Shown here piece after piece: positions 1 through 64,000 of a DNA stretch of 64,000 nucleotides. Within the stretch, counting starts at the first letter, position 1. Each line of letters starts with the position of its first letter. The notes beneath the pieces were generated by a model. The model ran no database searches, had not been told where the DNA came from, and was given only the letters and a program-made list of their open reading frames with translations. Source of the stretch: Octopus vulgaris (taxonomy: Eukaryota); NCBI GenBank assembly GCA_951406725.2, contig OX597815.1:111786001-111850000 (forward strand). Direction: 5' to 3'. The translations under genes and the position numbers were made by a program.

Positions 1-569
1 AGGTGTCATTTTATAAATAACACAAATTCAAAATTTTAATTTTGACTTTACATGTTATCTGGTGTGTGGTGGAATTCAAACGAGTAGAAGGCCTAAAACA
101 AATGTGTTTGTGTATTTGTGGTTGGACCTTTAGTAGCCAGGGGTCAACTTCAGTTTAATCGTAGAAAGGAATTCAAATACCTATGAGCTACCCCATATCT
201 CTCTCTCTCTCTCTCTCTCTTTCTCTCCCCGTTGTTCGACACACGCGTCAACTTTATCTTAATTTTCTCATTAAGATCGTTGCTGCTTCGATGGCCCAGT
301 AGGCATGGGTATTGATATGTTATAAGACACCACATAGATTGTGGCTTCAAATGTCTTCCAGAAATCACAATAGATCTAGTTAAAAATATTCATTTTAAGT
401 AACAACATTTTTTCAGTAATTTCTTTCTCTTAAGAGTGACACAATCGTCATGTTCGTACAAAAAAAAAAAAAAAACTGGCGTATTGATATTATTGCTGAC
501 TAATCCTTTCTGTATTAACTTCATTCATTTCGTGTTCATTCATTTCTATATATAGACATGTGTGTCAAT

Positions 570-668
570 TCAGTTTTATTTCAAGATTTCTTGCCAATAA
601 AGTTTCTAATCTAAATCCAAGGCTCCTTCAATGAAATATCAACAACATAAACATAGTATTTTTGTATG

Positions 669-747
<79 letters not shown>

Positions 748-2720
748 CTGCAGATTTATATTATTCGTCTTATGAATGTATTGTCATGCATATAGTTGCA
801 TGTTTAGACATGCTCATATATACTTAAAGGATAAGCTTCTGGAAAGTTTTACAAATTTTAACGGTCCCAGTGATGGCTTACATCTGTAGACTTCAAGTCA
901 CCTTTCTCCTTTTCTGGCTTTGAGAAGCTTAATTTCTTAAGATTGGTATTTGGGCAGTGTGCTATAAATCTCAGTGCCCCAATAATTAGAGATATAAACC
1001 TGAATTTGTAGTTCGGTTAGAGTAGTTGTAGATTCTTCAATAATTCAGTGTAGATATTTTCTTTTTCACTGATCTTTGTCAGCATCCACTTTGCAGCTAA
1101 TTTCCACAACTGTACACGGTTTCTCTTCTCAATCCCAAATCACTAAATCAGGTCTATTATGCTTACATTCTATTAAGATTTTCTCTAGGTTATTCCACCA
1201 GTACTCATTTTTATGGCTTCTATCATACTGGAGGTTCTTATTTCTTTGTCCTAGGATTTATCCATCGGACGGGTCTCATTATACAGTGTCCTAGCGAAAA
1301 CATCATGTCTTATCGGCGGATAATACCGTAAAGACAGATTCGGACAACTGCTTGTGATGTGGACCATGTCTTCAGTGTTAACTCCATGAAGTCTGCAACG
1401 GTTGTCATATTTTGCTGTTTTTTCTGTGCCTCTGTCCCTTTTCTGCATAATTCATTTGATTGATATTTCTCGTTCCTGGACTGAAAACGCTTACCTTTCA
1501 AAGTGGGAGTTAGTAATCCGGTCGTTGTTCATTTTCTTCACGTGCATATAATTTGCAAAACGTTTCACATCATCCAGGATGAAACACTTCGTAATTTTGG
1601 TATTTCTGTTTCCTTGTGAACCAGTGACATATCCTTCACATTTCCTTAACATGAACTTAACATGAATGACAAGGGATTTACAGACAGTATAAAGGACATT
1701 GCAGAGAGGTGGTCCCCTTGGAATATACCTCTGCGATACTGTGTTCTATCAGTGATAATACAATCAAACACTCCTTGTATTATACTTCAATATGGTGGCA
1801 CACGAGGAAATCAGGCCAGCTATTGCTTTGACTATGCTCACTGGAACTTAAGCAAGTAGAAGGGCTTCTAGTATCTATGAGCTGGATATAGAGTCAAAGG
1901 ATTTCTTGTAGTCCAGCCACATTGAAATGAGGTTCCTCCTATGTTCCTGCATCCCTGATATTACAGTTTCGTTTATTAACACTTGCCCAGCATATATCCA
2001 GGCTCCCTCCTTCCCAGCTGCTTGTTCTGCTGTGAAGATGTTATTACTTTCACCATGGTCTTGGAGGAAGAGATTGACAAGATATGATCGGTAAATGGTT
2101 AGCTACTTGTACCAATATCCAGCAATGAAGTCTCTTCCAGGTGCTTTTCCATTCTGAAATTTTGGGGATCACAGTTACAGGTTTTATCACCCTCAATGCT
2201 GTATGTATGGATGTAATGCAGGAGCAATAACGTTTTCGAAATTCTTTCAGTCACAGATCATCTTCATCAAACTCCGCTTCGCTCGAGATTTTCTACCAGA
2301 AGCAGCCTATGTCTTCTCAGGAAGGGGCTTCTGTGATGTTCACTACTCCTCTCGAGAAGTCTCTACACACTGCTGCCTGATTCCGGTAAATTTGTTTTTG
2401 CTTATTTTTGCTACTCGTTTGTTTTCTTCTGATGTCGGAGGTTCTCAATGACAGCTTTTTGCTCCTGCTTGAGGATGATCACTATGCAGGTGAATGTCCT
2501 CATTTTACTATCCCTAAACATCACTTTTATCTCCTTCTTCACTTTTTGTTGGTGAGACGTATTGTGATTTGCTTGTTTGCTCGCAATAAGCATTATCACA
2601 TGGCTGATAGTCTTCCGTAAATCAGCTATATTTTTCTCCGTCTTAAAAACCCATGATGGCACTTTCTTCTTTGTTCAAGTTTTTGAATGTCGTTCTTATA
2701 CTGCATTGCTGTTAGTAGAC
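570..2720 (-). mobile_element. Decayed non-LTR retrotransposon with RT, CCHC knuckle and restriction-like endonuclease (R4/Dong-like clade)
   Basis: Minus-strand translation by eye across frameshifts and stops gives: HRRNLISMWLDYKKSFDSI (~1870-1945, RT motif A), GIFQGDHLS..FILSVNPLSF (~1660-1730, motif B), FILDDVK (~1560-1585, motif C), CRLHGVNTEDMVHITSSC..IRHD (ORF 1251-1448, degenerate zinc knuckle + RHD), EYWWN..CKHNRPDLVIWD..CTVVEISC (~1090-1205, REL nuclease). The putative 3' UTR spans a (TA)n tract, and its 575-660 part recurs at 26670-26770. Confidence 0.85.
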
Positions 2721-3944
2721 AGCAAAAAAAAGTTATAATATAGACAGGTCATATACACCGGGCATATAGATACATTCTGTTAGAATGAGAGTTCATTACA
2801 CTGTTGGAAATAATCCTGTCCATTTCCATTAACAGCGTTTAATACTTTGTCTGGTAGTTATTTAATTATTCATGTTAGGTATGCAGGTATGTCTGCTTTG
2901 TTCGGAGGGATACTTATAAACACATCTTTGACATGCACATAATGATGTATAAAATTGGACGATAGTAACACATGTTGCAATCCCCAACTGCCATCTCTCC
3001 GAGAAAATGTTAATGTTGTGTCATAAAGCAGCTCAGCTGGTGCACAGATTGGGGTGGATTTTATTGACATTCAGATCACTGATATTATGATGGATAGATA
3101 TTTTAACCACCTGTGTTAATAAATGTAAACAATGATACGATGTATAAATCTGGCGGGAGAAAGGTTGTATTATTGAATTTACTGCAGGATGAGCTGAATT
3201 TTGTTAATACTCAGTAATTGGGTTAACTCATTGAAACAAAACTAGATACAAATTGCCAGCCTCTAAGGGTTTGTATTTAATGGGAAGAAACCACCGTTCA
3301 TAACCTGTAGAAATACTGCAAATTTATACTTTGTGCAATAAGACAAAGATTCTAGACAGAAGCCTTAAGAAAATGACGTATTAGTTTTCATTCGAATCTT
3401 GGTCAATAGCCATTTTCTTTCAAAGCTCTAGAAACGTTAGAGTGCCGAGAATTCAAAAGGCCGTGGATAAAGGCATTAAACAAGCAATTAGTGAAGCCAC
3501 TGATATAACGAGTATAAGCTGCAGACTGAGATACAAAATCAGAGTGCCTAATTTCCTTTGATAAATATTTATCTCATTTGGAAACATTACCAAAAGTTAA
3601 TAGTTTGTGTTGCTTCGACCATTTTGAAATGCTTCAAGACAAGTAAAGCTCAAAAATTGCCAAGAAGCCTGAATAATGTATTGTATAACATCATCCACAT
3701 TTACAACAAAATCATCCACCAAAAGAATAACGGGATCCACCATGTACCAGTATGTTATGTAGCCTTGAATAATTTCTTTTTAATGAAAGCATAATTTTTC
3801 CCTCACTGAAATTTATACTACTTGAACAAGGTTGCGAAAAGACCGCAAGGATGACACGTTGCTAAATAAATTTATATTCATCTCCCATACACACTACTTT
3901 GAGATTATATATACATATACATATGTATGTTAATGCATATATAT

Positions 3945-3989
<45 letters not shown>

Positions 3990-4019
3990 CACACAAATAT
4001 ATACATATACACAAGGGTA

Positions 4020-4585
4020 TATAATAAGAGTAAACAATAGCTTTAATGGTTTTTAAAAAAACAAAATGTATTTACTGGTAGATTTCGGCATGTAAAATAT
4101 TACCATTAACGGAAGGAATTTCTATAAAAGTTCAATATATATTTTGTATATATACGACAACCTTACGACAACCCATAGTTTCTATCTCTAAGGAACTATT
4201 TTTGTAATACGCATGGTAAAATTTGGAGGGAAAATTTACGGATTCAATCGTCTATATAGGTTTGGCCTATTCTTGCTTTCTTCCCCTATTTCGATGTCGC
4301 CTGATCGAGAAGTGGAGGTACATAGCATTTGATAAATCTATTTTAGTGGATGTTTACGCTGACGAAGGACATGGAATTGATAGTTTATTATATTCCTTAT
4401 CCAGAAACGCGTTCATAAATAACTGTTAGACTTTGTTTTCGTTATTTCTTCCTTCTGTTTTACATATGTGAATTACAGGGATATGTCGTATGTGGAATCT
4501 TATTTGTAGAAAATAGAAATAAACAGTCTTTGACTGTTTCTAATTTTTTCGGTATGTGGCTAAGCAACCTGTTGCCAGTCTTTTA
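4020..4585 (+). mobile_element. PLE pseudo-LTR-like repeat carrying a hammerhead motif
   Basis: 4020-4150 matches 63570-63700 directly and 4520-4585 matches 63700-63765 inverted. Contains an HHR motif at 4351-4421 and is bounded by TA-rich microsatellite. Confidence 0.55.
4351..4421 (+). ncRNA. Minimal type-I hammerhead ribozyme motif (slightly degenerate)
   Basis: tgtttacg-CTGACGA-a-gga.ggaat[loop]attcc.tcc-a-GAAA-CGCG-TT-cataaata. Stem I has one mismatch; the stem III loop CGCG is palindromic. Confidence 0.55.
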
Positions 4586-4624
4586 TATATATATATATAT
4601 ACATAATACATAATATATACATTC

Positions 4625-4683
<59 letters not shown>

Positions 4684-4833
4684 CAGTAAAAGCAATTAAG
4701 ATTCAAGTGAGTTCTGTTGAATTCACATGAATGCGGTACTTAACTTAAATGCACTAGAAATCTATATAGTATTAACCATAAGGTTATTCGGGGTGATTAT
4801 AAACAAGAAAAAAGCAACAAAAATGGATCAATA

Positions 4834-4923
4834 TTTCGGTACAATTGTTTCGTACGAAGACCACCTTTATTAAGGCTGCAAATATTGCAGCAAATACAAG
4901 TGACCCGTACTCATCAGCCGAAA
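4834..4923 (-). ncRNA. Type-I hammerhead ribozyme motif
   Basis: Reverse complement reads tttcgg-CTGATGA-GTACG[long extended stem II]CGTAC-GAAA-CAATTG-TA-ccgaaa: perfect core, 6-bp stem I, GUA cleavage triplet, palindromic CAATTG. Confidence 0.85.
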
Positions 4924-5724
4924 AAACATCTGAGTTGTCAAAACATCTAAGTGGGTGAGACTACACTCCTGAAACATTATGGATAGTTCTATAAAAATCA
5001 GATTTAGATAATAAACGGACTTCCAAAGTTCTTTAATCTTGCACAGTCATATAACAGGTTTTAAAAAAGTATTTTAAAAAACCTCTTAGTTTCACAGAAA
5101 ATGAAAATGTAAATCCATCCATAATGAAGTAGGTTTGAATTCTGGAGTTATGAGGAGAGATTTCATACTCACAGACGATGTATTTATCCATAATTAGTCC
5201 ATAATAAAGTGGGTTTCCTGATGTAAAACGATATACTAGTTGCATTTCTGATCATTTCTCAAAACTGCTATGTTAGAATTAGTTGAAGGAAAGTTAGTGG
5301 AGCGTAGAGACGATCACTCACATAGGGTATAATGGGGTAACTGAGAGTAGAAGAGGTTGTAAATATCCAACTACGCAGAATAGTTTATTTCAGTGGAGAC
5401 AAACTGACTGGGTCAGAATTTGCAAGAATCTAAGTGTTTTAAAGAGCAATGCTATTATTGACCAGTATACCGTTGTTGATTGCTATATAAAGAGGACACG
5501 GGAAGGTAAAGGCGGGACAAAGGTTGTCACTATAGGAAAAAACATTAACAAATTTCAGTGCAACACTAGAAAGGAGGTCATTTAATTTATTTCTTTATTT
5601 ATTAATGTTACTAATTTATTAATGGAAGTCCGTTTATTATGTAAATCTGATTTTTATAGAACTATCCCTGATGTTTCAGGAGTGTAGCCTCACCCCTTTA
5701 GATGTTTTGAGAACTCAGATGTTT

Positions 5725-5814
5725 TTTCGGCTGATGAGTACGGGTCACTTGTATTTGCTGCAATATTTGCAGCCTTAATAAAGGTGGTCTTCGTACGAAA
5801 CAATTGTATCGAAA
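5725..5814 (+). ncRNA. Type-I hammerhead ribozyme motif (inverted partner of 4834-4923)
   Basis: tttcgg-CTGATGA-GTACGggtcac...gtggtcttCGTAC-GAAA-CAATTG-TA-tcgaaa. Confidence 0.85.
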
Positions 5815-5842
5815 TATTCATCCATTTTTGTTGCTTTTTTCT

Positions 5843-5901
<59 letters not shown>

Positions 5902-6190
5902 AGTAATAATAATAATAATCTCTCGGACAATTTGGTAGATGAAAACTCTGGAAGTTTATTGCATGCATGTGTCTATCTATGTAGCTTTCTTTGATGTGTA
6001 TTTGAATACATTTAAGTATTGGTGAGAAAATCAATTGTTTCTATGTTTATCCTACATTAAAATTGCTTTTGCTAGTTGGTTTCATTAGCCTTTAGACGAC
6101 AAAATAAGATAGGAGCTTTTATATGCAAGCACAAAAATATCCCCGCGAATAAACTTAAATGATATATATGTATATATATATTTATATATA

Positions 6191-6312
<122 letters not shown>

Positions 6313-6334
6313 CATACATATATATATATATATA

Positions 6335-6593
6335 TAGTGGTTGTATACTGTCAACTCAACGTGACAGTCCCGTAAAGGGAATCACACCACTGCTATTTAG
6401 CCCTAGGAAGCATTGACGCTTCCTGTCGGCTTTGACACATTTCCTGTGTCCTTATATTTGCAAAGGGAAAGCAAGCACTCCCGCCAGCTAGGATTAGCAC
6501 CTGAAGACATGCATATTTCTGAGTCTTGCTCGTCATCAGTCCAGGGTAGTAAGTCCTGCTAGCTGTGATGGCTGCAACCGCTTTGCAAATATA
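6335..6593 (-). mobile_element. Short repeat element with an internal hairpin and hammerhead motif
   Basis: Starts directly after (TA)n. The inverted 13-mer tatatttgcaaag (6453-6465) / ctttgcaaatata (6581-6593) encloses an HHR motif. Confidence 0.45.
6500..6545 (-). ncRNA. Minimal hammerhead ribozyme motif
   Basis: Reverse complement reads cctgga-CTGATGA-c-GAG-caaga-CTC-a-GAAA-T-ATGCAT-G-TC-ttcagg: 6-bp stem I, GUC triplet, palindromic ATGCAT. The closing pair of stem II is mismatched. Confidence 0.65.
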
Positions 6594-9085
6594 TAATATT
6601 TTCAGTGAAATTTATTTATTGTTTTCGTATTTTCATTCTTCGTAATTAGGTCTTACATTTTTGGTAGCGAAGTCGTCGCGTGAACAGTTTAATATGTTGT
6701 GAATTTAGACAACAAATGAAGTAAACGCAGTCACCATTTTCAGTGTAGCTTTTACTTATATTTTCTTCTATTGTAGTTCTCAATGTCAGACGGGTTATTA
6801 GATTTTGTGTGCTGATACTAAACCTACTAGAGCTTGATACAATATTTTACCATGTGAACGTAAACGAGTCGAAAGACTACCTATACGTCAAAATCCTGAA
6901 ATAAGTCGCTGATTAGGTTGAATTTGTCAGCAAAATAAGATAGATAAGAGAAACTCATACGAGGTAAAAGCAACATCGATCATATAAATCGGGGATACCT
7001 GTACTCTGGGTTAAATATACTTGCGATTAAATAATTGTCGATCCAGAAGTTTCTAAAATTCCTTTAGTGGGAAAATCTTGAAGGTTTCCTTTGTAGTTTC
7101 CCTCTTAGCTATTAGACCGTGATACTATACTAATATCCTCAGATTTATGGTCCGAATCGCAGCTGATTACATTTTATATACCAGTCTCCCTGTCTCAAAT
7201 TCCCTTATTGCGTCTGTTGTCTTTGTTTCAGTTTCGTTTCGGTTAAATGTTTTGTCTCCGTGTTCGAAACCCCATTCCATAAATATTCGTCGGTTTCAAA
7301 AGAAAACTCCCTTATTTTAAACCACTTGGTCTAAACCGTTTCGTGTTTCTAAGCAGATTTGTAAAATAAATGGAATCGTCGAATAAATGCTTCTTTTTGT
7401 TTCGTTTAGTGTTTTCTTTTCTTGATATGATAAAGTTTTTAGGCGTACATTGTTTCGTGTTCAAGAAATTGAATCGATAAATAGAAAGCAGTAGTCATGG
7501 AATCAATAGTCAAATATAATATATAACGATAACCAACGCATACTGCAACCTTCTCCTGGCGCCATATATTGAAGCGGGTAAAAATGTCGAAATAGCAAGC
7601 GCAAGTTTAATTTAAGAAATATAACACTTAGGTTATGAATATAAATTATGGAGCTGGAAATGTTACTGAGAAGAACATAAAAGTATGAATAGAAGAAAAG
7701 TGATTGTAACAACATTAGGGAGAAAAAGAAAATAAGAAAAATATTTCGAATAGAAAATTCATTACAAGAAATAATACTATATACACAAATAATGACGTCA
7801 ATATGAATCATCTGTCGAAATGATGCTGCAACTAGTTAAATTGAAATGTAAACACTTAAAGTATACAAACCAAAAAAGTCATTTAAGTAGGAATCCAGTT
7901 GTTGCACTCTCAAGAGAGAGAAGTCATATATAAGAAAATAAAAGAAAACAGTATTAAACTTTAGTAACATAGTTAGATTTCATCTTCAAATAAAAGAAAT
8001 GTATAACTTTACAAAATTTCAAATATCAGTTTGTGAGTATTAAGAATTAAAGGAGGTCGCAAAGGAAAGAACAAGGTCATGTTGCAAAATATTTTCTTTT
8101 ATGTTTATTTTCTGTGTTCAGAAAAATCGATTCTTTAGTTCGACATTATTGCGTCAATATACTAAGAAGGTAATAAGAAGATAAAGAAGAGCCATGATAA
8201 TTATACAAGGTAGTAGAGATCTTATATAACTAAGAAAGAATTCATAAGAAACTATCCACCGTAAGACTTCAAAAATATCTAGTACTGTAAAAATAATTAA
8301 TAGCAATTCCACGTTATGTTGGAAATCAAAACTATTTAGTAGAGTATCAGTGAAAATTAATACAAATATCTACGAAGCCTGAAAGAGACAAGAATCAGTT
8401 TTCTGTCATCAGAAAAGACAACAGTTACAAAATCGATGCTAAACAGATAACTATGACGAAGATGCCGTCACTGAGACAGAGATTTTGAAACAGAAAAAAA
8501 ACTATTCCAAAAATTGGGTCTACAGGTTGCCACGATAAAGAAATAGCAAGAGAAGCCTTGATATTTTGCGGGAAAAGCTGAACAGTGATTAATAGACAAA
8601 GAAAAAGCCCAGTACAGTACTAGAAAGCGCAGAGCACTAACCAGAGATTCATTTTTCATTATTTGCAGCACAGATCCACAGCCTTCTCGCTAGAAACATA
8701 CCAACTCATTTACTGAAACAGAATATAGTAGGCAATTTTGTAGAAACATTAAGGAAACAATTAACTACACAGGCGGCCTAGTCTTAATCAGAAAAAATAC
8801 ATCCACAAATATGACAATGTTGTTATTTACATACACTTCAAGATATTTTGCCGCTATTAAATGCCGACAGAAAAGAAATAGTACAGAGATGCACGAAATA
8901 GAGGTCTCCGACAATAGTAAAGCAATAATAGTCTCGGATATAGCAACAGGCCTAGGCAAGTAGATCAAATCTTATATATCAGATACTGTTGTCAAGGAAC
9001 ATAAGGAAACGGAATAGCCCTCAAATCGATATAAGATTCCATACAGATGAGAATATATTTCTAGAAGAGAAGATGTTATTTATAA

Positions 9086-9246
9086 CAGCAGGAGTGGCTG
9101 TGTGGTGGGTAGCTTGTTTACCAACCACATAGTATTGGGTTCAGTCCCACTGCGTGGCACCATGGGCAAGTGTCTTCCAGTATAGCCTCGGGCTGACCAA
9201 AGCCTTGTGAGTGGATTTGGTAGACGGAAATTGAAAGCAGCCCGTC

Positions 9247-9250
<4 letters not shown>
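9086..9250 (+). mobile_element. tRNA-derived SINE, 5' half (interrupted; 3' half at 11850-12085)
   Basis: A-box-like tggctgtgtggt and B-box-like gggttcagtccc; colinear with the intact copy at 56746-57157 up to the internal (TA)n. Confidence 0.85.
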
Positions 9251-9294
<44 letters not shown>

Positions 9295-9298
<4 letters not shown>

Positions 9299-11813
9299 AA
9301 TATTAGGGAATAAATCCAAATTTACAGGGAAAAAATCAGATTTAGGATTAAATCCAATTTTATAGTAAAATATTATATAATATTATTAGAGACAGAACCA
9401 CTATTTTGCAAAACAAACAAGGAAAGACTTAATCAATACATAAAATTTTAATAAAAAGTCAAAAAAACCGCCACTACAATTGTTTCTTGTCCTGATCGAC
9501 AATCTTCAGGTGGACTTCCAATCTAAAATATCAATATTTTAAAATATAAAAATAATAATTTTAAAATAATTAAAGTATTAATGAAAAAATATAAATATAT
9601 AATCTATATATAACCTATATATAATCCATATATAATCAATATATAAACAATATATAAACTAAAATAAACCTATCAACAATTAAATATAATACAAAACAAA
9701 AAATAAACTATATATACACCCATACACATATAACTAATTATATATAACCATATCTAAATACATACACTAAATCACACACCTATATATATATCCCTATACA
9801 TACACATAAAAACTTTCTAGGCAACGATAAATAAATAAAATAGCCAAATACTTCAACACAATACTTATTCATACTCCCTCACACACACATACAACCCACA
9901 TTCCCGCTCTAGAAACGAACATCATTTAAAATTATGAATGGAGAAATGGAATAAATGGAATTAAGAATTATATTCACTTAGTAAAACGAACATTACTTAA
10001 AAATTATGAATGAAATAATGTAATAAAATAACAAACATCGTAAATAGACATAAATTACTACGAATTCTTTAATAAAACTACCATGATAAACTAATACTCA
10101 TAAAAACATATAATGATAAAATCTCCCTTTACTAAACTCTATAACATACCTATATAGCAATCCCCCTAACCTAAACATTCACACACAAATACACACACGT
10201 AAACCACACACCCACGACATATACAAATACCCACCTCACTCACACATACCTATACATACATATAAACCTCAATATATACTCCAAAAACCCACTCAACCCC
10301 ACACAGATAAATAAACACATACATCCCCAAACCTTTATAGCAAACCCATAAACACATTCACACACAAATATACATACGTAAAACACACACCATATACATA
10401 TACATACACACTAAACTCGATATATACAACAATATTAACACACCCACACTCATACAGATAAATAAATTATACAACTAAAATACGCACACACTCACACACA
10501 ATCCCATATACATAAACACTCCAAAGAAAAACAACATTATTACACATAATACGATATATAAAATACATCGTAAGTAACCAGAATATCAAAAATAACAATA
10601 TGACATAAGGAGAAATAATATACATACTTTCAAGTCAGTTTCAAATTATGAAGTGAAATTAAATTCTAAGCCGTTAAAAACGTCAAATCAAAATTACGTT
10701 ACCATAGGAACCTAACATATGTATAAAAAGAATACGCGCTATGGAAGCAAACGTCATTTAAAATTATGAATGGAGAAATAGAATAAATGGAATTAAAAAT
10801 TATATTCACGCGGTAAACTAACATTATTTAAAAAAATTCTGAATGGATTCTTTAATAAAACTATCATGATAAATTAAAACTCATAAAAACATAAATGATA
10901 AAACCTCCCTTTACTAAACCCTATAACATACCTATATAGCAATCCCTTTAACCTATACATTCACACACAAATACACACACGTAAACCACACACCCATAAC
11001 AAATACAAATACCCACCTCATTCACACATACCTATAAGTACATATAAGCCTCAACATATACACCAAACAAAATTACGTTACCAAGGAACCTAACATATGT
11101 ATAAAAAGTATTCTCGCTCTGGAAACAAACATCTTTTAAAATTATGAATGGAGAAATGGAATAAATGGAATTAAAAATTATATTCACGTGGTAAAACGAA
11201 CATTACTTAAAAATTATGAATGAAATAATGTAATAAAATAACAAACATCGTAAATAGACAAATTACTACGAATTCTTTAATAAAACTACCATGATAAACT
11301 AAAACTCATAAAAACATATAATGATAAAATCTCCCTTTGCTAAACTCTATAACAAACCTATATAGCAATCCCCCTAACCTAAACATTCACACACAAATAC
11401 ACACACGTAAACCACAGACCCACGACTTATACAAATACCCACCTCACTCACACATACCTATACTAACGTATAAACCTCAATATACACCAAAAACCCACTC
11501 CCACCCCACACAGATAAATTAACACATACATCCCCAAACCTATATAACAAACCCATATACACATTCACACACAAATATACATACGTAAAACACACACACA
11601 CAACATATACTCCCTCACATATACGCATATACATACTCACTAAACTCGATATATACAACAATATTTACACACCCACACTCATACAGATAAATAAATTATA
11701 CAACTAAAATACGCACATACTCACACACATTCTCACATACATAAACACTCCAAAGAAAAACAACATTATTACACATAATACGATATATAAAAAACTTCAT
11801 AATTAACCAGAAT
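9295..11813 (-). mobile_element. Hammerhead-bearing PLE-like element with internal tandem duplications, nested in a SINE
   Basis: HHR at 9471-9513. AC-rich unit repeated at ~9901-10583, ~10690-11068 (partial) and ~11069-11813. Flanked on both sides by the SINE's (TA)n. Confidence 0.7.
9471..9513 (-). ncRNA. Minimal type-I hammerhead ribozyme motif (canonical core)
   Basis: Reverse complement reads ccac-CTGAAGA-TTGTC-gatcag-GACAA-GAAA-CAATTG-TA-gtgg; all three stems pair. Confidence 0.9.
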
Positions 11814-11849
11814 TATATATATATATATATGTATGTATGTATATATGTA

Positions 11850-12085
11850 GGTGTGTGCATATGTTTGTGTGTATATGTTTGTCCTCCCACCGTCGCTTCA
11901 CGACGGATGCTGGCGTGCTAACGTCACCATAACTTAGCAGTTCGGCAAAAAGAGCCTGATCATATAATTACTAACCAGGCTTACAAAGAATAAGTCCTGG
12001 GGTCGATTTGTTCGACTACAGGCGGTGGTCCAGCATGACCGCAGTCAAAATGACTGAAACGAGTAAAAGAATAAAAGAATAAAAG
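11850..12085 (+). mobile_element. tRNA-derived SINE, 3' half
   Basis: gtttgtcc...taacttagcagttcggcaaaa...gtcctggggtcgat...gactgaaac.agtaaaagaataaaag matches 56940-57157. Confidence 0.85.
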
Positions 12086-12187
12086 TATATAAATTTTTTA
12101 AAATATCTATAAAGTGGTATGACAACAATGCTGCTGTCTGAAAGGAAACACTACCTACAAAATTTGAAATATGAAATATGAAAACTG

Positions 12188-12199
12188 AGTAGCAGCAGC

Positions 12200-12255
<56 letters not shown>

Positions 12256-12294
12256 GAGGAGGAGGAGGAGGACTAGCAGCAGCAGTAGTAGTAG

Positions 12295-12362
<68 letters not shown>
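12188..12362. repeat. Compound trinucleotide microsatellite (AGT/AGC/AGG/ATT)n
   Basis: Seen directly. Confidence 0.95.
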
Positions 12363-14170
12363 AGAACACAATCGTGAAACGGTTGTATTCATCAACACGT
12401 CAGAGACATTGAACTTAAAAAAGAGTAAATATGGAAAGCTATCTCTGTTGAAGGTCTCAGTGCAACGCTGTGAAAATATAGCAAAGGGAAATTACCTGAA
12501 AAAGATAAGGATTCTATTTTCCGGTCGAATGCACTCACTGAATTCCATGAAACATTAGCACATCAGTAAAATCATTATGCATGATCCTAGGAGAATCTGT
12601 CCCTGGTTTGTAAATGAAGTAAATTACGTACCCCCTATAAGTGAAGAAACTAATAACTCCACATTGTAATGATCAATTGAGTGCCTTACGACAGAGTATA
12701 AATGCTAGGATCCATTATTACTGAATAGACAAATTCCTGTCTATTGAAAAACAAGATATTTTCCAACAAAAAGACTGATCGACTATAAATGTGAATCGTA
12801 TGGATGAGGAAACTAGCGTTTAGTCGATGAAAAATTCTAGAGGACAACCACAAACGACTAAAACTTCTTTCCATTTCGAACATCGATTGCAAGAACAGTC
12901 GCACGTACGGAAGAACAGTCACACACACAAACACACACACACATGCTGGATTACACGCACAGATTCAAACACACACACAACATACGAATATGCACATCCA
13001 GTCACTGAACCAACTCAAACACACGAGCACGCAAACTTAACCCCTCACCGGCGCGCGTTTACACACACAGCCAGGAATTCGCCGCACTCTGGTGCTCACA
13101 TACATCTACCCAGTTCTCCCTCACCCTCCTACATAAATTGCTTCAACCTACACCCATAAATCTTCAGCATATCTGAGATCAAAATGAACTTGAACAAAAG
13201 GCTAGACCCTTAAACAGATCGCGAATGGCTAGCGCACACAGCCCACAAACACAAATACGCATACAAGCATCCACACAGCTGTACACACACAACGACAAAC
13301 ACAACAGGCACGCACACAGACGCACACACAAACACACACGCACATACACGCATACACACACATATTCTTCGTTTACTTTCCCTTACCTCCTCTTCTAAAC
13401 AAACACACATCTTCATCCACACATACAAACATGTATATACACAAGCATAAGACCAATTCTCAGATAGACGCATAAAAGATTTTGCAACGTGGAAGAAAGA
13501 GAAAAAGTCACAAAGCCACTGAAAATGTGGCGAATGATGACGAAAATATTTTCACTGACAAACAGCCGATTGATTATTTAGCCAATGCATTAAACAAGCG
13601 ATCGGTCAGCTAGCTGGTTAGAAATCCAACTAAATCACTATCAATAAAGAAGTGAAATTGTACCTCTGTGTGTTATTATTATTTGCGTAATGACTTTCCG
13701 AAGACACCATTAAGTAATAGATGTCAGGAAAATTCGACAAGTTCAGTTTCTTAGATATCATATTTTCAGAATTAGTGGAATAATCCAAAACACGTGTTGA
13801 TTAATAACTGCCGATTTAAATTTTCAATAATACTTGAACTATTTAGCCATAACATTTTCAGGTCTTTAAAAAGAAATATACAAAACACCACAAAAAATAT
13901 CAATCTAAACTTTCTAACTTTAGTTCTTGGAATTAAATAATTTTTAATCAAGTGTCTTTCTCGGCGCTATGGCTGCCAATTTATCTATTTCATGTTACAT
14001 CACGGAATACTTCAATAGCAGTCTCAAAGAATTGTACGTTTGTATGATTGCAAGAGTTCTCAATGTTAATACGAGATAGTGTTTGTTTTTGCTCTCAGTG
14101 TTCAGAACAACAGTACTAGGCTGTAGGGATGCATAAATATATACACATGCATAAACATATATATATGTAG

Positions 14171-14233
<63 letters not shown>

Positions 14234-14829
14234 CAATACACATTTTTATACATTATGTGTAAGAGAAAGCTTATAATAAATTAATTGCAGTTTTTATAGT
14301 ATTTGCTGTTAAACGTTAAACATTTAAATACATTTTAGTTTTATTTTCCAACAGAAATATAGAGATAATTATGACAAGTTTTATGATTCGTTAATTAAAC
14401 AGAGTAAGATAGACACTTCATTATTTTTACAACAAAAAAATCTGTAGCAAAATAAGAAAGAAATTTGCTTAAAATATAAACCAAACGTTTGGTATATTGA
14501 CTTGTGTAATTTGCATAAAAGACATACTTGTCTGCATGATTAATATATGTGCACAACTTAACCTAGATAAGCAAACATTTTTTCAAATATTCAACGTAGT
14601 TAAATTACACTTTTAAATCTATGCGCTTTGTTCTATTCGTCGAACACACAAACTATAATCGTTATATATTTAGGTAAACGGGCGCCTTCAGTGACAGGAA
14701 GTGTTTGGTGGCGTCGTTTCATACGAGACTCTTTGAATATCTATCTATAAACATAAAGTCGACGTACACAAACACCCACATAATTATATGTATCTGTATG
14801 AGCGTATATATATGATGCGTTTACGTATT

Positions 14830-14894
<65 letters not shown>

Positions 14895-15029
14895 GCTTGG
14901 ATATATATCTTTATATATATTCATAAAGTTATACATAAATATAGATACATATAGTCAAAAGGACAATATAGGTAAGTATCTCTATGCGTACTTGTATCTA
15001 TATACAAACATTTATATAAACACCCCACA

Positions 15030-15330
15030 GAAATGCAAAAGTAGTGATGAAAAGAACAAAACGTCAAACTAAAATCAATTGTTCGAATAACGTCATACGC
15101 AGAGGAAAGAAATTAAAAATGTCTTTGATCTTTTGAGCATAAACGCCTCTTCAGAAACTTGTGGAGAAAAAGTGTAGTGTAAGTAGAATATGTGAGTAAT
15201 GAAGACGTTCACTTTCGTCTGTTTCATTCCATGCAGGGAATAAGATGTACGGAAGTGATGGAACATGAAAAATTATCAGACGCATGAGATCAAAAAGGAA
15301 ATTAATTGCAAACTAGTAGGCATGATTGTG
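15030..15330 (-). mobile_element. Decayed PLE pseudo-LTR with a degenerate hammerhead (15121-15158)
   Basis: Reverse complement reads ttt-CTGAAGA-ggcg-ttta-tgct-c-AAAA-ga-TC-aaagac (GAAA mutated). Resembles the family at 28300-28560 and 63180-63345. Confidence 0.4.
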
Positions 15331-15954
15331 TGTACCCATGTGTTCGAATGTAAGTTCATATGTTATTGTCGTATGAGTATCTGTGCGATGCTATGTATGT
15401 AGTGTACGTATACGCGTATATATTACGTAGTTTGAGGATTTTTCATGAATGTATCATGAAGGTGCTTCTATAACTATAAGTTTATATGTGTGTATGCATG
15501 TATGTGCGTGCTTGTATAGATGTATATACACACACACATACACACACACGCACACACACATATATATAAATCGAGTGTAGGAAAGGGTCTCTGACATCAT
15601 AATAGCTTCATTCAGAGAACCGCAGAATCACAATAGTATAATAGGTTAACATATTTTGGGTACGTAAATCCCAAATGGTAGACATTGCATCATTTTCTTA
15701 GGAGTCTGTAAATAAGTTACCACAGAATATCCATAAATGGAAAACTATATTTGATATTTGAGATAGGGCTACCATCTTTGCATTGTTATTATAAAAGGAC
15801 GTTGAGGAGTTTCAGCTGTAGAAGCCATATGTGCCCAGTTAATTGCTAGAGAAATTATCTACATGTGGAATGTAGCAAAAAACGAATATCATCCAATCGA
15901 ATTAGATAGAGAAGTTAAAGTTATTGAAATATATTATACACTTACATACATACT

Positions 15955-16372
15955 TAGATAAACTTAGATATGTTTCGACCAAAGATTGGTCCAGGCCATG
16001 TCTAACTTAATAGCACCACCTGATAGGATTATTTGAATCCTGTTTAAGTCAAGTTTTGTTTATAGTCCATTCAAGTAGTGAATTTTTGTTGGGTGAGTTG
16101 TATCCAATTATGGGTGGCTTATCTGGTATTGTTTGAAGGAATCTATCCAGACTCCGTTTAAAGTTGATGGGATCCTTTTCCTTTTTGAACTCTTTCGGGA
16201 CAATGTTAAATAGGGCAGGGCCTGTTGAGGAAAAGAAATTACGTTGCAGTGTACATGTATGCTGTGATCTTGAATGGGGCAGGGGACGTATGGCCCGTGG
16301 TCCCAGTCTTGGATGAACCTTGAAGCTAATGTTCAGGTCGTTTGGGCAAAATTGGCGGTATATTCTCCACAT
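15955..16372 (-). mobile_element. CR1-like LINE 3' end (ORF2 C-terminus, UTR, short tandem tail)
   Basis: ORF 16049-16372 NFFSSTGPALFNIVP...FKRSLDRFLQTIPDKP is typical of CR1-group ORF2 C-termini. Confidence 0.75.
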
Positions 16373-16644
16373 CGTACAAATGATGTACCGCTCACGGCGA
16401 CATATTTATACATTTGCGCGCGCGAGTGTGTGTGTGAGTGTAAATGTATTGTTCTTAAACAATAATATTATTGACAGGGATTTCCCAAGTGTCGGGCGGC
16501 TAAATTTGACGATGGCTTAGTTCGTCAAAACTTCGAAGTCACTGTCAGTAATATTCGTTTTTATGAATAATATATTTATATTCTACAAAAGTATAGAGAA
16601 AACCTTCAGACTAATGTAAAATGCTTTTTATAATAACGCATCAT

Positions 16645-16860
16645 AAGGCGGCGAACTGGAAGAATCGTTAGGGCGCCGACGAAATACTTAGCAGCATTGC
16701 ATCCATCTTTGTGTTCTATGATTAAATTCTGGCGAGGTCGACTCTGTCATTTATCTTCTCAGCGTCGATATAATAAGTACCAGTGCTGTACTGGTGTTCA
16801 ATATTATCAAATTTTCTATCCACCTAAAACTCTTAACCTTGTACCAAAATTTGAAACTCT
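16645..16860 (+). mobile_element. SINE (second family; ggcggcgagctggcagaa head)
   Basis: Head plus gaggtcgact...gtcgat..aataagtaccagt; related copies at 21295, 27055 and 30918. Confidence 0.65.
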
Positions 16861-16884
16861 CATAAATGATGATAAAAACAAACC

Positions 16885-17295
16885 TAGCTGTGTGGTAAGG
16901 AGCCTGCTTCCGAACCACATGGTTCTGTGTTCATTCTCAGTGCGTGGCACATTGGGCAATTATCTTCTACTATAGCTTCGGGTCGACCAAAGTCTTGTGA
17001 TTGGATTTGGTAGGTGGGAACTGAAAGCTGCCCTTCGTATTTATATATGTGTGTGCGTGTGTGTGTGACTCTGTGTGTTTGTCCTTGTGTATGTCTTTAT
17101 CCTCCAACCACCATCACTTGGCAACCGATGTTGGTGTGTTTACGTACCTGTAACTTAGCGGTTCGGCAAAAACGATAGAATAAGTATCAGGCTTACAAAA
17201 GTAAGTCCTGGGGTAGAATTCTTAGACTAAAAATGCGGTGCTACAGCACGACCACAGTCAAGTTACTGAACCAATAAAAGAATAAAAGAATAAAA
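16885..17295 (+). mobile_element. tRNA-derived SINE, near full length
   Basis: Colinear with 56746-57157, including the internal TG tract and the (aataaaag)n tail. Confidence 0.85.
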
Positions 17296-17329
17296 TAATA
17301 AAACTATATATATATATATAAAGCAAAGT

Positions 17330-19465
17330 TATTTTATTCCAGACGGATAGAAATATAGGGAAAAGTAAAAGTGGAAATTGTATTGAGAATAGTCAAAATA
17401 GTTTTTATTAAAATGTTTAAAGCTTTAACCGGTTTCACAGCTTACACAGTCTTGCTTCTGACTAGTGTTTGAAGCTTGCACTATTTTCATAGGGAGTTCA
17501 TGACTCAAATTAGGATTTCATTGTTAGAAGATAGTCACGTGACTGGTCTTAGAAATGTGTGTAGGGTCCCCACGTGTTAGTATCAATTAATGTTTGGCGT
17601 GGTAAGTTAATGCTGATACAGTTGACTGAAGATGTCAAAATGATCAATGCTCTGAAAGTTTTCTGTTAAATGTTTATAGACAATGAACACATGATAAAGT
17701 ATAACTCTTTTTACGTTTCCCGCTACGTCCGTGCGTTAATGTCACGTGACAGTGTATTTTGCGCCGAAAAGGAAAGCCGACACGTTCAAGGCATGTATTA
17801 AATTGTTCGTGTATCTGGGCTTGCATGTATTCCATGAACGTCCACAAATATCTACTAGAAAACTGGAAACGTGACTTAGATGACTGCCTAATCCTATGGA
17901 CGCATACATTTGAACAACTTACAGATTCTAAAAATCTAATCAACAGCATAACCAATGATATTAACGTTACCATGGAATATAGTAAAACTGAACTCCCATT
18001 CCTGGATATACTAATCATTAAAAGAGATTAAAACATTGAAATAGATATTCACTACAAACAGATTCGAAACAATGGTTACTGTTCTCCTCATGCCATCCCA
18101 AACACACGAAGAATAATATCCCCTTTAATCTAACAAGAGGAATTTGCACACCCTGACATTCGCAATAAATGGATCCAGGAGCTAAATTAAGTAGTACTTA
18201 AGAGATAATGTACATTAACGTTAATAGACAGCGGAACAGAACGTGCCAAAGCAATATATATCGAATAACTACGAAAAAGGAAAAACGCTTCAGATACATC
18301 CAATACTCTACCCTTTATTACAACACTCTACCCTTTATTGCAACACACAACACAGGGTTTACAATATTTACAATATTTTCTCACTACTAGAACAAGACTC
18401 AAGAATGCAACAAGCGTTCGAAATACACAAAATAACCAAAAGTAAAAGATAATCGAAGTCCTTCAAAAAGTTCTTTACAAGTGCTAAATTACATTCCACA
18501 ATTCCTACACCAACACTCAAAAAGTCTGACTGCACCAATTGCGGAACCTGCATTAACCATGTTGAAGACAAAACATCCAAATTCAAATCAGGACAGATGT
18601 TTACCGTAAAAGAATCACTTTACATATTCTTCAAGGAATTTAATATGCGCAAACAAATGTCAAGGATGTGATGAAGGTTACATAGGTCAAACGAATCTTA
18701 CTCTAAGTAGACTGACCATTCACTGACAACAAATACGGGACCCCAGTATAAGAGAGATTCCACTGGGTAGACACAGACATATGTGTAAAAAATAAGTCTC
18801 CCTAATTGTAAGACTTCTCACTCTAACTATCTTCAGCGTATACCACAGATGAAGCACAGATAAACAAAGAAAATACTTTCATGCAAAAGTACAAACCAAA
18901 ACTTAAACTTAGACTTAAACAGAGTACGTACACAAATAACAATTCACTCACAAATTTCATTCTGCTGCATATCATGAGGAACATTCACTGCTAACAACCT
19001 AAACTTTAGCCACTGGATTACATACAAACGACTCCTGGAACCCTCTCTCACAAGACATTAAATTTGGACTGTTTTAATTATAACGAAACATGTTCACTCA
19101 ACCGTGTCCGCTGTCTTTTTACGTGCAAAATATACTGTCACGTTACAGAAATGCACACATGTAGCGAGGAACGTACAATGAGTTACAAATTTAATGATGT
19201 GTTAATTCTATACTCACATTTGACAAAACATATTCGAGCATTGATTGATTGGACATGTTCACCTAACCATGTCAGCCTTAACTTACGACGCCAAACCTTG
19301 TAATTTGATAGTAACACACGGATGAAGCGGGGAACATATAAATAAATTCAAAGACCGGTCATGCGACTGAATTCTATCAATCAAATCCTTTTCAAAACAT
19401 ATGCTAATTTGAGCCATGAACTCCCAATCAAAATAGGGCAAGCTTCAAGCACTAGTCAGAATAAG
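17330..19465 (+). mobile_element. 5'-truncated Penelope-like element (RT C-half + GIY-YIG) with an inverted pseudo-LTR copy at its 5' end
   Basis: ENWKRDLDDCLILW...ELPFLDILI (ORF 17759-18031), LLFSSCHPKHTKNNIPFNL (~18075-18135), CTNCGTC (~18530), CQGCDEGYIGQT (~18660). 17455-17810 is the reverse complement of ~19075-19462. Confidence 0.85.
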
Positions 19466-19669
19466 ATAGCTGCGACATAAGCCAAGTCTTTCTATTTCAA
19501 CTATATTAGCGTATATTTCTAATTCAGTATCTGACGAGGCACATAGCTGACACCTTGTTATAATTATGTATATAATTGTCGAATAGTTTGTAAAATTTAT
19601 CTGACAGGTTTTTATATACGTACTTGCTACCTGGTAAAATTATTACTGATTTTACCCTATATGTATATA

Positions 19670-20059
19670 AATATGAGAAAAGGTTGAGTTCCACTTCATC
19701 CTTCCCTTTGCGGGTTTCCAGAGTTAGATTTCTAGTAAAGATTCTTGGTAGATTACTATTCTAAGTATTTTTCGAATATGAAAATGTTTCAAGCATAAGG
19801 TGTGATATGAGTATATATAGAACACATATCCTATAGAAACACAACAAACAATAAAAGATGGAGAAAAGGTGTTAAGAGTTTTATAAAATATATAACATTT
19901 TTAGCAAATTTTCTTCTACATCTTTAATTGTTTGTTGAGATTCTATAGGTGTTAAGAGTTTTATAAAATATATAACATTTTTAGCAAATTTTCTTCTACA
20001 TCTTTAATTGTTTGTTGAGATTCTATAGGATACATGTTATATAAATGCTCATAACACAC

Positions 20060-20060
<1 letters not shown>
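19670..20060. repeat. Repeat family with internal inversion and an exact 80-bp tandem duplication
   Basis: 19867-19946 is duplicated at 19947-20026, and 19805-19866 is inverted at ~19990-20053. Same family as 45460-46045. Confidence 0.7.
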
Positions 20061-20091
<31 letters not shown>

Positions 20092-20092
20092 C

Positions 20093-20139
<47 letters not shown>

Positions 20140-20170
20140 TATGTATATACATACGCATATGTTTTATATA

Positions 20171-20202
<32 letters not shown>

Positions 20203-20576
20203 CCTCGCGTTGAGTTATTATTACATCGGAGGATCTACTAGCCAGGAAGCGTATATAACCAATATTTTACCTGTTTCAGTCCCTCAAATTGGGTTTTTAT
20301 TCGCATTCATAACAACACTTAGTTACTACCCATGAGCTATACAAGCAGTTTTCAGCATTTTGAACTTCGATATACAAACGGCCTTCGATATACAAACTTC
20401 GATGTTCAAACCCTAAGACCTAAAAGCGCTAATAAATTATTATTGCTTCTGTTTCTTATGCCCAGCATGGACTGATTGAAGCTTACAAAATTCCTACATA
20501 TAGATCTGCGGATTTTATAATTACACAGACACACAGACACACAGGCACACACATACATATACATACATATATATGT

Positions 20577-20611
<35 letters not shown>

Positions 20612-20612
<1 letters not shown>

Positions 20613-20629
20613 CATATTTGTAGACAGAT

Positions 20630-20677
<48 letters not shown>

Positions 20678-20695
20678 ATCTGTCTACAAATATGA
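20612..20695. repeat. Perfect palindrome: 20-bp unique arms around (AT)n
   Basis: tcatatttgtagacagatcc-(at)n-ggatctgtctacaaatatga. Confidence 0.9.
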
Positions 20696-20736
20696 GCACA
20701 TAGATATGTATGTGTGTTTGTATGTGTATATTAAAG

Positions 20737-20768
<32 letters not shown>

Positions 20769-20771
20769 CTG

Positions 20772-20802
<31 letters not shown>

Positions 20803-21294
20803 ATATATATATGTATGTATATATGTATATATATATAATCACAAATGAAATCATTTGGGAGGCACACTCGTACAAAAGATACGAAATACTTTAGAGCTTA
20901 GAAATTAGAATGTATAATCAAATTCCATTTTACGACTGAGCACATTTTCTATTTTAAAGTAAAATTTGAAGAAAGTGGTTTTATAGGCTAAACGTCAGCA
21001 TATGAATAATGAATTTTAAATTTCTTACCTTGATACCAATCAGTGGACAGGGAAATATAGGGCAAGCAAAAATTTGGTTCATGTCGAGAATCTTTTTATC
21101 AGTATATCCCAAAGGTAGTCTTTATAATCTGCTTCAATTAATTCAGATGTGAATTGCATATTTCATAATGATGGAGTTGAATTCCAAAGGATTTGAATAT
21201 AATTGCAACGCTGTAAGTGATTGAAAGGAATTTTGCATTAATTAACATTTTTCCATAATATTCTAATCTTATATTCGTGTTATTTTACTCGTCG

Positions 21295-21435
21295 GTGTAT
21301 TGGTAGAATCAGTAACACACTAAAGTCGGGCACAATGCTTTGTGGTTTTCTTTCCCACTCCTACACTTCGAATTATAATCCTACCACGATGAAACAAGCT
21401 TTCATCCTACCAGGTTTGATAGTCAAAGTACGAAC
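21295..21435 (+). mobile_element. Degenerate SINE (second family)
   Basis: Weak similarity to 16645-16790 and 27055-27190. Confidence 0.4.
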
Positions 21436-21754
21436 TAAGGAAGATCAGTTAGTAAGTTTAATACATCGCCCGAAATGTAGGTTTACAATAGCTGCGCTAG
21501 ATCATTGCGATTTGAATTCAAATTCTACCTAGCGTTGATGATCATTTAAAAGACGTTTATGTGAACACAAGGAAGTCAACAAACAACATAGTTTTGTCGA
21601 AAGCATGATTCTGAAGCATTCATCAAGTCATGTAAATGGAATTTTCATTAATATAATGTACAATCTTCCATCTAACATGTGTGTGTGTGTGTGTGTGTGC
21701 ATATATATAATTATGTATGTATATATGTATGCATGCATATATGTATGTATATAA

Positions 21755-22079
21755 CCCCCAGCCCCCTCGGACGTGAATGATCATGGTATTGCACCTAGGA
21801 TTTTATCCTACTAAACACAAGTCTGGGCAAGGTTGTAATGGAAAGCCAACAGTTACCCATGCATACTAGCCTCCACTCCCAACGCCACCGATGTTATCAA
21901 AGGCTGAGATAAAGGCTGATACAGCTTGGCCTCAGTGACGTCGCATCTCATTTCTACAGCTGAGTGAACTGAAGGGACATGAAATAAATTTACTTGTTCA
22001 AGAAAACAACACACAACACGTTGCGGAATCGAAATAACCAACCTCATAACTGTGAACCTGACACTCTACCCACTGAGGC

Positions 22080-22080
<1 letters not shown>
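21755..22080 (-). mobile_element. tRNA-headed SINE, minus strand
   Basis: Reverse complement head gcctcagtgggtagagtgtcagg..ttcgattccg has A/B-box-like motifs, followed by cagttcactcagctgtagaaatgag. Confidence 0.6.
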
Positions 22081-22130
<50 letters not shown>

Positions 22131-22249
22131 TACATATATATATATACATACATACATACATACATACATACATACATACATACATACATACATACATACA
22201 TAACATACATATATTCATTGAAGTGATCAGATGGCATATTTAATTAAAA

Positions 22250-23276
22250 TGTAATCATCAATGTACTTTCCCTGATGATATGTGACTTCCTTCGATCTGT
22301 TTACAAGCTTTTCAATCCAGTCAATGTAAAAGTCTTTTGGTTTCAAAGCGAAGAACTCTGAAATGTCAGTTTCGACCTCCTCCTGGCTTCCGAAAGTTAT
22401 GTTCCCGAAATGATTCTGTAAACTACAAAAACTACAATATAAATGGTAGTCTGAAGGGGCAAGGGCGGGAGAAGAAGGTGGATGAGGAATTTTTTTCCTA
22501 ACCAAGCTCTTCGATGATGTGATCTTTGCAGTGTGGAGTCGCGCATTATCCTGATGAAACATCACTCTTTTTCGATTCACTAGAGCGGTGTTTTTTTACT
22601 TCAAAGCTTGGTTCAAATGCTCTAATTTCTGACAGTAGACTTGAGCATTGGTTGTTGCATTAGGTGGTGACAATTCAAAGTGAATTACTCATTTGCAATC
22701 CCACCAGATAGAGAGAACCTTTTTCCATGAAGTTCCCTTCTCGGTTGTGGTTGAACTTTTTCCCTTTTACCAAGACACTGTTTATGACGTTTAACATTTC
22801 GATAGACGATCCATTTTTCGTTACCAGTCACAAGTCTATCCAAAAAGGGTGAAATGATTTCGCGCGAATAGAGAGAAGAGCAGATTTCAACACGGGATTT
22901 GCGGTTGCTTTCGGACAATTCATGAGGCACCCATTTTCCAAGTTTGGAAAACTTTCCAAGTTTTTGAAGATGACGATGAACCGTTGTATGGTTTGAACTA
23001 AGCTTTGTTAACAACACTTCGAATGATAATGCAATATTTTCTTCAAATAATGCCTCAAGGAGCTTATCGTCAAACTCAACTGGACGTCCTGTTTGATCAT
23101 CTTCAAGGCTGAAATCTCTACTTCTGAATTTTGCAAACCAACATCTACAAGTTCTTTCAGTGAAGCATTATTTCCTACCAATTGAATGTATGTTTCGAGT
23201 TGCTTCGGCTGCAGAGTTTCCTTTTGGTACTCATAAAGCATTATGAGTGTCTCAAATACTCTTTGGATACTTCCAT
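22250..23276 (-). pseudogene. Mariner (DD34D-type) transposase pseudogene
   Basis: Frameshifted pieces: MEVSKEYLRH (ATG at 23276), GKWVPHELSE, LDRLVTGNEKWIVY, FHQDNARLH, HPPSSPALAPSDYHL, GKYIDD. Possible 5' TIR remnant near 23435-23465. Confidence 0.9.
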
Positions 23277-23877
23277 ATTAGGAAGGGTTTTAATCAAAAA
23301 GATTTTAATTCTATTATTGTGTAAAATAATATTTAATTTGTTTAAATGTACACAAATGCATAAAAATATTTTTTTTCCATTAGACACCCTAAAATATTAC
23401 TGAATTTCATTCAATGTTTTAAAAAAATGTAAAATCGGACAGAACTTAATAGAACTTAATAAATATAATACATGAGTATGAAATAGAAAATATGAGTGTA
23501 TGTTGGACCTATTAATATAAATATTTATATATTTATACCCAATGTCTCCACATTTTGCTTTCTCTCGTTTTGCGAGTATACATATATGCATATTTTCTAT
23601 TTCATATCGAAACTATTTTATTTGATACATTTAATATATTCAATACATTTGATGTATCTTATTTGTTTATTCGCATAAATGCCTCTGTATATGTGTGTGT
23701 GCGTGTAAATCCTTTATTCTGTACTAGTTTCAGCTTGTGATAAGTGGCGTTTAGTGATTCAGGGAGTTGGTTATAGCAACCCTCATATGCCTTTCTTGTC
23801 GCGAGGTAAGTTCATCTGGACCTCTTACACGTGGGGGGGGGGATCCAGTTTCGTTTTGAAGGCACCTACATCGACTA

Positions 23878-25130
23878 ATCATAGAGTGATCTAATAAGCT
23901 GGACAAGGTGTAAAGATGTTCCCATTTCCTCCAGACATTTCCATGACTTGTCATGATCAATGCTGTCAAAAGCTTTGGAGTAATCTATGAAACACATGAA
24001 CAGGTTCTTTTGGTATTCTCTTGCCTTTTCCATAATCCACCCTAGGTTGGTGATGTGATCGCGAGTGCCTCTTCCCTTTCTGAAACCAGCTTCCACCTCT
24101 GGCAATTCTCTCTCAATAGTTGTGTTCAATTATGGAAATGTCTGGAGAAAATGGGAACACCTTTACACCTTGTCCAGCTTATTAGATCACTCTATCAAAA
24201 CCTAGAGGCTACAGTACGGACACCATATGGCGACTCTGATTGGTTTGAGATTGGAAAAGGCACTCGGCAAGGTTACATTCTGTCACCAGCAGCCTTCAAC
24301 ATGTATTCTGAAAAGGTCATGAGGAATGCAGGCCTGGAGGATAGCAGCATTGGAGTGAGGATTGGAGGAAGAAATATTAATAACCTTCACTATGCAGATG
24401 ATACAACCCTGCTGGCGGAGAGTGGTAAGAATCTGGAGGGTCTTGTCCTGTTGGTGAAGAAAGAGAGTGAGAAATTTGGGCTGTACCTCAATGTTAAGAA
24501 AACGAAGATCATGTCAACAGCAGCCACAACAAACATCAGTATCAAGATTGATAATGAAGAGATCGAAGTGGTTGATGATTTCATCTTGCTTGGTTCCAAA
24601 ATAAATCGGGATGGTGACTGCACTCCAGAATTAAGACGGCGGATAGTACTACGCAGAGAGGCAATGGTCAGCATGAGCAGGGTCTGGAAGAGTAGAGACA
24701 TCAGACTCGCTACCAAATACCAAACATATGGATGCGAGACCTGGACACTAAAGAAAGCTGACCAGAAGAGAATTAATGCATTCGAGAAGACTTTTGCGGA
24801 TTCCAAGGACAGCGAGGCTCAACAATAGAGAATTTCTTAAGCAGATCAGGCCGAAAATGTCGCTTGAAGCTAGGATCACCAAGCATAGATTGGCATATTT
24901 CGGTCATATTATGCGGAGAAAATCCCTGGAGAAAGACATCATGCTCGGAATGGTCAGTGGCAAGAGAGGAAGAGGCCGACCAAGAACCTGCTGGCTTGAC
25001 ACCGTGAAGAGGGATACCGGAATGGACATAGCCAATCTGAAAGAAGCGGCCCAGGATAGAACTGACTGGAGGATACTGATCTAACGAGTGACCGAGAGTC
25101 GATTTCAACTGAGCGGATAGATAGATAGAT
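23878..25130 (+). mobile_element. RTE-clade LINE, 5'-truncated with an inverted 5' segment
   Basis: Plus strand 24130-25084: KGTRQGYILSP, NNLHYADDTTLLA, YGCETWTL, FGHIMRR, GKRGRGRP, then a (gata)n tail. Minus strand 23878-24129: AGFRKGRGTRDHI...FIDYSKAFDSIDH. Confidence 0.92.
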
Positions 25131-25149
25131 ACATCGACCACATACACGT

Positions 25150-25760
25150 CTTTCCGGCTTTATCAGAGTATATTGAAGAGCTCTGGATTATTGAAACCCA
25201 AGCTTTTGCAGTGGGTGTTCCTGTATCCTGATGGCAATGTTGGGATATTTTACACTACACAATAGCGCCCCGTTCTAATGCCAACGTTTGATACACGTCC
25301 TTCTGGGATTTTCTAGGGTCAGCAGCCGAGTTTTAATCCACGTCATTTATTCCCAGTATTACATACTCTTCTTAGATATTGATGTAATCAATTGTTCCTG
25401 CCTTATCAACTTCTGAATTGGTAAAGAATTCTACAGGTTTGATAACTTAAATGAACCATAAGCTGGGGATGAAAACATTTTTGAATTGTTCATTCAGTTA
25501 TACAAATTAGGTTTTCTGTGAGGGACCCATCCTTTTGAAACAGTGGCCCCAGCCTAGCACCCATCAAGGCAGTTTATTTGGTTAACTTAAGGTAGGCTTT
25601 AGGGTTTGATTATATATTTTCTTTAACCAAAGCTTCTTTTTCTGCTCTTTGTTTTTCATGGAAGCGTTTCAGATTTATCTCATACTCCAGTAGGGTAACA
25701 ACAGGCGGGTAACAAAATTGCATTGAGGCCTATATTTAGGCGGTTTGCAATCATGGTATG
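25150..25760 (-). mobile_element. CR1-like LINE ORF2 fragment (EN-RT linker region), highly decayed
   Basis: Manual minus-strand translation SNPKAYLK...ARLGPLFQKDGSLTEN and DYINI*EEYVILGINDVD*NSAADP resembles the NPKxF..IGPL..DG and SAGPD motifs. Confidence 0.5.
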
Positions 25761-26447
25761 CTGTCTCATGAGAATTTTCCTCTCCCTGAGAATCTTGTTC
25801 TTATGTACAGTGGCCGTTCCTATGGAACATGCTTGTAGTAAACGGTTTGCATTACTTCAAACATCCAACTCTGCCTGATGCTGTCATAACTGTCGTTAAG
25901 CAGGGCACAAATGATTGTACAACTAAATCTATTTCAGGGTTGCATCCATCCCAACCAAAGTACAAGATCGCCACAACCAATGGATCCAGGCTGGTTGCCA
26001 CTGGAATAACCACAGGTGTCACATTATTGTTCTTTCTAAACATTATGAGTCTGTTACAACTCAATAACAGAACCAAAACCTAATTTAGTGCTTAGAACTC
26101 CCACTTTGCTCCTGGCACTAAGAGGTCAAATACAAAGTAAATTTTGAAGACGGAAGGAATTTCAACATCTCCCATTCATTTTCATTTTGTATCAGATGCT
26201 ATAGTAAAATAAAGAAATAAGCAAGTCACGCATAAATAAATTCAATTTGCTTCGGACCACAGTTGTGGAAAAACACAGAATGAAGGTTCATAGCAAAATA
26301 TTGCGGATTGCATATGCAACTTCACAATCTCTATGCAATAGAAACACGTGTTATTCATTTAAACCAATTATGCTGTGTCAGTAACACATAAATTAAAAGA
26401 AAACTTTTAAAATCTACAAGTCTCCCAATTCTATGTAATTATTTTGG

Positions 26448-26487
<40 letters not shown>

Positions 26488-26523
26488 TACCATATATCAT
26501 ATATGTCTCTCTCTCTCTCTGTC

Positions 26524-26593
<70 letters not shown>

Positions 26594-26659
26594 TATACAC
26601 ACACACATAAATAAATATACATATAAATATACATATATGTGTGTGTATGTCTATCTATA

Positions 26660-26770
26660 TCATTGTTTAGTCTTATTTCAAGATTTCTTGTCAATAGAGA
26701 AAGGTCAGATTTTCGAACCTAGATCCAAGACTCCTTCATTGGAATTTCAACATCAACAACGCTATTTTTG
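26660..26770 (-). mobile_element. 3' terminal fragment of the R4/Dong-like family
   Basis: tttcaagatttcttg.caata...tagatccaag.ctccttca.tggaatttcaaca matches 575-660. Confidence 0.65.
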
Positions 26771-27054
26771 TCTGTTTGCATGTATGTATGTATGTATGTA
26801 TGTATGTATGTATGGCGAGTTATTTTGGAAACACACTTTTACTGCGACTTTGGGAAATATCGGCAAATAAGGCATTATAAATATTTATCATTTTTATAGT
26901 TATCATTTTTATAGTTATCATTTTTATAGTTATTTTTATAGTTATAGTTATGAGGTAAAATGTCACAAAATTTAATGTCAGAATGTGAGGAAGTAGTCAT
27001 TCCCAAGTAATAAGAGTAAAGAATATATTTCTAAAAAGAATGATTTCGTTATAA

Positions 27055-27190
27055 GGCTGCGAGCTGGCAGAAACGTTAACGCGCCGGGCGTCATACATAT
27101 CAGTATCTCGTTTAGCTTCATATTCTGATTTCACTGAGGTCGACTTTGCATTTTTATATATTTCGGATCTATTTAATTTGACGTACAGAT
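27055..27190 (+). mobile_element. SINE fragment (second family)
   Basis: ggctgcgagctggcagaaacgttaac...gaggtcgactttgc. Confidence 0.6.
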
Positions 27191-27344
27191 TATCTAATTA
27201 ATTTTTTTAACTAAACATTTTGAAATATACGGTCGTCCTCGAAATTATCCATACCCTTGTTAATTTTTGTGACTTTTTTAAATTTTGGTAATGAAATGAA
27301 TGCATATTGTCAAGTTTATTTATGAGTTATTTTTGTGTATCTGG

Positions 27345-28562
27345 GCTCAACTCTCCTCCCCTCTTCATCTAAACTCCTACTTCTCTTCACTCCTACATCT
27401 TTTCACCCTTACACTCTTTCCCTCTTCTCTCTTACTCTCTTTCTCTCTTCTCTCTTTCTCTCTTCTCTCTTTCTCTCTGCTCCCTCACTCTCCTTCTCTC
27501 CTCTCTCTCCCTCCCTCCTCCTTCTTCCCACCCAACTCTCCTCTCTTGCCCCGACTCCTACTTCTCTTCACTGCTACTTTTCTTCACTGCTACTTCTCTT
27601 CACCCCTACATTCTTTCCCTCTTCTCACTTACTCTCTTTCTCTCGTTCTCTCTTCTCTCCTACTTTCTTTCTCCCTTTCTCTCCCCTCTTTCCCTCTTCC
27701 CTCATACTCTCTTTCTCTCTTCTCTCTTTCTCTCTTCTCTCTTACTCTCTTTCTCTCTTCCCTCTTTTCCTCTCCTCTTTTATTCTCTTTCTCTCTTCTC
27801 TCATAATCTTTCACCCTCTCTTTCTTTCTTCTCTCTTACTCTCTTACTCCCTTCTCTCTCACTCTCTTTCTCCTCCTCTCCTCTCTTTCTATCTTACTCT
27901 CTTCTCTCCTACACTCTTTCTCTCTTACTCTCTTTCTCTCTTCTCTCCTCCTCTCTCTCCTCACTTACCCACCTTCCCCTCCCCCATAAGCCCACCCACC
28001 CCTACACATTCCTGCTCCACCTTCCCATCGCCCATCCTATCCCACACACCCTCCCCCACATACCTCCACCTCTACCCCAACCCTCAGCCGAACCCACACC
28101 CCACCCGTGCTTTCCCCATTTTCGCCTCCCCCACCTCCAAACAACATCACACCACACCACACTACACCATACAACATTACACATCACATCACAACACACC
28201 ATCCACACACCCATCCCCACATTTTCACACCTACACGCACACGTCCAGACCACACGCGCATACATACTCTCTTATACGCACACGCACCTACGAGCTGGGG
28301 GTCATCTTCACTTTGTTATCTCCCCTACTTTCCCTCTCGTGTGTGACCCTTGTGTCCGAGTCAGACGCCATGATAGATCGGTAGCCACTACACACATTTC
28401 TTCTCTCCTTGTTTCTCTCCTTGTTTTCTGTGTCCCTTTCTGTAGAAAAGCGTAGGCTCGAAACGTAAAAGACTTTCTCTATTCCTGAGCGTTATACTAA
28501 TACATATGTTTGTTTTGTACATCACCTGTCTTCGTCTTTTATTTTTTCCGTAAACTCTCCCT
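27345..28562 (+). mobile_element. PLE 3' region: long polypyrimidine/CA tract followed by a pseudo-LTR with an HHR-like motif (28432-28473)
   Basis: 28380-28560 matches 63215-63345 directly and ~43010-43100 inverted; the same pyrimidine-tract-then-LTR layout follows the GIY-YIG remnant at 43.1-43.8 kb. Confidence 0.6.
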
Positions 28563-28577
28563 ATATATATATATATA

Positions 28578-28765
28578 GGCGCAGGTATGGCTGCGTAGTA
28601 AGAAGCTTACTTCCTAACCACATAGTGGATCAGGCCCACTGTGTGGCACCTTGTGCCTTCTAGAATGGCCTATGGACGATCAAAACTTTGTGAGTGGATT
28701 TGGTGTGTGTGTATGTGTGTGTGTGTGCTTGTCCCCACTGCTAGTTGACAACTGGTGTTGTCAAG
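28578..28765 (+). mobile_element. tRNA-derived SINE, truncated and degenerate
   Basis: ggcgcaggtatggctgcgtagtaagaagcttacttcctaaccaca...gtgagtggatttggt. Confidence 0.75.
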
Positions 28766-29139
28766 CAGTAAGAGAACTACTTGAGGACACAGTTTGCTCG
28801 AGTGCCTATGGATCATTTACGTTTCCTTGAGTGGACGGCAATACCTGCTTTATTTTTGCCAGGAAGAAAAGGGAACATTGCATCGCTTCAACTTCTGTTT
28901 TAATTTGCCTTTGAAGCATAAGAATGGCTTTCCAACAGCTCCTTAATTGTGGACTCAATTTCTTTATCCATCTTAGCATCATTGAACACAGTGGAACCAA
29001 AACAAGAGAAGGGATGAAACAGTTTTTAATGCTTTCCCGACATCTAGTGTAGGAGCAACGAGGGGAGGATGGTCACGAAAGGGTTGATGGACAAGCTCAG
29101 ATTTTTTTTATGCTGATGGTCTGTCTAATAGCCTTCGAT

Positions 29140-29400
29140 GCACGCTAGGATGTTGTTTAGAATTCAATGCATGTCCTCAAGAGTGTCTATTACAAGTGCA
29201 AAATCGTTTGCGAAGATCAAACCTCTACCTGTTTGCACCAAAGTCTTAGTTTTTGCTTTCAAGTGCTGTTGGTTGAACAAGCCACCACTGGTTCTATACT
29301 CAAACGTTACTCCTTCTGTAGCACACTCGAATACTGTTTTCAGCATGACAGAAAAATACAAAGTAAATAATAGTGTGGGCAAGGACAGTGTTTAATACAA
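29140..29400 (-). mobile_element. RTE/BovB-type RT fragment
   Basis: ORF 29164-29382 PTLLFTLYFSVML...YRTSGGLFN..HLKAKTK...LIFANDFALV matches RTE RT motifs B-C with the catalytic DD degraded. Confidence 0.75.
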
Positions 29401-30917
29401 ACCATGTGAGAAATGTCAGGTTCTAGATATGCCATTGAAAATGTTCCTCGACTGAAGGGGAGAGTTTTGCATTGTATTTATTATTCCTCTCTTATAGGTT
29501 GTCCCGAATACCAATGAATGTAGTCAAAGCAAAACATGTTGTAACCCTCCAATTTACTTATTTATTTATATCTACGAGAATACTGTCTGTCGAGTACTTT
29601 TTTGTTTACAACATTAGAAACTCATTTCAGAGGGATTAGAAAGTATATCTAATGTAGAAAGAGGCAACTCAAATGATTTAGTCGAAGACAGACACTGAGG
29701 TTCCCTACTAGGTCAACTTATGAGAAGTGAAAACCGTAAACACATCCACACCAGCACCCAGAGTTGATGAAAATTTTCTTTCTGTATTACGCTATAATTC
29801 GAACAGTAAGCAACAATAAGTTACCATCCTTGAATTTCTGAATATCTCTCTGAGTTGACAATCTAATAATGCGAGGCTGTTTCTGATTTAATGATTGATA
29901 GAAGAAAACAGGCATTAATTTATACTGGCGGTGCAAGAAAATTAATAAGTAGTTTGCAAAATGTTAGGTGTCAAGAAAGAATACCTAAGCATATTTGTTA
30001 CACTGCTTTCCCTGTAAATCATTTCATTTGCTTTACGCATGACTATTATTGGCTTTTATTTAGTATCTAAAATTGCATCAATATTTTGTATTGCAGTTAC
30101 AATCAATCGTAGACCAGGCTGCTTTAATCAGGCACACTATGGAAGATATACTATTCGTGACTCCCAATTTGTTTTTCAGATACATTATAACTAGGATTAC
30201 TTTATCTGTGACCTACTAAAAGCATAAAAGCTGGAATGGTGCTTGTTTTTATGTATTTATTATATATAGTTTGTGGTGAATAAACACAACGCTATGAAAT
30301 CAGGTGATTTTGAGAAAGAGTTGAATGCCTTAGATATATTTAGCATAAATATTGTAGTGTGGAGCGTTGTGCGTATGTGTCACGCTACCTCACTCGAGAT
30401 TTATGTTCATATATGTTTGTGATCTTATCAGGACTTGAGATGTCGGAGTTCACGTAATTTTCATATCATATTTTTTCGTGACCTACAGAAGGAAGGACTC
30501 TATAAGAATGTTAAATATACTTAGATTTCTATTTTGACTTCTTTCAATGTTTCCTCTTTTTCTTACCGTTGGCTGATTTTCAACAGTTGTTGGAGTAAGC
30601 ACTCTTTTTGAGGTTGTTATGGGGAGTGTTATGGAAATAAGAAATTTCTAATCTTTTAATACTAGTAACGAGTAATCCATTCCTTAGTATGTTAGTTTTT
30701 TGTCTTAAATAGTTAGGATATAAACGGAAATCTGTTGTGACGATAAGGCGTCATCCATGTCTTTATGTGCTTTAGGTGCATTCTAGTCGATTTTATGTTG
30801 TCCTAGGAGTTGGGAGTGAATGAAAAATTCTGCAGTCAATGTATCAAAATTGGTCGAGATTTGGTGAGGCTATAAGTGATATATCCATTTATCTTTTTTA
30901 ATACAAATTATAGTATT

Positions 30918-31065
30918 AAGGCGTGAAGCTGGCAGACTCGTAAGCACAAAGTTGAAATTTCTTAGTGTCATTTCGTCCGCCTTTACAATCTGAATTCAAA
31001 CTCATTTAAGGTCGACTTTCCCTTTCAACCTTTCCGTATTGAAAGTACCAGTCGAGCACTAGTAC
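30918..31065 (+). mobile_element. SINE fragment (second family)
   Basis: ggcgtgaagctggcagactcgt...aggtcgactttccctttca...aagtaccagtcgagcact. Confidence 0.6.
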
Positions 31066-34000
31066 TTGTTTTAAGTGCATCGTATAATATTTTAGTCTTG
31101 CAATCGAATAACTTGATCAAATCACTCATCTGTAGTGCTTTCGTCAGTTGAATGCTTTTATTCTAAACTCACTGTGCTTTATTAATTCCCAGATAATGTT
31201 TCTGCTACATGTATTATGCATAAGCATTTATATAATAATCTTCGTTATCGTTCGTCCGTTATACATTAGTTAGTTAGAGGTGTGGAGGTGGCGTGAATGA
31301 GAGGTAGAGTAAGAGGAAGAGAGAGAGAGAGAGAGAGAGAGAAAGGAGTGAAAAAAGAAGTGATGAAGAAATGGAGAAAGGTCATTAATATTAATACACT
31401 TTCGCCAAATGCGTCACGTGGTTAGCTGAAGGTAGAGGCGAAGAACGAGAGGAAGAACAGCGAGAAAAAGAGGGAGAGAGAAGTGTAAACGATGTGTCGT
31501 GGGGTGGGAAGGAATATTTATTACGTGGTTAGAAAAATAGCAGAAGTGAAAGGGGAATAGGAGATATGTTTAGGATACAAAATTTAACAGAATGTGATGA
31601 GGTTAAAGAAAAGTAGATAGAGAGTGATGGACAGGGCAGACTATTATAGTAATCATCGCTTAATACATGCGCATAAATGCAATTCATTAGGGTCTGTTCG
31701 TTTAGAAAATTGATATTTGTTTATAAGAGTTTATTTGTGGATTCACAAGAAAGAAGTTTACAAGCTGCCGGAGAAAGGATGCAGATGTAGAGCACGGACC
31801 AGAGTGGGTCAGTGAGAAGACATAATAAAAAGAGGAAAAGGACAACTCCGACGTGAGGAAATGAATGTAGACGAACTTCAAGAATATTTAAAGAAAGTTA
31901 AGCTATGAATGCCATAAAAATGCAAATCATCCTTTCTTTCCTAAATGCGTCCTCTTAATTTTTTCCATTCCATGGAATTTACACGGGCCCTACTAGCAGG
32001 AATATTAATCTCTCAATCCCTGCAGATAAGGACCTCGGGATCTAATGCTTCAAGTATTGGACATAGAATTACAGCTTTTATAAAGCATATAAAACAGTGA
32101 TTTGAATGTTATATGCGATAATTTTAAGTTCCATAAATATAATCAGAACTGTAAGGCTGCGCAGTAATATATTATAAATAGTTTCTTTTTTCCAATTTCA
32201 CTGGTCGCTTTCGTAATTCTCGTTGTTTGTGTGTGCCTTATGTATAAGATGACGTTTCTTGTATTGGTTTTTTTTATATTCACAGCAAAATTAGGAATAT
32301 GACAATGGAGGTAAAGATAGAAAATTCGTTTTTTTAAATGTTATCGTAATTGTTTTTTTAATTATAATTATGCATACTTGTGCATCTTGCTGTCTCTATT
32401 TGTGAGTATATTGTTGTTTTGTACTTACCTATTAAATGTTTCTTGTTGCAAAAGGCCTCTATGTTTTATGTGTCGAAGATTTACTCTTACGTTCAGCCTT
32501 ATCCTCTGATCAACTCTGTAACTCCTCTTTTTTCAAATAATTATACTAGACTATGTTATCCAGCGTATTCACCAATTCTTAAGACGATAGTAGGAATTAT
32601 AATGTGTATTTGTTTGATATTTCTACCAAGTTAAATATAATTAGGAGAGAGCTTACTATTATGAGCGAATAAAACCAAAAATCAGTATGCTTATAAGTTA
32701 ATTTTACTAAAATATCGTCATTTCCATCTTGAACCTCCCCTATTTTAAAGTCTCGTCGCTTACTTCTAGAAAGGATTCTTCTATCGCGTTTTTGATAGGT
32801 GACTCATCTTTGTAACTCTCTTTAATCTGTCTCTGGGATGTGCCATTTCTAGCATGAATGTCTTCTCCGATATTAATTAAAACGGATTAAGTAAAACGGA
32901 TCTGATTGTGATTTCATTGATTCATATCTACCGAGTGTACGTTGGTATGCTCAGCTTTCATTCTTTAGAAAAATTATCTAAAATCAGTTGACTTCAACTG
33001 ATATGATATATTTTTTAAGCCTTCCGGTTTGTTTCAGTTTGGTTTTTAATTTCTTTGTATTTCTTTGAGTAGTACATATTCTTGCTCAAATTATGTGGAT
33101 TTTCTAGCGTTCTTCATTTTACGTGGGTAACTTATTTATATTTTTTGCCTCGTACTTGATTGATATATTTCTTTCATTGGGTAATGTATTTCATGTGACT
33201 TTTTTTATTTAACACCAGTTGTATTTTTTCTCGTTTTATGATTTAAAATGTTTTCATTACTTTTTCTTTGCCTATTATATACAGAGTATTATATCAGTTG
33301 TCTTGTCTAATACATCATGTTTTTTCTCTAAGATAATTGTTTCCGTTTTGTACAGCACTTCGTTAGCAAATTCTATGAATACTATCCTCTAAATTTCTAT
33401 TACAATTCAGACTCAACATTTGTCTTGTGACAGGAGATACTGTTTCTTAATATGCATTAGGTAATATTGCCAACTAAATGCTATGCATCTTCCATCAATT
33501 CTTTATTGGTATTTACGAGAAGGATAAAACATTTAACTAGTCTGTTATTTTTAATTTCAGAAATAATTCTTCCAATCAAGATTTATTATAAGAAATTGAG
33601 GAATTAAGAAACCAGTAAAAATATGTCAACTTATAATTTAATACTAACATTCATTCTGTATAGTTGTCATCGTAAAAATTTTGGCAGCGTTTTAATAATA
33701 AAATACTTTTTCTGTATTTCGTACACGATCACATATTATACACATACAATGTTCACTGTTGGTTTCAGTTCCAATCGTGCATTTGCGACAGGCCCATTTA
33801 AACTCAGAGTACTGAATCATCTTTTCCTCCGTGGAATTGAATATATATATATATAAAAATGCGCGCGCGCGTGTGTGTATGTGTGTGTATGTGTGTGTAT
33901 GCACTTAATTAGAGGTTATGTTAACCTCACAAAGGCATGGTTTCATCCAAGGAAATACTGGTTCAATACCTAGTATTATTGAGAATGAAATTCCCTTAAC

Positions 34001-34771
34001 ATAATATGTATGTATTAAAAATATAGTTTCTATCCAGTTAAATGAAGAAAAGAAAATAGAGAGTAGAAAGTTAATATTTATCGTTAACAAATTTGTCAGC
34101 TTTACATCTTACAGCCGTTTCAATTAATACTCAATAATTTAATTACAACTTTGTTCCTTAAATTTACATTAAATATGGCATGAGCATAATTTCATCAGAG
34201 AAAATAGTTATATCTTGAGATGCCATATGCCGAACTAACAATTCATTTCATCGACCTCTACATAAAGAGTATTAAAAAAAATATCTTATTTTGATATAAT
34301 TTTATTTTAGATGTTTACACTATTCTACGCATGTTTATACTCTCATATATTCAAACGTTTACAAATTTACTTATTTGAATTGTGAATCATATTATTTTCG
34401 ATAATATTAATATGATTACAAAACTTCTTTGTAGACGATATTTTCTGTTTGCTTGACACTAATTTTCAAATTACTGCAGTGGGTTGCTCTCCTCATAGCA
34501 ACGTACAATTAGCTGTGCGTAAATATCAGAGTGGGTTCAATACACCTACATGATCTATAGTTTGACCCTGTGCCTCGTGTGTTGTGAATGCACGAGTGGC
34601 TCTTTAGGGCTTCAAAAAATCAAACTAAAACTGACCTCTCACCTTCCTATTCGAATATTGTCTGAAGGTTCTGGTGCCATGGCTTATTTTGATCGACAAA
34701 ACTGAGATGTAAACAACAGCCACTTCGATTAACCGTTTCGAATCATGCTCGAGACTGACATACTTTAATAA

Positions 34772-35058
34772 CTAGTAAATGTACTCTTCAATAACCACGA
34801 ACTGTACGATGAAAATCCAGAGTTACTCATAGTCGGTGAATCTTTAGTAAAACTGCGAAGGTAGTTTATCAATTGAAAAATCGATATCCAGGAAATAATC
34901 ATACTTTCTGATATTTTAATGCTATAATCTTTCCTGACAACCGTCTTTGTAATCCCGAAAAGTATCGTAGCCATTAGTCCAGCCGTCTGGCCATGAAGAG
35001 GGAACAGACAAAGAGACGGACAGACAGACAGGCGAACATAACGCCCATTATAGAAAGA
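34772..35058 (-). mobile_element. Possible short non-autonomous Helitron-like element
   Basis: On the minus strand it begins A|TC (35058), has a (CTGT)n tract near the 5' end and ends CTAG|T (34772). The subterminal hairpin is weak. Confidence 0.4.
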
Positions 35059-36314
35059 TGACAAAAATTATGGTACTGGAACAAAATATAATTTCACCCA
35101 ACATATTTGTTGGGTATCAAAATACGAATTTTTAAGTAACATCATATTTAGGCAATTATTTCGAGGTCCGTGTGGGAATTTGAAATACAGTGGTCGATAT
35201 GATGCGTGATTGTTGTATCTGCAGTTGTTACATTTGCACTAGGTCTGTGAAATGAATGGCCTCCTTACATCAGAAGTATACTAAATAATAGATTCTGAAG
35301 TGAATGAAGTTAAAACGAAATTAGAGATCAGTTCATAGACGCTGTCATTTTCCTATAATCTGAATAAATATTCATGATTATGAATTAACTCTATCTATAC
35401 AAAGGTGAAACTAGTCCCCCTACTCATATACTGGATTACGAACTACATTGGGTGAGATGGACATTCTGTCACTAATCAAGCGTTGATTTAAATTATACGA
35501 ATCTTATTTATTAATAGTTCCTACATATTTTTTATAATCATGTATGTGTGAAGAAAAACTTTGTCAGTAGAAACCAGCTACCAAATATAAAAATGGTGAT
35601 AAAAAGTCCCTAATGGTTAAATAAATATTTAAACATTTCAAATAACAGAATAAATTACAGTGTTTAATGAGGTGAGCCACACAGTATAAATTTGTTGTAA
35701 CATCAGATAGAATAGAGACGTGCACATAATTTGATTTAACTAATGCTGACTATCAAATAATGAACCTTTCGATTAGTATGCATGTGTAAATCGGGTGTTT
35801 TACTTCGTATTTCATAATGTTTATAGTAAACGTGCCACATCTAAGAACACGCTGCTTGAACATTTGCATTTCGTGTTTTCAATAAAAGAGATCACAGCAG
35901 AATAAAGGACTGAGTATACTATATAATTAAAGTCTACCTTCATTGCAAAAAATTGTGACCAACCCCAGCACCAAAAAATATTAAATATCACAAGATATAG
36001 TATTAAAATTAGCTTTCATAATAAAGATGAAAACATTAAGAAATCTAGACATAAAGTTCAAATCAAAAGAGAATTTGCGATTACTTTCTCACATACGTAT
36101 AAAGTAAAAATTTACACTCATATACACATATGTCTCTGAGTGTAAATGTACGTACGTATGTATGAGTGTACATAAATACAGTGTACATTTAAACACAAAA
36201 GAGGTATCCAACATAGGGCTACTTGCACGCTAGAGAGGACAGTTAAATTCCAAATCAATATGAAGGATAAAATTTCAAATGGAATGAAAAATAAAATCGT
36301 TTACTATCTAACTC

Positions 36315-36382
36315 CTGGACTAATGGTTTCAGACGTTTTTTAGCAAATAAAATAATTTGCTAGGCGACGCCTTCTTCAGCAA
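36315..36382 (-). ncRNA. Hammerhead ribozyme motif
   Basis: Reverse complement reads ttg-CTGAAGA-AGGCGT[tagcaaat hairpin]ACGTCT-GAAA-CCATTAG-TC-cag. Confidence 0.7.
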
Positions 36383-36493
36383 GTACACCTTAGATTAAAT
36401 ATATATATATACGAGGCAATCCAGTATATGCCCGCTGTTTATACATTCTAATTTTTCAAATCTAACACGCAAGCGCAACTCCTTGCCAGCAGT

Positions 36494-36609
36494 GGGGTCG
36501 ATAAATTAAGTACCAGTTACGCACTGGGGTCGATATAATCGAATTAATCCGTTTGTCTGTCCTTGTTTGTCCTCTCTGTGTTTAGCTCCTTGTGGGTAGT
36601 AAAGAAATA
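36494..36609 (+). mobile_element. 5'-truncated SINE tail inserted in the left palindrome arm
   Basis: ggggtcgataaattaagtaccagttacgcactggggtcgatataatc...aaagaaata is absent from the right arm and flanked by duplicated AGT (36491-36493, 36610-36612). Confidence 0.8.
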
Positions 36610-36868
36610 AGTAAATAAATATGCCAGCTTTTTCATTTCGAAAATTATCCAAGAAAAAAATTATCAATAATTATTAATATTAATTATTAATAATATTAAT
36701 TATTGATAAATATTTTCCTGGATAATTTTCGAAATGAAAAAGCCAGCATATTTATTTACTGCCGACAGGGATCTTCGCTTGCGCGGTAAATTGAAAAATT
36801 AGAATGTATAAGCACGGGGAATATACATGGATTGCCTCGTGTATATATATATTTAATCTAAGGTGTAG

Positions 36869-36936
36869 CTGCTGAAGAAGGCGTCGCCTAGCAAATTATT
36901 TTATTTGCTAAAAAATGTCTGAAACCATTGGTCCAG
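36869..36936 (+). ncRNA. Hammerhead ribozyme motif
   Basis: ctg-CTGAAGA-AGGCGT-cgcc-TAGCAAAT-tatttt-ATTTGCTA-aaaa-ATGTCT-GAAA-CCA.T.TGG-TC-cag, with a GUC triplet. Confidence 0.75.
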
Positions 36937-37093
36937 GAGTTAGAAGGTAATTGTTTTTATTGTTCATTCCATTCGAAATTTTATCCCTAATATTGGTTTG
37001 GAATTTAACTATCCTCTCTAGCATGCAAGGTTTTTACACGCTAGGCCTCTGGAAATGGAAATTTCTCATATTTCTGATTACCCTTTGATATTA

Positions 37094-37138
<45 letters not shown>

Positions 37139-37202
37139 AATATATGTATGTGTGTGTCTGTGTGTATGTATATGAATATTTGTGCATGTATGTAAGTATC
37201 TA

Positions 37203-37233
<31 letters not shown>

Positions 37234-37369
37234 CAATGTATATACGCATATATAATATATATATAACATATACATATAAAATATACACAAACACACTTCT
37301 ACTATAGCGTCAAGCCGACCAGAGCATTGTGTGTGTGCGCGCACGCGCGCGTAAGTCATTATGTGTGTA

Positions 37370-37592
37370 TGTCTTTGTGTGTGTGTTATTCCCCCCACCA
37401 TTGCTTGGGAACATTTGGTGATGGGTTCATGCCCCCTATTACATAGCGGTTCGGCAAAGAGACCAATAGAGTAAGTGCTTGGCTTACAAAGAATAAGTCC
37501 TGGAGTCGATTTCTTCCACTAAAAAATCTTTGAAGGTGGTGCTCTGGCATGGCCGCAGTTAAATGACTGAAACGTGTAAAAGAATAAAAGAA
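37370..37592 (+). mobile_element. tRNA-derived SINE, 3' half
   Basis: Matches 56950-57157. Confidence 0.8.
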
Positions 37593-39539
37593 TATATATA
37601 AAACCATATACAAACTTTGATAGACTTAATGATACCCATAACTATGTAAACGTATGAGAGTGTGTTTAGTCACAAGTATACGTATGTGTAGACTCAGTTA
37701 TATTACTGGAAATTTTGCCTCAATACACATACTTAAAAACACAGACATTAAAAATACAATTGTATGTTAATATGTGTAAAAAGTGACTTCTTTACATCAC
37801 TGCAAAAAACAAATGTTAGTAAAACCTAGTGAAACATTTCGGTGTCTATTAAATCAACTATATATAAGAACCGACAAAACGAACTCGTTTTGTTCAAAGA
37901 ACGATAATATAGAAAGGAAACTGAGAGGTTATTTTTTGCCATAAAATTTCCTGTAGTATGTTTTACGGGACGAATACTGAATTTACAATATTTTAAGTAA
38001 GAAAGGAAAAAATGCTTGTTATTTAAGAAAACGCAACAAAACATTACAGCTATAATTTCCATAAGAGACCAGAGTTATACCAAATAGACCCGTAAATAGA
38101 ATAAAATGTAGTAAGGAATGAATTATTATAAACAAGGGATAATTGGTGTAATTAATTGTCTTACTACATATGAAACGCATCTGATAGATATTGGATATGA
38201 AAGACTTAGTGAAAGTTAATAGGGGTAATGTACATAAAAAAGAATCTTGCATCAAATGGTTATAGAGACAGCAAATTATTCATATCGATTACATGGTGTT
38301 TTAAGGTTTAATTCAACTGATGGCTGTTCAAAGTAATAAGTAAAACAGAATTATAGAAGACTATTAATAACATTGGATTAATAGCGTAGGAGTAACCATT
38401 ATTATTGCTATTTTTATTGTAATAATGTATCGTGTGCTATATTTCTTGTTGTCCTTTATAAATAACGAGATAAATAACGAGAGGTAGACAGTAAAAGCGA
38501 TGAAAATATAACCGTATCTCCAGTTAGCAGAGTACCATTCAACAATTTCCGGCATACTATAATGAATCGAATACAGATCATCTTGACAGTCTGGACGCAG
38601 AGCACTCTTTCCACTGTTTATTTTATTCTAGTGCGTCTGTAGATTTAGTTAGATTCCATAACTTTGGTGGTCTGGGTAGTCCTGTATATAATACGTTAGT
38701 TCCTGTTGGCCTGTATACATTGTTTCTGGTGTATATCACATCACAGTTTGAGAGCCAGTGGAATGTTTATGTTTCATGTATATTTTTACGTGTCCTGATT
38801 CTACTCTGGGAAGTGGACAATGAATCTGGATGTTTCGAAGCATTTTTTTTTTGTGCTGTTACAAGGAATCTCGGGTGTTGAGATTTGATACTGCAACCCC
38901 TCATATATCTACGTGATCTTTGCTTGTATATGGCCAGTGAGTGGGATATATGTACAGCATATTTGAGGTGTTTTGGCTTTGTCCCATCATACAACCACAG
39001 GATATTATATATCTGTGTTCTTAAACTGAATACGTCAATAAGAAATATTATTTCCGGAAGAATATCGTTCGTAATTTGCCTTTTAGCGATGAATTTGTCT
39101 TACGTATGACACACAGATGTCTATTTTTAGCTAATGCTGCTTCTTTTGCATGTAATGGACTTTCATTCAGCTAAACACCTATTCGTAAAATTTTTTACCG
39201 GGAATAGTAGCGATGAATTTTTGGTAACATGTCATTGGCAGTGAGGACATTGTACTCACTAAATCCAGAGCTAAGAAATGCAGATTTACAAATATCCCCC
39301 CTGCGGCTATTCAATTTTTTTCAGTTTCTGATTATTTGTTGTATTTATAAACGTGGTACGTCCATAACAGTTATTATCTCAAGAAGAATACCGCTGCTAT
39401 TGTGCCTCTTCAACATGTTTTCAGATTAAGCATGACGTACAGATGTGTGTGTGTGTGTGTTTGTGTGTGATCGTATGCGTGCTTGTTTTTGTGAGTGTGT
39501 ATGTATGTACGAATGTGCGCATGTATCAGTACGTGTGTA

Positions 39540-39587
<48 letters not shown>

Positions 39588-40381
39588 TGTGGCAGGTGTC
39601 ATATCTGTTAGTTATTTCTAAAAGTTACAATTTATGTAGCATCAAAATAAAATAGTTTTATTAGTATTCTCGTTTAGGAACAGCATTCGTTATTTCTTGC
39701 ACTCGCTGTGCTTTTGATAGCTTAATGTATGTGTAAGCATATTTGCCGTAATAACATAATAGGTGCATACTTAAAGAAATTCTTTGCATACGTTCTGACT
39801 GTACTCAGGCATTTACTTCAAGACATTTATTGCTCGTGGCAGCAGCTAATGAGAAAATATCGTTTTACACACCATTTGATTTTAAATTCCCTTTGGCCTT
39901 ATTAGTTTGCAAGTCAGTCTCTTTGTTGTCATGAACACATGATCTGAAATATAAAAAAGAAAAATATTAATTTAAATTTAATCCCACATACACATGCATC
40001 ATACTTTTTATAAGGGATAATCAATTTTTCTTTCACTAAATTCTAAAGTCGGCATCATTATTTATTGACCAAGAAAGAAATGACATGAATATCACATTGT
40101 TAGTATGAATAAAATATGATCAATATTTAAGTTATTTGAAATCTCTAGTTTCTGAAAACATAATTATGAATAAAGCGCAGGCTACAATATACTTTATTAT
40201 ACTGTATTTTTTATAAATTCATCACTATTGATATTTATTTTTTAATTATTATGACTATAAAAATATTGTTGTTATTGACAGTATTACTAAGAAGATATGT
40301 TGATATCGAATGTAGAATTAAAGAAACAAATGATGCTAATGCAAATATTTATTTATATAATGAAAAACTGTCAACAGTCGG

Positions 40382-40475
40382 GATGATGACGATGATGATG
40401 ATGATGACGATGATGATGATGATGACGATGATGATGATGATGACGATGATGATGATGATGACGATGATGATGATG
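40382..40475. repeat. (GAT)n microsatellite with a regular GAC every 15 bp
   Basis: Seen directly: (GATGATGATGATGAC)n. Confidence 0.95.
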
Positions 40476-41031
40476 AGGAGGAGAATGGTAGCGACGATGA
40501 CGAAGAGGACAATGATGAGGATTTCAACTACGACAGGGTGGATAACATTAAATGCGATTACAGTTGAAATAGATTTATAACAGTTGTAGAAATGACGATA
40601 AGAAAACATTAGCTATTTAACGGGTGGCAATATCTGCTGATGCCCATTTTTCATATTTAAGGACTGAAGATATATACTGCGTTCCACTGTATTCATTCTA
40701 GACATATGAGAAATATAACTTTTGATATCAATTATATTAATGTCACTTAAATTATTTCTCCAAATACCTGGGGCTATTTAAGTAGTATTCAAAGTTTTCA
40801 ACCCTGAGGTCAGCTTTCTAGGGACTTAGAAATTGTGTGTATATATGTGTCCATGTACGTATATGTAACATATATGTATGTGTGCATGTGTATATGTATG
40901 TCTATATTTAGCTATCTATCTCTTTCCATATATGTGTGTGTGTGTATGTATATGTGTATACATATGCATGTGCACGTACAAGTGTAAATTCATGTGTTTA
41001 TATATACTTATAAATGTATGTGTACGTGTGA

Positions 41032-41074
<43 letters not shown>

Positions 41075-41094
41075 GAGAGAGAGGGGGGGGGCAG

Positions 41095-41118
41095 ACAGGC
41101 AGACAGACAGACAGATGG

Positions 41119-41168
<50 letters not shown>

Positions 41169-41169
41169 T

Positions 41170-41207
<38 letters not shown>

Positions 41208-41236
41208 GGATAGATTGATAGATAGATAGATTGATA
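41095..41236. repeat. (GACA)n/(GATA)n microsatellite
   Basis: Seen directly. Confidence 0.95.
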
Positions 41237-41883
41237 GAAATATGTTATACATAGGTACATGGGAAAACACTCACACACACATACAATTTCTAAGTCCGTA
41301 GAAGTCTGGACTCAGGTTTTGAAAAGAATTAATATTAATTGAATTGCTTCAGATATTTAGAGAAATTATTTAAGTATCTTTATTAATTACGAAGTACATA
41401 TTTGCCCACAGGCGCAACGTATACGCTCAAAAACGATACACATTTAAGTATATGACGAATTCAGGCTTTACTTGAATTAGAGGAACAGCCAATATGCGAA
41501 GCTTCAGCACCTAAAATGTCAGTATGTATGTAGTCTGATGCATTTGCTTGCGTATGGCGACGTGAAAAACTAGTGTCCGTCATTCACACATCACGAACAA
41601 ATTTGTGTTTTCATTTCACCTCACATGCCTCTTGTCTCACATGTATAAGCTATTTATAAACTTCAATCACCAGGCTCTCGAAGCAACCCGACGACCAATA
41701 ACTTCAAACCATGCTATCAGAGTTGGACACTCGAAACTGAGCATTAGGTTTGAAATAAAGCCCATGAAATCAAACTATATGCAGCCGGAAGATGTAGCAC
41801 AACCGAAAAGAGGCGAGAGGCGATGAAATCGGGAAGCGAAGAAGCATAGTGAATATGCACCAAGAAATCGATATATATATATA

Positions 41884-41992
<109 letters not shown>

Positions 41993-41993
41993 G

Positions 41994-42029
<36 letters not shown>

Positions 42030-42039
42030 AGTAATTAAG

Positions 42040-42300
42040 TACAGGTGCATGGCTCATTCGTTGCACGCGCGATTGTGATGTCGTAGGTTCGGTTCCCATA
42101 CCGCGCGTTGCGTTATGCTCTTGAGCAAAACACTTCATTCCACATCGCACTTCGATGATTTCATCATTTGACATATGGACACCCGTTGTACCTGTACATT
42201 TATTGTCGATTTGATGGAGAGAGTGAGCATATGTTTACACAAACATTTGATCATTATAAACAAATCATCCGTGTGGGCGTTCGGTAACAAGATATCTAAC
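42040..42300 (+). mobile_element. tRNA-headed SINE, degenerate
   Basis: caggtgcatggctca...gtaggttcggttccc...cttgagcaaaacacttcattccaca. Confidence 0.6.
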
Positions 42301-42372
42301 TAGCATACGTCATCTAACGACGAGAGAGACCATCACACACACACACATAAACACACACACACACACACATAC

Positions 42373-42435
<63 letters not shown>

Positions 42436-42436
42436 G

Positions 42437-42563
42437 GGGCGCAGCTGTGGCTGTGTAGTAAGGAGATGCATGGCACCTAGGGCAAGTGTTTTCTGCTGTA
42501 GCGTCGGGTCGAGCAAGCCCTTGTGAGTGGAGTTGGTAGACAGAAACTGAAATAAAACCGTCG

Positions 42564-42565
<2 letters not shown>
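42437..42565 (+). mobile_element. tRNA-derived SINE 5' part with an internal deletion
   Basis: ggcgcagctgtggctgtgtagtaag..ggcacctagggcaagtg...gtagacagaaactgaa. Confidence 0.75.
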
Positions 42566-42596
<31 letters not shown>

Positions 42597-43004
42597 ACAT
42601 ATACATGTGTGCTGCACCACGTTTAATCACATGGATCTTAATCCTCCAAAGAAAAATTTCCATAGGCTATTATTGAACGCAAAAAACATAAAGACTCTAC
42701 AACGTATCGGTATACTTATTTTTTTAATTTTTGTATATGTTTATTATTATTTGTTTGAAAAAAAACATTGTATATTTCTTTTTTCCCCTTCCTCAATTTA
42801 AGAAAATTTCTTTTCACCTTTCAAATCTTGAAAATTTGATTGATATGAAAAGCGGTTAGACATATTATTTTCTAAAAATTTTCCATAGACCCATTTTTAT
42901 TAAAATTTACCTTCAATTTAGCATTCTGCCTTTTTATAATTTTTCCTTTCCTATATATATATATATGCATACACACCTAAACACACACACATATATACTT
43001 GGAA

Positions 43005-43858
43005 ATTACAGAAAAACAAAATACGAAGACAGGTGTATGAGCACCAAGAAGGTGTATATATTTAACGCTCTTCAACAGAAAGGTACACGAGGAAATAAGC
43101 AGAGACTGAAAAGAGTTTAGAGTTAACTGTCAGTCATGGCGATTTCCTGAACAAAGGTAGTTAGACAGGAGGGCTACGAAGAAGGGAAAATAATAAAGTA
43201 TTGGTGATTCCAAAACGAAGGTGCGCCTGCGTGTGTGTATGCTAAAGAGTTTAAGTCTGGGTAGGGGCTGGTGACTTTGACGTGTGGATGTGTGTGTGTG
43301 TAAGTGCGTGCGTCTGCAATGTGTGAGTGAAGGAAGAAGGTGGTTTGGAGTGAAGAGAGGAAGTGGGTATCAGGACAAGAGACGAGGGGAGAATGGGTAG
43401 GAATGGAGAGAGGAAGTAGGTGTCAGTTGAACAGGGGAGAGGAGGAGAGTCAGATGAAGAGAGGAGGGGAGATGAGCACACGTGGCGCAAAGGAGCGAAG
43501 AGAGAAGATTAATACCTGCTTACGGCGAAGGTGGGAGTCCTGTTGGCTCCTGTGCAAAGACGATCCGAACAGAGACAGGTGATGTATTGAATGACGGGTA
43601 GAGAGGAATTGGCGCGAGTCCGGGTTGTCATAGGTGAGTCTAATGCCTCGTAGGTACTCCTCGAACCGGTCAGCCAAGCGGCGTCTCGTTTTACAGATGT
43701 ATAGTGAAGGACAGAAAGAACAGAAGATGCAATAAATTACATAGTTAGGAGGGCAGGTAAAGGAGTCAGTGATATGATAGGGACGATGATGGGTGCCAGA
43801 AAAACGATACACGGAAAAAGATGTATAAGTAACAACGAGGTGTATTAGTTTGATGCTC
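43005..43858 (-). mobile_element. Penelope-like element remnant: GIY-YIG endonuclease between short direct repeats
   Basis: ORF 43450-43860 SFTCPPNYVIYCIFCSFCPSLYICKTRRRLADRFEEYLR...KQVLIFSLRSFAP is a decayed PLE GIY-YIG with CxxC. ~43010-43070 and ~43798-43858 are direct repeats. Confidence 0.85.
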
Positions 43859-43898
<40 letters not shown>

Positions 43899-43955
43899 AT
43901 GTTTGTTTGTGTGTGTGTGCGTGTGTATATATATATATGTATATATATATGCATT

Positions 43956-43986
<31 letters not shown>

Positions 43987-44039
43987 TATATATATATATA
44001 TATATATCCATCTCTTTCTCTTTTTCTATCTCTCGTTGT

Positions 44040-44415
44040 TCACACGCGACCAGCTTTCTTTTTGTGCACTACGCTCTAAGGACTGGACACTTCTATCTCT
44101 CGCTTCTATCTTTTCTCTTTTCAAAGAAAATATTTCCCCCACGTTCTGGGCTAACAACCCTCCATGTTTGTTTTCTTTCGGTTTCCTTGTATGTCTACAC
44201 ACGCCTGTTTTTGTTATCTACTTTGAAGCTCCGTAAATCCAATATTTTATTTTGGAATTTATGGGAACAACAGTCTTCGAAGACTCTTTGAAGACTCGAA
44301 ATGTGTAGATAGAGAGCTGACAACTGATGAAGGGTCGTTGTTTGTGTATTTAACTTCTTTGTTTCGTACTTTATAATGTTTACAGCTGGTGACGTCCTCT
44401 ACCCATATATGCATA

Positions 44416-44493
<78 letters not shown>

Positions 44494-44537
44494 CATACAT
44501 ATATATATATATATATACATATATATATTTATATATT

Positions 44538-44570
<33 letters not shown>

Positions 44571-44575
44571 TTATA

Positions 44576-44643
<68 letters not shown>

Positions 44644-45235
44644 AATATAAGTTATTTATATTATTATTTAATTGAACGCTACGCATCCATTTCCAAGTAA
44701 GTTTATCTTAACGTTTTTGATGCAACACTATACTGTTTCTCTCCCATCCTTCTCTAATTCCCTTTTCTCCCCTTCACCGTTTTCTATCTGCATCTCTTTA
44801 ATATCGTCCATCTTTCCTTCACGTGACCATCTTTCTTTTTCTGGACGTCTCCTATCTCTCTCTATCGTCTTCTCTCTTTTCAAAGAAAATATTTCTTCCA
44901 GCGTTCCCTATTTCCTCCTCATTCTGGTCTAATGTCTCTCCATGTTTGTGTTTATACAGTTTCCTTATATTTCTCCACTGTCCTGTTTTTGTGCCCAACA
45001 ATTACCCTCCATGAATCCAAAACTTTATTTTGGATTTATGGGAGTTTATTTTGGTGTTTATTCGAAGACTCATATTGTTGTTGAATGCTCGAAATGTTGA
45101 GTAGATATTCAACCGATAACTGATGAAGGGACTTTCCTTGTGTTACTTGCCCTGTTTTCCATTTTTTTCCCTGTTTGCGTATTTAACACATTTGTTTTCA
45201 AACGTCATCTGGTTTACAGCTGGTGATGTTCTGTA
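44040..45235 (+). repeat. Two diverged direct copies (~44040-44405, ~44820-45238) of a PLE-LTR-like repeat separated by (TA)n
   Basis: Shared tctcttttcaaagaaaatatt, ctcgaaatg..actgatgaaggg and gtttacagctggtga. A short inverted copy of the end lies at 45390-45425. Confidence 0.65.
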
Positions 45236-45266
45236 CCATATATGCATATATATACATGCATACATA

Positions 45267-45355
<89 letters not shown>

Positions 45356-45459
45356 TGTGTGTGTATGTCTTTGTGTGTGTATGTATATATGTTACACAAC
45401 GTCACCAGCTGTAAACCAGGTGAAGTACGAAAAAATGAGTTATATATATATATACATAA

Positions 45460-46040
45460 AGTGTGTTATGAACATTTATAGAACACGTATAAAACCTATA
45501 GAAACTCAACAAACACAGATGGAGAGGTTATGAGATATAGTTCATACACAACTTTACTGAACACTATCTTAGCATGTAATTGTCTTTCATAAAGTTATTA
45601 TGTATATCCGAATGTTATGTGACACTCACTCTATCTAGTATTCTGTAACAGTATAACACTCTACTGATATATTCTTTTTGATGTATTGTTTTTTCACACA
45701 GAGGAGAATAGAATTATTGTAATTCATTTAATTATAATTATAATGAAATTAATTTTTTACCATGTTATTTACATGTTAATATCACTGCTCGTATCGATCG
45801 TATGCATGAATTAAATTTTATTTTTATAACTTATAACACTTTCTCTTCTCCATCTTTAATTGTTTGTTGTGTTTCTATAGGATACGTGTTCTATAAAGGC
45901 TCATAAACTATATACTTGTAACTTTTTCATATTCGAAAAATACTTACTACAGTAAGCTACCAATGTAATATGAAGAAATTTTATTAGGAATCCACCTTTG
46001 GAATTCCCGAAAGTAAAGGATGATATAGAACTCAACCTTT

Positions 46041-46045
<5 letters not shown>
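45460..46045. repeat. Repeat with inverted ends, same family as 19670-20060
   Basis: 45465-45530 is inverted relative to 45840-45906, and 45915-46042 is inverted relative to 19678-19800. Confidence 0.6.
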
Positions 46046-46083
<38 letters not shown>

Positions 46084-46206
46084 TATACATACATATATAT
46101 ACATATATATATACATATATACATATATATATATATACATATATATACATATATATATACATATACATATATATATACATACATATATCTATATCATTTA
46201 TATTAT

Positions 46207-46264
<58 letters not shown>

Positions 46265-46299
46265 TTATATTTGTATCTTTTCTTTTCTTTAATCTTTCA

Positions 46300-47284
46300 T
46301 TGGTTTCAATCCAGGGTTGAGGTGATGCTGGTGCACCACTTGTAGTTACTCGGTGTTTTTTTTCTGTATTGTGTTGGGTGAAGCATTACGTTGGACGGAG
46401 CTGCTCTTCTTTGTGTTCCAGCCGCGATGTGGTTTCATCTGATATCCCAGATAGAATCTTGTCCAGACTTTCCTTGAAAACCTCTACATCAATACCATAT
46501 AGGTCTCTATGGTTGCCTGGAAGGATATTGAACAACTGTGGGCCATTGAAACCCAGACTATTGCAGTACTCTCTCCTTATTTTAGATGGGGAAGGCAAGA
46601 TCTTTGGTAAGATGCAGTGCCGTCCAGTTGGAGGATTGGTTTGGCTGTCAACTACAAAATTGGGAGCTAAACGCCCTAAGATCTTCCAAATATATATAAC
46701 CGCATATCTCTCTTGTCTTCTCTCCAGGGAATAAAGACTCAGCTTCTTTAGCCCCCAACCCCACCCAGTGGCTCATCCTTTGCATCGAGTAAATCTTCTT
46801 TGTGTATTGGCGCAGGTTCGCTTCGAGATGCTGTTTGCTTCACACTCTCAGGGCACCATAGTTGGGAGGATTAGTTCAAATGGCTGAGAACGATAGTCCT
46901 CTATATGAGTAGTAGGGCCTCTCTTTTCCTGGTTCTGAATGTCATCAGATTTCAGCCAGTTAGTCGCTGCACAGTGTTGCCACATTGGTAATATGCACAT
47001 GGAATATTGCATCATTGCTCATCTCAATTCCCAGGTCACGCACCGACGCTGACTCTGACATTGTATCATATTCTGGTCGAGTGTATTCCGGTTTTAGCCT
47101 GGAGTTGGGCCGATATTGGAGTGCTTGAAATTTCATACCATTGAACTGCGTGTTATTTTTGTTAGCCCACATGGATATTTCATTCAGGTCTTTCTGCAGT
47201 TTTATTATATCTGGTGGGTTTCTAACTGCCTGCGATACTTTTGTGCCGTCAGCATAACTGGTCAGATTGGCTGACTCTACAGGA

Positions 47285-47285
<1 letters not shown>
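46300..47285 (-). mobile_element. CR1-like LINE 3' portion (RT C-terminus)
   Basis: Minus strand YADGTKV...LQKDLNEISMWANKNNTQFNGMKFQAL, VRDLGIEMSND, LYSLERRQERYAVIYIWKI, NSLGFNGPQLFNILP. Confidence 0.85.
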
Positions 47286-47324
<39 letters not shown>

Positions 47325-48011
47325 CACCTAATAGAGAAAACGGACGGAATACTTTTCTATATGGGTAACCGTTTAATATCTTTCATAACACATCTGTTTA
47401 TTCAGTCAGCATTTACATTCTTATACTTCAGTTTCATAAATGTTTAACTTTCTACAAATCGTACAAGTTATAAACTTGCTAGTTTAATAATTTATGTCTG
47501 TTCAAATTATTTACGTAATTAATCTATCCCTATTGATATTTCGTTCTGTCTGTGTTTTCTATAATTAGATTAAATCCGTGGATGGACAAATTCTACGTTT
47601 CGTCCCGGGACATTTTTTTTTATCAATCTCTATTCAGAGTGATGCTAATTTATTTTTTTATTAAATAATTCGCTTTTCACCTAGTGTTCTATGCTTCTAG
47701 GACATATTTGAATTCTTGGCGTTACTTATAATAATAGAACGTTCGGACATGCGGCCTTGCACAAATCAATTCGATCCGTAGGAAGCGTACAAGAAGTGTT
47801 CATAATATATTTCATTAGAATGATGATGGCGATATGACGACATTTACGGTGATGATGATGTAAGCAACATGCTCGGCTATTTGAATGAAGTCTTAATAAA
47901 ATATATTTCGAAATTTCAAATCTTCAAACATCGAATCTGTTGAAAATATTTAATCCAAGTTTTTTAACTTCAAGAATTTGAATCAAATGCTCCTCAAAGT
48001 CAATTTTGATA

Positions 48012-48081
<70 letters not shown>

Positions 48082-49453
48082 CTCTCTCTCATGCAATCTC
48101 ATGACTATACTTACAGAAATGTGACGTGTTTTTTGAAGTTTCATAAGCGTCTTGTTATTTGTTGTATTTTTTATAAATTTTACTTGCTTAATTTCGCTAA
48201 TCTAATTCTTGCATTACAGTTACATAAAGTAAAATAAAGTAAAATATGTGTGTGGTATAAGTATATAACACATTTATTTGTCGCACATACGTTTTGATTA
48301 ATTAGCAACGAAATTCATTTTCAGTCATTTCACTGATATACATATATCTTCTACACCTTCTATATGAAATTTAATTACATTAACTGCAATAAGTTGCTGG
48401 AAAATAAACAACACTTTGAAATATTTCTGTTTGATGCTATTAATGTGTTGGGGCACGTACGCACTTCAGTATTAAAAGATATGCAAAGTTTACATTTCTC
48501 TTGTACAGATTACAATATCAGTCATATCAGCGTGAGTTTCAGCACCTACATTTTGCTATTTAGGCAATCCAGCATCAAGGCAGAACAAGTATATTAGTCT
48601 CATAACTCCAGTGTCGTATAATAAAAATGTAAACAGAAAAGGTAAATCGGAATAGCAAGCGGCATTTTGTCGGATTAGAAATCGACAGAGAGTTTAATAT
48701 ATTCCGTTTCGGATATCTTTTAACTAAACTACAGCGTATTAAATGCATACACCAACTCAATTCTTAGTTTGTGAATTGAATTTTCCTACCGCTTATTAGA
48801 AGTAGGATTCTGAGAACACATGGTTATTATTGAAAAGAATGTGAACTCCGCTTTTAAGAAATTAGAGTATTGACTCTTGCAATTAATGTAGCACTAGTGA
48901 TGAAACACAAAATACCTACCTGTAGCTTTTACATTATCAAATAAGTGATTTATGCCTTCAGACTAAATTATGGAGCAAAATCAATGAAATAGACTAAGTT
49001 ATTTCCTTTGACAAATGGGAAATATGAACATTATACCTTAGAATAAATTTCGCTCGGTGAAACCTGAGATTTCTAACCCTCAAGGAATATCATTGTACTG
49101 AATTATAAATGTGTGGACTTATGTCTAAATGAAATATCTCTATAAATTCAGATACTTCAACATCAACAATTACTCAATTCAAATTCATTGTGATTCCTTT
49201 ATGATGACAGTTGATTAATATTATTTTGATATGTCTATTGTACAGTTCAGAATATTTACCATAGTGTGCTTTTATTCACATGTAGAAAGGCGCCACAAGA
49301 CAAGAAGTTGCTGCTAATAATTTCAGAAACAAAATTTACGAATGAAAATGGCTCTAAACTATTTTCAATGTAATACAATATATATAATTTCTGATGTAAA
49401 AAAAAAACAAAAAACGGTTAACATTGCTTTTATATTCAACATTGTTTAACACA

Positions 49454-49635
49454 TACGAGAGGGTGATGGACATATCCTGACTTTGGGTAAAAGAATATAC
49501 AGGAGGATCAGTTAATTATCATTTCATTCACTCTCAGATTCACACACAGCGGTCTTTCAATTTTTCTAGTCCCTGTAAAACAACTCGGAAGGTTAGGACA
49601 CCCACCAGGCGTTTCGCGATACCGTAAAACCAAGA
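49454..49635. mobile_element. Mariner-type MITE
   Basis: TA-flanked degenerate TIRs tacgagagggtgatggacatatcctgacttt / aaaaccaagaacttttcaacagtcccacgta. Confidence 0.55.
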
Positions 49636-49849
49636 ACTTTTCAACAGTCCCACGTATGTTCTTTCGTTAATTATAACACAAATCTCATGTATAATTGTAT
49701 TCAGATGACCTAATTAAGAGTACAATTGTGTAAGATTAGTAAGAGCAAATTATTCAACTCAGTCCCTATAACCGTGTAATTTCCTTTCGCTAACGTATAA
49801 TGAATCTATATATAAGAAATTAAAAAAAGAAAATACGCACACTTTACAT

Positions 49850-51400
49850 AGTTTTAATATAATTTTTAATATAGCGACCCGTTTCGCTATCGCTATTCAT
49901 GATATCATGGTTTACTTATTTCAATATGTATTTTCTTAAGAAGAAATTTTGTTCATGTGTGTGATGATATTTTCGAGTGACTGACTTCACAAGTAGAAAA
50001 ATAAGGGGAGGTAATTGGTTACCGTTATTATTGTTATTGTTGTTAGCAAGGGAAATAACTGTTCAGCTTTCGGTGAGGGGAGGGGAATATATATGTACAG
50101 ACAAAAAAAAAAGGGTTTCGAAAAACCTGTTTAGTGAGAGGATTTATTTACAGTGATGTAATCGTGAATTGAAATATGTAAAAAGTTGGTTATGCGTGCA
50201 TATTAAGACGTGTTCTGAATTCTTTATTGAAACATTATTTTGGAGAGATTGTGTCTTTGCACTGTTAGAAGGGGAAGACTGTGAAATTTGGTTTGATGTT
50301 GTCTGCACATTTTTCTATACGTTCACTGAGAGGATTTTGCCTGTATTATGGAAAATGGATTTGCTCTTTATGTAGAGTGGTTCTCTTCCTCAAGGTTATA
50401 CCAGTCTATGCAATATATTTGAGTCCGCAATCCGAGCAGGTTATTACATAAATTAGGTTCTCAGAGGCACAAGAGAAAGTAGTTTTAATTGTGAACCTCT
50501 GTCTTGTTTGTAAAGGAAATCCGAGCCTTCAAGTAGGTTGGGGCAAGTTCCACAATTTGGACGTCTACATTTATTAACCGTTCGTTTCGTGGTTGTTTTG
50601 TAAGGCTTCGCATTTGTTAGTAGTCTCTTTAGCGATATGTCTTATTTTTTGCATTTGATGAGTTTGTCTGCTTTCAGGATGTCGTTCATTTTTGGATCTC
50701 TAGTTAGTAAAGGGAGATTTTGCACCACAGTGTTGAATGCCTCACTGTTTCTGGGGTTGTGTGTTGATATAAATAGTAATGTTTTGTGATGAAGTGTGAT
50801 GTTATGTTTTGTTGTTCTTAGTGTTTTTTATGTCTATTTTTTTTTTTTGGCACGTTTAATTCTCGTCTATATGTGAAGGTAGATATTGTCTTTCAGTAAG
50901 GGTTTTTTGTAGTCTTGAAGATCCCGAGTTGTTCTATCAGACAATATTGTGCAAATCCTTTATGCTAAGTTGAAAGGGATATTTATTTTGATGTGTTTCG
51001 GGTGGCATGAGTTAAAAAGGAGATTTTGTTTTCAATCAGTTGGTTTATAAGAGATGTCAGTTATGATGTGATTGTTGACTTTTATCATGATGTCTAAAGA
51101 TGAGAGTTGTTCATTGTGAATTGAATCTTACTATTTATATCATTTAGTGTTGATTTGAAATCGAAAGGTTTGTCGATGATCTCCTTCCAAATGATAAAAC
51201 AGTCATCCAGGAATCTTTTCCAATTTTCTCTTATATAGAGATAAAATGGGTGACCATATTTCTGAAGTGATACTCCATATAAGGTGAATTTACATAACCT
51301 ATTATTAGGTTCGCAAGAACATTTCGTTCCTATCGTATTTCCGCATTTTTGACGATAGTATGTGTCATCAAATAGGAAATAGTTGGATTGAATTATATTG
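49850..51400 (-). mobile_element. Decayed Penelope-like element (RT + GIY-YIG)
   Basis: Minus strand RENWKRFLDDCFIIW (~51185-51232), TDISYKPTD*KQNLLFNSCHPKHIKINIPFNLA*RICTI (~50945-51062), CASENLIYVITCSDCGLKYIA*TGITLRKR (~50382-50471). Confidence 0.85.
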
Positions 51401-51775
51401 AGTGGTCATTGAGAATACAAAGAAAGATACCTTTAATACAGATAAAGAACAGCGATCACAGCCTGTTCTTTGTCTATCTCTTTAACATCTTGGAGATTTT
51501 AGGTATGATTATAATAATGTGTCCATCTGTTCTAATTTAATTAAATTATGTCTTTGTGCAGCTGAGGAAAGATAATTTTAATTTGAAGTAATGATTGCAT
51601 TGTTCAATTAAATGGAGTTGCATGAAACGATCGTACAGCATTACCTCTAGATATCCTTGTTGCTTATTTTGATTTTAATCACCTTACTTTGAAATTGTAT
51701 GGAAAATACCGTACTAAATTCTGGTGCCTCAACGTAAGTACCATATTCATGTGAATCTATCTATCTGTCTATCTA

Positions 51776-51817
<42 letters not shown>

Positions 51818-51850
51818 CATGTGTGTGCGTGTGTGTATACACACACACAT

Positions 51851-51899
<49 letters not shown>

Positions 51900-51919
51900 C
51901 ATATATGCATATATATATA

Positions 51920-51976
51920 GGCGGTACTCCAGCATGGCCGCAGTCAGGTGACTGAAACGTGTAAAAGAATAAAAGA
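51920..51976 (+). mobile_element. SINE 3' tail fragment
   Basis: ggcggtactccagcatggccgcagtc..gactgaaacgtgtaaaagaataaaag. Confidence 0.75.
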
Positions 51977-52449
51977 CTATATATATATATATATAATATA
52001 TATAAACACGCTTTGTATTAAGTGACTCCACCTAATTGTTCTGGTTAATACCGTTATGTATTATTATGCACTAGTTTATCCGTAATTTTATTTATTGAAT
52101 ATATGTTCAAATATGTTTTGCATTATGTGTACTTCCTTATTTTCTGAAAATTGCTAAAGAAAAGACTTCTAGATAATTTGTTGGGAAAATGAGAAAAGAG
52201 AAAATAAATTCAAAATATTCAGAAATAATATCACGAAATACCTACTTACATATTTTAAATGCTACTTGATTTAGAGTAGAGCTACGGACATGTTTTGGTT
52301 TTATTGCATCATTTGTCCGGTTGCGAAGTCAAAGACGAATTTTTTGTACATATACAATAAGATTGGACCCTAGTTGTTTTTTTGTTCATAATCGAAATAT
52401 GCTAATTTGTAGGAAATACTCAAGTAGTACAATTGCATGCATTTATGTA

Positions 52450-53005
52450 CGCAGTCTGATCGGTAATTATCCAGATTTTTGTTATATTAACGAAGCCAAA
52501 GCACGCAGAGTAAAGCCGCTTGGAACAGAATTGCCTGCGATGCATGCTCACTAAGGCTTAACGTTCTAGCTCACTTCTGCTGTTTATAGCAGTGCTTGAA
52601 AGAAAGGTGTGTAGTGTGTGATCGTCGCATTGATCATGACAGAGAACATGACAATTTGTCAAAAGTTTGGCGATGCTTGCTCAGACGTCTACACAAACCT
52701 TTCAAAAATTTTTCATCGTCTCTCCATACACCCCTCTCCATACACTTTCTGCAACTTTGCGCTGGCCTCTGTGCAGGTATCGTGATGACACCTTTCTGTG
52801 TCATAGTCAATGCACCGATCACACGCTACACACCTTCTTTCCAAACACTGCTGTAAACAGCGGAAGTGAGCTAAAATGTTAAACCTTAGTGCATGTGGAC
52901 AGTAGAGTTATACACTAAGTTAAAATCTGTCCCAAGCGGCTTTACTCTACGTGATTCAGCTTCGTTACTATCTCAAGTATGCAGGTACGTATTGATCAGA
53001 CCTTG
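52450..53005. mobile_element. Mariner-derived foldback MITE built from two inverted 5' ends
   Basis: TA|cgcagtctgatc ... gatcagaccttg|TA. The arms 52450-52634 and 52795-53005 are reverse complements; each runs into an ATG and a transposase-like N-terminus (QKFGDACSDVY; DTCTEASAKLQKVYGE). Confidence 0.75.
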
Positions 53006-54267
53006 TATATCATGTAATATGTGATTGATGCATTCAATAACTTCTCAGATATTTGTGATTTAGCGTTTACTTCAATAAATATGTCTCGCGATAAGGATAA
53101 GTGGCTCGCAAACTAAAGATGTTGAGTTTTCAAGTAACTGAGAAATAATTTCTCCCTAAAATTCATTTACCTGCTTATGAGAATATTAGATGTATGTTGT
53201 CAGCAAGATGACGATTACCGACAAATTTCAAAATAATTGCACCTAGTTTGCGAGGTTTAGACGAGCTCGAACATGTTTGATCATTTGGGAAAATTGACAC
53301 AATCACACAAATAATTACAATGATTTTTTACTATTAATAATAGGCTTTACATTAATAAAGAAGTGATGTGTTTCTTTGCAACTAACAGGTTTGAAGTGAA
53401 GTGTGGGGCATCATATTCTTCTGCCGAGCAGAAAATGTGTGTTTATATTATCCATAATGGTAAATACATTATTCCTTAGCTATGTTGTAATATATCTTAA
53501 TGGATTCTATAACACTCATAATTAGATATTTAAAGAGAGAGGGAGAGAGAGGGAGGAGGGATAAAATTTTATATTATGGAAATTGGTAAATTTGTTATAA
53601 TTTTTGTTTAAATGTTTTCAACCACTTAATGACAGTACTGATGTTTTTCCCTTTCTAAAGATTGGTTACATTTGTAAACTTTGTAATAACCGTATTATGA
53701 TAATGTAAATAATTACTATGTTGTTTGATTTTGCCATTTACATTTATCAATATTTAGCAAACGTCTTACTGATCCGTGAATGTGATTTACACAGTGTTTT
53801 CAACTAAGTGTTTAACCTATTTATTCAGAATGTTTGTAGCGCATATGATCCGATCTATATTTTCGAAAGTGTGTCATGTGCAATTACTTAGTTCTTCACA
53901 AACGAGCAATAACTGTATTAATCTCTCCCCCTCTCTCTCTCTCTCTCACTCTCTCTCTCTCTGATGACGCTTTTGTGAAATTACATGAAAATCTTTGCTA
54001 AATTGCATATTCTCCACATGCTCCAGATTCATACGCTTCATGTTCTAAAAACAGCTATAAGAGACTTTACCTATCGACTATACCCACTCCGTATAAATTA
54101 AATGCTCTAAGGTGATACAAAATGTTCTCTATTTCTATCCCATATCAAACAGATCTATGTTGAACCACTTCTGGACATGTTGATTTACACTCTCAATACC
54201 AAATTATTTCACTTGCAGTCCAAGCCGGAGATTTAATAAGAATCAAAACTGAGCAGTGGCTACCAAA

Positions 54268-54355
54268 TACATTCACAAAGCTTCGGTTGGCCAGTGGCCA
54301 GAGCATAAGACATTTCTCCAAGGTGGAAAGCAAACTTCGTACCACACTGCAACGC
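54268..54355 (-). mobile_element. SINE 5' fragment
   Basis: Reverse complement tgcagtgtggtacgaagtttgcttt.caccttggagaaatgtctt...gaccgaagctttgtgaatgtatttggtag. Confidence 0.6.
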
Positions 54356-54359
54356 GTGT

Positions 54360-54416
<57 letters not shown>

Positions 54417-54492
54417 AGTGTGTGTGTATATATATATGTATATGTATATGTATATATATATATATATGTATGTATATATATATATATATAAG

Positions 54493-54532
<40 letters not shown>

Positions 54533-54609
54533 AGCACACACACACACATATATATATATATGTATGTATATTCATATATATAATTATATGTTATTTATGA
54601 TTATATATA

Positions 54610-55045
54610 TTTTTATTATATAATATACGCTCCCATTTAGAGCGACTTAACCTAAACAATTGACCAAAAATTGAGCCGAGCTACTGGGAATTGAACACGA
54701 CATCAATTCATACATGCCTCCATATACACACAATTCAGCCATATAGCCCACCTATAAATTTCAGCCGAATTTAACGCATAGATAATTTTAGTCTAGTATG
54801 TATATTTATAAATTTTGGAAACAAACCTGAAGATCATTTTTAATAGTAACTGTAAATATATATTATATATATAATATATATTCCATTTAGAGCTACTAAA
54901 CGTACAAAATTGACTGAAAAAATGGGACGAACCACTGGGAGCTGAACAGGACATAAAATGCTTACAATTTTCCGTACGCACCTACTTCAGTCACATAGCT
55001 CACCCATGAATTTCAGCCGTAGATAATTTTAGTCTAGTATATTTA
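54610..55045 (-). repeat. Tandem pair of a ~250-bp unit containing a tRNA-like (A/B box) segment
   Basis: ccatttagagc...actggga.tgaac...ttcag.ca.atagc.cacc...tagataattttagtctagtat occurs at 54632-54799 and 54883-55040. Confidence 0.6.
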
Positions 55046-55094
55046 TAAATCGAGCTTAAATTATTATATGTCAGTCAAATATGTCAAATATGTC

Positions 55095-55190
55095 AGTCAA
55101 ATATGTCATATATGTCAGTCAAATCGTCCAACCCATGCTAGCATGGAAAGCAGACGTTAAACGATGATAATGATGATGATGATGATGATG
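55095..55190 (+). mobile_element. Retroposon 3' tail ending in (GAT)n (probably RTE-related)
   Basis: cagtcaaatcgtccaacccatgctagcatggaaagcagacgttaaacgatgat..., preceded by short tatgtcagtcaaa repeats. Confidence 0.55.
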
Positions 55191-55292
55191 TGTGTGTGTA
55201 TGTGCGTATGTGTGTGGGTGTGTGTGCTTGTTTGAGTTGAATAAAATTAAAACAGTCTGGTTTTCAGGGGTTTTTATCATGGTTTTTTAACA

Positions 55293-55330
55293 AAATTAGC
55301 GATTTCATACATTGTGCACTCATCAGATTT
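55293..55330 (-). ncRNA. Minimal hammerhead ribozyme motif
   Basis: Reverse complement reads aaat-CTGATGA-GTGCA-caa-TGTAT-GAAA-TCGC-TA-attt. Confidence 0.65.
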
Positions 55331-55754
55331 CAAATTTGTTTATCTGACAGTTGATTCCTTGACAACTTTAGTACCTCTTAGAACGCTCTAACCAGCTGAA
55401 GTTTTAGAATTGCTTTTTGATCTATATTAGAAAAGTCCGCTCTTCTAAATGTCTTCCAAATGACAACACAATTGTCATGAAACAAGCGGATAAAGGGGAT
55501 GCCATTATTATAATGGATACGTAATATTACCGGGATCAAGCGGAAGTCCATTTAAACGATACAACGGTCTACCTTGAAATACCCTCGAATATTGACCACC
55601 GGATCCTGAAGAAACTCAATTATTTCGTCTCAAAACATTATAACTACCTCCCCTCCAATGAAAAGAGACTATATTACCAATTCAGCTGGTTGATGCGTCT
55701 TATGAGGTTCTAAAGTTGTCAAGAACTCAATTGTCAGTTAAACACATCTGAAAT

Positions 55755-55792
55755 AAATCTGATGAGTACACTATGTATGAAAGCGCTAGTTT
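55755..55792 (+). ncRNA. Minimal hammerhead ribozyme motif
   Basis: aaat-CTGATGA-GTACA-cta-TGTAT-GAAA-GCGC-TA-gttt, with a palindromic GCGC stem III loop. Confidence 0.75.
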
Positions 55793-55885
55793 TCTTAAAA
55801 TACCATAATAAAAGACGTGAAAACCGGACTATGTTTTAACTTTATTCAACTGATATATCATTCCATGCACGTTCTACAAATTCGA

Positions 55886-55972
<87 letters not shown>

Positions 55973-56109
55973 GCATAGATATAGATATATACACAGACAC
56001 TCATCTATACAGCTACATATGCACATATATTCACATATATGTGTGTATCTATACATACATACATAGAAAGAGATAGAGATAGATAGATAGAGAGAGATAG
56101 ATAGATAGT

Positions 56110-56181
<72 letters not shown>

Positions 56182-56745
56182 GAGAGAGAGTGAGAGAGAG
56201 AGAGCAGGAGGTAGGTTGGTAGAAAAAAGATGTGAAAATGTTGTTGAATACAAACTGTTTGCAAATAAATTAGATGAGACTGACTTGAATATCTCTTCGG
56301 ACCAGATAGAACAGATATGTACTGTCCGCTTTTTCCGATGTATTTTACCGAGGGCATTTTAAATGTGTCGTGCGTCTGTATCATGATAATTTGTAATTTG
56401 AAGCAATTATCGTTAATATTCTTGATTCGTATACAGAACAAGTAAACACCAAGAGGTTCTCGTGTCGGATAGCGTGCGTGTTTGCAAAAGCTATGTAAGA
56501 GAACGAACACAATTGCATACAATAAATAAAAAGCGTGAAATGGCGTAGATAATTAAAAATAAATCGGTGTCAGAAAGATCTAAATACATATTTGATTTCA
56601 AGTGATAAGTGAGCGCATGAATTGAGTTATATTTCCAGCATGTGGCTTTATGTATTTTTTATTACTGCAGTGTTAATAAATGCATCTGTATTAATGTTAG
56701 TACTGCGATCAATCCATTTTCCCAATAAGGTTACACAATAAAGGT

Positions 56746-57157
56746 GCAGGAGTGGATGTGTGGTAAGTAGCTTGTTTACCAACCACATGGTTCCGGGTTC
56801 AGTCCCACTGCGTGGCACCTTGTGCAAGTGTCTTCTACTATAGCCTCGGGCCGACCAAAGCCTTGTGAGTGGATTTGGTAGACAGAAACTGAAAGAAGCC
56901 CGTCGTATATATGTATATATGTATATATGCGTGTGTGTGTTTGTGTCTCTGTGTTTGTCCCCTTAGCATTGCTTAACAACAGATGCTGGTGTGTTTATGT
57001 CCCCGTTACTTAGCACTTCGGCAAAAGAGACCGATAGAATAAGTACTGGGCTTACAAAAGAATAAGTCCGGGGTCGAGTTGCTCGATTAAAGGCTGTGCT
57101 CCAGCATGGCCGCAGTCAAATGACTGAAACAAGTAAAAGAGTAAAAGAGTAAAGAGT
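56746..57157 (+). mobile_element. Full-length tRNA-derived SINE (reference copy in this window)
   Basis: A-box-like tggatgtgtggtaag, B-box ccgggttcagtccc, internal (TA)/(TG) microsatellite, (agtaaaag)n tail; many related copies in the window. Confidence 0.9.
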
Positions 57158-57264
57158 AATAAGTTTCAAGAAATTATGTATATCTCATATATGTGGAAAT
57201 GAACAGACATATATGTATACTTCCATATATAAATAGACATATATACATGTGTGTAAGTGTGTGT

Positions 57265-57295
<31 letters not shown>

Positions 57296-57404
57296 TGCAT
57301 GTGTATAACCTACTAATTTAATTGTAATTTTGAATGTCAGCTTTTATTGTTGCGTTTATGTGACCTGGTCATATAAGGTTGTGCGCACACATGCATGTGC
57401 CTTC

Positions 57405-57866
57405 AGTTAGTTAGTTAGTTAGTTAGTTAATTTGGCTCAAAAGCAAATAGCAAGGCCATGTAGGAGGATATGGAGTTAAGTACAGGGTGGTGTTCGTGTA
57501 AAGAGTTCAGGCCACTTGAGGTCAAGGGTGGCTTTGAACAAAGCGGTCGTCGGCATCTTCACCACCTCGTCTGGCAGCTTGTTCCACGGATCCGCAACCC
57601 GGACGGAGAAAGCTCCTCTCCTTCGATTGAGATGAAATCATCGCAGGTAGAGCTTTTCAGAATGACCCCGCAGCCGACGCTCTGGAGCAGGAGTAAAGAA
57701 CAGCTCTTTCGAGAAGTTACACTTTCCTCTTATGATGTTGTGGGCGAGAATGAAATCACCACGGCGGCGGCGTTTTTCTAGAGAAAAACGGTCGAGCGTC
57801 CTCAGCCTTTCTTCATAGGACAAATTTTTAAGACCATGAACCATGCGGGTAGCGAGCTTCTGGACA
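57405..57866 (-). mobile_element. CR1-like LINE 3' end with (TAAC)n tail
   Basis: ORF 57638-57844 GLKNLSYEERLRTLDRFSLEKRRRRGDFI...RLRGHSEKL, continuing FSVRVADPWNKLP; (agtt)n at 57405-57428. Confidence 0.9.
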
Positions 57867-59426
57867 CATTACCTTGAAACGTATCCATTCATATCTCCCA
57901 GGAATTGCTTCGTATATATGATTAATTTTGCCCAGTCCTCATCAACATCTTTAGTGTTTCGTAAACTAATGTGTTAACTTCTGCTATTTCATGTCTTCGT
58001 AATTCTGTTATATAATTTTCAGTTAGATCTCATAACGAATAAACTAGTTTTAACATTTACGTGCATATATTTTATACATTTATAACGTTAAGTGTAAAAT
58101 CGAAGCCTTTATGCTGATGTGCATTTTTGTTGAGTCTATTGACTGCTTGCATAATATACAATCATCATTGACCAATGTCCTCCAAATCAGTTATAATTAT
58201 GGCAAAATATCAAGTACGTCTATATGTAGTACTGTAATTCTCAACTTATAATATTCCTTGTATTTTTTCACTATATTTTAACATGCCATTCACAATCCAT
58301 TCTAGCGTTATTTGATGCAAAAGCTGCTTTGCATATAAAATGTACATAGTCTCGAAAATCATTTATTATTTTCTATATTAGTACATATATATTGTTAATT
58401 ATTTATACAGCTGAAATTTAGAAATTTAATGAAAAAAAGAAAGAGTTAATCGAATTTAAATCTTGAAAAAGTACAATAATTTTATACATTTATACCTGAA
58501 GCTATATTCTTCAGATCCGAAACAAACCAATGCCAGAGGAAAAGAAAGCAAAAAGAAGAAAAAGGAAAGGAAAAACAACGAAGAAAAAAAGGGGGATGAA
58601 ATGTGATTATTTTATAAACATTTAATTTTAGCCACCAACCCTTATCCATTGTTAGCTCTTACAACGAATGAATAATATTGACACCCAGTAACGAAATGTA
58701 ATACCCTACATCCTCTTTATGGTCAGTAGTCGGCTATTGGTGACTACTTTATTTTAAATGTCAGGACTTAGATTTCATTACATGAATTTGCAGCTAAGAA
58801 ATAGATTTTGCTACTTAAGCTTTAGAATAATTAATGGTAACTTAGCTACCATTTTGTTGATATATTTGAAAATTTGACATTTTCTCCAAAATGTATTAGT
58901 GTTCACTAACAGCCTGCCACTGACTATAAGAAGGTTGTAAAATGGCAAATTCCTTTACTGGATGTCAAAGCTATTCACATGCGATAAGAGTCAGTAGTAG
59001 CTCAAAAGGGATGTCTAAAAACAGATAACCTAGTTCAACAGAAAATACCATATTGACAAAATACCTTCGTTATTTTTGGATATTTTACATTTTATTTGGG
59101 TGCTAGTTTGCCATAACAATCTTTTGGGCAATGGTTCCCCATCTTTTCAGTCGATCGATTGATATAATTTAATAATGACACATCCAAGCTCATATCTGTA
59201 AGAGATGTAAGCCTCTAATAAATAAATACGTGACTATAACCCGTTAATTCGTTATATATACACCTACACGAACACACACATACAGAGACACAAACACAAA
59301 TATATATATTATGTAACTTGGTGTGAGAAGAGACAAAATTTAGATAATCATTATATATTTATGATTTTCATCAGCATAATGAGTAAATAAATACACACAG
59401 ATATAACATAAAATTACAAGAAACGG

Positions 59427-59472
<46 letters not shown>

Positions 59473-59473
<1 letters not shown>

Positions 59474-59603
59474 TTTATTTAAGAGCAGCAGAAATTCAAC
59501 AAAACCTGTTACTCGGAGATTCACGTTCCCGTTCGTCGGACGAACGAAAACGTGATACTCCAAGTAACAGGTTTTGTTGAATTTATGGTGCTTTTAAATA
59601 TAG
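59473..59603. repeat. ~130-bp hairpin palindrome made of two head-to-head HHR-like halves
   Basis: aaattcaacaaaacctgttact / agtaacaggttttgttgaattt. The left arm reverse complement reads CCGACGA-ACG-ggaa-CGT-GAAT-CTCcGAG-TA-acag. Confidence 0.75.
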
Positions 59604-59700
59604 CTTATTACTCTACCCCTGGTATTTGAGTGCTCTTTTTTCCACCTTCTTTCACATTTACGTGTTTACCCCAGTATATAAATATATACATATATACATG

Positions 59701-59763
<63 letters not shown>

Positions 59764-60621
59764 GTATATGTGTGTGTCTGTTTGTGTGTGTCTGTCTGTA
59801 TGCATACATACATACAAACAAAGTTCAACTTCAAGCCAAATACCGCACAATATGGCATCAGATAGAAAAAATACATTATATATCATTTAGAAAGAAATGA
59901 GAGTTATATGAGGTAAAATATACACGAAAAGGGTAAATAAATAAAGGTTGATATATCGATTAAAAATTATATTAAAGTTAAGCCTAAGATTAAAACACGG
60001 TGAAATAAGGATTAAAAGTCATAAAATGCATCAAGAATAGTGAGAAATCCTAATTATGGATTTAAAAGGTTACATGAGTTCCGAAGAAATGTTTTATGGA
60101 GAGTTATAATGTCAATATGAAGCATTTCGACAGCCGTGTCTGGAGTCCATTAGTCAACAGGTATGTCCACTTCATCACGAATAAGTAAATAGAAAATTAT
60201 TCAGGCTTGAAGACATGTAAGGGAAATGAAAGAAAGGAAAGTTTTGGTTACATTACGTTAGTCGTGAGCTACTCCATTAGATATTCATTACTTTTATGAT
60301 GATTCGCGCTTATATACGAAGGAAACCTCTAGTGAAGGATGATGGGAGAATAAAAAAAATTCAAAGAATAATTAATTTCTAATAGAGGAAAAAGAAAGGC
60401 TGACAACCACTTCATTTCTTATATCTCGTCTTATAGAGTTTCATTAAAGACGAGTGATATTTTATATACATGAATGTATAGTATCAGAGAAATTATTTAA
60501 TGTGCCCCAATACTATATTTAAGAATACTGTATGATTCTCTAATGCCTAAATTGCATTTGTTACTTATAGCATTATAGGAGAGGGTGTTTGCTAATATAT
60601 ATTCTATGCTAGAAAATAGTC

Positions 60622-60701
60622 TAGTGTCATCTACTATAGCCTCGGACAGACCAATGAATTGTGAGTGGATTTGGTAGACGGAAACTGAAATAAGCCCGTC
60701 G

Positions 60702-60732
<31 letters not shown>

Positions 60733-60935
60733 TTATGTATGTGTGTGTCTGTGTTTGTCCTCCAGCAATCGCTTGACAATCGATATTGGAGTGTTTACGT
60801 CCCCGTAACCAGCGGTTCAGCAAAAGAGCGTAATGGAATATGTAGTAGGCTTACAAAGAATAAGCCCTGGTGATTTCTTCGACTAAAGGCTGTGCTCCAG
60901 CGTGGCCACAATCAAATGACTGCAATAAATAAACA
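60622..60935 (+). mobile_element. tRNA-derived SINE, 5'-truncated
   Basis: Colinear with 56828-57135. Confidence 0.85.
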
Positions 60936-62174
60936 GTATATATCTTCTATATTGGAGAAAGCTGCGTATCAACTAGGCATGTAACAGTAACTAAAAGCAA
61001 GTAATTATTAGAGGCTAGACCGTCTGGAATTTTTTTTATATGTTCATGTTCTAAGAAATTTCTTGTAATTTCGATTTTTGAAGTTTATCGTATATTTGAA
61101 ATACAAGTTCTTCAAAAATTTAAGAAGGTGGGATTTTCCATTTTCCTTTGCAACAGTCTCTCACCCTTTATCTCTTCTCCTCTCTCTCTCTCTTTCTCTC
61201 TCTCTCTATCTATCTATCTCACACCTCTATTTTCCTTTATGATAATTTAATATATATTCATTTCAATGTTTTCATTTAAATTCTTAGTTCGCTATTTGCA
61301 AAACCCAGTTTATGCTATATATGTAATGTAAAAAGAAAGATATTTATTAAATGAATGAATACTAATAAACAAAACAAAAACTTTATAATTGGGGTTTATG
61401 ATGCAAGACTAATATCAGTTTCCAGAGTTTGTTAAATGATTATTTGAAAAAAAAAGAAACTTTTTTGATATACTGGTATTTTTTTAAAGTTAAGAAGTAA
61501 TTTCGTTGGTATGAATGCTTCAGAGTAATAACTATGCGATTCCTGCTATTTCTAGCAACCTAAATGTAGTTGGGTTACATTGAAGTTGGTTTACATTGGA
61601 GTTATATTACAACTACAATAAATTACTGAAAAAAATATTTACTAAGCAAGTGAGATTTACTTCCTGAACTTCCTTTCATCATTGAATATTTCAAGTTCAC
61701 AAAATAAATATTCGGTACAAGATAGTTTTTAACGAGCTTTTATTTATACGATTTTTTCATTTCATGTTTATTTCATTGATTGTTTGCAATGTTCACTTGC
61801 CTCCGCACACACATACACACATACACACATACACACTCAGACTATCTCTCTAATATAAACACACACACTCCAGGTTTGATTTCGTTATTTTTTCATAAAT
61901 AATGTTTTCATTGATAATAATTTATTTAATATATATTCATTGCAGTTTTTTCACTTCAAGTTTTATTTCGTTATTTCAGATGGGGAAATCAGGTATTTTG
62001 TTGTCTTATATTCGCTGCGTACATAATCTATTTATTGTTTATGCATAATGGAAAAAAATTATATAAGACATCTAATTAACACTTACTGAATCTTCGAACT
62101 CATGTGACTTATTTCCTTTCCATCGTTATCTAAGTATTACCGAGCTATTTGAAACACTATATAATACAGTCCTA

Positions 62175-62572
<398 letters not shown>

Positions 62573-62859
62573 TGATACACTATATGTATTAAAATATCTC
62601 TATGTGATCACAGTTATCTTTTTTGCAAGCTAAAGGTAGTTGGAATACTTTGATGTTTGTTTTAAAAAGAGTGATTATGACTGATAAAATAATGAGAGCA
62701 ATATCAACTAAGCAACTGAACACTATTATACAAAGAAATAATTAGACGTAAAAATATCATAAAAATTATTGGATAGGGAATCAAACGTGAAAATATAGTC
62801 AGGTAGCTATCAAAAAGCCGTATGGAAGGTGGTCGTTCTGCTAGTTTATTGAATATATA

Positions 62860-62945
62860 ATTACAATACAGGGTACGCCCAGGACTGAACCGGGGACTTT
62901 TTGATCAGCAGTTGAATGCTCTAGCACTGAGGTATATTGTGCGGG
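62860..62945 (-). mobile_element. tRNA-like SINE head
   Basis: Reverse complement cctcagtgctagagcattcaactgctgatcaaaaagtccccggttcagtcct carries A/B-box-like motifs. Confidence 0.5.
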
Positions 62946-62949
62946 TATG

Positions 62950-63017
<68 letters not shown>

Positions 63018-63028
63018 GACACACACAC

Positions 63029-63059
<31 letters not shown>

Positions 63060-63179
63060 CAGAGAGATACAGAGAGAGAGAGGGAGAGTATATTTTAGAA
63101 GATGTTTAATACAATATTACTGCATTCGATGTATCCCTCATGTCAAATATTAGAAATATTATGAAGAATTATTTGGAGA

Positions 63180-63345
63180 CTCAGCGGACAAAAATTTTGT
63201 GTGGTGGGGTTATCGGTTGCCACTACATACATTTTTTTCTCTCCTTGTTTCTTTCTGTGTTCCTTTCTGTGGAAGAGGGTAGGCTCGAAACATTAAAGAC
63301 TTTTTCAATTCCCGAGCGTTATACTAATACATCTGTTTGTACATG
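63180..63345 (+). mobile_element. PLE pseudo-LTR fragment with an HHR-like motif (63262-63300)
   Basis: Matches 28380-28520. Confidence 0.65.
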
Positions 63346-63529
63346 CTTACGTACCTCACAGGAAATAGCTTCGCGGAATATGCAATTTCGATCACGAGCA
63401 AAGATATATGTTATTATTAGAATTTTGGATAAAATCACGTTAATGGTTATATCGAGTGGCCAGAAATAAATAAAACCTTTTAGGTAATTCATAAACTAAA
63501 TTAATAATAATAATAATATATATATATAT

Positions 63530-63569
<40 letters not shown>

Positions 63570-63577
<8 letters not shown>

Positions 63578-63918
63578 GAGTAAATAATTTCTATAAAGGC
63601 TTTTAAAAAAAACCAATTATTTACTGGTAGAATTCGGTATGTAAATATAGCCGATTACCGGCAGGAACTACTGTAAAGTTCAGTATATATATTGTATATA
63701 AGAAAAAGGGACAGGCAACAGGTTGCTTGACCGCATACCGAAAAAATAGAAATAGCAGTCAAGAATGCTTATTTCTATCAAAGTTGGACTCCGGGCACGA
63801 CAAACCCTGTAATTCACATATGCAAAACAGAAGGAATAGATAACGAAAACGAAGTCTGGTGGTTATCTGTGCCTGGAGTCCAACTTTGATAGAAATAAGC
63901 ATTCTTGACTGCTTTTTC

Positions 63919-63922
<4 letters not shown>
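63570..63922. mobile_element. Rearranged copy of the 4020-4585 repeat family with an internal inverted repeat
   Basis: 63737-63783 is inverted relative to 63883-63922; bounded by (TA)n. Confidence 0.6.
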
Positions 63923-63981
<59 letters not shown>

Positions 63982-64000
63982 ATATATACATACATATATA

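Follow-up and report, generated by a model that had tools for sequence, protein, structure and literature searches.

Head-to-head copies of a Hydra-clade PLE in the Octopus vulgaris genome combine one short and one long end

Results

An asymmetric inverted unit between TA repeats

The window analysed here, a 64-kb stretch of Octopus vulgaris DNA, contains two inverted arms of 228 nt each, at positions 4798-5025 and 5623-5850. The arms are 96% complementary (10 mismatches, 0 gaps), are separated by 597 nt and form the longest inverted repeat in the window. On both sides, the unit is bordered by (TA)n, at 4584-4683 and 5845-5877. An earlier note on this DNA had described near-identical arms of about 220 bp and (TA)n at both ends, and these observations hold. 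It had also described a spacer of about 600 bp with no recognisable ORF: we found no ORF in any of its six frames, but the sequence itself is recognisable, as the 3' UTR of a PLE. In another copy, L030, an antisense open stretch gave no Pfam match. The parts of the locus are as follows, S and L being the short and the long end point of the element.

4584-4683, no strand: left flank, (TA)n-rich target microsatellite
4684-4803, minus strand: 120-nt PLE 'tail' up to the long end point L, equal to the leader before the ORF in full-length sister copies (L114, L119)
4804-5025, minus strand: left arm, the pseudo-LTR at the 3' end of the element, with the S-equivalent point at 4804
4834-4923, minus strand: left type I hammerhead motif, predicted cut after 4840 (GUA)
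5026-5613, minus strand: 'spacer', the 5'-truncated PLE 3' UTR, contiguous with the GIY-YIG frame in L092, L099, L100 and L102
5614-5622, no strand: inversion junction with a 9-nt filler, which together with the next 2 nt repeats 5597-5607 (sequence compared with natural copies)
5623-5844, plus strand: right arm, the shorter 5'-truncated 3' end, up to the short end point S
5725-5814, plus strand: right type I hammerhead motif, predicted cut after 5808 (GUA)
5845-5901, no strand: right flank, (TA)n then (TG)n

The unit is asymmetric, as 120 nt of the left copy (4684-4803) have no counterpart in the right copy. It is composed of a 930-nt and a 222-nt 3' fragment of the PLE, placed head to head. 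The junction filler is a locally templated insertion, copied from the sequence 17 nt upstream; fillers of this sort are of the polymerase-theta type. In each arm, 6-7 of 219 columns deviate from the family majority, and this drift is ordinary decay. The locus is an old, incomplete and decaying transposon fragment.

Each arm carries a hammerhead motif

One type I hammerhead motif is present per arm, on opposite strands and facing outward, with the core CUGAUGA/GAAA, the triplet GUA and a 59-nt stem II region made of 7 bp plus a long extension. Stem III is a very short palindrome. Rfam returned no hammerhead match, neither at the gathering score nor at E<=10. Across nine chosen sister-subfamily sequences, 96.1% of cells were paired, relatedness inflating the control for this figure; in the same sequences four hammerhead pairs, including two of stem I, show changes of both partners, and the stem II extension covaries less (inner hairpin 89% paired). 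Motif match and covariation support the hammerhead identity, as support and not as proof. Exact matches to a hammerhead 28-mer number only 39 in the genome. The intact, outward-pointing hammerheads with a long stem II that had been described earlier are thus confirmed in motif, strand, orientation and stem II region, while 'intact' applies to the motif only, given the short palindromic stem III.

Minimal hammerheads with a short palindromic helix III cleave weakly as monomers (PMC4209133, in the passages used here), and a transcript of either strand of the unit carries one sense hammerhead only. By analogy, the hammerhead type of the window would usually require a second sense copy. The hammerheads are passengers of the pseudo-LTR, structurally constrained in active lineages and likely without function at the window locus.

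The window holds a second inverted pair (36222-37029; 202 nt, 92%), whose hammerhead motif belongs to another family and has the core CUGAAGA, the triplet GUC and a long stem II. Another repeat sequence lies between its arms, and its right copy continues for about 70 nt to (TA)n. A script scan also listed other single hammerhead-like motifs in the window, at 9517 (-), 34206 (-) and 55751 (+).

The parent element belongs to the Hydra clade by motif match

A first look at the genome gave 1768 candidates for the arm, 764 for the spacer and 1585 for the tail; each part is multicopy, and these figures are not copy numbers. Upstream of the spacer, the longer copies L092, L099, L100 and L102 contain a GIY-YIG frame and an RT frame. 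Since the spacer continues into these frames, it is the 3' UTR of the element, read on the minus strand. Likewise, the 120-nt extension lies between the pseudo-LTR and the start codon in the full-length copies L114 and L119, where it forms the leader, and therefore corresponds to the PLE 'tail'. Arm, spacer and tail were all identified with PLE copies, in agreement with the PLE origin suggested by the earlier note.

A single ORF that combines RT with a GIY-YIG endonuclease at the C terminus is present in L100, L099 and L102 and in the sister copies L112 and L114; the truncated window copy is without it. Open frames in sister copies span 981-1091 aa. Neither Pfam (hmmscan) nor a PDB sequence search detected the RT. 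A single protein hit bore a name, and it came from an octopus. The PLE frames have the GLYRDD motif, with RWK in L114, RWR in L112, and DKT instead of DKG in both and in L097 of the window's subfamily. The linker has the form CxC-x5-C-x5-C, the GIY-YIG core has one Cys, CCHH is absent, and CQLC..E..LN..CxH, read by eye, places CxxC and CxH around a conserved E and N. The Hydra clade is defined by RW(K/R), DKT, the CxC-x5-C linker, the lack of CCHH, and CxxC/CxH around E and N (PMC8557442, in the passages used here). By this motif match, and by comparison by eye with the Hydra-1_Obim rows, the parent element is assigned to the Hydra clade.

The genomic layout gives the same picture. L114 consists of an inverted tail followed by pLTR-tail-ORF-pLTR, L119 and L113 are built likewise, and nearly all typed ends adjoin (TA)n. 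Motif and covariation suggest a type I hammerhead within the pseudo-LTR. The unit of L114, about 4.65 kb, exceeds the 'generally <3 kb' of the clade, a feature described as general and not diagnostic. No fully intact copy was found of the window's own subfamily, the intact frames coming from sister subfamilies at about 70-85% identity; in one young sister subfamily, copies are 98-100% identical and have open frames near 980 aa.

The ORFs of L100, L112 and L114 contain Asn-rich inserts between RT and endonuclease (16-19% N overall), as rotifer Penelopes do, and the length of the inserts varies between subfamilies. The leader of L114 and L119 ends in a stretch rich in pyrimidines, with an AG that lies a few bases upstream of the ATG and resembles a 3' splice site. 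Retention of a 5' intron is known for PLEs.

Junctions differ between loci

The earlier note had proposed a multicopy non-autonomous unit with fixed junctions, in which the ribozyme would limit the dsRNA hairpin formed by its own transcript. Among 112 merged loci, top-scoring hits and not random copies, 41 head-to-head pairs of the window's subfamily were typed. L060, L111, L112, L114, L119 and L161, which are sister-family, tandem or duplicate loci, had been excluded in advance, and in five pairs the interruption of one arm prevented typing. The 5' end points differ among the 41 pairs, except in L154/L177 (possibly one duplicated event), and among the 112 merged loci the window junction occurs at its own locus only. 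These results contradict a unit with fixed junctions. A junction unique to this locus is also the outcome that the earlier note had named as refuting its proposal, although the inverted structure is what insertion routinely produces and no artefact. A non-autonomous element of the MITE or retrozyme kind was likewise rejected: junctions differ, the sequence represents a coding element's 3' end, and the locus has no tandem monomers.

The self-limiting hairpin is largely refuted by the unique junction, and we give it very little credence. One half of the idea was borne out in folding predictions: read through, the full 1166-nt RNA would form a very stable hairpin (-496 and -482 kcal/mol) that excludes the hammerhead fold, with pairing probabilities of 0.000 for stems I and II. 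The covariation of hammerhead pairs across sister subfamilies also speaks for it. Self-limitation itself fared poorly in the same predictions, as 181 of 217 long-range pairs on the plus strand, or 179 of 214 on the minus strand, would persist after a cut, a duplex of about 180 bp, and only about 36 of some 215 pairs would be removed. Taken without the antisense arm, stem I reaches a predicted probability of 0-0.08 with 60 nt of upstream sequence and forms in a 101-nt piece. Against the idea also stand the ordinary 3' UTR nature of the spacer, the decay of the arms, and the single sense hammerhead per transcript, of a type described as a poor monomer cleaver (PMC4209133, same passages). An A-to-I signature was sought in genomic copies of both subfamilies: in neither of them did sense A>G exceed T>C, and the one nominal deviation (p=0.018) went the opposite way.

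Head-to-head pairs combine one short and one long end

Copies stop at two fixed points, S and L, which lie 120 nt apart. Both are beside TA-like motifs of the element, and the last bases vary somewhat. All 41 typed pairs of the window's subfamily combine one S and one L end (the L arm of L092 is interrupted within the tail). Since 31 of these had been found without the tail as query, the best-case chance under independence is 0.5^31 = 5e-10. A further 19 loci of this subfamily gave nine pairs, again all S+L, two of them with 1.4-2.8 kb between the arms. In the younger sister subfamily, the 14 resolved pairs from 26 merged loci were S+L, as were the 15 pairs among 20 regions fetched after the rule had been noted, the other five being single-armed. 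In total, 79 of 79 resolvable pairs were S+L, 50 from the window's subfamily and 29 from the younger sister. Alignment-based typing of pair subsets gave the same result (27/27 and 32/32, or 59/59), and unpaired arms ended at S in 26 cases and at L in 25. L112, which is S+S, was set aside: its flanking DNA is inverted and duplicated too, at 99.8%, indicating a later duplication or an assembly feature.

The two mates of a pair share minor substitutions about four to five times more often than shuffled mates do (per column, 0.025 versus 0.0051 and 0.0096 versus 0.0026; 0/5000). Between S and L arms we found no allele differences over 347-1571 sites (best p 0.04-0.07), and there is therefore no sign of an origin from two distinct pseudo-LTRs. 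Most of 28 junctions show overlaps of 1-6 nt; fillers also occur, and L163, L168, L204 and L249 have near-palindromic junctions. At both ends, the bases adjoining the TA repeat vary between copies.

Among the S ends of the young sister subfamily, 16 of 32 have a G beside the TA repeat that is absent from both the template copy and the repeat. It recurs across several sub-lineages and is possibly a non-templated first base.

Two priming sites on one RNA as a model of insertion

The reading that we favour, and hold to be quite probable, is that the unit consists of two 5'-truncated 3' ends of a Hydra-clade PLE, head to head in (TA)n, one ending at L and one at S, which likely arose in a single insertion with both target strands priming RT at two RNA sites. 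In our model, the GIY-YIG endonuclease would nick both strands of (TA)n, and each 3'-OH would prime internally on the element RNA, one at S and the other at L, the two sites probably being served by two subunits of a dimer. Both cDNAs would stop at random points and then undergo end-joining. We lean, with little more than even confidence, towards the general form of this model, in which PLE insertion is obligately asymmetric twin priming: one RT dimer would use two fixed RNA sites, and every two-armed insertion would be S+L.

How else might such pairs arise? The arm that reaches further 5' is the S arm in 24 of the 41 pairs and the L arm in 11, with 6 about equal; therefore, simple copy-back of one cDNA, by which a long S arm could not arise together with a short arm that bears the tail, cannot make most pairs. 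A more elaborate fold-back route would start from a self-primed intermediate, possibly on an antisense template, with the tail on both arms, one of which the endonuclease would trim to S during integration. Self-priming of this kind has been proposed (PMC3846280) and 'EN-mediated resolution' is mentioned in PMC8557442, both in the passages used here. Such an intermediate is possibly compatible with the genomic end products, and it accounts for the variants common to mates, for the junction overlaps of 1-6 nt and for the four near-palindromic junctions. The common variants could also be explained if the arms underwent gene conversion or if few source loci were active. Trimming, however, would have to affect exactly one arm in 79 of 79 pairs, be it the longer or the shorter, and among insertions with a single arm the S and L ends are about equally frequent. 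Moreover, variable bases beside the TA repeat at both ends are expected of priming, not of cutting, and the tail was bounded by RT start sites in vitro (PMC11167929, in the passages used here). We regard the fold-back route as unlikely.

It is far less plausible still that two independent insertions entered one (TA)n, or that the assembly is at fault. (TA)n is a hot target, L118 holds a convergent S/S couple, and the window junction is known from this assembly alone. Assembled contigs of four sequencing runs contain the family and other inversion joints; among the listed pieces none spans the window stretch, which says nothing on the locus. Independent insertions would yield S+S and L+L pairs, though, and no (TA)n lies between the arms; the 10 differences between the arms are unlike an assembler's mirror copy, and the same layout recurs at 79 loci.

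Discussion

In L1 twin priming, the second target strand primes internally, producing a 5' inversion whose junction shows short homology. There, the inverted piece contains no second copy of the 3' end, and the position of the second site is variable. In the PLE of the window, by contrast, the two arms are copies of one and the same region, made from two fixed sites.

The closest known systems are in the Hydra clade, in which an octopus family is already listed, the Octopus bimaculoides family Hydra-1_Obim (Craig et al. 2021, PMC8557442; this comparison draws on part of that source). Our element and the clade have in common RW(K/R), DKT, GLYRDD, the CxC-x5-C linker, the lack of CCHH and CxxC/CxH, as well as a hammerhead in the pseudo-LTR, the (TA)n target, a 5'-truncated copy in inverted orientation and a tail that is confined to one end. 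Compared by eye, Hydra-1_Obim is a different family, with another hammerhead and protein. The octopus unit described here also differs from the clade in its length (about 4.6 kb versus <3 kb), its Asn-rich inserts, its long 3' UTR, its tail of about 120 nt instead of 30-40, and its 59-nt stem II region. Like the metazoan PLE hammerheads of Cervera and de la Pena (2014), ours is of type I with an enlarged helix II and a palindromic helix III; theirs has a helix II of 7-8 bp, whereas ours has 7 bp plus a long extension. In the passages of the same study used here (PMC4209133), dual opposite-strand hammerheads 100-700 bp apart in Schistosoma are tied to truncated PLEs.

For the green anole element Poseidon_Ac (PAc), Frangieh et al. 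(2024; PMC11167929, consulted in part) found both target strands nicked and extended and predicted a dimer; two internal RT start sites bound the tail, and hammerhead cleavage was dispensable in vitro. PAc belongs to another clade and its start sites are adjacent and lack homology to the cut DNA; the passages of the report used here contain no pairing rule between the two ends. In the Penelopes of Adineta vaga, self-priming on an antisense template was proposed from few copies and in qualitative terms (Arkhipova et al. 2013; PMC3846280, likewise in part). The origin of inverted pseudo-LTRs and of the one-sided tail in PLEs is stated as an open question in the passages used here of PMC8557442 and PMC11167929. 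The layout, the one-sided tail and octopus Hydra elements are already in print, and the pairing rule itself was not found stated: the freely accessible literature that was searched contained neither a one-S-one-L nor a twin-priming rule for PLEs beyond qualitative statements.

The 79 of 79 pairs turn a qualitative remark into a quantitative constraint on PLE insertion. If true, obligate asymmetric twin priming would explain both inverted pseudo-LTRs and the one-sided 'tail' by one mechanism, which could be read from genomic copies in their thousands. The family offers a test bed, and its young sister subfamily a natural substrate. Insertions of this kind also give rise to many long inverted repeats, which would yield dsRNA if read through and may bear on RNA editing in the octopus genome.

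Other arrangements of family copies

At 4487-6904 of L098, an open frame of 806 aa, from a Hydra-like PLE that is more distant, starts right at the L end of a family copy, an arrangement that looks like a nested insertion or a chimeric read-through. L158-L161 (G000:C27:8.17-8.19 Mb) contain one S+L unit with its flanks in four tandem repeats, a later segmental amplification. In L113 and L211 (G000:C2:37616500-37631500), two near-full-length young copies lie head to head over about 10.7 kb, their outer ends being S and L. One of the two has an internal pseudo-LTR; consequently, its template was longer than one unit (a multimer or a circle).

Follow-up and report, generated by a model that had tools for sequence, protein, structure and literature searches.

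A decayed head-to-head insertion of a hammerhead-bearing, probably retrozyme-like repeat in the Octopus vulgaris genome

In the present work, we trace a quasi-palindrome of the Octopus vulgaris genome to one old, decayed insertion of an abundant, non-coding 469-nt repeat. The palindrome lies in a stretch of 64,000 nucleotides (contig OX597815.1, positions 111,786,001 to 111,850,000), hereafter the window, whose own numbering is used throughout. With a probability of roughly 0.7, and judging from sequence, we consider that this high-copy repeat, which carries a type I hammerhead motif, is likely a non-LTR retrozyme and that the reverse transcriptase (RT)/GIY-YIG protein of a Penelope-like element (PLE), acting in trans, likely inserted it into a TA-rich microsatellite. 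As a locus, it is unremarkable debris, genuine but of a kind already known, and going by the accessible parts of the literature, the palindromic layout with twin hammerheads on opposite strands has already been published for PLEs. A pile-up of 5′ ends at the ribozyme, seen across the repeat family, is one addition of modest novelty.

Results and discussion

Extent and reality of the palindrome

An earlier note on this DNA had claimed a spacerless quasi-palindrome of ~800 bp at 36222 to 37029. Such a palindrome is present: the outer arms (36222-36423 and 36828-37029) are 92% complementary over 202 nt, the inner arms (36610-36684 and 36686-36760), separated by 1 nt, are 91% complementary over 75 nt, and BLAST self-comparison of the arms gave an E value of 4e-94. 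The limits have to be redrawn, however, since the true element runs from 36172 to 37101 and the earlier boundaries resulted from a 78-nt deletion in the right arm. Positions within the repeat are given in monomer numbering, in which two A/T-rich 3′ end sites stand out, A at ~384-396 and B at ~469-478; in the counts of outer ends below, they span 380-403 and 466-478, respectively. The features of the locus are as follows.

36172 to 36684, minus strand: left (inverted) arm with monomer positions ~1-382; its outer end lies at site A, and a SINE interrupts it
36308 to 36393, minus strand: type I hammerhead motif of the left arm, core intact (36379-36318), predicted cut at 36318
36494 to 36609, plus strand: 3′ half of a SINE, 116 nt, 5′-truncated, with AGT at 36491-36493 and 36610-36612
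36662 to 36709, no strand: head-to-head junction, almost purely A/T, centre at 36685, spanned by one contig of run X7
36686 to 37101, plus strand: right arm with monomer positions 1-333 plus 411-478; its outer end lies at site B, and (TA)n follows
36858 to 36943, plus strand: type I hammerhead motif of the right arm, CUGAAGA at 36872-36878, GAAA at 36921-36924, predicted cut after C36933
37030 to 37031, plus strand: deletion joint of the right arm, 78 nt lost (monomer 333-410) and site A removed, spanned by an X1 contig
37102 to 37135, no strand: (TA)n microsatellite adjoining the end at site B; the repeat family usually targets such sequence

At the joint between monomers lies the self-complementary sequence of site B, where both arms start. 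Aligned with each other, they show 37 scattered substitutions over the first 344 nt of the right arm and a single insertion of 116-119 nt, which is confined to the left arm. Homogenisation of the arms could be ruled out, as they differ by 11.1%, compared with 11.8% between loci. Contigs from four public runs (organisms A, A, B and C) cover the left flank into the arm as well as the arm/SINE junction, and one contig of run X7 spans the palindrome centre (36632-36753), all of these being pieces of the locus, with none reaching across the whole stretch. In organisms sharing the arm/SINE junction, 16 of 497 sites of the flank differ from the genome's sequence. Because the arms are 11% diverged and contigs run over the junctions, an assembly fold-back is excluded for practical purposes, and we agree with the earlier note that the palindrome is old and real.

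A family of inverted and solitary insertions with two end sites

The assembly (2.8 Gb, 227 contigs) was searched with the right arm and with another part of the unit, which returned 1,808 and 1,162 first-look candidates, respectively, 40 of each being scored. After removal of 8 duplicates from 97 fetched loci, 89 distinct loci, which represent the best-scoring matches rather than a random sample, were mapped on one natural copy as a ruler. The family unit is a monomer with a 469-nt period, arranged in head-to-tail partial tandems with tandem laps in many loci, i.e. the non-coding, head-to-tail monomer of a few hundred nucleotides by which retrozymes are recognised. Most outer (3′) ends fall at A or B (106 of 138, 53 at each site), and they mostly run into (TA)n-type repeats. 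An inverted, 5′-truncated arm joined head-to-head was found at 49 of the 89 loci, a lower bound given that about six of the ‘solo’ loci hold short inverted pieces; the other 40 were classed as single-armed. The family hence displays what is expected of PLE insertions: partial tandems, 5′ truncation, an adjacent inverted and 5′-truncated copy, two RT start sites, a tail at one end and AT-rich or microsatellite targets.

Solo copies end at A (18) about as often as at B (16). Where both ends of an inverted locus fall at a site, 23 of 24 loci are A/B mixed (p = 3e-6) and one is A/A, the remaining 25 of the 49 having been left out for at least one eroded end each; with the short-armed loci found later (L018 and L090, B/B; L056, A/B), the count becomes 24 of 27. 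The window locus has its left end at A and its right end at B. The same end rule is obeyed by the informative inverted copies (L155/L156 and L170) of a sister subfamily, an older set of 25 loci (L146-L170) that is ~75% identical.

That the locus should be a DNA-transposon MITE or an artefact of assembly appears extremely improbable. Either would account for the overall palindromic shape, and for that alone. A MITE sits badly with termini that differ from each other (A versus B) and with the lack of a target duplication at either end. Besides, 40 of the 89 loci are single-armed, junctions and lengths vary, and the hammerhead covaries between subfamilies; we therefore find neither the terminal repeats, nor the target duplications, nor the fixed structure of a MITE. 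An artefact, in turn, is contradicted by the arm divergence of 11% and by junctions that recur in independent runs.

Junctions, arm kinship and the route of insertion

Opposite arms of the same locus have 70 rare variants in common, against 12.6 expected from other loci (55 pairs), and tandem laps of the same locus have 24, against 6.7 expected (26 pairs). Position 187 is a G in both arms of the window locus, a variant present in 2 of 87 arm copies, and both also have a C, or a U derived from it, that pairs with G187 in stem II. Since these private stem II variants are common to both arms, the arms derive from one source template or from one homogeneous master array, in line with the earlier view of an old, RNA-derived palindrome with a single origin for both arms.

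The same note had asked whether other copies are palindromic around the same centre. They do not share it: centres vary, with junction offsets from -218 to +229, and the spacerless centre of the window locus is only the symmetric extreme of these variable junctions. Offsets within 30 nt occur at 13 of 49 loci, against 6.4 expected. In 13 of 24 informative inverted loci neither arm lies inside the other, by at least 40 nt in 10 of the 24, although a later asymmetric deletion at the palindrome centre could mimic such non-nested arms. At the window locus, the arms are nested and the offset is zero.

We envisage the following route. A PLE-type endonuclease would cut both target strands, and each target 3′ end would prime reverse transcription on the same RNA (a tandem transcript or a circle), one at A and the other at B, after which the two cDNAs would be joined at their 5′-truncated ends by short homology. 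At the window locus, both cDNAs would have halted at the self-complementary, A/T-rich site B, leaving a spacerless centre; the arms would then have decayed neutrally, by ~5.5% each, and the SINE would have landed in the left arm afterwards.

The earlier note had instead proposed fold-back reverse transcription of a ribozyme-cleaved RNA. Reverse transcription of a hammerhead-bearing RNA is retained here, yet fold-back at the cleaved end is not, as some 235 nt separate the cut from the centre, which lies upstream of it, at monomer position ~1. Without the ribozyme end, the model would have a target-primed cDNA reach the monomer joint, snap back on the self-complementary site B, self-prime the second strand and join the target end at A. 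We deem this version unlikely, though it deserves consideration: the zero offset, nested arms and self-complementary centre of the window locus fit it well, as do the private variants common to both arms and the excess of small junction offsets. Yet such an excess should also result from the accumulation of both arms at 229-270 (see below). Moreover, fold-back should give nested arms and, given that solo copies use A and B equally often, numerous A/A palindromes, of which only the one mentioned above was seen among the 24, and the 10 clearly non-nested arm pairs speak against it as well. Even a young PLE palindrome of this genome (L141, arms 99.98% identical) is already asymmetric by ~190 nt, and at the window locus the left arm holds positions 333-382 that are missing from the right one, so that the right-arm deletion must be later under fold-back. 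Priming from two target ends fits better because of the A/B end rule and the non-nested arms.

Two further ideas were considered and dropped. If arms primed at A tended to collide with site B, they should halt there; yet the A arms (12 stop, 17 pass) and the B arms (5 stop, 9 pass) showed no difference. Likewise, a common skipping of site A by B-primed arms was discarded, for no other site A deletion occurs among 183 projected segments, which makes the window locus a single case; a deletion like its 78-nt one was found in no other of the 89 loci.

The hammerhead motifs

As the earlier note had recognised, both arms contain the CUGAAGA...GAAA...GUC motif of a hammerhead with an extra hairpin in stem II. 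The core motif of the right arm spans 36872-36933 on the plus strand, with an extended stem II and one G-G mismatch in stem I, and its minimum-energy fold is a three-way junction in which an AGCAAAU/AUUUGCU hairpin lengthens stem II. In the minimum-energy fold of the left arm, stems I and II form and stem III does not, and there is a C-A mismatch at 36321. The fold z-scores of the two motifs are weak (-1.25 and -2.32), and an Rfam scan of the whole window at gathering thresholds returned no hammerhead or other match.

Across the family, 52 of 60 arm copies that were not chosen by the motif retain an intact core. Intact cores in decaying copies reflect the master and not selection on the copies, and the covariation of core and stem II between subfamilies is the better sequence evidence for a hammerhead. 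While the main subfamily has C3-G8, the sister subfamily, in which the core is covered in 19 loci, shows U-A at positions 3-8 in 8, U-G in 8, C-G in 1 and no pairing in 2 of the 19, counts that refer to sequences rather than events, as L155 and L156 look like one duplicated copy. Its stem II reads GAUUU/AAAUC in 14 of 19, versus G(G/A)CUU/AAGUC in the young subfamily, a paired change from C-G to U-A, and its stem III is a perfect palindrome. Core, three stems, fold and paired changes together identify a type I hammerhead motif in each monomer. U3-A8 is a PLE hammerhead variant on record, and hammerheads with a short palindromic stem III are thought to be active as tandem dimers, both according to the accessible part of one study (PMC4209133). 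The motif is spanned in two consecutive laps at six family loci (L006, L007, L015, L050, L063 and L066).

At the window locus, by contrast, the two motifs lie on opposite strands and hence do not form the same-strand consecutive pair that defines an ‘active’ retrozyme in the sense of Li et al. In the predicted fold of a read-through RNA, 84 and 82 of the 87 hammerhead bases pair with the other arm. Because of this opposite orientation, and because a single long hairpin is predicted for such an RNA, the twin hammerheads are unlikely to be a working pair, and the locus is likely inert as a ribozyme.

5′ ends accumulate at the ribozyme

What survives of the cleaved-RNA idea at the level of the family is a pile-up of 5′ ends at the ribozyme. 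With the window locus left out and the count restricted to stretches that the selection of loci had not fixed, 36 of 136 5′ ends map to monomer positions 229-270, which make up 9.4% of the positions at risk, and none of 1,000 simulated sets reached such a peak in any window of equal width. The predicted cut falls after position 236, and the 3′ strand of stem I occupies 237-246; six of the 5′ ends map at 229-234, some of them inside junction microhomology. The pile-up may stem from run-off at the end of a cut RNA or from stalling at the fold, since both fit. In vitro, the hammerhead of a PLE was dispensable and no RNA reads ended at the cut, as far as the accessible text of that study goes (PMC11167929). 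The public runs listed with matches to the element include no RNA record, and contig pieces of family copies in two runs guessed to be RNA are uninformative on transcription, strand, ends and editing. Our literature search, which stopped short of subscription journals, Repbase and supplements, found no report of a 5′-end pile-up at a PLE or retrozyme hammerhead.

Tentatively, the pile-up could mark hammerhead-cut RNA in the germline, with one circle or tandem copied from two fixed starts. The window locus would then be the limiting product, in which both polymerases halted at B and the B-primed one skipped an occupied site A, leaving the 78-nt deletion. We put this forward as a possibility that we would not bet on.

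A young SINE in the left arm

The insertion in the left arm is, as had been noted before, a later SINE: it constitutes the 3′ half of a young SINE of ~230 nt, matched at 40 other places with 87-99% identity, of which 39 reach 96-99%. Reading by eye, we found A- and B-box-like sequences in the heads of full copies, along with target duplications of 15-20 nt starting with (A)GT. The AGT duplication claimed for the window copy agrees with these starts; with its 3 bp, it would be weak if taken alone. In the copies read among L098-L109, the target duplications start (A)GT directly after the AAAGAAATA(A/G) end, which suggests priming by short homology, and in several copies an internal SINE piece follows. 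ARAGORN called no tRNA on SINE heads in three loci; near one SINE copy, at L099, it called tRNA-Phe (1838-1910) and tRNA-Asn (2720-2795).

The earlier suggestion that the SINE may have stabilised an otherwise cruciform-prone palindrome finds no support here. Against the majority sequence of the ten closest relatives scored, the insert has 1 difference over 116 sites (a value biased low), compared with ~5.5% in each arm. Hence, for most of its existence, the palindrome did without the insert. Besides, the insert sits 75 nt away from the spacerless centre, and the central 151 nt are still predicted to form a spacerless hairpin. Four other loci (L077, L093, L096 and L097) have kept near-symmetric centres with arms that join directly, and stabilisation by a SINE is therefore unnecessary.

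Penelope-like elements in the same genome

Intact RT and GIY-YIG ORFs of 769-775 aa exist elsewhere in the genome; the query used to find them was a decayed RT fragment from the window itself. The intact PLE found is far younger than the window insertion. Of four PLE loci compared with L140, three (L141, L142 and L145) inserted head-to-head into TA repeats and have a short end and a long one; the fourth, L143, is rearranged and hard to read. The PLE family of L140, L141 and L142 is a very young one, in which RT and GIY-YIG ORFs of 775 aa occur many times in near-identical form; L141 is a head-to-head palindrome of 3.9 kb with an asymmetric junction. In this young family, the pseudo-LTR (pLTR) contains a hammerhead-like motif of the minimal type, whose core reads CCGAAGA (in L143 and L145, CUGAAGA takes its place), and has a tail of 46 nt.

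These elements raise the question whether the 469-nt repeat is a solo pLTR of an autonomous PLE, in which case the window locus would be an ordinary, doubly 5′-truncated PLE insertion rather than a free retrozyme. The architecture is the same as that of PLE pLTRs, from which retrozymes have been proposed to derive in the accessible part of a recent report (10.64898/2026.07.22.740005). We nevertheless hold this to be improbable, as none of the 89 loci continues from the monomer into an ORF and the end of another monomer lies upstream instead. An RT/GIY-YIG ORF, as an autonomous PLE should have, is absent from the window element and from the joins at the 89 loci; the six frames of the monomer gave no Pfam match and many stops; and no homology to an autonomous PLE or its pLTR was detected among 36 PLE loci retrieved with one protein query. 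Two monomer matches at PLE loci (L113 and L137) turned out to be separate insertions and were rejected as a link to an ORF. A PLE-mobilised retrozyme hence remains our preferred reading.

The window holds further inverted structures. The decayed PLE RT fragment that served as the query, with a DKG motif, lies within an inverted pair of 81% (55235-55400 and 55681-55851) with minimal hammerhead motifs. An old inverted repeat of 72% (17456-17784 and 19103-19461) surrounds remnants of a frameshifted RT C-terminus and a GIY-YIG-like YIGQT, and is likely a third PLE relic in the window; Pfam returned nothing meaningful on the window's decayed PLE relics. A pair from a different family (4798-5025 and 5623-5850) carries hammerhead motifs on opposite strands (CUGAUGA, long branched stem II) that are 96% identical and enclose, head-to-head, ~600 nt of decayed sequence. 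Short self-complementary stretches of 71-85% were seen by self-comparison at 20533-20772, 59473-59603, 63749-63918 and 19795-20064.

Likeness to known systems

In the accessible parts of the sources compared here, metazoan non-LTR retrozymes (Cervera and de la Pena 2020, PMC7229834; Li, Clavereau and Pollet 2026, 10.64898/2026.07.22.740005) resemble the family in that their monomer is non-coding, low in GC and arranged head-to-tail, with a type I hammerhead whose stem III is short and near-palindromic, in the dispersal of monomers and dimers over the genome and in the co-occurrence of PLEs. The 469-nt monomer compares with 350-390 nt in mussel retrozymes and a vertebrate range of 51-972 nt. 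In contrast to retrozymes as described there, the family has an extra stem II hairpin, mostly 1-1.7 monomers per arm instead of long arrays, and head-to-head inversions, which make up over half of the examined loci and are undescribed for retrozymes in these sources.

With EN+ PLEs, going by what is accessible of three studies (Craig et al. 2021, PMC8557442; Frangieh et al. 2024, PMC11167929; Cervera and de la Pena 2014, PMC4209133), the family has in common the partial tandems, 5′ truncation, adjacent inverted and 5′-truncated copy, one-end tail, two RT start sites, AT-rich or microsatellite targets, opposite-strand hammerheads and the U3-A8 variant. PLE insertions are reported as 5′-truncated partial tandems that favour microsatellites and often have an inverted copy next to them as well as a tail at one of the two ends (PMC8557442, accessible part). 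The PLE protein, for its part, cuts and extends both strands, uses two internal RT start sites and is predicted to form a dimer (PMC11167929, accessible part), and schistosomes have dual hammerheads on opposite strands, 100-700 bp apart (PMC4209133, accessible part). The family differs from these elements by the absence of an ORF, by a full three-stem motif in place of a minimal hammerhead and by its tail, which at the window locus measures ~82 nt and exceeds the published 30-40 nt. All in all, the family appears to work like a PLE-mobilised non-LTR retrozyme, the sequence hallmarks of which it displays.

A comparison can also be drawn with LINE-1. Twin priming of LINE-1, reportedly proposed by Ostertag and Kazazian in 2001, is said to involve priming from two target ends that yields head-to-head, 5′-truncated cDNAs joined by microhomology; the inverted part reportedly copies a different stretch of the RNA, with a poly(A) tail and a target duplication present. 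In the octopus family, on the other hand, the two arms are copies of one and the same monomer, started at two internal sites that are fixed.

Literature searches outside subscription journals, Repbase and supplements, which may hold the family or its rules, did not find this family among octopus hammerhead repeats, nor palindromic or inverted retrozyme insertions. A search outside subscription journals for Penelope twin priming with inverted copies and a tail gave no relevant report.

Conclusions

How PLEs make inverted insertions has been called undefined (PMC8557442, accessible part). The octopus family provides countable footprints for this route and for the role of the hammerhead, and its A/B rule points to two-ended priming. 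By its insertion signature, the family supports the proposal that animal retrozymes ride on PLEs, of which they would be non-autonomous derivatives (10.64898/2026.07.22.740005, accessible part). If transcribed, the long inverted arms are predicted to form double-stranded RNA. And if the pile-up of 5′ ends does mark cut RNA, the ribozyme would act in these elements' life cycle even though it is dispensable in vitro.
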